A DNA stretch of 64,000 bases from Squalus acanthias (GCA_030390025.1 CM059426.1:207638001-207702000), one strand, 5' to 3'. Numbered from the stretch's first letter, positions 1 through 64,000 are shown. Notes: generated from the letters alone by a model not told the origin. Made by a program: numbers and translations.

Positions 1-433
1 TTATACGGAGTAGAATGGGCCTATACTCTCTGGAGTTTAGAAGAATGAGAGGTGATCTCATTGAAACATACAAGATTCTGAGGGGGATTGACAGGGTGGA
101 TGCTGAGATGCTGTTTCCCCTGGCTGGAGAGTCTAGAACTAGGGGGCACAGTCTCAGGATAAGGGGTCGGCCATTTAGGACTGAGATGAGGAGGAATTTC
201 TTCACTCAGAGGGTGGTGAATCTTTGGAATTCTCTACCCCAGAGGGCTGTGGAGGCTCTGTCGTTGAGTATATTCAAGGCTGAGATCGATAGGTTTTTGG
301 ATACTGAGAGAATCAAGGGATATAGGGATAGGGCGGGAAAGTGGAGTTGAGGTCGAAGATCAGCCATGATCTTATTGAATGGTGGAGCAGGCTCGAGGGG
401 CTATGTGGCCGACTCCTGCTCCTAATTCTTATG
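1..433 (+). mobile_element. CR1/HER1-type LINE 3' fragment
   Basis: ORF 15-350 LYSLEFRRMRGDLIETYKIL...RRNFFTQRVVNLWNSLP is the CR1 ORF2 C-terminus, followed by the typical 3' UTR. Confidence 0.92.
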
Positions 434-439
434 AGTCAC

Positions 440-925
440 ACGACAGGTGAGCAAGTGCAGAGCCAGGGAAATGGGAGGAGGAGGAAAGAACAAAAGGAAA
501 GGTCTGTGATACGTTGGAGGGCAGGAGTGAATAAAAAAAGGGTGTGTGGTGCCAGGCAAAAGGGGGCGGTAATGCGACAAGTAAAGAAACAAAAGATGGG
601 TCTGGAGGAAGTGTAAATGGTTACAGCAGAATCATTACCAGAAACTAATACAAAAGCAAAATACTGCAGATGCTGGAAATCTGAAATAAAAACAGAAAAT
701 GCTGGAGATACTCAGCAGGTCAGGCAGCGTCTGTGGAACCTGCTGTCCAAATAATGGGAGCGGCGGTTGTGATCAAAAGTTGTTGAACTCAATGTTGAGG
801 CTGGAAATGCGTAAAGAGCCTAATCGAAAGATGAGGTGCTGTCCCTCGAGCTTACGTTGAGCTTCATTGGAACAGCGTAGGAGGCCGAGGACAGAGAGGT
901 CAGAGTGGGAGGGGAGTGGTGAAAT
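440..925 (-). mobile_element. Penelope-like element fragment (family B), GIY-YIG C-terminus plus 3' region
   Basis: ORF 773-988(-) ends LGLLRCSNEAQRKLEGQHLIFRLGS...LNIEFNNF, a Penelope endonuclease C-terminus. A second 3'-end piece is embedded at about 647-737. Homologous to 40200-40735. Confidence 0.75.
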
Positions 926-1077
926 AATCTCTTCGGCTCCTTCTTGCAGCTGGCCCAGTTTCAGTTCATCCGCCGTTAGTTTACCCACTCAGCACGTGCG
1001 CTGAATTTTCCTTTCCCACACCAACAACAAAAGGGCAGCAGTTTCGCACCAGTCACCTCAACCAGTCTGATTGTGTC

Positions 1078-1542
1078 TGCCACTGGTTCAGTGGGCAGCG
1101 CCCTCGCCTCCGAGTCAGAAGGTTGTGGGTTCAAGTCCCACTCCAGACACTTGAGCACAGTAAATCTAGGTTGACACTCCAGTGCAGTGCTGAGGGAGCG
1201 CTGCACTGTCGGAGGTGCTGTCTTTGGATGAGATGTTAAACCGAGGCCCCGTCTGCCCTCTCAGGTGGACATTAAAGATCACACGGCCACTATTTTGAAG
1301 AAGAGCAGGGGAGTTCTCCCCGGTGACCTGGGGCCAATATTTATCCCTCAATCAACATCACTAAAAACAGATTATCTGGTCATTATCTCATTGCTGTTTG
1401 TGGGAGCTTGCTGTGCGGCTGCCGCGTTTCCTACATTACAACAGTGACTACACTTCAAAAGGTACATCACTGGCTGTAAAGCGCTTTGGGACGTCCGGCG
1501 GTCGTGAAAGGCGCGATATAAATGCAAGTCTTTCTTTCTTCC
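1078..1542 (+). mobile_element. tRNA-derived Deu-domain SINE (SacSINE1/AmnSINE1-like), near full length
   Basis: tRNA-like head (TGGTTCAGTGG ... GGTTCAAGTCC), Deu core GCTGAGGGAGCGCTGCACTGTCGGAGGTGC, tail AAAGGCGCGATATAAATGCAAGT(CTTT)n. Confidence 0.85.
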
Positions 1543-2585
1543 TTGATGCGAAACTCTGACTTTGCAGCTCAGATGAACTCTACGGTCAAGCGGGGGTGGG
1601 TGGGGGGGGGCGGGGGGGGCAAGACTTCGTTCTGAACCACTGCGGAAATTGCTCGATCTGCCCTGGCCTATCTGACACCCTTTGGGGAGACTTCGCTGCT
1701 AACCTGTAACAAATAGCAAACTGCGGTTCTGCCGCGAGTGGTGCCCAGTAAACATTCTTCAGGGGCAGTCAAAGCCTGGGCCCGGACCAATGTGCTGTGA
1801 CATAGGGTGACAGGTTATGGATTTCCCCACTCTCCGCAATTCCGCAGAAAGAGAATTCCCCCCCCAACTCCCCCAGAGGGCAGCAAATCGAGGCGCTATG
1901 TTCTCCAAAAGCAAAGAGGCCACAAGTGGTCGCCATGTTGATCCAACCTGCATTTCCAGTCCCTCCCACTTCTGGCAGCCGGCTTCAGCTGGGAATGTAA
2001 CTTCAGCCGGCACTTGGGACTTGGAGCAGGGGCTTCAAGTGGGAAAAGAGCTTAAAAAAATTAGGGATTCACACAAACAAACATGCAATCATACACATCC
2101 TTAATTGCACAAGTGAAAGCGCATTGTCTTCACAAAGTGATTTTATCAGATATGAAATTGTATTGAAACTACGGTTAACTTGATAAGTCCACAACTCATC
2201 AACACAGAGTGTTCTAGCCAACCGAATCACTTCTCATCTACTTCCATTATATAGAATTACTTCAGTCTGTGCAAATATTTATCTTGCCCTGAGATAACAG
2301 TGTTCAGGGCATTTGAACTTATCATACTTTCTTTTTTTTCCCATCATTTTATCTGAAACAGCGGTTGTCTGCACATCAACTGAAATTTGCATTTAATTTC
2401 CCCTGAGGACGTTTTCCGCTGTTGCCATTTAAAAAGAAAAGAAATGAGAAATCTGATTCGAACAAAGCTTGAGAAAATAAATGTTTTTTTGTACCAGGTG
2501 GCTGGGTTTATTGGTGTTTTGTCAACAGCTGCTTCTCACACATTTCAAGAAACCCCTCTCTCTAAATTCTTCCAGCTGACCCTTA

Positions 2586-3085
2586 AGAACATAAGAAACA
2601 GGAGTCGGCCATTCGACCCTTGAGCCTGTTCCACCATTCAATAAGATCATGGCTGATCTTCGACCTCAACTCCACCTTCCCGCACTATCCCCATACTCCT
2701 TGATTCCCTTAGTATCCAAAAATCTATCGATCTCTGTCTTGAATATACTCAGTGACTGAGCATCCACAGCCCTCTGGGGTAGAGAATTCCAAAGATTCAC
2801 CACCCTCTGAGTGAAGAAATTTCTCCTCATCTCAGTCCTAAATGGCCGACCCCTTATTCAGAGACTGTGACCCTAGTTCTAGCCTCCCCTGTCAGGGGAA
2901 ACATCCTCCCTGCATCTACTCTGTCGAGGCCTCTTAAGAATTGTATATGTTTCATTGAGATCTCATTCTTCTAAACTCTAGGGAATTTAGGCCTAGTCTC
3001 CTCAATCTCTCCTCACAGGACAATCCCCCCATCCCAGGCATCAGTCTGGTGAACGTTCATTGCACTCCCTCCTTAGGTAAGGAGA
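2586..3085 (-). mobile_element. CR1 LINE 3' fragment
   Basis: Reverse complement of the CR1 3' end, starting with the AGAACATA-type tail. Confidence 0.88.
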
Positions 3086-3175
3086 TCTTCAGTTAGAAGT
3101 TTTAGTCGCATCACTTATTAAATTGCCCAGGCCTGCTGATTCAGAATAAACAGCTAATTTTCCTCTAATGGATAA

Positions 3176-3604
3176 AGAAAAATAAAAACTTGCAATTTTA
3201 TAGCGCCTTTTACGACCTCAGGACATCCCAAAGCACCTTACAGCCAATTAAGTACTTTTTGAAGTGTAGTCAAAGTTGTGGGAAACGCAGCAAGCTCCCA
3301 TAAACAGCAAGCAATGAGATAATAACCGGATAATCTGTTTTAGTGATGTTGATTGAGGGATAAATATTGGCCAGGACACCGGGGATAACTCCCCTGCTCT
3401 TCTTCAAAATAGTGTCATGGAATCTTTTACATCCAATTGAGAGCAGACGGGGCTTCGGTTTAATGTCTCATCCGAAAGATGGCACCTTCGACAGTGCAGC
3501 ACTCCCTCAGTCTAGATTTTTGTGCTCAAGTCTCATGGAGTGGGGCTTGAACCCACAACCTTAAGACTCTCAGAGGCAAGAGTGCTACCCACTGAGTCAT
3601 GACT
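3176..3604 (-). mobile_element. Deu-domain SINE
   Basis: Reverse complement of the 1078-1542 family. Confidence 0.83.
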
Positions 3605-3881
3605 GAGACAAAGTAAGTGTGAGTGAAAAGGGGATGTTATCCAACTAGGAAGCGCCCAACAGATTATCCATCTGTGTTTCGCCCAACAGACCCCGACAAA
3701 ATTTGATTTTGTTTTATGTTCATTCATGGGTGTCGCTGGCGAGGCCAGCAGTCTTGCTCCCTATCCTAAATCTCTTACATTTATTCTAGTCCCCTCAATC
3801 ACTGGAAACAGTGTGTTTCTCTCTTCCCTATCCCATCCCTTCATCATTTTAAGCACCTCTGCCAAATCACCTCTTAATCTC

Positions 3882-4259
3882 AAATAACAACAGAAAACGC
3901 TGGAAAAACTCAGCAGGCGGGGCAGCATCTGTGGAGAGAGAAACAGAGTTGACGTTTCAGGTCGAGACCTTTCATCAGAACTGGAAACAGCCGGAAATCA
4001 AACAGATTTAAGGCAAGGATAAAGCTGGGAAAAGGGGGAGGGGATGAAAGAACAAAAGGAGAGATTAAGAGACATTAAGAGACATTAAGAGATATTCAAG
4101 GCAAGAGGTGGTGTTAATGTGACAGGTTGAGGCTGAAAGAAGTGTGAAATGCACTGGCAGAATGAAGGACAGCTGCCAGCTTCTAGGAGGGAAAAAAAAG
4201 GAGGGGGGCAAATAAAAGGGTGGATGAAAAAATAAAATATAAATGTGATTGGGGCTAAG
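3882..4259 (-). mobile_element. Penelope-like family B insertion (tail-less 3' fragment) inside an old CR1 fragment
   Basis: 11-bp TSD CTCTTAATCTC at 3871-3881 and 4260-4270; homologous to 40200-40500; carries a hammerhead motif. Confidence 0.8.
3947..3982 (-). ncRNA. Minimal type I hammerhead ribozyme motif
   Basis: Minus strand reads AGUU-CUGAUGA-A-AGGU(CUCG)ACCU-GAAACGUC-AACU: both catalytic boxes, stems I and II paired, palindromic ACGU stem III, GUC cleavage triplet. Confidence 0.78.
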
Positions 4260-4775
4260 CTCTTAATCTCCTCTGTTCTAATGAGAACTGGCCCAATTTT
4301 TCAAGTCTTTCTTTGTTTTTGCATTTCCTCATACCAGGCAGCATCCGAGTGAATCTGCACAAAAACAGCAGGACTTAAAATAACAACATTTTACTGACCC
4401 CACTGAAATCACAGATTAGAAAGCAATTCGCGTTGACAGATTAGCCGTTTTTTGCTCTTTCTGGATTTCCCGCAGTCAATTGTGACGGCATATTAGCAAT
4501 CAGACTTCTCAAAACTCACTACGCTTTCTGATCTGACGTTATTGGTGGCTATTAATTGTATCTGGCAAATGTCACTGCAGCCGCAAGGGCAACTTTAAAC
4601 ATTGTCAAAAGTGTTTAACGTGGATGTGGATTTTCTGTGTTAAGGCTAATCACATTCTAGTTCACTGAATTTTATTTGGGAACAGAAAATTTTTCACTGA
4701 AATTGTGCCAGGTCTGAACAGAATGTGTCTCCTCAGCTAGTGATAACTCATTGATTCTAGCAAATTTTGTACAAT

Positions 4776-4972
4776 AGCATAGTGGTTATGTTACTGTACT
4801 AGTAATTCACGACACCTGGACTAATGATCCAGAGACGCGGGTTCAAATCCCACCACGGCAGCTGGGGAATTTAAATTCAGTTAATTAAATAAATCTGGAA
4901 TATAAAAGCTAGTACCAGTAATGGTGAGCGTGAAACTACCAGACTGTTGTAAAAACCCAACTGGTTCACTAG
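4776..4972 (+). mobile_element. tRNA-derived SINE family 2, 5' half
   Basis: TAGTGGTTATG head with GGTTCAAATCC B-box; nearly the same sequence recurs from 5193. Confidence 0.75.
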
Positions 4973-5192
4973 GGATATAAGGTACTATTAGAGTGCTCCA
5001 ACTGGGTTGTTGAGAAATGAAGTGATGGTACTGAACTTTCCTTAGAATTGACTTTTCTTACAATATGTAATAAAAATGTGTTTGTTACAAAATGAAAATT
5101 TAATATTTTCTTTGACAGACTGTAAAAAAAATAATCAGTTATGAGGCAACTGTTGGTACAGACAATCATAAAGCCAATAGAGCTTGCAAACG

Positions 5193-6575
5193 GTAGCATA
5201 GTGGTAATGTCACTGGGCTGGTAATCCAGAGGCCTGGACTAATGATCCGGAGACATGTGTTCAAATCCCACCACAACTGGGGAATTCAGTTAATTAAATA
5301 AATCGGGAATGAAAAGCTGGGATCAGTAATAGTAACCATGAAACTATCGGATTGTCGTAAAAACCCATCTGGATCGGTGCTAGGACCCCAGCTATTCACA
5401 ATATATATTAATAATCTAGACGAGGGAACTAGATGTAATATCTCCAAGTTTGCAGACGACACAAAGCTGGGTGGGTGTGTGTGTTGTGAGGAGGATGCAG
5501 AGAAACTCCAGTATGATTTGGACAGGTTGGGTGATATGGCAGATGCAGTATAATGTGGATAAATGTGAGGTTATCCACTTTGGTGGCGAAGGCAGATTAT
5601 TATCTCAACGGCAATAGATTGGGAAAAGGGGAAGTGCAACGAGATCTGGGAGTCCTTGTGCACCAGTCGCTGAAGGGCAGCAGGCGGTTAAGAAGGCAAA
5701 TGGTATGTTGGCCTTCATAGCGAGAGGATTCGAGTACAGGAGCAAGGATGTCTTGCTGCAGTTGTACAAGGCCTTGGTGAGACCACACCTTGAGTATTGT
5801 GTGCAGTTTTGGTCGCCTTATCTGAGGAAGGATGTTCTTGCCATGGAGGGAGTGCAGCGAAGATTTACCAGACTGATGGCAGGAATGACGTATGAAGAGA
5901 GATTGGGTCGATTAGGCTTATATTCACGAGAGTTTAGAAGAATGAGAGGGGATCTCATTGAAACTTATAAAATTCTAACAGGACTAGACAGACTAGATGC
6001 AGGAAGGATGTTCCCGATGGTCGGGGTGTCCAGAACCAGGGGCCACAGTCTAAGGGTAAGGGGCAAGCCATTTAGGACTGAGATGAGATGGAATTTCTTC
6101 ACCCAGAGAGTGGTGAACCTGTGGAATTCTCTACCACAGAAGGCAGTTGAGGCCAATTCAAGAAGGAGATAGATATATTTCTTAAGGCTAGAGGGATCAA
6201 GGGATATGGGGAGAAAGTAGGGACAGGGTACTGAATTTGGATGATCAGCCATGATCTCATTAAATGGCAGAGCAGGCTCGAGGGGCCGAATGGCCTACTC
6301 CTGCTCCTATCTTCTATGTTTCTATGGTTCACTAATGTCCTTTAGGGAAGGAAATCTGCCGTCCTTACCTGGTCTGGGCCTATATGTGACTCCAGACCCA
6401 CAGCAATGTGGTTGACTCTTAACTGCCCTCTGAAATGGCCGAGCAAACCGATCAGTTAAGTTACGACAAAGTCAGCACTCTGGGAGTACCTTCACCACAC
6501 GGACTGCAGCGGTTCAAGAAGGCGGCTCACCACCACCTTCTCAAGGGCAATTAGGGGTGGGCAATAAATGTCCTG
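5193..6575 (+). mobile_element. tRNA-derived SINE family 2, full length, interrupted by a CR1 insertion
   Basis: Breaks at AAACCCATCTGG (5372) and resumes GGTTCACTAATG (6326). Its 3' tail matches the LINE 3' ends at 18335-18710, 32755-33170 and 56100-56290. Confidence 0.78.
5372..6325 (+). mobile_element. CR1 LINE, young subfamily, 5'-truncated
   Basis: [14 protein letters not shown]...KFADDTKLGG RT motifs, ORF 5705-6172, TTCTATGT tail; very similar to 12836-15138 and 58965-60437. Confidence 0.93.
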
Positions 6576-7680
6576 TTAACGAATATATGTAAAAAAATAT
6601 TGAATTGTTGGTTTAATTTACTTAAGAGGTCAATGTGGTCTGATCCCTAATCGAGTTGTCTGTCTTTGATGTGAAAAGATTGGCTCCACTTTATAGATTT
6701 TTGTATGATCGGCAGACATTTGTCAGTTGTCTTATCTTAACTGTTGTTAATTGCTCATTAAATATTAATACCTTCTTCCAAACTGGGTGGGGAAAGGCAG
6801 AACAGTGGAGCTTGGGCAGGAGGACAGGCAGTTTTTGCTTTGCAAACACAGTGCGGTAATTCTGACTTTGTGCAATAGCGTTAAACAGGTGGTAACGAAT
6901 CGGCAGATCGTTTTCCATCTCTCCCCATTTTCATTTCCATCGACATCCTAGAAGTGGGGCTCGAACCCACAACCTGCTGATTGTCGAGGTGAGAGTGCCA
7001 TCACCAAGCCAAGATGACGCTTAGGTTTCGTTGCCTGCCTGAGAGATATGAGCGGTGTTATTTTCCTGCTTTGCGTTTGTGTCTTCACGGGCGAGGGTGT
7101 ACATAGGAAATTGTGATACGCAACTTTACGGACACTTAAAATAATGGTTGGAAAATCCGATGTGCATTATCCCTGCTTGGGAAAGTTGGGAAGTTTCACC
7201 TGAGTTGATGCATAAGAAGTAAAAGAAGACATGACAGACTGTTCATAAACTGAACTTTGTTCAGCAGATATTAGATACTCTTATGAAAGGTAATTGACCC
7301 TTTATAGAATTTGTCACAGATAGTATATTTACATATATTGCCCTTTAAGGATCTGACCACTATTGAGCTTCATCATAGAAACTTGCAGCACAGAAGGAGG
7401 TCATTCGGCCCGTCGTGCCTGTGCTGGCTCTTTGAAAGAGCAGTCATGCATTGTCCCCCCCCCATCCCCGCTTTTTGTCCGTAACCCTGTAAGTTCCTCA
7501 TCCTCCAGGACCTGTCCAACTCCCTTTTAAAATTATTCATGGAATCAGCTTCCACCACCTTTTCAGGTAGAGTGTTCCAGATCACGACAACTCACTGAAT
7601 GAAAAGATTTCTCCTCATCTCCCCTCCATAACTTTTGCCAATGATTTTAAATCTATGACCTCTGGTTATTGACTATCTCG

Positions 7681-8093
7681 AGAGGTCGCACAACACCAGG
7701 TTATAGTCCAACAGTTTTATTTTAAATCACAAGCTTTCGGAGTTACAACTCCTTCGTCAGGTGAAGTGAGGAGATACAGAATCGTCAAAGCATATATAGA
7801 TAGAGAACAATGCATGTGTAACTTACAATTGCAGACAACTGAATTCAATCATCCTGACTGTTTATCTGCCGAGGTGTGATAAAGTTGAATTCAGTTGTCT
7901 GCAATTGTAAGTTACACATGCATTGTTCTCTATCTATATATGCTTTGACGATTCTGTATCTCCTCACTTCACCTGACGAAGGAGTTGTAACTCCGAAAGC
8001 TTGTGATTTAAAATAAAACTGTTGGACTATAACCTGGTGTTGTGCGACCTCTCAATTTTGTCCACCCCAGTCCAACACCGGCATCTCCGCATC
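7681..8093. mobile_element. Penelope-like family A fold-back insertion (inverted pLTR plus 3' tail)
   Basis: Arms 7680-7848 and 7885-8053 (169 bp, no mismatch seen), 36-nt spacer, 40-nt unpaired tail, 12-bp TSD TTGACTATCTCG at 7669-7680 and 8094-8105. Confidence 0.88.
7969..8006 (+). ncRNA. Minimal hammerhead ribozyme motif (mirror copy on minus strand 7727-7764)
   Basis: UCAC-CUGACGA-A-GGAGU(UGUA)ACUCC-GAAAGCUU-GUGA. Confidence 0.75.
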
Positions 8094-8999
8094 TTGACTA
8101 TCTCGCCATAGGGAATAGTTTTTCTCTGTCCTCTCTATCAAAACTTCTCATTATCTTGAAAGCCTCTATTAGGTCACCTCTTAACCTTCTCTGTTCCAAG
8201 GAGAACAGTCCTAACTTTTCCAACCTCTCCTCATGAATGAAGTCCCTCATCCCTGGTAACGTCCTGGTAAACCTCCTCTGTACCCTTTCTAAGGCCTTTA
8301 CATCTTTCCTGAGGTAAGTGTGGTGAAAGGATAGTAACCCATTGCTTTTTTAACCACCTTATCAACTTGCCCGGCCATCTTTAAGGATTTGTGTATATGG
8401 ACACCAAAGTCTCTCTGCTCATCTACACTTTTCAAAATCGTGCCATTTATAGTGTAATGTCTTTCCATATTAGTCCTCCCAAAGTGCATCACTTCACACT
8501 TCTCCACATTGAATTCCATCTGCCATGCTTATGCCGAATTAACCATCCTGCCTCTGTCATCCTGAAGTCTACAACTATCCTCATCATTAACTATTCATAT
8601 TGCTGCTTAATTTGTAAACAAAAAGATATTAGTTGCTTCAGTCTGTGACCTTCTGGCCTGTCTGGTAATATCTGCCAATTCAAAGAGAGTTTGACAGTGC
8701 ATCACAATCGGTGTTAATCCATTGCTACACACAAGGCAATTGTTAACCCTTCAGATCTGTGCCCTGCGCAGGCAGGAACACCGCATTTGGATTGTGTTAC
8801 AATTTTGGGAATCGCAGTTACATAAGAACATAAAAATTAGGAGCAGGAGTAGGTCATACGGCCCCTCGAGCCTGCTCCACCATTCAATAAGATCATGGCT
8901 GATCTTCGCCCTTAACTCCACTTTCCTGCCCGATCTCCATATCCCTTGATTCCCCGAGAGTCCAAAAATCTATCTATCTCAACCTTGAATATACTCAAT

Positions 9000-11230
9000 G
9001 GGCTCGATTTTGCCAGGCCCGAGGAGGCGGGATTGGAGGCGTGTGAGGTGTTAAAAATGCAAAAAATGGCGTGCGGGCCCGATCCCACCTCCATCCCGCC
9101 TCCGAGCAATTTTCCCAGAATCGGGGTTTCAGACCCCGTTTCCATCCCGCCTCCAAGAGGTGGGATAGGCCCTTAAGGCCCTTAACAACCACTTAATTGC
9201 CTCTATAATCCAATTTTGAGAGGCCTTTCTGATTTTTAGACATTTCCCCCATCCTACATGCCTCCTCTGGAACATGCCAGGTAATGCTGGTGGCCTCACA
9301 AGTGGATTGCTTAGTAACAGCTGCAGCTTCACCATTAAAAAGGAGTTTTCAGCAATCATCATTTGCAGATGGCAGAACTTTGTTGTCTCAGGTTTGGGGG
9401 AACTTTTAACAGGCCTACTCATTGTTGTGGAAGTTTGGAGCCTGAGACCCATCTCCAGTGTGTCCTCCTGGGAAACCCCTCTCCCCACCTTGACTGAGCG
9501 CTTCCTCAACTGAGGTATATACCAGAAGCATGGGAACCATTTATTTCCTTTCCTCCTGAACATCAGATTCGGACGAAGACCAGCCATGGCAGCAGCAGAA
9601 CCATGAACAACAGCACCACCAACAGCAGCAGCAACAACAGGAGCGCCAAGCTGCTGCTCACCCACCTGAAACTGCACAGGCCAGAAGGCGCCAGAGCGCG
9701 ACCACATTGCTGCCCGGGATGCAAGGGATGCACTCATGTTGGCCAGATTTGCTTAGCCTGCACAATCAAACACTTGTCTGGCACCTTCTTCTGGATGGAC
9801 CCGGAGGCACAGGGTCGACATGCAGCTGAGCCGAGCTGGCAGAGTCCTGCGCCCTCCGACGAGGACTCTCCACTGCTGTCCCTGTCTCCACCATCTACTG
9901 ATGCTCACTTGTGAGCTGTAATACACCAGGTGACAACACTACACTATCTCGCGAAGGTCCCACCGAGGTGTGAGTGTCTGCGCTGGTGCTGGGTGCGCTG
10001 AATTCTGCTGATGCTGCGCCCTCAGAGGTTGCAGCTTCCTCTGTGGAGTCTGGAAGCTCAGGCTCTTCCTCCTGAACAGTGGGGACGGGGGCTTTTGATG
10101 GTCCTGTGGGGGAGTAAAGGAAAGAGTTAGAGATGTGAGGTCAAAGTTACATGCACATTGAATAATGCAGATGATCATAAGTCAATCTGTTGGAGCATTA
10201 GATTCATTACCAATGACTCATGCAATGTCAATGAGAGAGATGCCAAACTATTCTGTCACCAGCTTGCTGTGATGCGCCCGTCTGTCCGTCCCCCACTTGG
10301 GAATCCTCCTCGATCCCTGCGATTTCCAGGGCCGCCTCCTCCCAGGCGGTGAGCTGGGCTACTGAGGGTGGCCCTCCTCCTGTCATGGCTCTTTCCCTCT
10401 TATTGTGGGCTCTCTTTTCCTGCAATATGGGACACAAGTGGAGTTTGAGTGAGAATGAAGGAGTGAGTGTAGAGAATGCATAGCATAGATGCTTTGAAGG
10501 AGACAAAGGGCCCTCCCTGTGTGTTGTAAGTTGTTGTTGTTGTTGCATTACAGTGATAGGAAGTGTGAGGGCTACATGGTCGAATAGTTAAGTGAGTGTG
10601 ACCAGAGAGAGAGAGGCAATGGGTAAGGGTGCAGGGATGTGAGTGTCAAGTGGGATGTGGAGGAAGAGGTTAGCAAAGCAGAGTGCTGGTGAGTAGAGGC
10701 GCTGGGGATCAGATTGAGGGAGATGGGAAAGTCATACTCACTTTTCCTGTGCGGAGAAGGTCATGAAACCTCTTCCTGCACTGCAGCCAGGTTCTGCGGC
10801 TCATCAATATGGAGTTGACCTCCTCGGCCACTTGCAGCCACACAGCTTTAGTCTGCTGGGGTGGCTTTTTTCTCCCTGAGGAAGGGAAGAGCACCTCCTT
10901 ATTCGATCTTGCGCCCTTCACCAGAGCTTGGAGGGAGGGCTCATCGAAGCGTGGAGCACACTTTTGCTTGCTGGTGGACATAGTCGATCAATGAATTACT
11001 TACTACAATCACCATAAGGTTTGCAGTCTCCAGAAGAAGCATTGATGACGCCATCGGAGGCGACTTTCTGTATGAAAAGACTCATTGGGCCAGGGGTTTC
11101 CACACGCAGGAAATCAATTGCCCAATTAGGGGAAAATCGCACTTTTTCTCCACTTCACTTCGGAGTCGGGGTCCTGACACAAATGCCACCTGACACGCCC
11201 CAGCCCGCCCACACTGGCAAAACCGAGCCC
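9000..11230. mobile_element. Non-autonomous PIF/Harbinger transposon (internal deletion derivative)
   Basis: 17-bp TIRs GGGCTCG(A/G)TTTTGCCAG, 3-bp TSD AAT/AAA, Myb/SANT gene on the minus strand, no DDE domain visible. Confidence 0.87.
9895..10981 (-). CDS. Three-exon Harbinger Myb/SANT-like DNA-binding protein gene (about 202 aa to a probable premature TAG)
   Basis: Exon1 10981-10742 (APRFDEPSLQALV...AVWLQVAEEVNS...RRTWLQCRKRFHDL, donor GTGAGT); exon2 10419-10260 (EKRAHNKRERAMTGGGPP); exon3 10103-9898. All GT-AG with compatible phases; TAG at 9897-9895. Confidence 0.75.
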
Positions 11231-12047
11231 AAAGACTCAGCATCCACAGCCCTTTGGGGCAGAGAATTCCAAAGATTCACAACCCTCTGAGTGAAGAAAT
11301 TCCTCCTCATCTCAGTCTTAAATGGCCGACCCCTGATCCTGAGACTGTGACCCCTGGTTCTAAACTCTCCAGTTGGACCATTGAGAGAAAAGCTGGTTTG
11401 GTAAAAACCCAAAACTGCAGCATATTGTCATTTATAAATTGAGCTTGAGTTAATTCAAACGGGTTACTGCTAGCCATCTTCTGTCTTCGGTTTGATTGAC
11501 ATGAGGTCAATGAGTTTAAGTTGTGTTCATGTTATTGTGTCCTTTGTGGTTTTCAATAATTAACTACCTTCACTTTTCATTGAAACAGAAAGGCTTCAGT
11601 GATGGTAGAAAGGTGTATTTAACGTTTTCCTGTTGGTTGATATTTCTGACTGATTGACGGGATGTTGAATGTGGGTATTGATTGCCACACGTTACCACAC
11701 TGTCCTTTCACCTCTGAGGCCAGGGTTCTAACACAACTGGGAGTGCTGGGGTGAAAGTTCCTTCCCTTACCTAGCTGTTAGTTGGTATTCAATGGTAATT
11801 GGGGTTGATTTTGACTGACTGTGCCTGGCGGTAATAGCATCAAAATGGGGTCAGTAGCCTTACCGTCCAATTAACTGTGACGTGGCCGGCTCCCCTTTGA
11901 AAGGAGGCCGCCTGTTTCAGGAGTTAGATAATAATATGACGTAAATAGGACCCCAATTGCCATTTTAGGTTGGAACTGGGCCTGATGGAACTGAAGAGGC
12001 CTGCCACAGGTAAGTGTCGAATTATATTCTGGGCCCCACTCCTCGTC

Positions 12048-12246
12048 NNNNNNNNNNNNNNNNNNNNNNNNNNNNNNNNNNNNNNNNNNNNNNNNNNNNN
12101 NNNNNNNNNNNNNNNNNNNNNNNNNNNNNNNNNNNNNNNNNNNNNNNNNNNNNNNNNNNNNNNNNNNNNNNNNNNNNNNNNNNNNNNNNNNNNNNNNNNN
12201 NNNNNNNNNNNNNNNNNNNNNNNNNNNNNNNNNNNNNNNNNNNNNN
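12048..12246. other. Assembly gap (run of N)
   Basis: About 199 consecutive N. Confidence 0.99.
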
Positions 12247-12835
12247 TCCTCTCCCCCCTCTCCTTTCCCCCCTCTCCTCTCGCCCCTCTCCTCTCGCCCC
12301 TCTCCTCTCGCCCCTCTCCTCTCCCCCCTCTCCTCTCCCCCCTCTCCTCTCCCGCCTCTCCTCTCTTCTCCTCTCCCCTCCTCCCCTCTCCCCTCCTCCC
12401 CTCTCCTCTCCCCCCTCTCCCTTCCTCCCCTCTCCCTTCCTCCCCTCTCCCTTCCTCCCCTCTCCCCTCCCCCTTCCTTGCCCCTTCTCCTTCCTCACCT
12501 CTGCCCCTTCCTCACCCCTCCCCCTTCCTCACCCCTCCCCCTTCCTCACCCCTCCTCTCTCCTCTCCTCTCCTCCCTCACCTCCTCCACTCACCCCACCT
12601 CTCCTTTCTTTGCCTGTGCTCTCCGCCGCCTCCTCTTCTCCCCTCCTCTCCCATCGTCTCCTCTCCCTTCCTTTCCTCTCCTCTCCTCTTGTCGCCTCTC
12701 ATCACCTCTCCTCTCCTCGCCTCTGCTCTCCTCCTCCTCCTCTACTTTCCCCTTCTCTCCTCTCCTCTCCTCTTCTCACCCCTCATCTTTTTCCTCCCCT
12801 CCTCTCCTTCCTCCCCTCCTCTCCCCTCCTCCTTG
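12247..12835 (+). repeat. Polypyrimidine (CT-rich) low-complexity tract
   Basis: Almost purely C/T with CCTCT/CCCCT units; resumes briefly after the LINE at about 15139-15188. Confidence 0.95.
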
Positions 12836-15138
12836 TTGTGCGAGGCCCCTTGGGGAGGAGCAATCATAATATGATAGAATTCTTCATTAAGATGGAGAGT
12901 GAAGTAGTTGACTCAGAGACTAGGGTCCTGAATTTAAATAAAGGAAACTACGATGGTATGAGGCACGAGTTGGCTAGGATGGATTGGGGAGCGTTACTTA
13001 AAGGGTTGATGGTGGATAGGCAATGGCAAACATTTAAAGATTGCATGGATGAACTACAAAATTTGTTCATCCCTGTTTGGCATAAAAATAAAACAAAAAA
13101 GGTGACTCAACCGTGGCTAACAAGGGAAATTAGGGATAGCATAAGATCCAAGGAGAGGACATATAAATTGGCCAGAAAAAGCAGCAAACCTGAGGATTGG
13201 GAGCAGTTTAGGATTCAGGAAAGGAGGACAAAGGGATTAATTAAGAGGGGGAAAATAGAGTATGAGAGCAAGCTTTCAGGGAACATAAAAACTGACTGTA
13301 AAAGCTACTATAGATATGTGAAGGGAAAAAGATTGGTGAAGTCAAGCGTAGGTCCCTTGCAGTCAGAATCAGGGGAATTTATAATGGGGAACAAAGAAAT
13401 GGCAGACCAATTAAATATATACTTTGGATCTGTCTTCACAAAGGAGGACACAAATAACCTCCCAGAGATGTCGGGGAACATAGGGTCTAATGAGAGGGAG
13501 GAACTGAATGAAATCAGTATTTGTAGAGAAATGGTGTTAGGGAAATTGACGGGATTGAAGGCCGATAAATCCCCAGGGCCTGATAATCTACATCCTAGGG
13601 TACTTAAGGAAGTGGCCCTAGAAATAGTAGATGCATTGCTGGTCATCTTCCAAAATTCTATAGACTCTGGAACAGTTCCGATGGATTGGAGGGTAGCTAA
13701 TGTAACCCCACTATTTAAAAAAGGTGGTAGAGAGAAAATGGGGAATTACAGACATCGGTAGTGGGGAAAATGCTAGAGTCCATTATAAAAGATATAAAAG
13801 CAGAGCACTTGGAAAACAGTGACAGGATCGGACAAAGTCAACATGGATTTACAAAAGGTAAATCATGCTTGACTAATCTACTGGAATTTTTTGAGGATGT
13901 AACTGGTAGAATAGATAAGGGAGAACCAGTGGATGTGGTGTATTTGGACTTTCAGAAGGCTTTCGATAAGGTCCCGCATAAGAGATTAGCGTGCAAAGTT
14001 AAAGCACACGGGATTGGGGGTAAGGTACTGTCTTGGATAGAAAACTGGTTGGCAGACAGGAAGCAAAGAGTTGGAATAAACGGGTCTTTTTTCCGAGTGG
14101 CAGGTAGTGACTAGTGGGGTACCACAGGGATCGGTGCTAGGACCCCAGTTATTCACAATATATATTAATGATCTAGACGAGGGAACTAGATGTAATATCT
14201 TCAAGTTTGCAGACGACACAAACCTGGGTGGGTGGGTGTGTGTGCTGTGAGGAGGATGCAGAGAAACTCCAGTATGATTTGGACAGGTTGGGTGATTGGG
14301 CAGATGCATGGCAAATGCAGTATAATGTGGATAAATGCGAGGTTATCCACTTTGGTGGCAAAAACAGGAAGACAGATTATTATCTGAATGGCAATAGATT
14401 GGGAAAAGGGGAAGTGCAACGAGACCTGGGTGTCCTTGTGCACCAGTCGCTGAAGGTAAGCATGCAGGTGCAGCAGGCGGTTAAGAAGGCAAATGGTATG
14501 TTGGCTTTCATAGCGAGAGGATTCGAGTACAGGAGCAAGGATGTCTTGCTGCAGTTGTACAGGGCCTTGGTGAGACCACACCTTGAGTATTGTGTGCAGT
14601 TTTGGTCGCCTTATCTGAGGAAGGATGTTCTTGCCATGGAGAGTGCAGCGAAGATTCACCAGACTGATACCTGGGATGGCAGGAATGACGTATGAAGAGA
14701 GATTGGGTCGATTGGGCTTGTATTCGCTAGAGTTTAGAAGACTGAGAGGGGATCTCTTTGAAACTTATAAAATTCTAACAGGACTAGACAGACTAGATGC
14801 AGGAAGGATGCTCCCGATGGTGGGGGAGTCCAGAACCAGGGGTCACAGTCTAAAGATAAGGGGTAAGCCATTTAGGACTGAGATGAGGAGGAATTTCTTC
14901 ACCCAGAGAGTGGTGAACCTGTGGAATTCTCTACCACAGAAGACAGTTGAGTCCAATTCATTAAATATATTCAAGAAGGAGTTCGATATATTTCTTAAGG
15001 CTAAGGGGATCAAGGGATATGGGGAGAAAGCAGGGACAGGGTACTGAATTTGGATGATCAGCCATGATCGCATTGAATGGCGGAGCAGGCTCGAGGAGCC
15101 GAATGGCCTACTCCTGCTATCTTCTATGTTTCTATGTT
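12836..15138 (+). mobile_element. CR1 LINE, 2.3-kb 5'-truncated ORF2 with frameshifts
   Basis: End of endonuclease (PLGRSNHNMIEF), KSPGPDNLHPRVLKE, QHGFTKGKSCLTNL, VYLDFQKAFDKVPH, FADD region and 3' tail, split across four ORFs. Confidence 0.95.
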
Positions 15139-16142
15139 TCTCCTCTCCTCGCCTAGCTCTCCTCTCTTCCCTCTCCTGTCTTCTCCCATTGACTGCTGCG
15201 CTTCCTGCAATACCCTTCAAAATTACTTCATTGGCTGTAAAGCGCTTTGGGACTTCCTGGGGTCATGAAAGGTGCTGTAGAAATGCAAGTCTTCCTTTAT
15301 TTCTATGTGACTCCATGATGTCCCCATTCTGCTTTGTATCTCCGAGGTCCCCTAATTCTTTCTATCAGCTGGTGGCCATTCAGAGGATTGACACTGCGTT
15401 GGCAGGTTCGAGCATAAAATGCCATGGACAACCCCATGGCATATAAATGATGCTTAGAAAGGAAATAACCTCAGTCAGATATTAGCAAATGTCAATGATC
15501 AAATCTTTGGCTTTTCCAAAGGCTGACATCTAACCTTCCTAGCTGGCAGAAGCATCGGAAGGAAGTAATCTAAAATGCAATTATAACAGCACTGAATTGT
15601 CCAAATATAGCCATGCAATTTTCAGTTCTTGTATCCCATGTAACAGCTTGCTGCCTTGAAACCGTCGAGTGATAATGTGAAAGTAGCACAGAGTGGGTTA
15701 CAACATGAGGCTCAGTGAAGGAAATTTCTTTCGCCTTTGATAATACTGCTTTCAATTTCATTGTCCTTATACCATTAGACCCGATGTTGCTTGAGTAAAT
15801 TGGATTCTCGCGCTATGTCCATACTTTCGTATCATCTGGAGGCCCATTGGAGTCTGCGTATCGAAGAACCTCCTGCTTCCAAACGCGGTGTTGTCAACAT
15901 CAGTTAAACTTAGGACTGAGGTGCACAATCAAAAAAGAATGGTATAGATCAAAGGCCCATTTTAACACCTGGAACTGGTGTTTATTTTCCCAGAGTGGTT
16001 TAAACGTAGATTAATCACTAATAGCTTGTCACTCTGAACCAAGCGAGAGGCCTGGGTCGGGCAAATATCAGCAAGTTGGGAAAACATTAGAAGGATTTAT
16101 ACACTGGCCATTACACAAAGGAGAAAGATCTTGCATTCCTAT

Positions 16143-16545
16143 ATCATAGAGGTCTACGGCACAGAAGGAGGCCATTCAACCCATCGTGTCTGTGCCAGCC
16201 GAAAAAGATCTATCCGGCCTAATCCCACTTATCAGCTCTTGGTCCATAGCCCTGCAGGTTACGGCACTTCAAGCGCATATCCAAGTACTTTTTAAATGTG
16301 ATGAGGGTTTCTGCCTCTACCACCCTTTCAGGCAGTGAGTTCCAGACCCCCACCACCCTCTGGGTGGAAAAAGTTCTCCTCAACTCCCCTCTAATCCTTC
16401 TACCAATTACTTTAAATCTATGCCCCCTGGTTATTGACCCTTCTGCTAAGAGAAATAGGTCCTTCCTATCCACTCTATCTAGGCCCCTCATAATTTTGTA
16501 CACCTCAATTAAATCTCCCCTCAGCCGCCTCTGTTCCAAAGAAAA
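16143..16545 (-). mobile_element. CR1 LINE 3' fragment
   Basis: ORF 16219-16539(-) EQRRLRGDLIEVYKIMRG. Confidence 0.9.
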
Positions 16546-16549
16546 AAGT

Positions 16550-16922
16550 GCCTTTCGAATCTACAGGATGTCCCAAAACATCCAACTAATTACTTTGTGG
16601 ACAAACACAGGAGCCAAGTTACACACAGCAAGATCCCACAAACAGCAGTGAGATAAATAATCAGTTTTTTTTTAGTGATGTTGGTTGAGGGAGGGTTGTT
16701 GTCCAGGACATGTCATGGGGATCTTTTACATCCACCTGAACAGGCAGATGCGGCCTTAGTTAGACATGTGATCCAAAAGACGGCACCTTCGGCAATGCAG
16801 CACTCCCTCCGCACCTCACTGAAGTAGCAGCCTCGATCAAGTGCTCAGGTCCTGGAGTGGGACTTGAACCCCCAACCAGCTGGCTCTGAGGAAAGAATGC
16901 TACCACTGAGCAAAACTGACAC
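16550..16922 (-). mobile_element. Deu-domain SINE, diverged
   Basis: Reverse-complement similarity to 1078-1542, including the B-box. Confidence 0.72.
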
Positions 16923-17517
16923 TTGAAGCAATGCTCACTTTTCAGACAGCCTCAACAGGTGCCATGACAGTAAAACTAATTGTGTTTAACTATTATTTAT
17001 GACTGTTTAGTATGTGTTAAACCAGTGACTAAAGTTTCAAACTTTTGATGCCAGAATGTCTTCAGATGTCTGTTGGAGTTAGATTTATGATTATTACATC
17101 ACATCAGTCGCTCTCGTAGCCGTTATGTCTTATTGTAGAACTATTGGAATCATGATGGTGCATCTTGTTAATGTGCAAGCACACAGCAATAGTACAAAGT
17201 ACTATTATTATGCACGGCAACCTTTCCACTTGCGGGAACTGCTGTATTTTTCCTGCATTTCATTTAAGAAGCACAATCTCATTTCTGGGTGCAGTCAGCA
17301 AATCAGAGAATTATAGTGCCGAGCCATGTCTGTCTACATAAGCTTCTATCTACATATCACATAATCTTGATTTAAAGAAGTGTGCTAAATGGGCTGAATG
17401 GCCATTTCTCACCTCTAAGCTTCTTCACTTGTGATGTTTAATTGTAGGGGAAAGACAGCACCGCAGTAAATCAGGCTTATTTATTAATGAGTAGATAGTA
17501 ATGTGCGTTCATAAATA

Positions 17518-18150
17518 GTGTCAGTTCACCTCAGCAAGTTGTACTCTTGCTTCTGGGTTAGAAGGCCGTGGGTTCAAGCCCCAGTCCAGTCACCTCAGCG
17601 CATAATCTAGGCTGACACTTCAGTGCAGTACTGAGGGAATACTGTATACTTGAGATGTTAAACTGAGGCACTGCCTGTTCAGTTGGACATAAGAGATCTC
17701 GCATCACTATTTGAAGAAGTTCTCTTCAGGTGTCCCGGCCAATATTTATCCTTCAACCAAAACCACCAAAACAGATTAGTGGGTCATTTCTCTCATTGTT
17801 TGTGGAACCTTGCTGTGCGCACATTGGCTGCCGCCTTTGCCCACATAATTAATACACTTCAAAAGTAATTCATTGGCTGTTGAGCACTTTGGGATGTTCT
17901 GAGGATATGAAAGGTGCGATATGAATGTAAGTTCTTTCATTCTCTCCTCGCTGATACAGAAGGTTGCAGGATCGACTCCCACTCCAGCCACTTCAGTATA
18001 TAATCTCAGCTGACACTGCAGTGCGCGTACTTTCAGATGAGGAAAAAAAAAGGTCCCATCTGGCTGAACGTAAAAGATCCCACGGGACTGCACAAAGAAG
18101 AGCAGGGGAGTTCACCCAGTGTCCCGGCCGACATTTGGCCCCAGCCAAAA
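17518..18150 (+). mobile_element. Two tandem diverged Deu-domain SINE copies
   Basis: GGTTCAAGCCC B-box, CTGACACTTCAGTGCAGT core, tail ending about 17945; second partial copy from about 17955. Confidence 0.7.
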
Positions 18151-18334
18151 AAACGATTAGCCCTGATTTGAACCCTGCAACCGCGAATGGGACGGGCCGT
18201 TAGTTAAAATGGCGGTCATGTTCTCACCACGTTCCCGATGTGTTCCCGCTGTCTGCCATCTTTACTCAGCAAAATACATGTTCAGAAATCGTCCTGCTCC
18301 TGGCAGGCGAGGGAAGGGGGGGGTACCAAATGAT

Positions 18335-18710
18335 TCACGGGATGTGGGCATCACTGGCAAGGCCAGCATTTATTGCCCATCCCTAGTTGCCCTCGAGAAG
18401 GTGGTGGTGGGCCGCCTTCTTGAACCGCTGCAGTCCGTGTGGTGAAGGTGCTCCCACAGTGCTGTTAGGGAGGGAGTTCCAGGACTTTGGCCCAGCGACG
18501 ATGAAGGAACGGCAATATATTTCCAAGTTAGGATGGTGTGTGACTTGGAGGGGAACTTGGAGGTGGTGGTGTTCCCATGCGCCTGCTGCCCTTGTCCTTC
18601 TAGACGGTAGAGGTTGTGGGTTTGGGAGGTGCTGTGGAAGAAGCCTTGGCAAGTTGCTGCAGTGCATCTTGTAGATGGCACACACTGTAGCCACGGTGTG
18701 CCGTGGTAAC
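18335..18710 (-). mobile_element. LINE 3' fragment (CR1/L2 superclade, second family) inside a MITE-like element
   Basis: ORF 18383-18712(-) VCAIYKMHCSN...RSFIVAGPKSWNSLPNSTVG; same family as 32755-33170. Confidence 0.8.
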
Positions 18711-19705
18711 ATTCAAAAGTCGCGGCCCTATGATGACATCGACGCTGCCTCGCAATTTTAACCTAACAAAATCAGGAGATCAGCGAACCCGCAAGCGAGA
18801 CCTGTAGGGAGGCTGCGACTGTGCTCTGAGAGTGCGCTGACGACATGTTACTGCATAGTCTGAGCCATCTACTTACCTTGATTGTTTCTTTGCAGCCTTT
18901 CTGGCAGGTAGAATGTCATATTTTATAGTCTGTATCAGGCTACAGAATTTAATGTCATATCGAATGATTGCAGTCGCCTTACGTCAGGTGAAATAACAAT
19001 ACTGCAGTCTTCAAATCAAGAAAAATAATGATATTATAGTGTACGTCAAATGGAATAACTATATCATAATCATACGGAATAACTGTATCATCTCCTTTTG
19101 TCAGCCGGAAGAACTATCTTATACTCAATGTCAGGTGAATTAGCTTGGCGGTTTTCATCCTTTATGTCTGGATTATCATTATACACGCTAGACTGGGGGA
19201 AAAAAAAACTTTCAGTGCGCACGCCTTCGGATCACAGAAAATGTCTGACAGAGAAATACAGGTAGGGTAATAGTCTAACTATTGCCAACGTGCCACATTT
19301 AGTAAATGATAGTCTGGCCATTAAGCTTGCATTGGGTACTGCAACTTCCAATGGGGATTTGACCCTGTGGTGAATTTTTTCTGTATTAAAATATCAATTC
19401 CGATTAAATTGCTATGTTAATTCCACCAGCATGAAGGGAAAGAGGTCAACGGTTCTGATTAGTTGAAGTCACACTATAAATTTTTAATCTCGCATGGCAT
19501 ACTGTTGGGATTGTGAATTTGTTTCAGTATATAGACAAAGGCTATAGTCCTGTGCCGGCATTAGTGTGTTCAAACATGTAGTCAAAAAAAACGCTTGCAG
19601 GTTTATTAAAGTTAAATGTTACACACACTCATGGCCAACACCTGAGGTCACATGTGATGCCGCTGTAGAAGAATAGTCATGACATTGAGCTGAACTTACT
19701 CCTCA

Positions 19706-20150
19706 GTGCCAGCTGTGGCTCAGTGGGTAGCACCCTCGCCTCTGAGTCAGAAGGTTGTCAAAAATCTAGGCTGACACTCCAGTGCAGTGCTGAGGGAGTG
19801 CTGCACTGTCGGAGGTGCCGTCTTTCGGATGAGACGTTAAACCGAGGCCCCGTCTGCTCTCTTAGGGGGACGTAAAAGATCCCATGCACTATTTCGAAGA
19901 AGAGCATGGGGAGTTATCCCCGGTGTCCTGGCCAATATTTATCCCTCAATCAACATGACAAAAACAGATTATCTGGTCATTATCACATCGCCGTTTATGG
20001 GATCTTGCTGTGCGCAAATTGGCTGCTGCGTTTCCAACATTACAACAGTGACTACACTTCAAAAAGTACTTCATTGGCTGTAAAGCACTTTGAGATGTCC
20101 GGTGGTCGTGAAAGGCGCTATATAAATTCAAGTTTGTCTTCCTTCCTTCC
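19706..20150 (+). mobile_element. Deu-domain SINE, well preserved
   Basis: GTGGCTCAGTGG A-box head, Deu core and tail; short deletion over the B-box. Confidence 0.87.
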
Positions 20151-20454
20151 CCATTTCTTCCCCATTTCTTTCCCCTTGCGGTTATGATCTCACTTCATGT
20201 ATCCTGTTTCTAAGCCGTGCTATTCCACAGCTTTTGCGTCCATAACCCTTCGCCTGCTTTCGGGACCAGCCCTTATCAAGGTGTCCTAGGCCCGCAAAAT
20301 ATTATGCTCCCAAAATTGCACTAAAAGCATCGGTGTTTGGGTTAACCAGGAATAAAAAGAGAACTGAGTCTCCAGTTTGGGGTGAAGAAGTGAATCTAAA
20401 TGTAAACATGTAACAGCTGGCACTAAAGAATGCTGTAGTAATCTTTTGTATAGG

Positions 20455-20775
20455 CACAACCACAACTTGTATTTATATAGCGTCTTTAACGTAGTAAAAC
20501 ATCCCAAGGTGCTTCACAGCAGCGTTATCAGACAAAATTTGACACCGAGCCACATAAGGAGATATTAGGACAGATGACCAAAAGCTTGGTCAAAGAGGTA
20601 GGTTTTAAGGAGCGTCTTAAAGGAGGAGACAGAGGTAGAGAGGCGGAGAGGTTTGGGGAAGGAATTCCAGAGCTTAGGGCCCAGGCAGCTGAAGGCACGG
20701 CCGCCAATGGTGAAGTGATTAAAATCGGGGATGCGCAAGAGGCCAGAATTGGAAGAGCGCAGAGATCTCGGAGGT
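20455..20775 (-). mobile_element. L2 LINE 3' fragment
   Basis: Same 3' end as 41885-42590. Confidence 0.83.
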
Positions 20776-21149
20776 ACACTGTCAGCCTTGCTTGCAGTAT
20801 TTTACAGCAGAAATAATCTAAAATGTAATGTAGTGGAAGAATATAAGTAGTTTTTTTGTGTAAAATGGATTCCCTCACTGTATCTCAATCTTCATCTCTA
20901 ACACCACCTTCTATTGATATTATAACTCACATTCAGTGCAATGAAAACCTGCTCTTTCTACACGGGAGATGAGACTGAAAGGCTGACTTGAAATTGTTGA
21001 GATGATGAGATTGGAGATACCAGCGTGAAAAATAAATGGCTTTTATTTTTTAAAGGTGTTTAAATGCTGCGAGTCTGACCCAAAACAGAATATGCTGGTA
21101 ATACTCGGCAGGTCAGGCAGCATCTGTGGAGAAAGAAACAGAGTCAACA

Positions 21150-21608
21150 GCCACGATTTTAAGTTTGCGACTGACTGGGAGCAGGGTGGTGGGGGAGGGG
21201 GGGGAGGTGTTCGATTGCGCGCGGGAAACCCGGAAGTAAGTGCAGCGCGTCTGTCGGTGTTTCGGCCACCTCATTATCATTTTCCTTTCGGGTTTCCCGT
21301 CCAATCAGCAGGCGAGCTGTGGACCCGCATGGCGCGATCTCAACTCCAGTATTTAAAGGGACGATGCTAGCAATGCAAGTTGAAGGAGTTGGAGTTGGCT
21401 GTCCGATAGCTGGAACTGGCAGAATGGAGTCCGGACGGGCAAAGGCCGCGTCTCGTTCTGGTGACGCCTCCCTGGGTGTGCTGCTGGGGTCGGTGAGGAG
21501 TTGGAGAGAGATGCTCTTCCCTAGTAACGGGAGGAAGACGCCTGCAGCGGAGACCAAGAAGGCTTGGTTGGAGGTTGCCGAGGAGGTCAGCAGCAGGAGC
21601 GCGGTGCC
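21150..21608 (+). mobile_element. Truncated Harbinger end with partial Myb/SANT exon
   Basis: MESGRAKAASRSGDASLGVLL...LFPSNGRK...TKKAWLEVAEEVSSRS, homologous to Myb exon 1 at 10742-10981; truncated by a SINE tail. Confidence 0.75.
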
Positions 21609-21689
21609 ATTGGCTGTCAGCTGCTTTGGGACGTCCTGAGGTCATGAAAGTCGCTACATAAATGCAAATTCTTCCTTATTTTGTTAATC

Positions 21690-21960
21690 AGACGAAAATT
21701 GAGATTGAGCCGAAGAAGGTGATATATTAGGAGGGGTGGCTCAAAGTTTGGTCCAAATAGTAAGTTTTAAGCATGGTCTTAGAGGAGGAGAGAGAGGCGG
21801 AGAGGTTTAGGGAGGGAATTCCAGAGCTCAGGGCCGAGACAACTGAAGTCACGGCTGCTAGTGGTGGGGCGAGGGGAGCAGGCAATGTGTAGGAGGCCAG
21901 AGTTGGAGGAGCACAGAGTTCTCGGAGGATCGCAGGGCTGTGAGCGGTTACAGAGATGCA
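21690..21960 (-). mobile_element. L2 LINE fragment, diverged
   Basis: GAGAGGTTTAGGGAGGGAATTCCAGAGC signature shared with the other L2 copies. Confidence 0.72.
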
Positions 21961-23319
21961 GAGAGTTACTGAAATGCTTGTGAATAATGCAATTAATCCC
22001 ATGAAGCTACAAACCTGGAATAATGGGTCATTATAATAAATGTTAGAGCATAATAAGTGTTAAGAAATATTCCTGTAAGTATTTAGCGAGTCAGAATACA
22101 TGCTCGCATCACATCTGATGAATGTTAAGACAGGGCTTTCTCATTTACAGCTATGTGATTCAGTGTTACAAATTATTATATAATGTTAAATATGGATATT
22201 GGCAGGTGATGCTGGAAGGCAAGTTGTCATGTCGAGCTAATTATCCGAAAGGATCTGGAGACACTTGACACTTGGCACTTAGCTTGGTGATTGGCAAATT
22301 ACCTTTAACGCTGATGAATGTAAAATAATACGCACTGAGCCCAATATTGAGCATGATCTCACAAGGGGATATGATAATGGAACAGCCAAACAATTAGTTT
22401 CAGGTAGAGGTGGCGATGGGAAGGGGAGAAGAAGCATCAGCACCACAGCACGGCACACAAATTAATCCGGTAAATACAGTTTTTGATGAAAGGCTATCAT
22501 TATTTACTCGTCCAATGAGATAATATTGCACTGTATAAACCAATAGTTAAAGCACATTTATAATGTTTTGGTGGCTTTACTTGTATAATGAGATTAGAAT
22601 ACTATTAAACAGTGCCTGGTTGTTTAGCAAGATATCAAAGGGCTTATGTTCCTGACTCTTGCTCCCCGGCGAATGCCCATTTTACTTGGCGCAGGGATTT
22701 TTTGGGGCTGCAATTGGCCTATGCCAACAGCGCGGAACAGGCTTATCGCTAATCGGCAGTCCCGTTTTACACCTGCGCCCGATCTCCTTTCCCATTGACG
22801 GGTGTGAAGCGGGCTGCCCATTCGCTGTGAGTCCCTTTCGCGCGACTGGCAAAGACCAATGTTGCCCCCACCACCCGCCTCGTGTTTTCCTGGGGCTTCC
22901 TGGAGGGAGCGTAACTGGCGCAGACCCTTTGTTGTAATGGTAATGAGACGGGAGCAGGCGTACCCCCACCCACACCACCCCCCCCCACCCCCCCATCCCC
23001 TTTCCTGGGCAGTTTCTGGCTGGTCGCCCCAGCGCACTGCCAACCAGTGAAACCGTGATGCTGTGACCTGCCCCATCGGATCCATACCAAGCAGAGGGTC
23101 CTGACAACAGGCCAATGACATTTGGGTAAGTTTTCATTATTCTAAGTTCACTCCCCACCTCCCCCTCAGGATGTTTTCAGGCAATCAGAGTTTACTGGCT
23201 GGTGATCGCCAATTTCCAGCCAGTAGGCCCTGATCTTGGAGGCTTGAGAGACCTGTGGTTGCACTGAAGGTTCCTGCCCCCTCTGCCAGCGCTAGGCCAT
23301 TAATGGCCCAGGGCAGGAA

Positions 23320-23836
23320 GTCCTAGGAAGGATATATTGGCCTTGGAGCGAGTGCAGCGTAGATTTACCAGAATGATACCTGGACTCCAAGGGTTAATTT
23401 ATGAGGAGAGATTACACAAACTAGGGTCGTATTCCATGGAATTTAGAAGGTTAAGGGGTGATTTGATCAAAGTTTTCAAGATGTTAAGGGGAACTGATAG
23501 GGTAGATAGAGAGAAACTATTTCCGCTGGTTGTGAATTCTAGGACTAGGGGGCATAGTCTAAAAATTAGAGCCAGACCTTTCAGGAGTGAAATTAGGAAA
23601 CACTTCTACACACAAAAGGTGGTAGAAGTTTGGAACTCTCTTCCACAAACGGCAGTTGATCTTATGTCAATTGTTAATTTTAAATCTGAGATTGATAGAT
23701 TTTTGTTAACCAAAGGTATTAAGGGATATGGGCCAAAGGCGGGTATATGGAGTTAGGTCGCAGATCACCCATGATCTCATTGAATGGTGGAACAGACTCG
23801 AGGGGCTAAATGGCCTACTCCTGTTCCTATGTTCCT
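23320..23836 (+). mobile_element. CR1 LINE 3' fragment inside a GC-rich MITE-like element (about 22640-23925)
   Basis: ORF 23337-23756 ALERVQRRFTRMIPG. Confidence 0.9.
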
Positions 23837-24179
23837 GTGCACCTAGGCCAGTTCGGGAGCAGTGCACTTCGGGTGAGATTCAGTAATCCAGTTAAGGGGA
23901 AGGTTGGTAGGAAAACCTTCCCTTAAAGGTCCTATGACACTAATGAAAGGAGAGCAGGGAATTTCCCTCGTGCTCTGTCAATATTCCTCCCTCAATCAAC
24001 ACCACAAAAACAGATTTCACTCTCATTGCTCTTTATAGGACTGTGCTGTGCGCAAAATGGCTGCGCAATTTAATTTATGCTTTGTGCATCATTTGCGATG
24101 TTTCTGAGATGTGATAAGGCGCTGTGCAAATGCAACTTCCTTTTACAAAGAGACCGAGAAAGTGCAAGCAAGCAGATTG

Positions 24180-24470
24180 TAGAATCATAAAATGACACAG
24201 CACAGACGGAGGCCATTCAGCCCATCGTGCCTGTGCCGGCTCTTTGGTAGAGCTCTCCAATTAATCCCACTTCCCTGCTCTTTCCCCAGAGCCCTCCAAA
24301 TGTTTTCCGTTCAATTATTTATCCAATTCCCTTTTGAATGTTAATATTGAACCTGCTTCCACCACTTTTTCAGGCAGCGCATTCCAGATCATAACAAATC
24401 GCTGTGTAAATTTTTTTTTTCTCCATGTTGCCTCTGGTTCTTTTGCCAATCACCTTAAATCTACCCTCTA
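24180..24470 (-). mobile_element. CR1 LINE 3' fragment
   Basis: Same tail as 30955-31510. Confidence 0.8.
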
Positions 24471-24644
24471 GTTATTTGACTTCTTTACTCTGTGGAAATA
24501 AATGAAAGGAACACAAATTCATCTCCTTAGGAGATGGTTGTAGAGGAAAGTGATATAAATATTTAAAATAATGAATGGCATGGTTCAAATGGAGGGCAAC
24601 AATTTCTTCAAACAATTCCTGAAGCATAGGTCAAGGAGATAATA

Positions 24645-25076
24645 GAAAAAAGAAAGACTTGCATTTCTATAGCGCCTTTCATGACCACCGGACGTCACAA
24701 AGCACTTTACAGCCAATGAAGTACTTTTTGAAGTGTAGTCACTGTTGTAATGTAGGAAACGCGGCAGCCAATTTGTGCACAGCAAGCTCCCACAAACAGC
24801 AATGTGATAATGACCAGATAATCTGTTTGTGATGTTGATTGAGGAATAAATATTGACCAGGATACCGGTGGTAACTCCCCTGCTCTTCTTCGAAATAGTC
24901 CACCTGAGAGAGCAGATGGGGCCTCGGTTTAACATCTCATCAGAAAGATGGCACCTCCGACAGTGCGGCACTCCCTCAATACTGCACTGGAGTGTCAGCC
25001 TAGGTTTCGTGCTCAAGTCTCTGGAGTGAAACTTGAACCCACAACCGTCTGACTCAGAGGTGAGGGTGCTACCCAC
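24645..25076 (-). mobile_element. Deu-domain SINE
   Basis: Reverse complement of the 19706-20150 family. Confidence 0.86.
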
Positions 25077-25419
25077 GACGTTATGGGAAAAGTCAGCTCG
25101 TGGTGAAATATATCCTCACACAGGGCTACTGATGAATACAATCAACGCCATCCTATGAATCAGGAAGTAAAGCTGTGGATTTCATTCAGAAACAACTTGA
25201 GATGATTGTAACACAGCAGCAGCCAAAGACATATACGTCTAGATAAGGGTTTAGATAATAGGATGGCCAGCTGCTTGTGGGGATTGAAAAGGACTTAGAA
25301 TTGAGGTAACAGAGATGCTTGAATTATGAGGGGAGAGATAAGACAGAGGTGACTGTGCAAAGCATTAATCCAGATATCGAGAAAGTAACTGAATGGGGCA
25401 AATCAGGAGAATGGGCTTT

Positions 25420-25995
25420 TACATAGAATGTCCAGCACAGAAACAGGGCATTCGGCCCAACTGGTCCATGCTGGTGTTTATGCTCCACACGAGCCTCCTC
25501 CCCACCCTACTTCATCTAACCCTATCTGCAGATCCTTCTATTCCTCTCTCCCTCATGTACTTGTCTAGCATCCCCTTAAATGTATCTAATGCTATTCGCC
25601 TCAACCACTCCCTGTGGGAGCGAGTTCCACATTCTAACCACTCTCTGGTGAAAGCAGTTTCTCCTGAATTCCCTATTGGATTTATGAATGACTATCTTAT
25701 ATTTGTGTCCTCTAGTTTTGGACTCCCCCACAAGTGGAAGCATCTTCTCTACATCTACCCTAGCAAACCCCATCATAATTTTAAAGACCTCTCATAGGTC
25801 ACCTCTCAGATTTCTCTTTTCTAGAGAAAAGAGCCCCGGCCTCTTCAGTAATTCCTGATGAGTATAACCGCTCAGTTCTGGTATCATCCCTGTGAATCTT
25901 TTTTGCACTTTCTCCGGTGCCTCTATATCCTTTCTGTAACACGGAGATCAGGACTGTGCACAGTACTCTAAGTGTGGCCCAACTAAGGTCCGATA
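25420..25995 (-). mobile_element. CR1 LINE fragment (subfamily also at 28265-28497, 35790-36372, 40740-41465, 58740-58920)
   Basis: ORF 25576-25776(-) RVVRMWNSLPQGVVEA; ACATAGAATT-type tail. Confidence 0.85.
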
Positions 25996-26653
25996 CTTTT
26001 CTGTAGTTCCTTGAAATTTCAATGCTTATTATTTTTCTGTTGGATGCTGAGGCTGGTGCAGGTCCTAGTGTAAATTTTTCTTACATATGAGACACCCTAT
26101 TGATTGTATTTTTTCTTTATATAAATAATAGTAGCGCACGTAAACAATTTAAAATTATGTCTGGCAACCTTAATCTGAAAAGAGATAGTGACCCGAGAAT
26201 CCATCTCTTTATGAACGTACAAACATACAAAATTGACGGACAGGAAAAGACCAGCCTGTCCCACTCCAGGTTGGCCAGAGCACCCTCACTGCGCACTTCC
26301 TCTCCTCCAACCCCCCACTCCCCACTACAGCCATGTAATCTCCTGGGAGAGGCAAAAATCCAGAGAAAATTCCTAGGGCCAATAAGGGAAAAATCAGGCC
26401 TACCGTGCTCGGGATTCTTCAGCGGCCGCCAGCCTCAGATAGTGACCGCTCCAAAGGAGTAGCGAACGAGCCCTCCCCTCCCCCACCCCACTCCCCGGTT
26501 CCCCTGCTCCAACCTCCCCTCCCGGGACTGGAATGGGCCACACTCAGAACATAAGAAATAGGAGCAGGAGTAGGCCATCTACCCCATTGTGTCTGGGAAG
26601 ATGTCCACTTCTCGCTATTCACAGTAAAATCGCAGACACGTTCTAAACACATT

Positions 26654-27397
26654 GGCCCAAAAATTAGTGAGTGAGCCTTCGTGCAAGGGTAAGGCCTTCC
26701 CGCGATCTCTCACTGCGCGCTGGCTTTTTCAGTCCGAGCTCGCACGAACTTGATGTTCTGGACAGCAGCTGTGCAGGGCTTTCGTATCCCACAGGCATAG
26801 TTAATTCGTGCGAGCTGTGGGATCACGTGACTCAGTTAGAGCCAATGGCAGCACACCATCTTTCATTCATAGCTTTCACAGCACGGCTGTGAAAGCTATG
26901 AATACTATACCCCCCCAAAAGAACAGCTAAACCTCAATTAAATTTTTTTTAAAAACCATCACATTAATAAAATAAGTATAGTTAAATAAATTAACCATTT
27001 TAAACAAAAAATTAAATTTTTGAAAAAATTTAAAATCTTTTAAAAAGTTATAAAAATAAACTTACCTGTCTTTAAAGTCTCTAAAAAAGATATACCTGTT
27101 AAAAAAAATTCAAAATAATACTTAATTAAGTACTTACCTTGTTAAAAGAGGGTCTTACACCTCCTTTCTTTATGTGTAAAATCTTCCATGCTTACCTGCG
27201 CGTCCAAAGCACTAAGTGCACTGCGTGCGCGCAGCCTGTAGCACGCACGCGGTTCACCTAGTAACCGCCCCCTTTTGAATTCACCAAGTGCCGGTTTTCA
27301 GCGCATGCGCAGTGCATGCAGAAAACCGGCAATTGGAGACAGAATACGCGAGAGTACACAGTGCGTACTCTCGCGTAGCGGCACTAATTTTTGGGCC
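26654..27397. mobile_element. Harbinger-type MITE, 744 bp
   Basis: Perfect 16-bp TIR GGCCCAAAAATTAGTG, TSD ATT at 26651-26653 and 27398-27400, AT-rich centre. Confidence 0.85.
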
Positions 27398-28914
27398 ATT
27401 GTAAAGGATGTCTAGAATTCCACTAGAAGTAGTGAACAGAGGAAATCTTCACAAAACACATTTGCTGCGTCACTACACATAGCAAGCAAAGTGTGTAAGA
27501 TGCGCGGAAATCGCCCTGTCAAACAGTTTCCAAAGTTCAGACCCGTCGAACAGACAACACAAAACCCAATGAATCTGTGAAAACTTCTTTTACTTAAAAT
27601 CAGCAAGAGATTACAAGTAAGCATCCAATAGTTATGTAGCGTATAATAATTCCCAATTATACCTCAGCATACACAGAGCCATCCCTTTACTTTAAGCTCG
27701 AGCAAAACACCACATACGTACTAACCCCAGCGAGTGGTCAATTCGGCAGTGACTAGACGTATGATTTCTGGCAACTGACCGGGTCGCCCGGCTGCAGCAG
27801 CGAGTGGTCAATTTTCAGCACCTTTTATACCCCAAAACTTGACAACCCTCCCACTGTGTACGTGTCCCTAACTATAGGACATAAAGGTCATCAGTTGTTT
27901 CTCAGTTCTTCTTATCAGTAGTTCGTTGAGCATCCGTGGGTATCAAGGCCGATTTACATTCCATAGTCTGAAGATGTTTCTGTCTTTGCACTGATTCCAC
28001 AGCTCAATAGTCTGTTCCCACAGAACTTTAAAAGTTTGTTTTCCATATCTGTTGAAAGACAATTGGCAGCTTTCACAGCTTACAACCACAGCATCTTATT
28101 TTGCCAAGTTCTCACATCAACCAGGCTTTTGTCCTCGCGAAGCATGATGGTACATAAAATGTGGTCAACTTTTAAAGTTTGGTCAAGTTACAAGTGTCCA
28201 ATCAAAACTTTGGACCATTGATGCTCTTGGATTGGATATGTAAATAAAAAAACATCCAATTGCGTAGAATTACATAGAATGCACAGCACAGAGACAGGGC
28301 ATTCGGCCCAACTGGTCCATGCCGGTGTTTATGGTCCACACCAGCCTCCTCCCACCCCTACTTCATCTCACCTTATCAGCATAACATTCTCTTCCTTTCT
28401 GCCTCATGTGTTTATCCAGCTTCTCCTTAAAGGCATCTCTGCTATTCGCCTCAACCACTCCCTGTGGTAGCGAGTTCCACATTCTCGCCACTCTCTGAGA
28501 ATTAGTTAACAGATGTGGGTGCCCGGGTTTGGGTGTCCAACCCCCTACCCTGGCAGGCCTATTTCAACCTGCTCCCCAGTTTTATCAAGCCCATGGACCG
28601 CACCCAAACAGATCTCTTTCTGGACAGCGGCAGAGAGAAGTGCGGGGAGGTTGTCGCATATTAATGAGAAGTGCTCAATTCTGACAATAGCTGGTGGGAG
28701 AAGCAGCTGATCTAGTTACTCGGGTATTCAGTCCCTCAGTGCAATTTTCTTTTTTAAGCACATTGGCTGATGTGTTTGAGTTAAATTCCTGCCTGAACGT
28801 TTTTTTTAAATGTAATAATTCACCCATTTATTCTGACAGCTTAACAGCTCAGAGAGGGACTTAACACAAGTGCATCAACCAGTGCCCTAAATAATAGCAA
28901 GGAATGAATCACCC

Positions 28915-29140
28915 TTCAAGATCTCTGCGTTCCTCCAACTCTGGCCTCCTGTGCATCCCCCACTTCCTTTGCTGCACCATTTGCGGCCGTGCCTTCTGCT
29001 GTAGGCCCTAAGCTCTGGAGTTCCCTCCCAAAACCTCTCCACATCTCTCCTTTCCTTTAAGACACTCCTTAAGACCTATCTCTTTCACCAAGCCTTTGAC
29101 CCCCCCCGTCTTAATGTCTCATTCTTTGACGGTGTGTCAA
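28915..29140 (+). mobile_element. L2 LINE fragment
   Basis: Plus-strand copy of the L2 3' region. Confidence 0.7.
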
Positions 29141-29397
29141 TAAACCAAATCTGTGGACCCTTTAAGCTGTTAAAGGAAAAAGTATCTGAAGATCCTGAGA
29201 AACAATTTTCCAAGTTTGTATTGCCTTGACCACTGGCAGGGCCTAGAGGAAACCCTGAGCGGCTGTTTAGGATTTTCTACCCATCGGACCAAAAACAACG
29301 GGCAGTGCCCCCATGATTTGCCAATGTGCATAGCCCATGGGTGAGGACCCCACCATTGGAAATGCCAACCTGGAAAATCACCCCTGATATTGTTTTG

Positions 29398-29985
29398 TTT
29401 ACTCACTTCTGAGCCAGAAGGTCACAGGTTCAAGTCTCACTCCAGAGACTTGAGCGCATAATCTAGGCTGATACTTCAGTGCAATCCTGAGGCAGATTGA
29501 TAGCTTTTTGTAAGGCAAGGTTATTAAGGGATACGGAACCAAGGTGGGTAGATGGAATTAAAATACAGGTCAGCTCTGATCTCATTGAATGGTGGAACAT
29601 GCTCGAGGGGCTGAATGACCTACTCCTATTTCTAGGAATGCTGCACTCTTGTAACAGCTGGCTTTTGAATGAGACGTTAAACTGAGGCCCCGTCTTAGTT
29701 CTCAGGTGGACATTAAACATCCCATGATGCTATTTGAAGAACAGGATAGTTCTCTCTGATGTCCCGACCAACATTTATTCCTCCACCGACATCATCAAAA
29801 CAAATAAACTGGTCATTTACCTCATTTCGGCTTGTGGGAGCTTGCTGCGCACAAATTGGCTGCCGCATTACCCTACATTACAACAGTGACCACACTTCAA
29901 AAGTAGCTCACTGGCTGTGTGGCACTTTGGGATGTCCTGAGAATGTGAAAGGTGCTATATAAATGCAAGTCTTTCCTTTTTGTTC
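29398..29985 (+). mobile_element. Deu-domain SINE interrupted by a CR1 tail (about 29493-29632)
   Basis: SINE breaks at CTGAGG and resumes at GGAATGCTGCAC around a CR1 3' UTR. Confidence 0.75.
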
Positions 29986-30294
29986 TCCAGTAGCTTACAA
30001 GGCGTCTGGAAGACTTACGTTTTAGTGGTTGCCTTTGCCTGTTGGGAACTATTTTTTGCTTTGATATAAAAGCAAACACTTTGGAGTGTATTGGGACGAT
30101 TTTCTTCCGTCTCCCATGCTCGGTGCTCCCCTGGCATTAGCCCATTCCCTTGGCAGGCCCTTGCCCTGAGAATGATGTGGGGACAGAAACGGGAGAGAAG
30201 CTGCAGCCCTGAGAGACAAGACCCTCCCGATCTTGGGAGCAGAGAACTGTACAGAGGCCACTCACCCAAGGGCAGACCCACAACCACTACTACA

Positions 30295-30760
30295 ACAACA
30301 ACTTGCATTTAAACAGCGCCTTTAACGTAGTAAAACGTCTCAAGACGCTTCACAGGAGCGTTATCAGACAAAAATTGACACACAGCCAAAGAATGAGACA
30401 TTAGGATAGGTGACCAAAAGCTTGGTCAAACAGATAGGTTTTAAGGAGTGTCTTAAAGGAAGGGAGCGAGGTGGAGAGGTTTAGGGAGGGAATTCCAGAG
30501 CTTAGGGCCTAGGCAGCAGAAGCCAGGCCACCAATGGTGCAGCAAAGGAAGTGGGGGAAGGGTCTTCAAGGAGGAGAGAGAGGTGGAGAGGTTTAGGGAT
30601 TGAATTCCAGAGCTTAGGGCCTAGACAGCTGAAGGCACGGCCGCCAATGGTGGGGTGAAGGTGGGGATACACAAGAGGCCAGAGTTGGAGGAACGCAGAG
30701 ATCTTGAAGGGTTGTAGAGCTGCTAGAAGTTACAGTGATAGGGAGGTGTGAGGCCACTGA
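30295..30760 (-). mobile_element. L2 LINE 3' fragments (internally duplicated)
   Basis: (AAC)n tail and two successive GAGAGGTTTAGGGA...TTCCAGAGCTTAGGGCCTAG blocks. Confidence 0.78.
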
Positions 30761-30954
30761 GTTATTACAGGCAACTTCAAGGAGCGTATGTTTGTCATTT
30801 AAGCTTTGAGATTACATTACAACTCATAGTTTAACCCAGTCCCAGATTTTAACAGCCCAAAGTAAAGGCTCATTGTAAACTGTGAACTTTGGGCTTTTGT
30901 GTGCTTAGGAACTCAGTAACACTTATTTAACCCTGGCATTCCTAGTTGATTATC

Positions 30955-31510
30955 ATCGAATCATAGAATGGTTACAGCACAGAAGGAGGCCATTCGGCCT
31001 GTCGAGCCCGTGCCGGCTCTCTGCAAGAGCACTTCAGCTAGTCCCACTCCCCCGCCCTTTCCCCGTAGCCCTGCAAATTTTTTTCCTTCAGGTACTTATC
31101 CAACTCCCTTTTGAAAGCCGTGATTGAATCTGCCTCCACCAGCCTCTCAGACAGTGCATTCCAGATCATAACAACTCGCTGCGTAAAAAAGTTTTTCCTC
31201 ATGTCGCCTTTGGTTCTTCTGCCAATCACCTTAAATCTGTGCCCTCTGGTTCTCGATCTTTCCGTCAATGGGAACAGTTTCTCTCTATCTACTCTGTCCA
31301 GACCCCTCATGATTTTGAACACCTCTATGAAATCTCCTCTCAACCTTCTCTGCTTCAAGGAGAACAACCGCAGCTTCTCCAGTCTATCCACATAACTGAA
31401 GTCCCTCATCCCTGGAATCATTCTCGTAAATCTTTTCTGCACCCTCTCTAAGGCCTTCACATCCTTCCTAAAGTGTGGTGCCCAGAATTAGACACAATGC
31501 TCCAGTTGAG
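30955..31510 (-). mobile_element. CR1 LINE 3' fragment
   Basis: ORF 31038-31460(-) KALERVQKRFTRMIPG. Confidence 0.92.
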
Positions 31511-31659
31511 TTACTGAACACCTATTTCCAGAGATCATCGTGGGTGGTTGACACTTGTTTCCAAAGCTTAGCTTTTTGTCGCACTTTGGGAATCTTTACT
31601 TCTTACAGACTGAACACTTGGGCTCAATCTTACACCACATACCTATTTAAATCCTGAAC

Positions 31660-31845
31660 TATCTGGACACAACACATCTCTCATTGAATGTCAAAAAGAC
31701 TTGCATGGTATTATGCTCCTCAAGTACAAAGCCCCCAGACTATCGCCGCTTTGATGTCCAAATTAATGGAACTCATTTGAACCATGTTCCGAATATGAAA
31801 TACTTAAGCATTCATCAGCATGAAAATATGACTTTTGGATATTAA
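31660..31845 (+). mobile_element. Ancient LINE reverse-transcriptase fossil
   Basis: Hand translation HLSLNVKKTCMVL...VQINGTHLNHVPNMKYLSIHQHENMTF resembles the LxLNxxKT ... KYLG RT thumb region. Confidence 0.6.
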
Positions 31846-32629
31846 ATAGCGAGATAGCCTGAAGTCCCTTGATCTTCAGGCATGGTGTGTCACTAGAAAA
31901 TTCCAGACCTTTTGAATACATTATCTTCATTACACCGACGGGTTGTTAATTTGTGGACAGTTTTCAGAAACCTGTTCAGATACAATCGAAGGAACAGCAG
32001 ACCCGTCGGATTAATGTATATCGAAGGTAATGAATTTCATCCAGAATCCACCGTAATCTCTGGCATCTGTTGAAGTCTTACTTCGCGTTCAAATAAAATG
32101 TCACAAATCCCGTATTTCTTTATGTCCTTTCTGTGTCACGCAGAACCTTAAGATGAAGATCAAACCTCTGGTACAGTTACGATAAGTAAAAAATAAAGAG
32201 AGTTTGATACTTGGCAAATATTACAAATACTGAGCAGATCCTTCTCATTTAAGGTAGCAATCTCAAAGTTTAAATAACGAACAGAAGCTCTTTGCAGTTT
32301 GCTTTCATGATTTCACATGAATTCCTTCAATTAAGCAAGTACTTTGCCATTCACTGATGGTACTCGTTTGCTATTGGTTCAATATTACTCATCAATTGTA
32401 AGGTTATGCACACTTCGGTCAATTGGTGATGTGCTATGTGTTTGGGGCCTGAAGATTCTGCTCGATTGCACTGTTTTTTTGGCACAATTCGCCCGATAGT
32501 GATGTAACCAGCTCAAAAGATCGTAGAATTTTAAGCGCAAATTGCATTCAGCGCAACTCGAGTTTCCGTGATCTTTTGCGCGAGTTTTAAAAACACTGCA
32601 CTAGAAGCACCGGGGGTACTGTGAGCGGT

Positions 32630-33583
32630 TCTGGGCACCACACCTTAGGAAGGATATATTGGCCTTGGAGGGAGTGCAGCGTAGGTTTACCAGGATGACA
32701 CCCAGACTCCAAGGGTTAAGTTACGAGGAGAGATTACACAAACTAGGGTTGTATTGATTGGCACCCCCTCTACCATCTTAAACATTCACTCCCTACACCA
32801 CTGGCGCACCGTGGTTGCAGTGTGTACCATCTACAAGATGCACTGCAGCAACTCGCCAAGGCTTCTTCGGCAGCACCTCCCAAACCCGCGTCCTCTTCCA
32901 CCTAGGACAACGGCAGCAGATGCATGGGAACACCACCACCTCCAAGTTCCCCACCAAGTCACACACCATCCTGACTTGGAAGTATATCGCCGATCCTTCA
33001 TCGTCGCTGGGTCAAAATTCTGGAACTCCCTCCCTAACAGCACTGTGGGAATACCTTCACCACACGGACTACAGCGGTTCAAGAAGGCGGCTCACCACCA
33101 CCTTCTCGAGGGCAATTAGGGGTGGGAAATAAATGCTGGCTTTGCCAGCGAAGCCCACATCCCATAAAAAAATGAATTTAAAAAAAATTCTCTAGAATTT
33201 AGAAGGTTAAGGAGTGATCTGATTGAAATTTACAAGATATTAAGGGGAACAGATAGGGTAGATAGAGAGAAACATTTCCACTGGTTGGGAATTCTAGGAC
33301 CAGGGAGCATAGTCTAAAAATTAGAGCCAGACCAATCAGGAGTGAAATTAGGAAACATTTCAACACGCAAAGGGTGTTAGAAGTTTGGAACTCTCTTCTG
33401 CCAACGGCAGTTGATGCGAGATCAATTGTTAATTTTAAGCCTGAGATTGATAGCTTTTTGTTAACCAAAGGTATTAAGGGATATGGGCCAAAGGCGGGTA
33501 GATGGAGTTGGGTCGCAGATCAGCCATGATCTCACTGAATGATGGAACAGGCTCGAGGGGCTGAATGGCCTGTTCCTATGTTC
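32630..33583 (+). mobile_element. CR1 LINE fragment interrupted by a second-family LINE (32755-33185)
   Basis: CTAGGGTTGTATT ... TAGAATTTAGAAGG rejoins to the sequence at 23421-23450; inner ORF 32754-33119. Confidence 0.85.
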
Positions 33584-33901
33584 CAAAGCTGGCCCCGCCC
33601 ACAAAACTGTCCAAGCCCCCAGGGAGAATTAATCACCATTGGGAGTTTCCACTAATTGCGCTCGTTTTCAGGCCTTCAAGGAGGCTCAAAAAATTAAGCT
33701 GGATCTTTCGGTTGAAAGGACACTAATAGGCAGGTTTTGAAAAGTTTTGAATGAATCTTTTTTTTAATATATTAAGAAACTGACTACTGTACCCCAATTT
33801 AACTAGCAAATAGCTTTGTCTATTTTTTTTAAGTCATTTTCAGTCATTTAAAATTAGGTTACTCACAGGTGGTGGATTGACACGGTGATTTAAAATACTT
33901 A

Positions 33902-34793
33902 GGGGGAAAAATTCAGTTGGTTACGCCTCCCGTTAGCGTTTTAAGAGGGCGCTAATGGGGCGTAAAGCAACTAGTGCCCGGGTGCGGCGATGTTTGCGCC
34001 GCTCGTGAAATTAACTAGACATTTTGCGGCAGCGCTAAACACTACCGCCACGATCTCCTGCGCCAGCAGATCGTGACGTCAGTCGAGTGCGCAACGCCCC
34101 GTAGCGCCCCAGACCGGATATTGAGTGGCGCCCCCTGCCTTACCGCCTGCCGCTAGCAACGACAGGTTGAGGGGAGCGTTTTGCAGTCAGGAAGGGACTG
34201 GGGGAGCGCTATTTAAAGGCGACTGCTTCCTGCCTTTTATTGTTGGTGACATTTTTGAACCATGCATTCTGAGAGAGAGAGAGAGAGACTTCTGGAGAGA
34301 TTCAACGCTGTGTGAAGGAGTTTTGGGTACTGAGCAGCACTTTGCAGGTTCATTTTGATTTGCCCTTCCTTGTATCGATTTAGAAGAGACTGTGGGGGCT
34401 GCACTCTGAGCTCTTTCCCTGGTTGTCTCCATTGTTCTTTCCAGCAGATTTGATGTACAGGTCTCTCCAGACCGACATTCAAGGCTACAATGAGCAGGAT
34501 GTGGATGGAAAGCAAGATCAACCCTCCCCTTTAAGAATTGGCCGGAGCCATTGTGAGTGTGTTCCATTGCTGACTGACATCACATGAGCTTCGCCAACGC
34601 TCTGAGGTAGCGCCTTGCTCCTCGGCCTTTGCGCCTTAAGACAGGTGTGAAGCGTCTGATTTAGTGCTCCAATCACCTCCAGGGGCAATAAAAGTCAAGT
34701 TTGCAGTCGGAGGCGATAATTAGCACCTGGCGCTAATCTTTGCGCCCGGCCGATAATTGCGCCCCAAATGGGGCGATACTGAATTTCTCCCCC
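33902..34793. mobile_element. Harbinger-type MITE, 892 bp
   Basis: 16-bp TIR GGGGGA(A/G)AAATTCAGT, TSD TTA at 33899-33901 and 34794-34796. Confidence 0.85.
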
Positions 34794-35112
34794 TTATTGT
34801 TTTGTGATAAACCCATTTTTGGCTGTATTAATCAAACTGTACCAAGTTACCAGTCTTAAATATATATCTCAAGGGATATTTTTTATAGCAAGTATATTTT
34901 TTTTTAATTAGGTTTTAAAAGGCCGCCCAAATGCACTGGTTCATGGCAGAATTTGCGTTCGACGATATGTAAATTAGTTTGAGCGTAAACTCGGGGTGGA
35001 AAAAAAACACACTTCAAAACGGGCCCAATTTTGAGCTCAATTTGTGCCGGAACCACTGATTGCACCTGAAGCGGAAAATCTATTTTCTACAATTCCTAAA
35101 CCAAATAATGGC

Positions 35113-35424
35113 GGGCCAGATTTTGCTGTAGCAGGGCATCCAACGGCATCTGCCGTGAGTTAGACTCGCTCCTGCGCCTTTCAGCTGAAAAATTTTTGCC
35201 CACAAAGTTGCTGAAAGTGCGAGCTGATAGCGGCGCAGCGAGGGTAACAGGGCATCTGGGACCCGAGTGAACGAGGCAACCAACAGGGCGTCTCCTCAAC
35301 TAACTTTTGGATATTGGCGTTTAACCGCGCACCTGCTCCTCGCGTGAAGTTGCTGTACTATGTACGCATAAATAAAGGCGAGCGCCATTAGCCTCACCGC
35401 TATCTTGACAGCAAAATCTGGCCC
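35113..35424. mobile_element. Small MITE, 312 bp
   Basis: Perfect 17-bp TIR GGGCCAGATTTTGCTGT; TSD not clean (GGC/AAC). Confidence 0.75.
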
Positions 35425-35789
35425 AACATTCTTGTGCACACAAGACAATGCAATTTAAATTCTCATCTGAATGCAAGTTGTTCAGGACTCGGTGTTAACG
35501 TGTTGTTGGTGACTTCATGTACCTTTAAAAGTAAAATTGGTTGTAAAATCTACAAGACATATGTTGGCCAAGAGGCATATAAAAAAATATGAGCATCATC
35601 ATTAGATGGATTACCTGAGAATGTCACATTTTAATGCCAAACTAGATTGTAAAATTTGTATAATGGTCTGAAATGGTTGATTAGCTTTTAATTACTTCAC
35701 CTCTTAGTTTTCCTGGTTTTGCATTCCTGTCACAAGGCTGCAATTCAAATTACCCTTGAGATAAAAGTGACTGATGTTCTCAATTATTT

Positions 35790-36372
35790 TACATAGAATT
35801 ACATAGAATTTACAGCACAGAAACCGGGCATTGGGCCCAACTGGTCCGTGCCGGTGTTTATGCTCCACATGAGCCTCCTCCCCACCCCTACTTCATCTCA
35901 CCCTATCAGCATATCCTTCAAAATCTTTCTCCCTCATGTGCTGCTGTAGCTTCCCGTTAAAGGTATCTGTGCTATTCGCCTCGACCACCCTCCTGTGGTA
36001 GCGAATTCCACACTCTAACCACACTCTAGGTAAAGAAGTTTCTCCTGAATTCCCGAATGGATTTATTAGTGACTACCTTATATTTATGGCCTCCAGTTTT
36101 GGTCTCCCCCACAAGTGGAAACATCTTCCTTACGTCTACCCACCGAACTTGTTCGTAATTTTAAAGGCCTCTACTCGGTTACCCCTCAGTCTTCTCTTTT
36201 CTAGAGAAAAGAGCCCTGGCCTGTTTAGTCTTTCCTGATGGTTATAAACCTCTCAGTTCTGGTATAATCCTTGTAATTCTTTTTTTGCCCCTAACTCCTT
36301 TTTGTAATATGGAGACCAGAATTGTGCCCAGTAACTCCCAAGTGTGGTCGCACCAAGGTTCTACACAAGTTG
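35790..36372 (-). mobile_element. CR1 LINE fragment
   Basis: Colinear with 25420-25995. Confidence 0.85.
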
Positions 36373-36731
36373 TACCTAATTGGACATCTTCCACGGAGTG
36401 ACATGCTCAGTAACAAAGGCTTCACATCCCATAGTTGTCAGACCTCAACTGCATCACACCTGTAGGGCATCAAATTGTGAAGGTCTCAAATAACCGCTAC
36501 CTTTAATGTTAGCCATGCGCTGATCCGCTCAACAATCTGATTGACCAATCAAAAACCAATTCCATTCACTTGACAAGCAGGAAATGCTACCATTCATGAA
36601 CTGGTAAGTACCAACCGACCAATCAAACAATTCAGAAATATTTTGGTCCAACTTCTTTTGGCAGCCGTGTTGCTTTCCACGAGGAACAGGACTCCTTGTT
36701 GTAACCATTGGTGCAGCGACCCAGACATCAT

Positions 36732-37591
36732 GGGCTGGATTTTTACCAGCCCTGAGGAGGCGGGTTTGGAGGCGGGACTGCTGGGAAAATAGGTTAATTG
36801 GGAGCGGGTCCCAACCCCGCTCCCAACCTGCCTCCGAACCATCTTCCCAGGAGGCGGGTCCCTGACTCGCGCAGGGATCCATCTCCTAGCGGCGGGAAGG
36901 GAATGAGAGCCACTTAACTGCCGGTTAACAGGTAGTTAACAGGTAGTTAATGGGCAGTTAAGAGGCTTTTCCCCATTTTCAGCCTGCTGATGCAGCCTTC
37001 CCGATGGCGGGAAACCCCGCCAGAGTCAGCGAGGCGAGCTGTGGGTCTGCTGCAGTGTAAGTGTGCAAATGACAGCTGCAGAGGTAGTGTGATGGGTGCA
37101 ATGGTGCACAGGTAATTATGACAGGTGAGAGAATGTAGTGAGAAATATTTTTATTCTGTTTATCTGCAGGTGACAAGATTTGATATTTCTGTGAAGCCTC
37201 ATCTGATTGGGAGAATTGACAGATGGCTCCTGCAATCTCACATGCAGCTGCCATCTGTTTTCTCCTAAGGAGAGAGTCATTGGTGAGCCTGGGTGCAAGT
37301 GCTCACCTTTGGACAGTGGTTGTCAGTGTTTGACACCACCTCAATGCTGTCAAACACTGTCAAATCATCTGTCAAAAAATTATGGGGCCTGTCCCTTTAG
37401 ATGAAGCGTCATGCACTGACGTCATCTGACACCGGCTTTCCCTTAATTGGCCGGCAAGCCCGCAGGGTGGGCTTAACAAGGCCAATCAAGGGAAAATAGC
37501 GTCTGTGCGTCGGATGTCGCTGGGGGCGGAACTAGAACCCGGAAGGCAGCAGTCCCGCCCCCAACTCGTCTCGGCAGGTAAAATCCAGCCC
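36732..37591. mobile_element. Harbinger-type MITE, 860 bp
   Basis: 15-bp TIR GGGCTGGATTTTACC, probable TSD CAT; ends resemble 9000-11230 and internal blocks match 44260-45107. Confidence 0.82.
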
Positions 37592-37957
37592 ATGGGTGTT
37601 AACAGAAAAAAGGGCTAGTTTCGATTTGATAGCGCTGAACACAGAAAGGGGAAAATCAAGTCGTGGTGTTGAGGTTCCAGTGACCCACCTCTTGCTCAGT
37701 CACTGTGGCCCCTTCACTGAGGTTCAGATGTATCGCTGCATTTTTAGCGCTCAGAGCTTTGGTGAAATTAGTAGCCTGGCGCTCTCCCTCTGTCAAACGG
37801 GGATTGTAAAGAGTGTCAGAATTTTGTGACGCACACCTCCCAACTAACACCAATTTTCACTCGCCCTTCAATTCAGAGTTTGTCCAAACGTTAAACACAG
37901 TTTGCAAAAATTCCAAAGGTTAAAAGTCAGGCTAAAAACCAAAATGAAACACAACAT

Positions 37958-38587
37958 GGGCTAGAAGTTCGTCTGGGCCTGTTCTCTGGCCCAGAATCAG
38001 CGCTGCACGGTCAGTGTGCACCTCAAAACTGGAGGCCCCAGGCCAGCCTGAAATTGGGCCTCGGGCCTCATCTGAATAATATGGGCACGCTGCCAGCGCC
38101 TGTCACACATCCGTGAACAGCTCAATGTTTTGCTGCAACTAATTTCAGGCCGCCTGCCTTGCCGGAAGCGGCCTCGGGTAAGTACTGGGTAGCGGGAGGG
38201 TGGGGGATGGTGCAGGGGGGTTGGGGAGAAGGCCAGCGGGAACGTGGCCAATCGCGGCCAGCAACGTCTGTCAGGAGCACGTGGAGGGGGGGCGGGGGGG
38301 AGCAATCGAGCTCTTCCTGGCTCCACACGAAGGAAAAACTTACCGTTAGTTCGCGGCCGCTGAAGAATCACCGCAACTGATTTCTGCGCGGGGACCTAAA
38401 ACAGGTTCCTCATTTACACAGGTGAGGGACCTAACTCCTGTCCACCAGGGACGTCTAAAGAATGTTCCGACCCAAGACGTTTTTCAAGCGTCCTTGAGGC
38501 GCAGGACACTGGTCCCCGAAATTGGTCCCCGTTGTGCCCATTATTACGCCGGTAAAACGGGTGCATCGAGGTCCATTTCCTACCACA
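37958..38587. mobile_element. Degenerate GC-rich MITE-like element just upstream of the GRID2 exon
   Basis: GGGCTAGAAGTT start, CpG-rich body like the other MITEs; right TIR eroded. Confidence 0.5.
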
Positions 38588-38728
38588 ACAATACCCTACC
38601 CTACCTTCTTAGAGGGAAAGTGAAATTTAAAAAAAATCTTTTTGCTCATCTCTTTCAAAGAGAACACGTAAGTCAACTTGCTTTTGTGGTGTAAGTGCGC
38701 ACGTGGCTTGTTTAATAGAAAAATATAA

Positions 38729-38905
<177 letters not shown>

Positions 38906-39034
38906 TAAGTGCATATATCGGCTACCATCGGATTACAGCTATTTAATACTGAGATAAAAGGCCAATGAATGGATTCTCACTGCAACTGGAATTATGCCTT
39001 CACGGGCTCGACGGGCCGAACGGCCTTCTTCCAT

Positions 39035-39701
39035 CGCAGCAAGTAATCAAAAAGGCAAATGGAATGTTGGCCTTTATTGCAAGGGGGTTGGAGTATAAAA
39101 GCAGGGAAGTCCTGCTACAACTGTACAGAGTATTGGTGAGACCACACCTTGAGTACTGCATACAGTTTTGGTCTCCTTATTTAAGGAAGGATATACTTGC
39201 ATTGGAGGCAGTTCAGAGACGATTCACATGGTTGATTCCTGAGATGAGGGGGTTGACTTATGAGGAAAGATTGAGCAGGTTGAGCCTATACTCATTGGAA
39301 TTTAGAAGAATGAGAGGTGATCTTATTGAAACATATGAGACACTGAGGGGGCCCGACAAGGTAGATACAGAGAGGATGTTTCCCCTCGTGGGGAAATCTA
39401 GAACTCGGGGGCACAGTCTCAGAATAAAGGGTAACACTTTTAGAACTGAGATGAGGAGGAATTTCTTCTCTCAGAGGGTCGTAAATCTGGGGAATTCTCT
39501 GCCCCAGAGAGGAGTGGAGGCTGGGTCATAAAATACATTTAAGGTGGAGATGGACAGATTTTTGCAAGATAAGGGAGTGAAGGGTTATGGGGAGCGGGCA
39601 GGGAAGTGGCTTTGAGCCCAAGATCAGCCATGATCTTATTGAATGGCGGAGCAGGCTCGAGGGGCCAAGTGGCCTATTCCTGCTCCTATTTCTTATGTTC
39701 C
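39035..39701 (+). mobile_element. CR1 LINE 3' fragment about 130 bp downstream of the exon
   Basis: ORF 38965-39531 KKANGMLAFIARG...LVRPHLEYC. Confidence 0.92.
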
Positions 39702-40199
39702 ATGCTGTAACCATTCTATGATTTATTTTGTGCAGGAACAAAAATCCAATTTTATAAAATGACAAGATATCACAATGGATTGAAATCAGTACATTATCGT
39801 CCCATTTATATTGTCAATCTCTATAGTCAACATCACCTAACTGAATGGGGAAGAGCGGATGGGGTAGATTTGACTTTGTGCATTAGTGTAACTATCAGCT
39901 GCTTTGCAGCATCGCACAAAGTCAACATTTCTCACTGTCATTAAAAGCTTGAAATGTTGGACCTTATAAAAAAGGATCATCAGACAATTGTTGGTCACTT
40001 ATTTTGAGGTAGCGCTGCAAATTTGTCATCGCAGACGAGAAGATTAAGCAGTTCCTTCCGCTTTTAAAGTCAAACGCGTTCTGAGCAAAGCAGCAGGAGA
40101 ACATTTCAGGAAGCAGCAGTTGCTGAAAGCTGGAAGTATAGAATCCATACAGATTGATGAGATCAGTCCCCCAGAGGTGGCAATGTCCAGTAAGATACT

Positions 40200-40735
40200 G
40201 GAGATAAAAAACAGAAAATGCTGGCAACGCTCAGCAGGTCAGGCAGTATCTGTGGAGAGAGAAACAGAGTTAACGTTTCAGGTCAATGATCTTTCGTCAG
40301 AACTGGAAAAGGTTGGAGAGGTAACAGATTTTAAGCAAGTGCAGGGGCAGGGAAAGGGGGGAGGGGAGGAGAGAACAAAAGGGAAGGTCTGTGATAGGAT
40401 GGAAGGCAGGAGAGATTAAATGACAACTGGTATGATAGTACAAAGCAAAAGGAGATGGTAATGGGACAAGTTAAGGAACAAAAGATGGGTCTAGAAGAGG
40501 TGTAAATGGGAATGGCAGAATCATCAACAGCTGCCATGTGAAAAAATAGGGGCAGAGGTTATAGTCTGAAATTGTTGAACTCGATGTTGAGTCCAGAAGG
40601 CTGTAAAGTGCCTAATCGAAAGATGAGGTGCTGTTCCTCGAGTTTACGTTGAGCTTCGTTGGAACAGTGTAAGAGGCCGAGGACAGAGGTCAGAGTGGGA
40701 GTGGAGCGGAGAATTAAAGTGACAGGCGACCGGAA
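40200..40735 (-). mobile_element. Penelope-like family B fragment with hammerhead motif (40268-40304)
   Basis: Minus strand carries the GIY-YIG C-terminus (homologous to 773-920) and AGUU-CUGACGA...GAAACGUU-AACU, with one mismatch in stem II. Confidence 0.78.
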
Positions 40736-40842
40736 AAGACTGCCAACAAAATGTTAAACTTCTTTACCCAGAGAGTGATGAGAATGTGAAACTTGCTACC
40801 TCATGGAGTGGTTGAGGTGAATAGTGTAGATACATTTGAGGG

Positions 40843-41302
40843 AAAAAAAGAAAGACTTGCATTTATATAGCGCTTTTCACAACCACCAGACGTCCCAAAG
40901 TGCTTTACAGCCAATGAAGTACTTTTTGAAGTGTAGTCACTGTTGTAATGTAGGAGACGCAGCAGCCAATTTGCGCACAGCAACATCCCACAAACAGCAA
41001 TGTGATAATGACCAGATAATCTGTTTTAGTGATGCTGATTGAGGGATAAATATTGGCCAGGACACCGGGGAGAACTCCCTTGCTCCTCGAAATAGTGCCA
41101 TGGGATCTTTTACATCCAGCTGAGAGAGCAGACTTGGTTTAACGTCTCATCCAAAAGATGGCACCTCCAACAGTACAGCCCTCCTTCAATACTGCACTGG
41201 ACTGTCAGGCTAGATTTTTGTGCTCAAGTGTCTGGAATGGGAGTTGAATCCATAACCTTCTGACTCGGAGGCAAAGGTGCTACCAACTGAGCCACGGCTG
41301 AC
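40843..41302 (-). mobile_element. Deu-domain SINE, full length, inserted in CR1
   Basis: Complete head-to-tail reverse copy between two halves of a plus-strand CR1. Confidence 0.86.
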
Positions 41303-41884
41303 CCAAGCTAGACAAAAACATGAGGGAGAAAGGAATAGAAGGTTATGCTGGTAGGGTTAGATGAAGTAAGATGGGAGGAGCCTCATGTGGAGCATAAACA
41401 CCGGCATAGACCAGTTGGGCCGAATGGCCTGTTTCTATGATTTAAAATTCTATGTAATTCTATATAATTATGGATTGGTCCCTGTGAGAATCTTTGATGT
41501 CTCAATTTGTACTGAGATTCCTACAGTTTGAATGTGCTCCTGATTCTATACTAGTCATTTATGCTCACTACACTCAGGTTCTTCTTGCATCCTTTCAATG
41601 TGCTTTGTTTAATGGAAGGATTCGTGCGTGTTACAAGATCACAAATTTACAAAATCGATTTCTATATAGAAGGCTGTTCATCCCATTCTCGCTCATAGAC
41701 CAGTTGGGCCGAATGGCCTGTTACTGTGCTGTAAATGCCACGTAATTCTATGTACTGTAAAATGGTGGCCCTTTGAAGAATCTAGAATGCCGAGCGAACT
41801 TTTAGACAAGACAGAGATGTGTATCAACCAACGTTCCCGCTCGTGGCCGCGCAGCAGTCTGGAGGTTCCGTGCAGGCAGCTCAC

Positions 41885-42590
41885 CAACAACAACAACTTG
41901 TATTTATATAGCGCCTTTAACGTAGTAAAACATCCCAAGGCGCTTCACAGGAGTATTTTAAGACAAAAGAATTTGACACCGAGCCACATAAGGATAAATT
42001 AGGGCAGATGACCAAAAGCTTGGTCAAAGAGGTAAGTTTTATGGAGCGTCTTAAAGGAGGAAAGAGAGGTAGAGAGGCGGAGAGGTTTAGGGAGGGAATC
42101 CCAGAGTTTAGGGCCTAGGCAACAGAAGGCACGGCCACCAAAGGTTGAGCGATTATAATCAGGGATGCTCAAGAGGGCAGAATTAGAGGAGCGCAGATAT
42201 CTCTGGGGGGTTTGTGGGGCTGAAGGAGATTACAGAGATAGGAAGGGACGAGGCCATGGAACGATTTGAAAACAAGGATGAGAATTTTGAAATCTAGGCG
42301 CTGCTTAACCGGGAGCCAATGTAGGTCAGCAAGCACAGGGGTGATGGGCAAACGGGACTTGGTGCGAGTTAGGACACGGGCAGCCGAGTTTTGGATGACC
42401 TCAAGTTTACGTAGGGTGGAATGTGGGAGGCCAGCCAGGAGTGCGTTGGAATAGTCAAGTCTAGAGGTAACAAAGGCATGGATGAGGGTTTCAGCAGCGG
42501 ATGAGCTGAGGCAAGGGCGGAGACGGGCGATGTTACGAAGGTGGAAGTCGGCGGTCTTAGTTATGCTGCGGAAGCTCATTTCAGGGTCAA
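41885..42590 (-). mobile_element. L2 LINE 3' fragment
   Basis: ORF 42169-42765(-) LIHAFVTSRLDYSNALLAGLP...IQNSAARVL...LADLHWLPV, the L2 ORF2 C-terminus; (TTG)n tail. Confidence 0.92.
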
Positions 42591-42793
42591 AGGGAAACAA
42601 GCTACACCTATTGCCATTGGAGCATGAGACTAGACCCACGTGAGTGTAAATGAATTCACGATGTAACCGTATGTGATACACAAGAACCTTATCAGAATTG
42701 GAGCCTCTCTGTGCATGTGGTGGGTACAGTAGGCTTGTGATGGGCTTCAAGACTGATCTATACACAGTACTGATGAATACATCAAAAGATTAT

Positions 42794-43490
42794 GGGATAA
42801 AAATTGGGTAGCGCCCCCTTTTTGTGCCCTGAAAAAGTTAGCACCCCCGCGACCGATTTTCCCAGGTAGCGCCCCAAGAGGGAGGAGGGGCGCTACTGGA
42901 AGTGCCCCGTGTCCCTCTTGGGACGCTGCGAGCCAATATCGCGGTGCTACGTGCCGCGGTACTGCAGGCCTTCCCCCCCTTATTAAAGGGGAGGGGCCTG
43001 GCGCAGTGTGTCCCGGCGCCCAGCTGGGCCACCAGGGATCGGGAGTGCCGACAAACGAGCCCAGCACTCAAGAAGTGCTGGGCTCATGGAGAGCAGTCGG
43101 CACCCCGCGGGGGGGTTTCATGGGGGCTGGGGACAGCAATGGGGGCAGGTGCTGGCAGGCGGCCAGCAACAAAAATGGCCGCCCGCCACCTCCCCTTTAA
43201 CTAGCTCCGCCTGGCCGCAGGTAGGCCCCCCTGACCCCGGCGGACATAGCGCCCAGTTGTAAGTTGGGGGGGGCGCCACCCAATATTACAGCCTGGGCGC
43301 GAGCGGGGCGCTGCGCACGGTGATGACATCATCGCCGGCGGCACAACGCCGCACGGCACTAACGGTTAGCGCCACCGCTAACCTCCCGCTGAATTTCGCG
43401 GGAGGCGTGAGCTGAGCCGCGCCCAGGCACTAGTTGATTTGCGCCCCGTTGGCGCTAATGGGAGGTGCAAATCAACCGAATTTAGCCCCC
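42794..43490. mobile_element. Harbinger-type MITE, 697 bp
   Basis: TSD TAT at 42791-42793 and 43491-43493, imperfect TIRs; right subterminal region is the reverse complement of the left end of 33902-34793. Confidence 0.75.
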
Positions 43491-43524
43491 TATTACTCTA
43501 CATTCCATTTCACCGAATGAAATC

Positions 43525-44060
43525 TTCATGCTTCATTGCATTCAGTTCTGGAAGGATATTTTAGCCTTTGAGGATGTACAGCGCAGATTTACCAATATGA
43601 TGCCGGGGTTTAAAGGGTTAAATTACAAGGACAGTTTGCATAAACTTGGCTTGTATTGCCTTGAGTTTAGAAAGTTATGGGGTGATCTAATCAAGGTGTT
43701 TAAAATGATAATCAGATTTGATAGTGTAGATACAGAGAAGCTTATTTCTTCTGGTAGAGAAATCCAGAACATGGGGGCACAATCTTAAAATTAGACCTGA
43801 GCCATTCAGGAGTGAAATCAGGAAGCACATTTTCACACAAAGTGTTGTGGAAATGGGGGACTTCTCTCCCCCAAAAAGCTGTCGATTCTGGGTCAACTGA
43901 AATTTTCAAGACTGAGATTGGCAGATTTTTATCAAGTAAGGGTATCAAGGGATATGGATCAAAGTCTGGTCAATGGAGTTTGACGCACAGATCAGCCATG
44001 ATTTAATTAAATAGTGGAACAGTCTCGTGGGCCTGAATGACATACTCCTCTTCCTATGCT
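43525..44060 (+). mobile_element. CR1 LINE fragment, diverged
   Basis: ORF 43528-43788 VQRRFTNMMPG. Confidence 0.85.
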
Positions 44061-44259
44061 GAGGCAATTATACGTAATTATGTACGTATAAATGAAAATG
44101 GAGCAAATTTTAAAATTTGGTCGACAAACATTCTATTGCTGCATTAATCTTTCGATCACAATTGTGAAGATATTTTCATATTTCATTAAAATAATCCTAC
44201 TTAGTTGTATTTACATAATTTTCATGTCTCTGCATTAACCATAATTTCAAAGAAACCAA

Positions 44260-45107
44260 GGGCTGAATTTTCCAAGCCCCGAGGAGGCGGGCATGGAGGC
44301 GGGACAGCCGGTAAATTCGGAGAAAGTGGGGGCGGGTGGCAAAGCCGCCCCCATCCCGCCTCTGTGCCCTTTTGCCAGGAGGCGGGAAGATGTGTTGCTT
44401 CGGGTCCCGTCTCCTGGAGGCGGGAAAGGCATTTAATCCTTTTAACTGCCTGTTAACAGGTAATTAGTTAACAGGCAGAAAAAAGGATTAGTGCCATTTT
44501 ACCTTCACAGGTGAAGGCTTCCCGACCTCGGAGAACCCCGTCGGGTTGGAGGAGACGTGAAGGAGGTCTGCGGCGGTCGGAGGCACCTGGAAGTAAGATG
44601 TAGAGGTGAGTGATAGGTGCAAGTGTGGAGTGGTAAGTATGCAAGGTGTGTGATAAGTTTTAAAAAGTGTTCACTTACCTTGTTTTCTGCCTACAGCCTT
44701 CAACCGCGGTGGATCGGGAGAGCTGACATCCTCCTTGTCAATTTCACAGACTGGCTGTTGGAACCTCCGAACCAACAGCCATGTGAAATTTACAAAGTAG
44801 AAAGGCTTGATGAGTCCTGAAAACAAAAACTCATCAAACTAAAGAGAATGTCAGTGTTTGACAGCTTCACAGAGCTGTCAAATGCTGACATTTCTTCTTT
44901 CAAGAAGTCTTGACAGATAGCACGTCTGACGTTGATGTGCTCTGTCAGTGACTTCCTCCCTAATTGGCCTGCTGAGCCCGCAGGGCGGGCTTAACAAGGT
45001 CAATCGGGAAAATCCCTCTAGTTGGTCAGGCGAGGATGGAGGCGGGACATTGACACGACAAGCAGCTGTCCCGCCTCCAACTCGTCTCCATTCACAAAAT
45101 CCAGCCC
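44260..45107. mobile_element. Harbinger-type MITE, 848 bp
   Basis: TIR GGGCTG(A/G)ATTTT, TSD CAA at 44257-44259 and 45108-45110; sister of 36732-37591. Confidence 0.82.
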
Positions 45108-46019
45108 CAAAAATCTGAGGACGATGCCTTTGAATACGTTACTAGTTCACATCCCTATCTTATTTCTTGCTTGCAAGTATGAAAATAGAAGACCGTAAAC
45201 AAGGTGTTTTGGTAATGCCATCACTGAACACCCTCACCCACTGAACACCCTCACCATTCCATCAGGTTCTGCACAACCTCAGTAGTTCTTGTTTAGCGCA
45301 TTGCAGATTTTAGCTCTGATTTCAAGCTCTAAAATAAAAAGCATCTATCAGTTGAACACTCCCCCCCTCAAGTGATGTTATTTCAGAACAACACTCCCCT
45401 CAGGAAATCGCTTCCGTGTTTCAAAATAATTGACAATTGAGTTTCTCTCCCTCCCCACTCCAACACCCACTTTAAGTGCATTCGTTTATTGGTCCCCTTT
45501 AAGTTAAATCGCACAGACACAGCAACGAGGAGCTTGCGCAGTCCTCACAGAATCCGCACCGAAGTGGAGGTTGTTGCCACAAATAAATGCACCTAGCGTT
45601 GACACCATTCATCGATTCCAGTTACCTTTCAGTATGATATTTTTATGGGGCGGTGGGGGTGGGGGGGAGGGGTGGGGGGGGGGGGCGGGGAAGCGTCCTT
45701 AAAAAAAAAATGGGCTTAAAATATCTGCCAACATTCTCAGTGTCCTGCAGTAGTTGATTTTCTCTGCGGACAACTTTGCTTCATTCGCAGTGATAAAAGA
45801 CACTCTACCCACCCTGCTGGACAGCCAGCAATTCCACAGGATTCCAGGTTATCTTGGCCGGCCATTTTTTTCCTAAGGTTTTCAACTCGCTGAAGGCAAA
45901 CACTAATTTTAGAGCTACTCAAATGTCAGAGTAGTCTTGCTACAGGAAAATTCAACGTGCACTATTAAATTAAACACTAAATTTCAGGGGGTCTTTGTAT
46001 TCTCAATTTATCGGAATAC

Positions 46020-46300
46020 GTGGGACCGAAGATTTTACATCCATTGGTCAGGAATACAGAACAAGGGGGGTACAATCTTAAAATTAGTGCGAGGCCATTC
46101 AGGAGTGAAGTTAGGAAGCATTTTTTTCCACACAAGTTGTAGTGGAAATCAGGAACTCTCTTCCCTAAAAAGGCCATGGATTCTGGGTCAATTGAAATTT
46201 TCAAGCCTGAGATTGATAGATTTTTATGATTTGCCTCAAGCATTCCATTGAATGGCGGAACGGGCTGGAGGGGCTGAATGGCCTACTCTTGTTCCTACGA
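46020..46300 (+). mobile_element. CR1 3' fragment, diverged
   Basis: Colinear with 43765-44060. Confidence 0.75.
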
Positions 46301-47437
46301 TCCGATGCTCGATTTTCCATCCATGAAGATTGCTGGGCAGTAAGTTGGGCGGGGCTGCATGACAAGTAAACAGTTCTCTGTCCCATGCACTGGGAGTGCA
46401 AAAAGCAGGAAAATCACACCTTAAAATTAAAGTGCCAAAGCAAACACTCTTAAATAAAACAGGAATCTAAATATTTTACTTTTGCTCATGTTGCTTTCCT
46501 TCCTCTTCACTGATTCTTCTGCAACCTTCTCTGTTCCACTTTTATTATTTTAACTTTGCTTTTATCTTCCCCATCCCATATACTCTATTATAATATTGTT
46601 GCTATGTTTTTCTCGGCTCCCGGGTCTCAGTTTCCATTTTGTCCTCTGATTGGCTGAAGATCAGTTTCCAAAGATTAGTGTTTCAACCAATCGAGGCCGA
46701 AAAATATGAAGACTTGATATCACCACATCGTAAATGTGGCTAGATTAATCTTTGATGAGGTTTCCCCCCCCCTATAAAGCACACATAAGAATGGTTATCT
46801 AATTCAGGGAGAGCATTTGGGTGGCAGATATTGGAACGTCTGCACTCCCACAGAGAGTTCCTAACCGAGGTTCATGCTAAAGCATAGTAATGTGAGGGAG
46901 CAAAGAGAGCTTTACTCTGCATCTTAACTGTGCTATACTCGAACTGCTAAGTGATCGACGCTGACTTTAATCTGTTCCTCACTCCGATGAACCCGAAATT
47001 GTTCACCTCCCTCATTGACAGCTGATCCGAAAAGGCAAAAAAATTGAGCGAGAATTTTACCGCTGCAGCCAATGCATCGCTAAGTTAATTCTAAGAGGGA
47101 AATCCAAACTTAGTTTTGCCTAATAAGTTCTACTATCTATTCAGGTATCGAACGAACAAAGTTGCATTTCTATAGCGCCTTTCACGACCTCAGGACGTCC
47201 CAAAGCGCTTTACAGCCAATGAAATACTTTTGAAGTGTCGTCACTGTTGTAATGTAGGAAACAGTGGGTGCACAGGTTTTTCATCATTTAAGTTATTACT
47301 TCATCTAATTCATGGCCTCTTGGACGCAGTTTTATCATCGTTTTCGTGCAGTTGCAAAATAGTTTCAGGTGCGCCAAGGTTAATTCCCTGTCTGAGTCCC
47401 AAGCCGACTGAAGACAAACAGAGCGGCATCAACCCCT

Positions 47438-48363
47438 TCAGTGTGAGAGAGTCAGCGAGATCAGTGTGAGAGAGTCAGCGAGATCAGTGTGAGAAAGTGT
47501 CAGGGAGATCAGTGTGAGAAAGTGTCAGGGGGGCGAGATCAGTGTGAGAAAGTGTCAGGGAGATCAGTGTGAGAAAGTGTCAGGGAGATCAGTGTGAGAA
47601 AGTGTCAGGGGGGCGAGATCAGTGTGAGAAAGTGTCAGGGGGGCGAGATCAGTGTGAGAAAGTGTCAGGGGGGTGAGATCAGTGAGAGAAAGTGTCAGGG
47701 AGATCAGTGTGAGAAAGTGTCAGGGGGGCGAGATCAGTGCGAGAAAGTGTCAGGGGGGCGAGATCAGTGTGAGAAAGTGTCAGGGGGGCGAGATCAGTGT
47801 GAGAAAGTGTCAGGGGGGCGAGATCAGTGTGAGAAAGTGTCAGGGGGGGCGAGATCAGTGTGAGAAAGTGTCAGGGAGATCAGTGTGAGAAAGTGTCAGG
47901 GGGGCGAGATCAGTGTGAGAAAGTGTCAGGGGGGCGAGATCAGTGTGAGAAAGTGTCAGGGAGCGAGATCAGTGTGAGAAAGTGTCAGGGGGGCGAGATC
48001 AGTGTGAGAAAGTGTCAGGGAGATCAGTGTGAGAAAGTGTCAGGGAGCGAGATCAGTGTGAGAAAGTGTCAGGGAGCGAGATCAGTGTGAGAAAGTGTCA
48101 GGGAGCGAGATCAGTGTGAGAAAGTGTCAGTGAGATCAGTGTGAGAAAGTGTCAGGGGGGCGAGATCAGTGTGAGAAAGTGTCAGGGGGGCGAGATCACT
48201 GTGAGAAAGTGTCAGGGAGATCAGTGTGAGAAAGTGTCAGGGAGCGAGATCAGTGTGAGAAAGTGTCAGGGAGATCAGTGTGAGAAAGTGTCAGCGAGAT
48301 CAGTGTGAGAAAGTGTCAGGGAGCGAGATCAGTGTGAGAAAGTGTCAGCGAGATCAGTGTGAG
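47438..48363 (+). repeat. Minisatellite, about 33 units of 23-31 bp
   Basis: Core GAGATCAGTGTGAGAAAGTGTCAG with variable linkers (G, GGGGGC, GGAGC, C). Confidence 0.96.
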
Positions 48364-48529
48364 CTGGCACGAACAAGATGGGCCGAATGGCCTCCTTCTA
48401 TGCTGTAAATTTCTATGATTCTATGATTCAGGAAGCCGAGTTTGAATTCTATAACTGCAGGCAATGCTGCATGTTAAAATTGTTCTGGCAGACTTCCTGA
48501 GAGAGTTGATGGAGCCTCAGTTTAATGTC

Positions 48530-48925
48530 AACAACAATTTCCATTTCTATAGCCCCTTTAACTTAGCAAAAGGTCCCAAGGCGCTTCACAGGAGCGTAAT
48601 CAAACAAAATTTGTCACTGAACCACATGAGATATTAGGACAGGTGACCAAAAGCTTGGTCAAAGAGCTAGGTTTTAAGGAGCGTCTTAAAGGAAGAGCGA
48701 GCATTAGAGAGGCAGAGAGGTTTCGGGAGGGAATTCCAGAGCTTCGGCAAATGAAGGCACGGCCGCCAATGGTGGAGCGATAAAAATTGGGGAGACCAGA
48801 ATTGGAGGTGCGCAGAGATCTCGGAGGGCTGTAGGGCTGGAGGAGGTTACAGAGAAAGGGAAGGATGAGGCCATGAAGGGCTTTGCAAACAAGGATGAGA
48901 ATTTTAATATTGAGGTGTTGACGAA
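48530..48925 (-). mobile_element. L2 LINE 3' fragment
   Basis: ORF 48600-48929(-) KILILVCKALHGL. Confidence 0.83.
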
Positions 48926-49276
48926 CCATGCAAATGATGGCACCTCCGATAGTTCCACATTCGCTCAGTACTCGACTGAAATGTCAGCAGAGCAAAGCCG
49001 GAACACTCAACTTTCTGACTCGGAGGCAAGAGTGCCATCGCAGTTACGAGTCAAAATGTAGCTTTCAGTGCTGGTTTATCTATGTACACCTGATTTTAGT
49101 TTTGAAATATCTTGTTCCTTTTCACACATCCAGCATTTTGCTCTACGTCAGCCCTGTTTCATCACATTGAGGAGCAAGACTTATTTCTTAAATGTTGCTT
49201 CTTCAACGGATATTACTTTTCATTTGGACAGGATACGATTCACTGCTGTTTTTATGATAATCTTCCTGTAATCGTC

Positions 49277-49388
49277 AATACAAAAGCAAAATACCGCGGA
49301 CGCTGGAAATCTGAAATAGAAACAGAAAATGCTGGAAATACTCGGCAGGCCTGCGGAGAGAGAAACAGAGTTAACGTTTCAGGTCGAT
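49277..49388 (-). mobile_element. Penelope-like family B 3' end including tail
   Basis: AATACAAAAGCAAAATAC...CTGGAAATCTGAAATA, as at 647-737. Confidence 0.7.
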
Positions 49389-50176
49389 GCGTGTCCTCTG
49401 ATCTTTGCTTCCAAATGTTCTCAATGTTTATTGAGGTTTCTGACCTGCAATTCTGCTGTTGCTGTCTTATTACTGAGTAATTTCCTTCAATGTTCTGTGT
49501 GATGTGTCATGCGCTCATTGGGAATGATTTAAAACATCACTTGGGAATGATATTTCCTGTAAAAGTGACTTAGTGAAGAACATTGGTAGTTCATGAACCT
49601 GGCGAGTCTCAGCCACTCAGTAGCGTTTCTGATGCTTAGTCTGTATTGATGTTATTTGTCTCTGCCGCTCTCTAGATGTTCTTGATGGCTAGTCCATAAT
49701 TCACTTGTAGGTAGATGGCATAAGGGAGTGCTGTTTGCCATGATTCCGTGATTGCCTTGCTGTTGAAATGTAATTTCATCAAGGCATTTCACACGGACGT
49801 TTTAGGCTGGGATCAATTGCAGCGACAGTTTCATTTCAGTTTTACCACAACTGTCGAATGCCTCGGATAATAAGCTCCTGCCCGTTGAACTTTTCAAAGT
49901 TTGGATTGGGATTCAGCTCCACTGCCCCTCCCTCCCTTCCAAGTTCCAATGGCTCAATCCATTTTGAAATCTGAGGAAGGGAAAATCATTGGCAAAACAT
50001 GAGAGGAAGATTTTTTTTTCAATGGCCTCCTTAAATAAACTAAAGGGTACAATCCTAAAGGGGGTGCATGAACAGAGAGACCTGGGGGTAAATGTGCACA
50101 AATTGTTGAAGGTGGCAGGGCAGGTTGAGAAAGCGGCTAAAAAAGCATACGGGATCCTGGGCTTCATAAATAGAGG

Positions 50177-51577
50177 TCATGATGCGGAGATGCCGGTGTT
50201 GGACTGGGGTGGACAAAATTGAGAGGTCGCACAACACCAGGTTATAGTCCAACAGTTTTATTTGAAATCACAAGCTTTCGGAGCTATCGATTGCCCCTTC
50301 CTCAGGTGAAGTAAATAGATACAGAATCGCCAAAGCATATATAGATAGAGAACAAAGCATGTGTACCTTACAATTGCAGACCACTAAATTAAATCATCCT
50401 GACTATCTGCCGAGGTGTGATAAAGTTAATCAGGTCAGCCAGGAAGGTACCACATCAAAGACATAGCAAGATACAACTGAGACAATGAGGTGTAGTCGCA
50501 GGGGTTCTAACGTGTCAAAAGCTGCCGTCTGTATGTAAAACGAAAAGCTTTAAAATTTTTACTTTTTTACTGGGAAAATTTTTACTTTTTTACTGGGAAT
50601 CACATCTGTGAACAAGCCAACGACGACTCGAGTCCGGATCACGTCATGTATCGTGACATAAACCCAAGATCCCAGTTGAGACCGTCTTCATGAGTGCGGA
50701 ACTTGGCTATCAGTTTCTGCTCGATGATTTTGCGTTGTCGTGTGTTTCTAAGGTTGCCTTGGAGAACGCTTACCCGCAGATCCGAGGCTGAATGTCCTTG
50801 ACTGCTGAAGTGTTCCCCGACTGGGAGGTAACAATCCTGCCTGGCGATTGTTGCACGGTGCTCGTTCATACGTTGTCTCAGTGGCATGGTACATCGGCGA
50901 GACCATGCAGACACTGAGACAACGTATGAACGAGCACCACGCAACAATCGGCAGGCAGGATTGTTACCTCCCAGTCGGGGAACACTTCAGCAGTCAAGGA
51001 CATTCAGCCTCGGATCTGCGGGTAAGCGTTCTCCAAGGCAACCTTAGAAACACACGACAACGCAAAATCATCGAGCAGAAACTGATAGCCAAGTTCCGCA
51101 CTCATGAAGACGGTCTCAACCGGGATCTTGGGTTTATGTCATGATACATGACGTGATCCGGACTTGAGTCGTCGTTGGCTTGTTCACAGATGTGATTCCC
51201 AGTAAAAAAGTAAAAATTTTCCCAGTAAAAAAGTAAAAATTTTAAAGCTTTTCGTTTTACATACAGACAGCAGCTTTTGACACGTTAGAACCCCTGCGAC
51301 TACACCTCATTGTCTCAGTTGTATCTTGCTATGTCTTTGATGTGGTACCTTCCTGGCTGACCTGATTAACTTTATCACACCTCGGCAGATAGTCAGGATG
51401 ATTTAATTTAGTGGTCTGCAATTGTAAGGTACACATGCTTTGTTCTCTATCTATATATGCTTTGGCGATTCTGTATCTATTTACTTCACCTGAGGAAGGG
51501 GCAATCGATAGCTCCGAAAGCTTGTGATTTCAAATAAAACTGTTGGACTATAACCTGGTGTTGTGCGACCTCTCAAT
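50177..51577. mobile_element. Penelope-like family A fold-back insertion with GIY-YIG endonuclease C-terminal half in both arms
   Basis: Arms 50218-50883 and 50912-51577 (666 bp, about 7 mismatches), tail 50177-50217, 14-bp TSD TTCATAAATAGAGG at 50163-50176 and 51578-51591; protein WYIGETMQTLRQRMNEH...PVGEHF...EQKLI...DGLNRD. Confidence 0.92.
51486..51527 (+). ncRNA. Minimal hammerhead ribozyme motif (mirror copy on minus strand 50268-50309)
   Basis: UCAC-CUGAGGA-A-GGGGC(AAUCGAUA)GCUCC-GAAAGCUU-GUGA. Stem II differs in sequence from 7969-8006 but still pairs. Confidence 0.75.
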
Positions 51578-52415
51578 TTCATAAATAGAGGCATAGAGTA
51601 CAAAAGCAAGGAAGTTATGATGAACCTTTATAAAACATTGGTTCGGCCTCAACTGGAGTATTGTGTTCAATTCTGGGCACCGCACTTTTGGAAGGATGTG
51701 AAGGCCTCAGAGAGGGTGCAGAAAAGATTTACGAGAATGATTCCAGGGATGAGGGACTTCAGTTACGTGGATAGAGTGGAGAAGCTGGGGTTGTTCTGCT
51801 TGGAGCAGAGAAGGTTGAGAGGAGATTTGATAGAGGTATTCAAAATCATGAGGGGTCTGGACAGAGTAGATAGAGAGAAACTGTTCCCATTGGCCGAAGG
51901 GCTGAGAACCAGAGGTCACAGATTCAAGGTGACTGGCAGAAGAACCAAAGGCGACATGAGGAAAAACTTTTTTATGCAGCGAGTGGTTAGGATCTGGAAT
52001 GCACTGCCTGAAAGGCTGGTGGAGGCAGATTCAATCGTGGTTTTCATAAAGGAATTGGATAAGTACCTGAAGGAAAAAAATTGCAGGGCTACAGGGAGAG
52101 GGCAGGGAAGTGGGACTAGCTGAAGCGCTGTTGCAGAGAGCTAGCACGGGCTCGACGGGCCGAATGGCCTCCTTCCGTGCTGTAACCATTCTGTGATTCT
52201 ATAAGCAGGGAAATGTTGAGGTATAAATTGGAACTCACCCGATTTTCATCCTATTTAGTTCAGTGAAGATGAAAATTACCCCCTATATTTTGAAAGGGAA
52301 TAGTTCCAGGCAACTGAGATTAGACAAATTTTGACTACAAATAAATTCAAAATTCAGTTTGTCACTCTATTGGACTGATTTTCTGAATGTTTGCTACCAA
52401 CAGAGAGCAATCATT

Positions 52416-52416
52416 G

Positions 52417-52451
<35 letters not shown>

Positions 52452-52545
52452 GTCTGTCTGTCTGGTCTATCTGTCTGTCTTGTCGATCTATCTATCGATC
52501 TATCTATCGATCTATCTGTCTAATCTGTCTGTCTGTCTATCTGAT
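52416..52545 (+). repeat. Compound tetranucleotide microsatellite (TTTC/TGTC/TATC/GATC)
   Basis: Direct reading. Confidence 0.92.
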
Positions 52546-53139
52546 ACACACACAATCACTAACAGAGCTCCTGTGGCATTGCTCACAGTGAGTCAGAAGG
52601 TAGACTAAAGTGTGACATCTGAAATGTGACAGCTAAAATGTGACTGGAACAAGCATGATGATTGCAGGAAGTGCACGCTATGCACAAGACTTCAAATACA
52701 TTGATATATGGGCCATAATATATACAGATAGAGAGAGAGGGGGGATGGATTTTGTTATGAGGCAAGTTCAATCTGACACAAATACACGCTTGCACTGAGG
52801 ATGGATCTTCTATAGATATGTCCATTTTGGCAGTAACTAATTGATCCTTGAACCAACAGATTGGAATAAATTGCTTCTCAACCACGTTTTAAAATGGAGA
52901 AACCTATAAAACACAGAACATTAACCTGGTAATGGCTCCAGCAGACTTTAACAAGCAGTGAGACCCCCCTTTCAGAGAACCTAAACGTTTCTGTCACTAC
53001 ACACCGCACAGTGAAGCAAAACAAAAGTTGTTTATAATTTGCTCGTTCTGTGATCTTAAATCCCAATAAATTAATGAAAGAAACAAAGACATACTGAGCA
53101 GAACTTGGTGTTATTAAATTTATCCTTGTAGGAGAACAC

Positions 53140-54020
53140 AAAGAGCCTGCAAAGGGATATAGATAGTCTAAGTGAGTGGGCAGTAAGGTGGCAGATGGAG
53201 TATAATGTAGGGAAATGTGAGGTTATTCACTTTGGTAGGAAGAATAGAAAAACAGAATATTTTTTAAATGGTGAGAAACTTTCAAATGTTGGTGTTCAGA
53301 GAGATTTGGGTGTCCTCGTGCAAGAAACACAGAAAGCTAGCATGCAGGTACAGCAAGCAATAAGGAAAGCAAATGGCATGTTGGCCTTAATTGCAAGGGG
53401 GTTGGAGTACAAGAGTAAGGAAGTCTTGCTACAATTGTACAGGGCCTTGGTGAGATCACACCTGGAGTACTGTGCACGGTTCTGGTCTCCTTATCTAAGG
53501 AAGGATATACTTGCCTTGGAGGCGGTGCAGCGAAGGTTCACTAGATTGATTCCTGGAATGAGAGGGTTGTCCTATGATGAGAGATTGTGTAGAATGGGCC
53601 TATATTCTCTGGAGTTTAGAAGAATGAGAGGTGATCTCATTGAAACATACAAGATTCTGAAGGGGATTGATAGGGTAGATGCTGAGAGGTTGTTTCCCCT
53701 GGCTGGAGAGTCTAGAACTAGGGGGCATAGTCTCAGGGTAAGGAAGTCGGCCATTTAAGACTGAAATGAGGAATTTCTTCACTCAGAGGGTTGTGAATCT
53801 TTGGAATTTTCTGCCCCAGAGGGCTGTGAATGCTGAGTCTTTTGAGTAAATTCAAGGCTTAGATCGATAGATTTTTGGACTCTAGGGGAATCAAGGGATA
53901 TGGAGATCGGTCGGGAAAGTGGAGTTGAGGTCAATGATCAGCCATGATCTTATTGAATGGCGGAGCAGGCTCGAGGGGCCGTATGACCTACTCCTGCTCT
54001 TACTTCTTATGTTCTTATGT
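53140..54020 (+). mobile_element. CR1 LINE 3' fragment
   Basis: ORF 53195-53758 MEYNVGKCEVIHFG. Confidence 0.93.
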
Positions 54021-54214
54021 ATATAGTAATTTGTATAGCTGTGCAGAATACAGCTAGGAAGGTCAAGGGCGAGAGATCTAAAGCTCTCTGGTGTTATCAA
54101 GTGGACAGCCTGATCTCAGAATTCCACTCATAATGCACCTCCCTAGTCTACATGTGACTATAATCCACACTATGTGGTTGATTCCTCATGCCATCTGAAG
54201 TTAACTCCGACATT

Positions 54215-54725
54215 TTAAAGGATATATTGGCCACGGAAGGAGTGCAGCGCAGATTCGGCAGAATGTTACCAGTTCTCCAAGGGTTAGCTTATGAGAAGAG
54301 TTTACATAAACTCGGCCTGTATTCCGTAGAATATAGAAGGTTAAGGGGTGATTTGATTGATGTTTTTAGGATTTTGAAAGCAATTGATAGGACAGATAGA
54401 GAAAAACTTGTATCCGCTGGTGGGGGAGTCTAGGACAAGGGGACATAAAGTTAAAGTCAGAGCCTGACCACTTAGGAGAGATGTTAGGGAACACTTCTTC
54501 ACGCAAAGGGTGGTAGAAGTGTGGAACTCTCTCCCACAAAAAGCAGTGGATACCAGCTCAATTAATCATTTTAAATCTGAGATCGATAGATTTTTGCTAG
54601 ACAAGGGCATAAAAGGATACGGAGCCAAGGCAGGTGGATGGAGTTAAGACACAGATCAGCCCTGATCTCATTAAATAGCGGAACAGGCTCGAGGGGCTGA
54701 ATGGCCTCCTCCTGTTCCTATGCTC
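54215..54725 (+). mobile_element. CR1 LINE 3' fragment
   Basis: ORF 54188-54433 EGVQRRFGRMLP. Confidence 0.87.
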
Positions 54726-56099
54726 CTCGGTGCCCTAGCAGGCCACTCAATTGTTACTCAAGAGGAAGACCCATCACCACCACCTTCTCATGGCATCTAG
54801 TATCAGCTAGAAATGCAGCCTTGCTAACATTGCACATATCCTGATGTGATTTACCCTTATACTATACAGGAATGTGTGGGTAAATTTTGATCACTAGACA
54901 ATTGGGCGCACTGAGAATTGGGAACACCTACATCAATGACCTATTCTCCGATCCGTGCTCCTGTTGAAGGAATAGTCCAAGCCAAAAAACGGAGCTTTCG
55001 TGAAGCTAACCCGATGGTAATTCCCGTTCGTATATTTTTTTTCCAGTTTGCGATTGTTGGTTGCTTTTCTTGTGATGGTGCACGATGAATGAGAGTCACT
55101 TCCCGCTTATCCGCGTTGTATTTTGGGCTTGAGGTGACATCGCACCCTGCAAGTAGCCCAGAGCTTGATATTGGGAATTAGCTTAAGGGCTGAACCGAGG
55201 CAATGCCGGCTACTATCGGGGAGGTTTTCCCTGGGTCTACCCCCTAGGTGCGTCGGATTGCACGGGGACAGTGAACATCGGAAAAATTTGGGCAGTTCAG
55301 AGAGATTCTATGCCCAATTCTTCTTCCAGTTAAATGAATGGAAGGAGAATAAGTTGGTTCCTCAACAGACATGTGCTCCGACTCGCCCCCAACTTTCCGA
55401 CATTCGCTGCGCCCATGCAATCCAGTGCACCCAAGCGCAGACTCAGGAAAATGTCCCCTTAAATATCTTAGTGCAGCATCGATCCCACTTTCCATGCCAA
55501 ATTAGCCCATTAGCGCTGTTTTGACAAAATAAGAAGCGCATCATATTCTAAACGGCCGAAACACAAAGGTGAAAGCATTTTCTCCCTAACCTGAGAGTTA
55601 ATTACCTCCCCGTGAAACTAACTGCAGCAGGCAATGCAAAGAGTTTCATGTAAATATCCCACTACCCTTACCTGGATCTCATTAACAATTCCCCTTGTGG
55701 ATTCGTCAATGGAGTTGGGGCCTCTAATTCTCATATTAAACCCTTTATTTGACTGTTTGTATTATTTCCCGGCTTCCAAGCTTTTAAAAAGACCTCAGCC
55801 AAATGACAGCCCAAAGAGTATATCAAAAAGAACGGATCTTTATATTCCAGTTACAAATTAAATTGGAACGTTTTCACAGACATTAATTAATGATGTTTCA
55901 GGAATATGAATAAAGTGTGTTCAACTGAAGTATTATTAGTTTTGAAAGGCCATTCATCATTGTCCTAAAATAAAATTCCTGTTCTTACAGTAACAGTTGT
56001 GTTTCTATAGGCTTCATTTTCTGGATAAGTTATGTTACAATTACACACTAGTAGTTCTCTGAATGTTTAAGTGTACCCGTTTCAGTTGAATTCAGTTCA

Positions 56100-56290
56100 A
56101 AGTATATCGGCCGTTCCTTCATCATCGCTGGGTCAAAATCCTGGAACTCCCTCCCTAACAGCACTGTGGGAGTACCTTCACCACACGGACTGCAGCGGTT
56201 CAAGAAGGCGGCTCACCACCACCTTCTCAAAGGCAATTAGGGATGGGCAGTAAATGCTGGCATTGCCAGCGACACCCACATCCCATAGAC
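56100..56290 (+). mobile_element. Second-family LINE 3' end
   Basis: Matches 32980-33170. Confidence 0.8.
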
Positions 56291-56446
56291 TAATTAAAAA
56301 AATATATTTTTTTACATCATTGTAATCAGTTCATCTTATCTCCGTCCATAGGTTCAATGACTGCTTTTAACACTTCAAAATACTTAAGTCCCCCAACAGG
56401 GAAGCAGCCCATCGCCAAAATCACCAATGTAGATGGCAGAGAGACA

Positions 56447-56657
56447 GAAAGACTTGCATTTCTACAGCGCCTTTCACAACCACCGGACGTCCCAAAGCGC
56501 TTTACAGCCAATGAAGTACTTTTTGAAGTGTAGTCGCTGTTGTAATGCAGGAAAGGCGGCAGCCAATTAGCGCACAGCAAGCTCCCACAAACGCCAATGT
56601 GATAATGACCAGATCATCTGATTGAGTGATGTTGACTGAGGGATAAATATTGGCCCA
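56447..56657 (-). mobile_element. Deu-domain SINE 3' half
   Basis: AAGACTTGCATTT...GGGATAAATATTGGCC. Confidence 0.8.
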
Positions 56658-57087
56658 TGTCGCTAGTCATCAAAACAGACAAATTAGGCGGCAGGAGTAT
56701 TTGGGGGGGGTGGAACGATGTTCCCCTCCTACCCACTCCCTTAATGCGGAACATTGGGATGCTGGCGGGTGAAATTTATTTATTAAACCACCCGCCCCTT
56801 GGCCATCTGAAGCCCACCCGATGGGATTGTCAAACAAGCTTACTCATGGGTGGCGAGCGCTCAGATTCATTCCCAGCCTTTCAAGCACACCTATGACAGT
56901 GGGTGTTCATATTTGTAGCACTTTTAATGTCTTCCATTCGCTTCCAGAGAGTCTCCTGCCTCTTTTCCGTGCTTGTCTTACAAATATGAATCTCTGATAG
57001 CTGCTAGTTTGACTTTTTCCTTATGTTGCAGTGCGTGCTATTTATAGTCATTGGCACGTTAAATGCAACTTGGCTAAACTGATGTTG

Positions 57088-57520
57088 ATGTCAGGTGTCT
57101 CAGTGGGCAGCACTCTCACCTCTGAGTCAGAAGATTGTGGGTTCAAGCTCCACTCCAGAATTGAGCACGTAATCTAGGCTGACACTCCAGTGCAGTACTG
57201 AGGGAGCGCTGCACTGTCGGAGGTGCCGTTTTCGGAGGAGACGTTAAACCAGGGTCCCGTCTACCTGTTCAGGTGGATGTAAAAGATCCCACGGCAGTAT
57301 TCAAAGAAGAGCGGGGCAGCTTCTCCTCAGTGACCTGGTCAACATTCCTCCCTTCAAAAAAATACCACCAAACGCTGATTATTTGGTCTTTTACCTCTTC
57401 GTTGTTTGGGGGCTTTGCTGCCATGTTTGGCTATGTAAATACACTCCAAAAGTAATTAATTGGTTGTAAAGTGGTTGGGAATGTCTTTGAAAGGTGTTAC
57501 ATCAATGCAGGTTATTTGAT
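57088..57520 (+). mobile_element. Deu-domain SINE
   Basis: Head, Deu core and diverged tail. Confidence 0.8.
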
Positions 57521-57977
57521 TTTGCTATTTGGAAGGGGATTGTCCTGGAACAGCTCCAATCATTTTACTGGAGCTCTTAACTTTGGAAGAGTCGGCAAGC
57601 TAATCTAAAGCCATCCAACTCTGGGATACTGCACACTTTCTGTTCTAAATCAAAAGATGCCAGGGTTTTTTTACCACCACTTGAGCTGGCCGCCAGGGCA
57701 TCGGTTTAACATCTTGGGGTGGAATATCCGTGGGGTTCTGTTTACACACCACTTCTTTGGGGTTTCCCCTGATCTTCCGCCAAAGTTAAGAAGGGAATCG
57801 AGAGAAATCCTGCAGAAATTCCAGGCGCATGTGCTCAATTCTACAGCCACAACCTTCTGACTCGGGGCAAAAGTAACTTGCAACTGAGCCAAACTGACGC
57901 TTACTTACCTGTTAGTGGATACGTTTATTATCAGTTAATATTTATACATGTGAATGGCTGGACAAGTGCAAATAATA

Positions 57978-58265
57978 AAAAAGAAAGACTTGCGTTTATA
58001 TAGCGCCTTTCAGGACCTCAGGACGTCCCAAGACACTTTACAGCCAATGAAGTACTTTTTGAAGTGTAGTCACTGTTGTAATGTAGGAAACGCGGCAGCC
58101 AATTTGCGCACAGCAAGCTCCCACAAACAGCAATGTGATAGTGACCAGATAATCTGTTTTAGTGATGTTGGGTGAGGGGTAAATATTGGCCCAGGGCACC
58201 GGGGAGAACTCCCCTGCTTATCTTCGAAATAGTGCCGTGGGATCTTTTACGTCCACCAGACGGGA
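57978..58265 (-). mobile_element. Deu-domain SINE 3' half
   Basis: Same family as 40843-41302. Confidence 0.82.
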
Positions 58266-58964
58266 CCTCTTTGAAATCGTGCCACTATTGTTGACTCGAA
58301 AACCCAAATGACAAATTAACCTCCTTTAACATCTTCCTCTGATTCCCAGTTGACAACAAAATTATTTCAAGTGTTTTATAATAATAAAGAAGTAAGCATT
58401 TGTTCTACAAAAAAAACATTGAGCCGAAGCTCTTGCGTTGGCCACATTTCAATACGCGGGTAAATGTTACGGTTCCTATAGCAACCACATGTTCTGCCGT
58501 AGGAACAGGAGGAGGCCATTCATGAAATCATGGCTGGTCTGCCACCTAACTCCATCCACCTGCCTTGGCTCCATATCTCTTGATGCCCTTGTCTAGCAAA
58601 AGTCTTATTAACCTCAGATTTAAAAATTATTAATTGAGCTAGCATCTACTGAATGGAGCCATATTGCATTGAGGCTGTCAAATCACAACTGCAGTTCGAG
58701 AGTGATCTTTCAATATGGTGCAGCCAGTCAGATGTAATTCTAAAGGGTGCATTTAAGGGGAAGCTAGATGAACACTGAAGGAGAAAGGAATAAAAGGATA
58801 TTCTGATAGGAATAGATGAAGAGGGGTGGGAGGAGGCTCGTGTGGAGCATACATGCCAGCGCAGACCAGTTGGGCCGAATGGCCTGTTTCTGTGTTGTAC
58901 CTTCTACGTAATTCTATGTAAAGTCGCCTGAAAGACCACGGGATCTACAATTCATTGGTTTGAA

Positions 58965-60437
58965 ACATAGAAACATAGAAGATAGGAGCAGGAGTAGGTC
59001 ATTCGGCCCCTCGAGCCTGCTCCGCCATTCAATGAGATCATGGCTGATCATCCAAATTCAGTACCCTGTCCCTGCTTTCTCCCCATATCCCTTGATCCCT
59101 TTAGCCTTAAGAAATATATCCAACTCCTTCTTGAATATATTTAATGAATTGGCCTCAACTGCCTTCTGTGGCAGAGAATTCCACAGGCTCACCACTCTCT
59201 GGGTGAAGAAATTTCTCCTCTTACCCCTTATCCTTAGACTGTGACCCCTGGTTCTGGACTCCCCCGCCATCGGGAACATCCTTCCTGCATCTAGTCTGTC
59301 TAGTCCTGTTAGAATTTTATAAGTTTCAATGAGATCCCCTCTCATTCTTCTAAACTCTAGCGAATATAAGCCTAATCGACCCAATCTCTCCTCATACGTC
59401 ATTCCTGCCATCCCAGCTATCAGTCTGGTGAATCTTCGCTGCACTCTCTCCATGGCAAGAACATCCTTCGTCAGATAAGGTGACCAAAACTGCACACAAT
59501 ACTCAAGGTGTGGTCTCACCAAGGCCCTGTACAACTGCAGCAAGATATCCTTGCTCCTGTACTCGAATCCTCTCGCTATGAAGGCCAACATACCATTTGC
59601 CTTCTTAACCGCCTGCTGCACCTGCATGCTTACCTTCAGCGACTGGTGCACAAGGACACCCAGGTCTCGTTGCACTTCCCCTTTTCCCAATCTATTGCCG
59701 TTCAGATAATAATCTGTCTTCCTGGTTTTTCCACCAAAGTAGATAACCTTGCATTTATCCACATTATACTGCATCTGCCATGCATCTGCCCAATCACCCA
59801 ACCTGTCCAAATCATTCTGGAGTTTCTCTGAATCCTCCTCACAGCACGCATGCCCACCCAGCTTTGTGTCATCTGCAAACTTGGAGATATTACATCTAGT
59901 TCCCTCGTTTAGATCATTTATATATATTGTGAATAGCTGGGGTCCTAGCACCGATCCCTGCGGTACCTCACTAGTCACTGCCTGCCTCTCGGAAAAAGAC
60001 CCGTTTATTCCAACTCTTTGATTCCTGTCTGCCAACCAGTTCTCTATCCAAGTCAGTACCTTACCCCCAATCCCGTGTGCTTTAACTTTGCACGCTAATC
60101 TCTTATGCGGGACCTTATCGAAAGCCTTCTGAAAGTCCAAATACACCACATCCACTGGTTCTCCCTTATCTATTCTACCAGTTACATCCTCAAAAAATTC
60201 CAGTAGATTAGTCAAGCATGATTTACCTTTTGTAAATCCATGTTGACTTTGTCCGATCCTGTCACTGTTTTCCAAGTGCTCAGCTATTACATCCTTTATA
60301 ATGGACTCTAGCATTTTCCCCACTACCGATGTCAGGCTTACCGGTCTATAATTCCCCGTTTTCTCTCTACCACCCTTTTTTAAATAGTGGGGTTACATTC
60401 GCTACCCTCCAATCCATGGGAACTGATCCAGAGTCTA
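58965..60437 (-). mobile_element. CR1 LINE, young subfamily, uninterrupted RT-to-C-terminus frame
   Basis: ORF 59058-60323(-), 421 aa, with [20 protein letters not shown] and FADD motifs; 5'-truncated, no endonuclease. Confidence 0.95.
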
Positions 60438-61202
60438 TGATTGGAAAGTTCTGAATAGCAAGGCAATCGATAGGAGCACTTTACAAATAAATGTAAAAAC
60501 ATGAATTTGTGCAGAGAGTTCAAAAGAAATCTATTCGTGGGAAACAACTGATCTTTTGAACCCAGAATAAATTTGTCAGGCGAGGAAATGAGATTCTTGT
60601 CCGAACAGCAGGCATCCCAACTAAACATGTATTTTACTAGAACATCCTGGAATCTCCCTAGAATTGAGCTTTGCCACAGAATGTAACAGGACCCGGGTAA
60701 AATCAGGTCAGAAGTAAAGTTGGTTAATGGTTTCGAAGATAATACTGACATTAAAACCGGTCGATTTTTTTTTAAGACATTCCAGGCACATTGAGATATT
60801 TCTCACACTCGGGTGCCTTTGATGTATTCAAATCTCGGTAAGTGCGCCATGAGGCATTGTAGCATATCGAGAAGAAAGATTAAACAATACCTGTAGTACT
60901 TCAAACACTTTGACGTGCTACAGATTCTATACTTGCAGTGCTGGAATGAGAATCTATAACACTTGCTTCCAGCAGCTAACATTGAGGAGAAGTGTATTTA
61001 ACTTAACTGAACCGCCGCCTAATATAAATGTTAAAGAAGGCGACATCTGTAAACCCAAGAGCTGTTTCCCGGTTTTCCTTTGTTCCTTGCATTTTATCCT
61101 TGAACTGTCCATCGGATGCCCAATCCTCGCTCCAGTGACTTTGCGAAGGGACACAAGTGGCTGTGTGCTACTTGCCCAATTCATGATGTCATCGGAGGTT
61201 AT

Positions 61203-61972
61203 GGGGGCGGACTTGGGCCCTGTAGCGCCCGTTTTTTAGGCGCTACGCGGCCACATAAGGATCGAAAATGGTGTCCAATATGCTCCGATGGGAAGTGCGC
61301 AGGACGCCATCTTGCTAAAGCACAAAAAAGAGGCGTCCTTTACCCACGTCTGGAGCAGACATTAGGCCATTTGCACAATCAAATAAGGGGCCTAATGCCT
61401 GCTTCTGGTCCCCGCTGCAACTTTGGTTTGCCCCGAGGCTGCCAGCACCAGCGCTGGTCACCTCCGGGAAAACCAACTCGATACACCACGTAATTAAAAA
61501 AAAAAGGTAAGTTCTTACCATCATCACTGCCGCTCCCTAATCCTGAGATCTCAGACCACCCTCCCGACCCCGACCTCCAGGCCCCCCCCCCGATCTCCCC
61601 ACCAGCTCCGACCTCCCAGACCCCCAACAGCACCCCCGAGGCCTGCGACCTGCCCACCCGATCCCTGACAGCACTCCCAACGCCCCCAACAGTATTTCCA
61701 AGGCCTGCGATCTCCGTACCAGGTTCCCCCACTGAACCCTGATCACAGACTCCAAGACCCACTCCTTCCTGCTCCAGGCCCCCGCAATCCAACCCGATCA
61801 CTTACCTGGAACCTGGAGCACTAACCTGTGCGGGCTCCTACCGCAGCGCCAGCTACATTATGGTGAGGTCCGATGCCCAAAATCCAGGGCTCCTCGGGCA
61901 TCACCATTTGAGTGTGGGCTGTTAACACTGTGTGGGTGAGGTGCCCAAAAATGGGCGCTCCCGAATTTATCA
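61203..61972. mobile_element. Degenerate GC-rich MITE-like element
   Basis: GGGGGCGGACTTGGG start, CCCGAATTT end, AGCGCCC subterminal motifs like 42794-43490. Confidence 0.55.
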
Positions 61973-62324
61973 CTCTCTCCCTAAATGTTCTTCTCTATTG
62001 TTTGACAGAATCGATCATTTTGCCAAATTTATGAGCTATTTCTTATGAATATGATGGGCAGGATGACTTTCAGTTTCTTGATCTTGGCACTCCATGGTAG
62101 ACTCACCAGTGCTGCACTGCCAGCCAAGGACGCTGCCACTGGAAGGAGCATCAGTCGGAGATACAGCATTAACGTTGCCATGATGATTCTCCAACTCATG
62201 CTTCCTTTGAGCATGAACGTATGCGTATTTGTTGAACAAGCTAAATGATCTTCGACAAGTAGCCTTCTCCTTCTCTCAAAACAATATAAGCTGGGATATC
62301 CCATTTGAAAGCAATAATGGAATG

Positions 62325-62760
62325 GAACATCGGAACAAGAGTAGGCCATTCAGCCCCAAGCGTGTTCCACCATTCAATTAAATCAAGGTAGATCTGTATC
62401 TTAACTTCATCCACCCGCCTTAGTTCCGCACTCCTTAATATCCTTGTCTAACCAAGATCTATTATTCCCTGTTTTAAAATTTCCAATTGACTCCCAGTCT
62501 CAACAGCTTTTTGGGGGAGAGAGTTCCAGATTTCCACTACTCTTTATATGAAGAAGTGCTTCCTGACATCACCCCGAATGTACTAACTCTAATTTTAAGG
62601 TTATGCCCCCCTTGTTCTGGCCTCCCCCTCCCACCAGAGGAAATAGTTTCTCTCTATCTACCCTATCCAATCCTTGAATCATCTTAAACACCTCAATTAG
62701 ATCACCCCTTAATCTTCTAAACTCAGGGGAATATTAGCCTAGTCTATGCAACATGCCCTC
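62325..62760 (-). mobile_element. CR1 3' fragment
   Basis: Reverse complement of the 43525-44060 type. Confidence 0.8.
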
Positions 62761-62919
62761 AAACTTGCCCTCTCTCCATCCAAGTTAACTGTACAGATGG
62801 GTAGTCTCATCCGTTGAGGCCATCATTCTAAGGAAATTTGTACACCTGCTGTGTCAGCTGTGGCTCAGTTGGTAGAGCTCTTGCCTCTGGGTCAGAAAAT
62901 TGTGGGTTCAAGTCCCTCT

Positions 62920-63672
62920 CCAGAGTACAAAATCCAGGAAGTTATGCTAAAACTATATAGAACTCTAAAATAACAACAGAAAACGCTGGAAAAACTCAGC
63001 AGGCCAGGCAGCATCCGTGGATAGATGCTCCACGGATGCTGCCTGGCCTGCTGAGTTTTTCCAGCGTTTTCTGTTGTTATTTCGGATTTCCAGCATCCGC
63101 AGTATTTTGCTATCGTATATAGAACCCTAGTTTGGCCTCAGCTGGAGTATTGTGTCCAATTCTGGGCACCACACTTTAGGAAGGACGTGAAGGCTTTGGA
63201 GAGGGTAGAGATTTACTAGAATGGTTCCAGGGATGAGGGATTACAGTTATGTGGAGAGACTGGAGAAGCTGGGGTTGTTCTCCTTGGAGCAAAGAAGGCT
63301 CAGAGGAGATTTGATAGAAGTGTTTAAAATCATGCAGGGTTTAGATAGAGTAAATAAAGAGAAACTGTTTCCAAATAGCTGAAGGGTCAATAAAGAGAGG
63401 GCACAGATTTAAGGTGATGGGCAAAAAGAACCAGAGGCGACATGAGGAAAAACTTTTTACACCACGAGTGGTGAGGATTTGGAATGCGCTGCCTGATAGG
63501 GTGGTGGAGGAAGCAGATTCAATAGTAGCCTTCAAAAGGGAATTGGGTAAATACTTGAAGGAGAATAAAATCTCAGGGAAAGAGCAGGGAAGTGGGACTA
63601 GGTGGATTGCTCTTCGAAAGAGCCGGTGCAGACTTGATGGGCTGAATGGCCTCCTTCTGTGCTGTGATTCTC
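62920..63672 (+). mobile_element. CR1 LINE fragment interrupted by a Penelope hairpin
   Basis: GAAGTTATGCTAAAACTATATAG resumes as TATATAGAACCCTAGTTTGGCCTCAGCTGGAGTATTG; ORF 63414-63749. Confidence 0.88.
62968..63115. mobile_element. Penelope-like family B mini fold-back insertion
   Basis: Perfect 54-bp arms 62968-63021 and 63029-63082, 7-nt loop, 33-nt tail, 14-bp TSD TATATAGAAC(T/C)CTA at 62954-62967 and 63116-63129. Confidence 0.85.
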
Positions 63673-64000
63673 TGAACAGCTACCTGGTTACCCATTCGTG
63701 TTTGCCGTCACCGTGCTCTGGTTTTAATGGTTCTGGCAGCCCTGGGTAGGGGACCGTTATCTTGCAATGACTCATCATCATTTTCATTCCTCATTTAAAT
63801 GTTTGTTCTTTTTGCTTATTGGTTAGGATTACTTACCGATTGCCCACCAAATAAGTATTGCTGTGATAATTTCAACCAATTGTACATGTATGGAGGGCTC
63901 TGCCTGAAGGATAAAGGAAAATGACTTACCTATTATGTGAAGAAAGATCCTTCACATACAATTGGGATATATCATTATTTTGGGGATCGTGATGTATGCA

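Follow-up and report, generated by a model that had tools for sequence, protein, structure and literature searches.

The window, a 64,000-nt stretch of the Squalus acanthias genome, contains a palindromic insert that is a dead, 5'-truncated, head-to-head insertion of a very abundant Neptune-type Penelope-like element (PLE), probably made when a protein dimer nicked both target strands and two primings, likely on one RNA, gave cDNAs that were joined by microhomology. The counts that support this reading are those of a single tail, a loop on either arm, a shared template, coupled arm lengths, microhomology at the joins, a symmetric target, and a joining hotspot. The window's own join lies outside any enriched class and counts against it. 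The mechanism is read from end products, and we infer its steps from the anatomy of the locus and from family statistics. A dimer would nick each strand of a symmetric target, with 12 nt between the nicks. One nick would prime at the tail end and the other ∼40 nt further in, likely on the same RNA, and the two cDNAs would terminate at nearly one position, set by the RNA end, a break, or a structure. The antisense cDNA 3' ends would then anneal, with native inverted repeats, such as one over the YIG codons, being favored, and gap filling would leave a 12-bp duplication. Copying one RNA twice in this manner would require strand displacement. If the reading is true, the tail, the inverted pLTR, the target-site duplication (TSD), and the palindromic center are explained by one mechanism.

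Anatomy of the insert and its host site

The two inverted arms (50216-50883 and 50912-51579) are each 668 nt long and 99% complementary. An earlier note on this DNA had given 666 bp, a length that omits 2 nt also matching the target duplication. Its count of about seven mismatches between the arms holds, with six of them being transitions within CpG sites (50526, 50630, 50653, 50674, 50855, and 50856) and one a G/C transversion (50844); CpG sites make up 60 of the 668 arm positions. The left arm (50216-50883, minus strand) is a tailed, 5'-truncated, inverted copy of the 3' end of the element, and its translation gives the C-terminal part of a GIY-YIG endonuclease (50639-50883, minus strand; ..LRQRMNEH..YMT, then stop). 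An unpaired extension of 41 to 43 nt is present on the left side only (50175/50177-50217, minus strand), as had been reported. By sequence comparison, this tail is native sequence beyond the pLTR, and in a tandem copy, L040, it runs into the beginning of the ORF (...HRHLRIMTTIDT...).

The right arm (50883-51577, plus strand) is tail-less, 5'-truncated, in the sense orientation, and ∼29 nt deeper than the left arm. It begins with an endonuclease remnant from the YIG half onward (50884-51144, plus strand), which matches Pfam PF01541 with an E value of 0.0054, under the curated cutoff, and in which a CpG change at 51142 has created a stop codon. The WYIGET codons described earlier at the center are real as to the YIG half of the motif, but the GIY half is absent from the insert. 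Farther along the same strand are a TATA-like box (51452-51458) and an initiator-like TTACTTC (51481-51487), both recognized by sequence and mirrored in the left arm. They may act as a promoter, with an RNA start predicted near 51482, where short sister palindromes pile up. A minimal type I hammerhead ribozyme is predicted at 51486-51527 (plus strand; mirror at 50268-50309, minus strand), with a TCAC/GTGA stem I, a CTGAGGA..GAAA core, and a palindromic AGCT helix III that by eye fit the description in PMC4209133. No Rfam hammerhead match was found in the insert. The Rfam microRNA matches were driven by the hairpin, were all under gathering scores, and were rejected.

A 14-nt direct repeat (50163-50176 and 51578-51591) flanks the insert, as the earlier note stated, but the TSD proper most probably measures 12 bp (50163-50174 and 51578-51589, plus strand). 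We favor the shorter length because the additional GG also belongs to the tail of the element, because a 12-bp core is found in other insertions at the same CR1-like site (L053, L072, and L085 in forward and L035 and L046 in reverse orientation), and because 12 bp is the mode among family sites. The left copy was delimited by repeat search and family sites and reads as 14 bp with its next two bases, and the first two T residues of the right copy also match the element end. The duplicated target lies inside a LINE remnant that we take to be CR1-like on the strength of its motifs, such that the earlier statement of a TSD within a CR1 stands for the LINE, and the CR1 label itself comes from motifs; the LINE remnants gave no Pfam match. 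The upstream remnant (49968-50174, plus strand) was identified by translation, and the downstream remnant (51590-52123, plus strand) is in frame with it when the insert and one TSD copy are removed (..ILGFINR running directly into GIEYKSKE..). Many related copies of the host LINE are found inside the window, and the host LINE is itself repetitive.

An assembly artifact arising from fold-back (chimeric) reads is unlikely, to the point that we give it almost no weight. The arms differ at seven sites, six of them CpG, the flanks are not mirrored, a TSD is present, and the tail is one-sided. Moreover, the host frame is restored without the insert, and the same grammar is seen in 67 of 90 sister copies. 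Among the public short contigs listed, none bridged the center or the whole insert, which is what an artifact would give, and we concluded nothing from them.

The element and the layout of its family

The earlier assignment of the insert to the PLEs is borne out by sister copies carrying both RT and GIY-YIG domains. One of these, L105, has an 858-amino-acid open frame that encodes an RT and, after it, a CX4CxxC linker, that has a pair of cysteines separating GIY from YIG, and that ends in the same C terminus as that in the window, and another, L015, has an RVT_1 match above the cutoff (E value of 5e-9). By the definitions in the accessible text of PMC8557442, the family would be a canonical EN+ PLE of the Neptune or Nematis type. 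According to that text, a zinc-finger-like CX2-5CxxC linker between RT and EN occurs in Neptune and Nematis and is absent in Penelope/Poseidon; the sequence CHGKLCKTC, upstream of the GIY motif in L105, has this form. The CCHH feature defined in the same text was recognized by eye in the L105 frame (VVYLIHCRKEC-TAAW-YIG, followed by NEH and EHF). The pLTR of EN+ PLEs is described there as having an optional tail of 30 to 40 bp that runs into the beginning of the ORF. In the present family, tail lengths are mostly 41 to 46 nt when measured from 5 nt within the arm, and the tandem junction is that in L040.

A 41-mer from the tailed end has 8,492 exact occurrences in the genome, and a 36-mer at YIG has 11,159. 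For our random sample we took the first 100 tailed ends listed, which lie at the beginning of one contig (C1), and used 90 of them, leaving out 10. The samples favor young copies in which the search patterns match exactly, and all family positions refer to one natural copy, L105. An inverted copy follows the tailed end in at least 67 of the 90 sister copies. This is a lower bound, because L095, whose inverted copy lies beyond a gap of 150 nt, was scored as truncated and because two long copies extend past the ends of their loci. Each of the 59 complete inverted copies chosen by their tail had a tail-less other arm, extending 0 to 10 native letters past a fixed point. The head-to-head layout is the family norm, and the locus itself is ordinary, with a structure that was already known. 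The thousands of copies in the Squalus acanthias genome offer a ready test set for twin priming.

Target site and tail boundary

Duplications of 10 to 16 nt were found at 114 sites, with lengths of 12 nt in 49, 13 nt in 35, and 14 nt in 19; lengths above 12 include letters common to the element ends. The 49 distinct 12-bp sites share the pattern TGNC-N12-GNCA, with G at −3 and C at +15 in 39 sites each and T at −4 and A at +16 in 33 sites each. The flank matrix has a correlation of 0.90 with its own reverse complement, which is a two-fold symmetry around the 12 bp. Fourteen of the 90 tailed copies are inserted at the same host-LINE site as that in the window, in both orientations, and by a crude count such sites occur once in 90,034 bp of distal flank. 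The window's own high target score (16.9) was set aside, since the same host site is within the training set. Endonuclease cutting at the tail boundary was tried with the same matrix and was rejected, the scores of −5 to −17 being exceeded by 25 to 95% of background positions.

The occurrence of one tailed and one tail-less arm fits two adjacent RT start sites, with both target strands extended, as described in the accessible text of PMC11167929. In that work, the anole protein in vitro showed no difference between the strands, starting at either site on each of them, and such undifferentiated use does not alone explain the near-universal pairing of a tailed with a tail-less arm. A different origin for the pairing may be sought in self-priming on an antisense RNA, or in a free hairpin intermediate, with the endonuclease trimming the tail off one arm at integration. 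These ideas have been published for other PLEs, as far as the available text of PMC3846280 and PMC8557442 extends. A free intermediate could lose its tail from either arm, and in 50 of 59 copies the end of the tail-less arm is no more than 6 nt from one fixed position, but the tail boundary is unlike the family target motif, and the accessible in vitro data link the tail to RT start sites (PMC11167929). Neither the zero-loop joins described below nor a two-tailed copy with apparently two templates (L215) is explained by it, and we consider such an origin quite improbable here.

Template sharing and arm lengths

Over 166 variable columns in 62 loci, the two arms disagreed in 107 of 9,324 cells, versus about 4,087 if they were independent draws; 14 of 76 loci had been dropped from this count because both ends were not present or the arms were unequal. 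The premise of the earlier note that the arms were identical at insertion mostly holds, since they nearly always come from one template. Two copies look two-templated, namely, L191, with 15 shared non-CpG variants, and the two-tailed L215, the arms of which differ at five shared non-CpG variants, as two RNAs would give. Arm identity could also have come from gene conversion after insertion.

The lengths of the arms are coupled as well. Arm depths lay within 25 nt of each other in 39 of 67 copies (permutation mean, 14.5), and among long palindromes they lay within 40 nt in 7 of 22 (permutation mean, 1.6; p 0.0004). The deeper arm ends at the predicted RNA start in 23 of 67 copies, and family positions 88 to 97 hold 37 of the 157 arm ends, ∼30 nt past the TATA-like box, on the initiator-like motif and just before the predicted hammerhead. 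This pile-up looks like run-off at the 5' end of the RNA.

Position of the loop relative to the tail

The earlier note had proposed fold-back of the nascent cDNA as the primer of the second arm, in which case a single target-primed cDNA folds on the 7-bp repeat at the center and copies itself. Fold-back alone does not account for this locus, as the loop is part of the arm that has no tail. After snapping back, a cDNA copies only what it holds, and the loop keeps its orientation, so that the strand able to snap back here is the tail-less one. The loop has the orientation of the right, tail-less arm, and self-copying cannot give the left arm 41 to 43 extra nucleotides. Nor is the window exceptional in this respect. 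Of the 19 loci sharing the YIG join, 11 carry their tail on the arm without the loop and 7 on the arm with it, with 1 not assignable. Pure fold-back predicts a loop on the tailed arm only. Its predicted geometry, a deeper tailed arm, was seen in 18 of 48 palindromes near YIG, against 27 in which the tail-less arm was deeper and 3 in which the depths were equal; the corresponding split in the control window was 7 tail-less deeper, 6 equal, and 7 tailed deeper of 20. That the repeat is native and a real hotspot, and that the arms share a template, agree with a cDNA copying itself, but this account offers no cause for the fixed tail-less end, and we regard it as very improbable.

The random sample, scored with a 5-nt margin, gave 35 copies with the tail-less arm deeper, 19 equal, and 13 with the tailed arm deeper of 67, with differences of up to 2.8 kb. 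A deeper tail-less arm holds sequence absent from the tailed arm and thus required its own reverse transcription. When tight palindromes were chosen by their center rather than by their tail, 62 of the 63 with both ends visible had one tail, 1 had two, and 0 had none. Clean joins with microhomology but a loop of less than 3 nt, for example, at self-complementary 2- and 4-mers, made up 13 of 57. Two strands can anneal in this way and a single strand cannot. Such joins, here called zero-loop joins, accounted for 8 of 43 in the YIG window (null, 3.5%; p 1e-4) and 5 of 14 in the control window (null, 2.3%; p 1e-5).

A combination of the two processes is rather unlikely, yet it deserves more weight than fold-back alone. 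Both nicks would prime, one cDNA would snap back on the native stem and copy itself, and its sense strand would pair with a short cDNA at the other nick. Such a course permits a loop on either arm and explains arm identity, coupled lengths, and the 15 of 43 joins found at a foldable 7-bp stem, but it cannot produce the joins with loops of less than 3 nt. It is also strained by arms that are hundreds to thousands of bases apart in depth with 0 to 3 nt of microhomology, and it requires an extra strand exchange. If it is true, the snap-back of the earlier note was real but half the story.

A joining hotspot at the YIG codons

The earlier note had asked whether palindrome centers coincide with native inverted repeats, and at YIG they do so nonrandomly. 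The 7-nt YIG repeat was used in 15 of 43 joins without inserted letters, versus 1.9% of possible joins (p 1e-15). These 15 clean 7-nt joins, with their 11-nt loop, fit intramolecular snap-back equally as well as the annealing of two cDNAs. Microhomology of at least 2 nt was found in 26 of 43 YIG joins versus 13.5% expected and in 10 of 14 joins in the control window versus 12%. Tight centers, counted with a symmetric pattern, numbered 53 in the YIG window versus 23 and 19 in two control windows, the second of which undercounts because of a CpG in its anchor. In that second window, 4 of 19 centers, probably representing 3 events, share a 5-nt native repeat by eye. Most centers have 0 to 4 nt of microhomology or inserted letters.

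The 19 loci with the YIG join lie at different targets, have TSDs of 8 to 16 bp (17 with both ends found), and belong to subfamilies up to 67 differences apart. The join has thus recurred at different targets and in several subfamilies. Descent of these loci from one palindromic master was considered and rejected, given the several subfamilies and the variable side of the tail. For the YIG window, 51 centers were analyzed; L132 and L135 were dropped for a mismatch in the far anchor, and 2 of the 53 loci were left out as unlisted. Joins with inserted letters (8 of 51 in the YIG window and 9 of 23 in the control) were left out of the microhomology counts; one of those left out, L203, is the clean join with point changes. 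We limited the microhomology statistics to two conserved coding windows, since first junction calls overstate inserted letters in short copies that diverge from the reference.

The join in the window

At this locus, the native repeat consists of GCATGGT (50884-50890), an 11-nt loop, and ACCATGC (50902-50908), lies over the codons A-W-Y-I-G-E-T-M, and reads in the sense of the right, tail-less arm (plus strand). As the earlier note supposed, it is native to the element: it was found in all 29 other loci compared, although in some of them the loop or a single base of the stem is altered, the comparison list having been ranked by likeness to the window. The three bases (TCT) said to be missing from one arm are indeed absent, and this makes the window's join not a typical case but one unique in the genome. 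Among the 19 junction-pattern matches, 17 have the clean 7-nt join, 1 is short by one base, and the window alone is short by three.

The two arms are joined at 50883, at a point offset from the repeat, where the usual template offers no more than 1 nt of exact microhomology and a rare allele is needed for 3 nt. The 7-bp stem of the clean join has a folding energy of −6.0 kcal/mol (z −2.1). In the window itself, the strand is able to fold into a 10-bp stem that has a bulge of 3 nt (−6.5 kcal/mol; z −2.3), which requires a GTG allele upstream, and none of the first 100 of 4,908 copies has that allele; with the usual allele, the three extra pairs of the bulged stem include a G-T. A native 10-bp bulged stem as a general cause of the missing TCT was rejected, GTG being present in 0 of 57 and 0 of 100 copies in unbiased counts. 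The GTG allele is common in the likeness-ranked list of 29 loci, which is where the bulged stem was first suggested. Offset joins beside the stem numbered about 4 of 51 by eye, versus about 3 expected, and are not clearly enriched. The odds are about even that the 7-bp stem itself was used in the window, that is, between a stem-guided join with 3 nt trimmed or lost and a 1-nt join that happens to adjoin the stem.

Relation to other elements

In L1 twin priming, each of the two nicks in the target primes synthesis on the same RNA, and an inversion results when microhomology joins the cDNAs. The L1 segments are different, largely nonoverlapping parts of the RNA, whereas here both arms hold the same 3' end, so that one stretch would have been copied twice.

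Complex EN+ PLE insertions with an inverted 5'-truncated copy, a one-sided tail of 30 to 40 bp, and a TSD are described in the accessible text of PMC8557442 and, for Adineta vaga Pen2a, PMC3846280. The present insertions resemble those in being head-to-head, with a tail at one end, a TSD, and a palindrome at the inverted junction, and in having a TATA box and an initiator in the pLTR and a tail that reads into the ORF start. As far as those texts could be consulted, PMC3846280 proposes self-priming on an antisense template and PMC8557442 proposes EN-mediated resolution, both by examples, whereas here the join was counted against a null, the loop was found on either arm, and the target is symmetric around 12 bp. 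The same review (PMC8557442) calls the origin of tandem and inverted PLE structures undefined in its accessible part.

A further parallel is PAc, the Poseidon element of Anolis carolinensis, for which cutting and extension of both target strands, two adjacent RT start sites bounding the tail, and a predicted dimer are reported in the accessible text of PMC11167929. The family here has in common with PAc a C-terminal GIY-YIG domain, the hammerhead in the PAc pLTR has a predicted counterpart here, and the start sites, nicking, and dimer of PAc parallel those in the model proposed above. PAc belongs to the Penelope/Poseidon clade and has a loose preference for ATT or AT-rich targets, in contrast to the CX4CxxC linker and TGNC-N12-GNCA target of this family. 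The main text of the PAc study does not address the formation of inverted arms and, in its accessible part, leaves later integration steps unvalidated (PMC11167929). A literature search, made mostly without subscription papers (e.g., older work on the mechanism of Drosophila Penelope), found no published twin-priming or join-hotspot account for PLEs, and this is weak evidence of novelty. New here are the counted YIG hotspot, the test of loop versus tail at a shared join, the zero-loop joins, and the single-template count. The counts predict a symmetric cut with a 12-nt stagger, two cDNAs per RNA, and joins at native repeats. That PLEs generally integrate by copying one RNA twice, with a dimer, a 12-nt stagger, two start sites ∼40 nt apart, a shared stop, and a head-to-head join, is a broader proposal that we hold tentatively, at slightly less than an even chance.

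Arm divergence as a clock

Pairs of LTRs are used for dating because insertion yields two copies of a single template, which then accumulate differences. The arms here behave similarly in that their divergence tracks how far away the closest other copy is: in 53 of 62 loci the arm-to-arm distance did not exceed the distance to that copy, with a Spearman correlation of 0.64 over the 62 loci. Unlike LTR pairs, the arms are inverted and short, their differences in the window are dominated by CpG sites, two loci look two-templated, and conversion between arms is possible. The dating by arm divergence put forward in the earlier note is valid in principle but too imprecise for one locus with seven mismatches, six of them CpG. 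The divergence is 1.05% at all sites (95% interval, 0.42 to 2.16%) and 0.16% at non-CpG sites (0.00 to 0.92%). A mutation rate of 7e-10 per site per generation (interval, 1.4 to 14.1e-10) is given for the epaulette shark in the accessible text of PMC10587355. If that rate is assumed to apply, the insertion would be ∼7.5 million generations old from all sites and ∼1.2 million from non-CpG sites, each value being more than tenfold uncertain.

Pooled and corrected for CpG, arm pairs are usable as an internal clock for thousands of insertions. The left arm in the window differs from one arm of another copy, L121, at three positions and from its own partner at seven, and the arm pair therefore adds little over copy-to-copy distance in this young subfamily.

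Insertion sites of the Penelope-like family

One site within a CR1-like host LINE is a strong insertion hotspot, having received the Neptune-type palindrome in the window (site at positions 50155 to 50182) as well as 14 of the 90 tailed copies of the family at other genomic loci (L031 to L120), with insertions in both orientations. Three further host sites were also used recurrently, the first by L081, L095, L097, L098, and L107, the second by L032, L033, and L037, and the third by L044, L068, and L100. Across 114 insertion sites from loci L031 to L226, the target preference was TGNC-N12-GNCA, a two-fold symmetric pattern accompanied by a 12-bp duplication. Loci L165 and L166, which lie 64 kb apart on contig C1, share their element end and their flank; the two are probably a segmental duplicate.

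Arm ends and unusual palindromes

In short palindromes among L031 to L120, arm ends cluster at positions 88 to 97 of the family, numbered on one natural reference copy (L105), in the region that corresponds to window positions 51452 to 51487. The pile-up is located about 30 nt past a TATA-like box and directly ahead of a predicted hammerhead, and it probably represents the RNA 5' end. The sole two-tailed palindrome seen among 63, at positions 350 to 1520 of locus L215, sits at the same host-LINE site as the window insertion. At variants shared within subfamilies, the two arms of L215 do not agree, as if two RNAs had served as templates. At the centre of another palindrome, L206 (G000, contig C1, 179752000 to 179752052), the filler at the arm join is a short piece of tail sequence, which suggests that reverse transcription switched template and returned to the start site.

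Other repeats in the window

A second, older and short head-to-head copy of the same family occupies window positions 7668 to 8104, with its tail on the right. This copy has a duplication of 11 to 12 bp and no arm mismatches across about 170 nt. The element 3' UTR contains a 23-bp tandem duplication, present in both arms (50552 to 50597 and 51196 to 51241) and in the reference copy. The window also holds a minisatellite of 23- to 30-bp units (47438 to 48363) and, separated by about 44 kb, two oppositely oriented LINE copies that share 93% identity (13660 to 15140 and 58962 to 60438).
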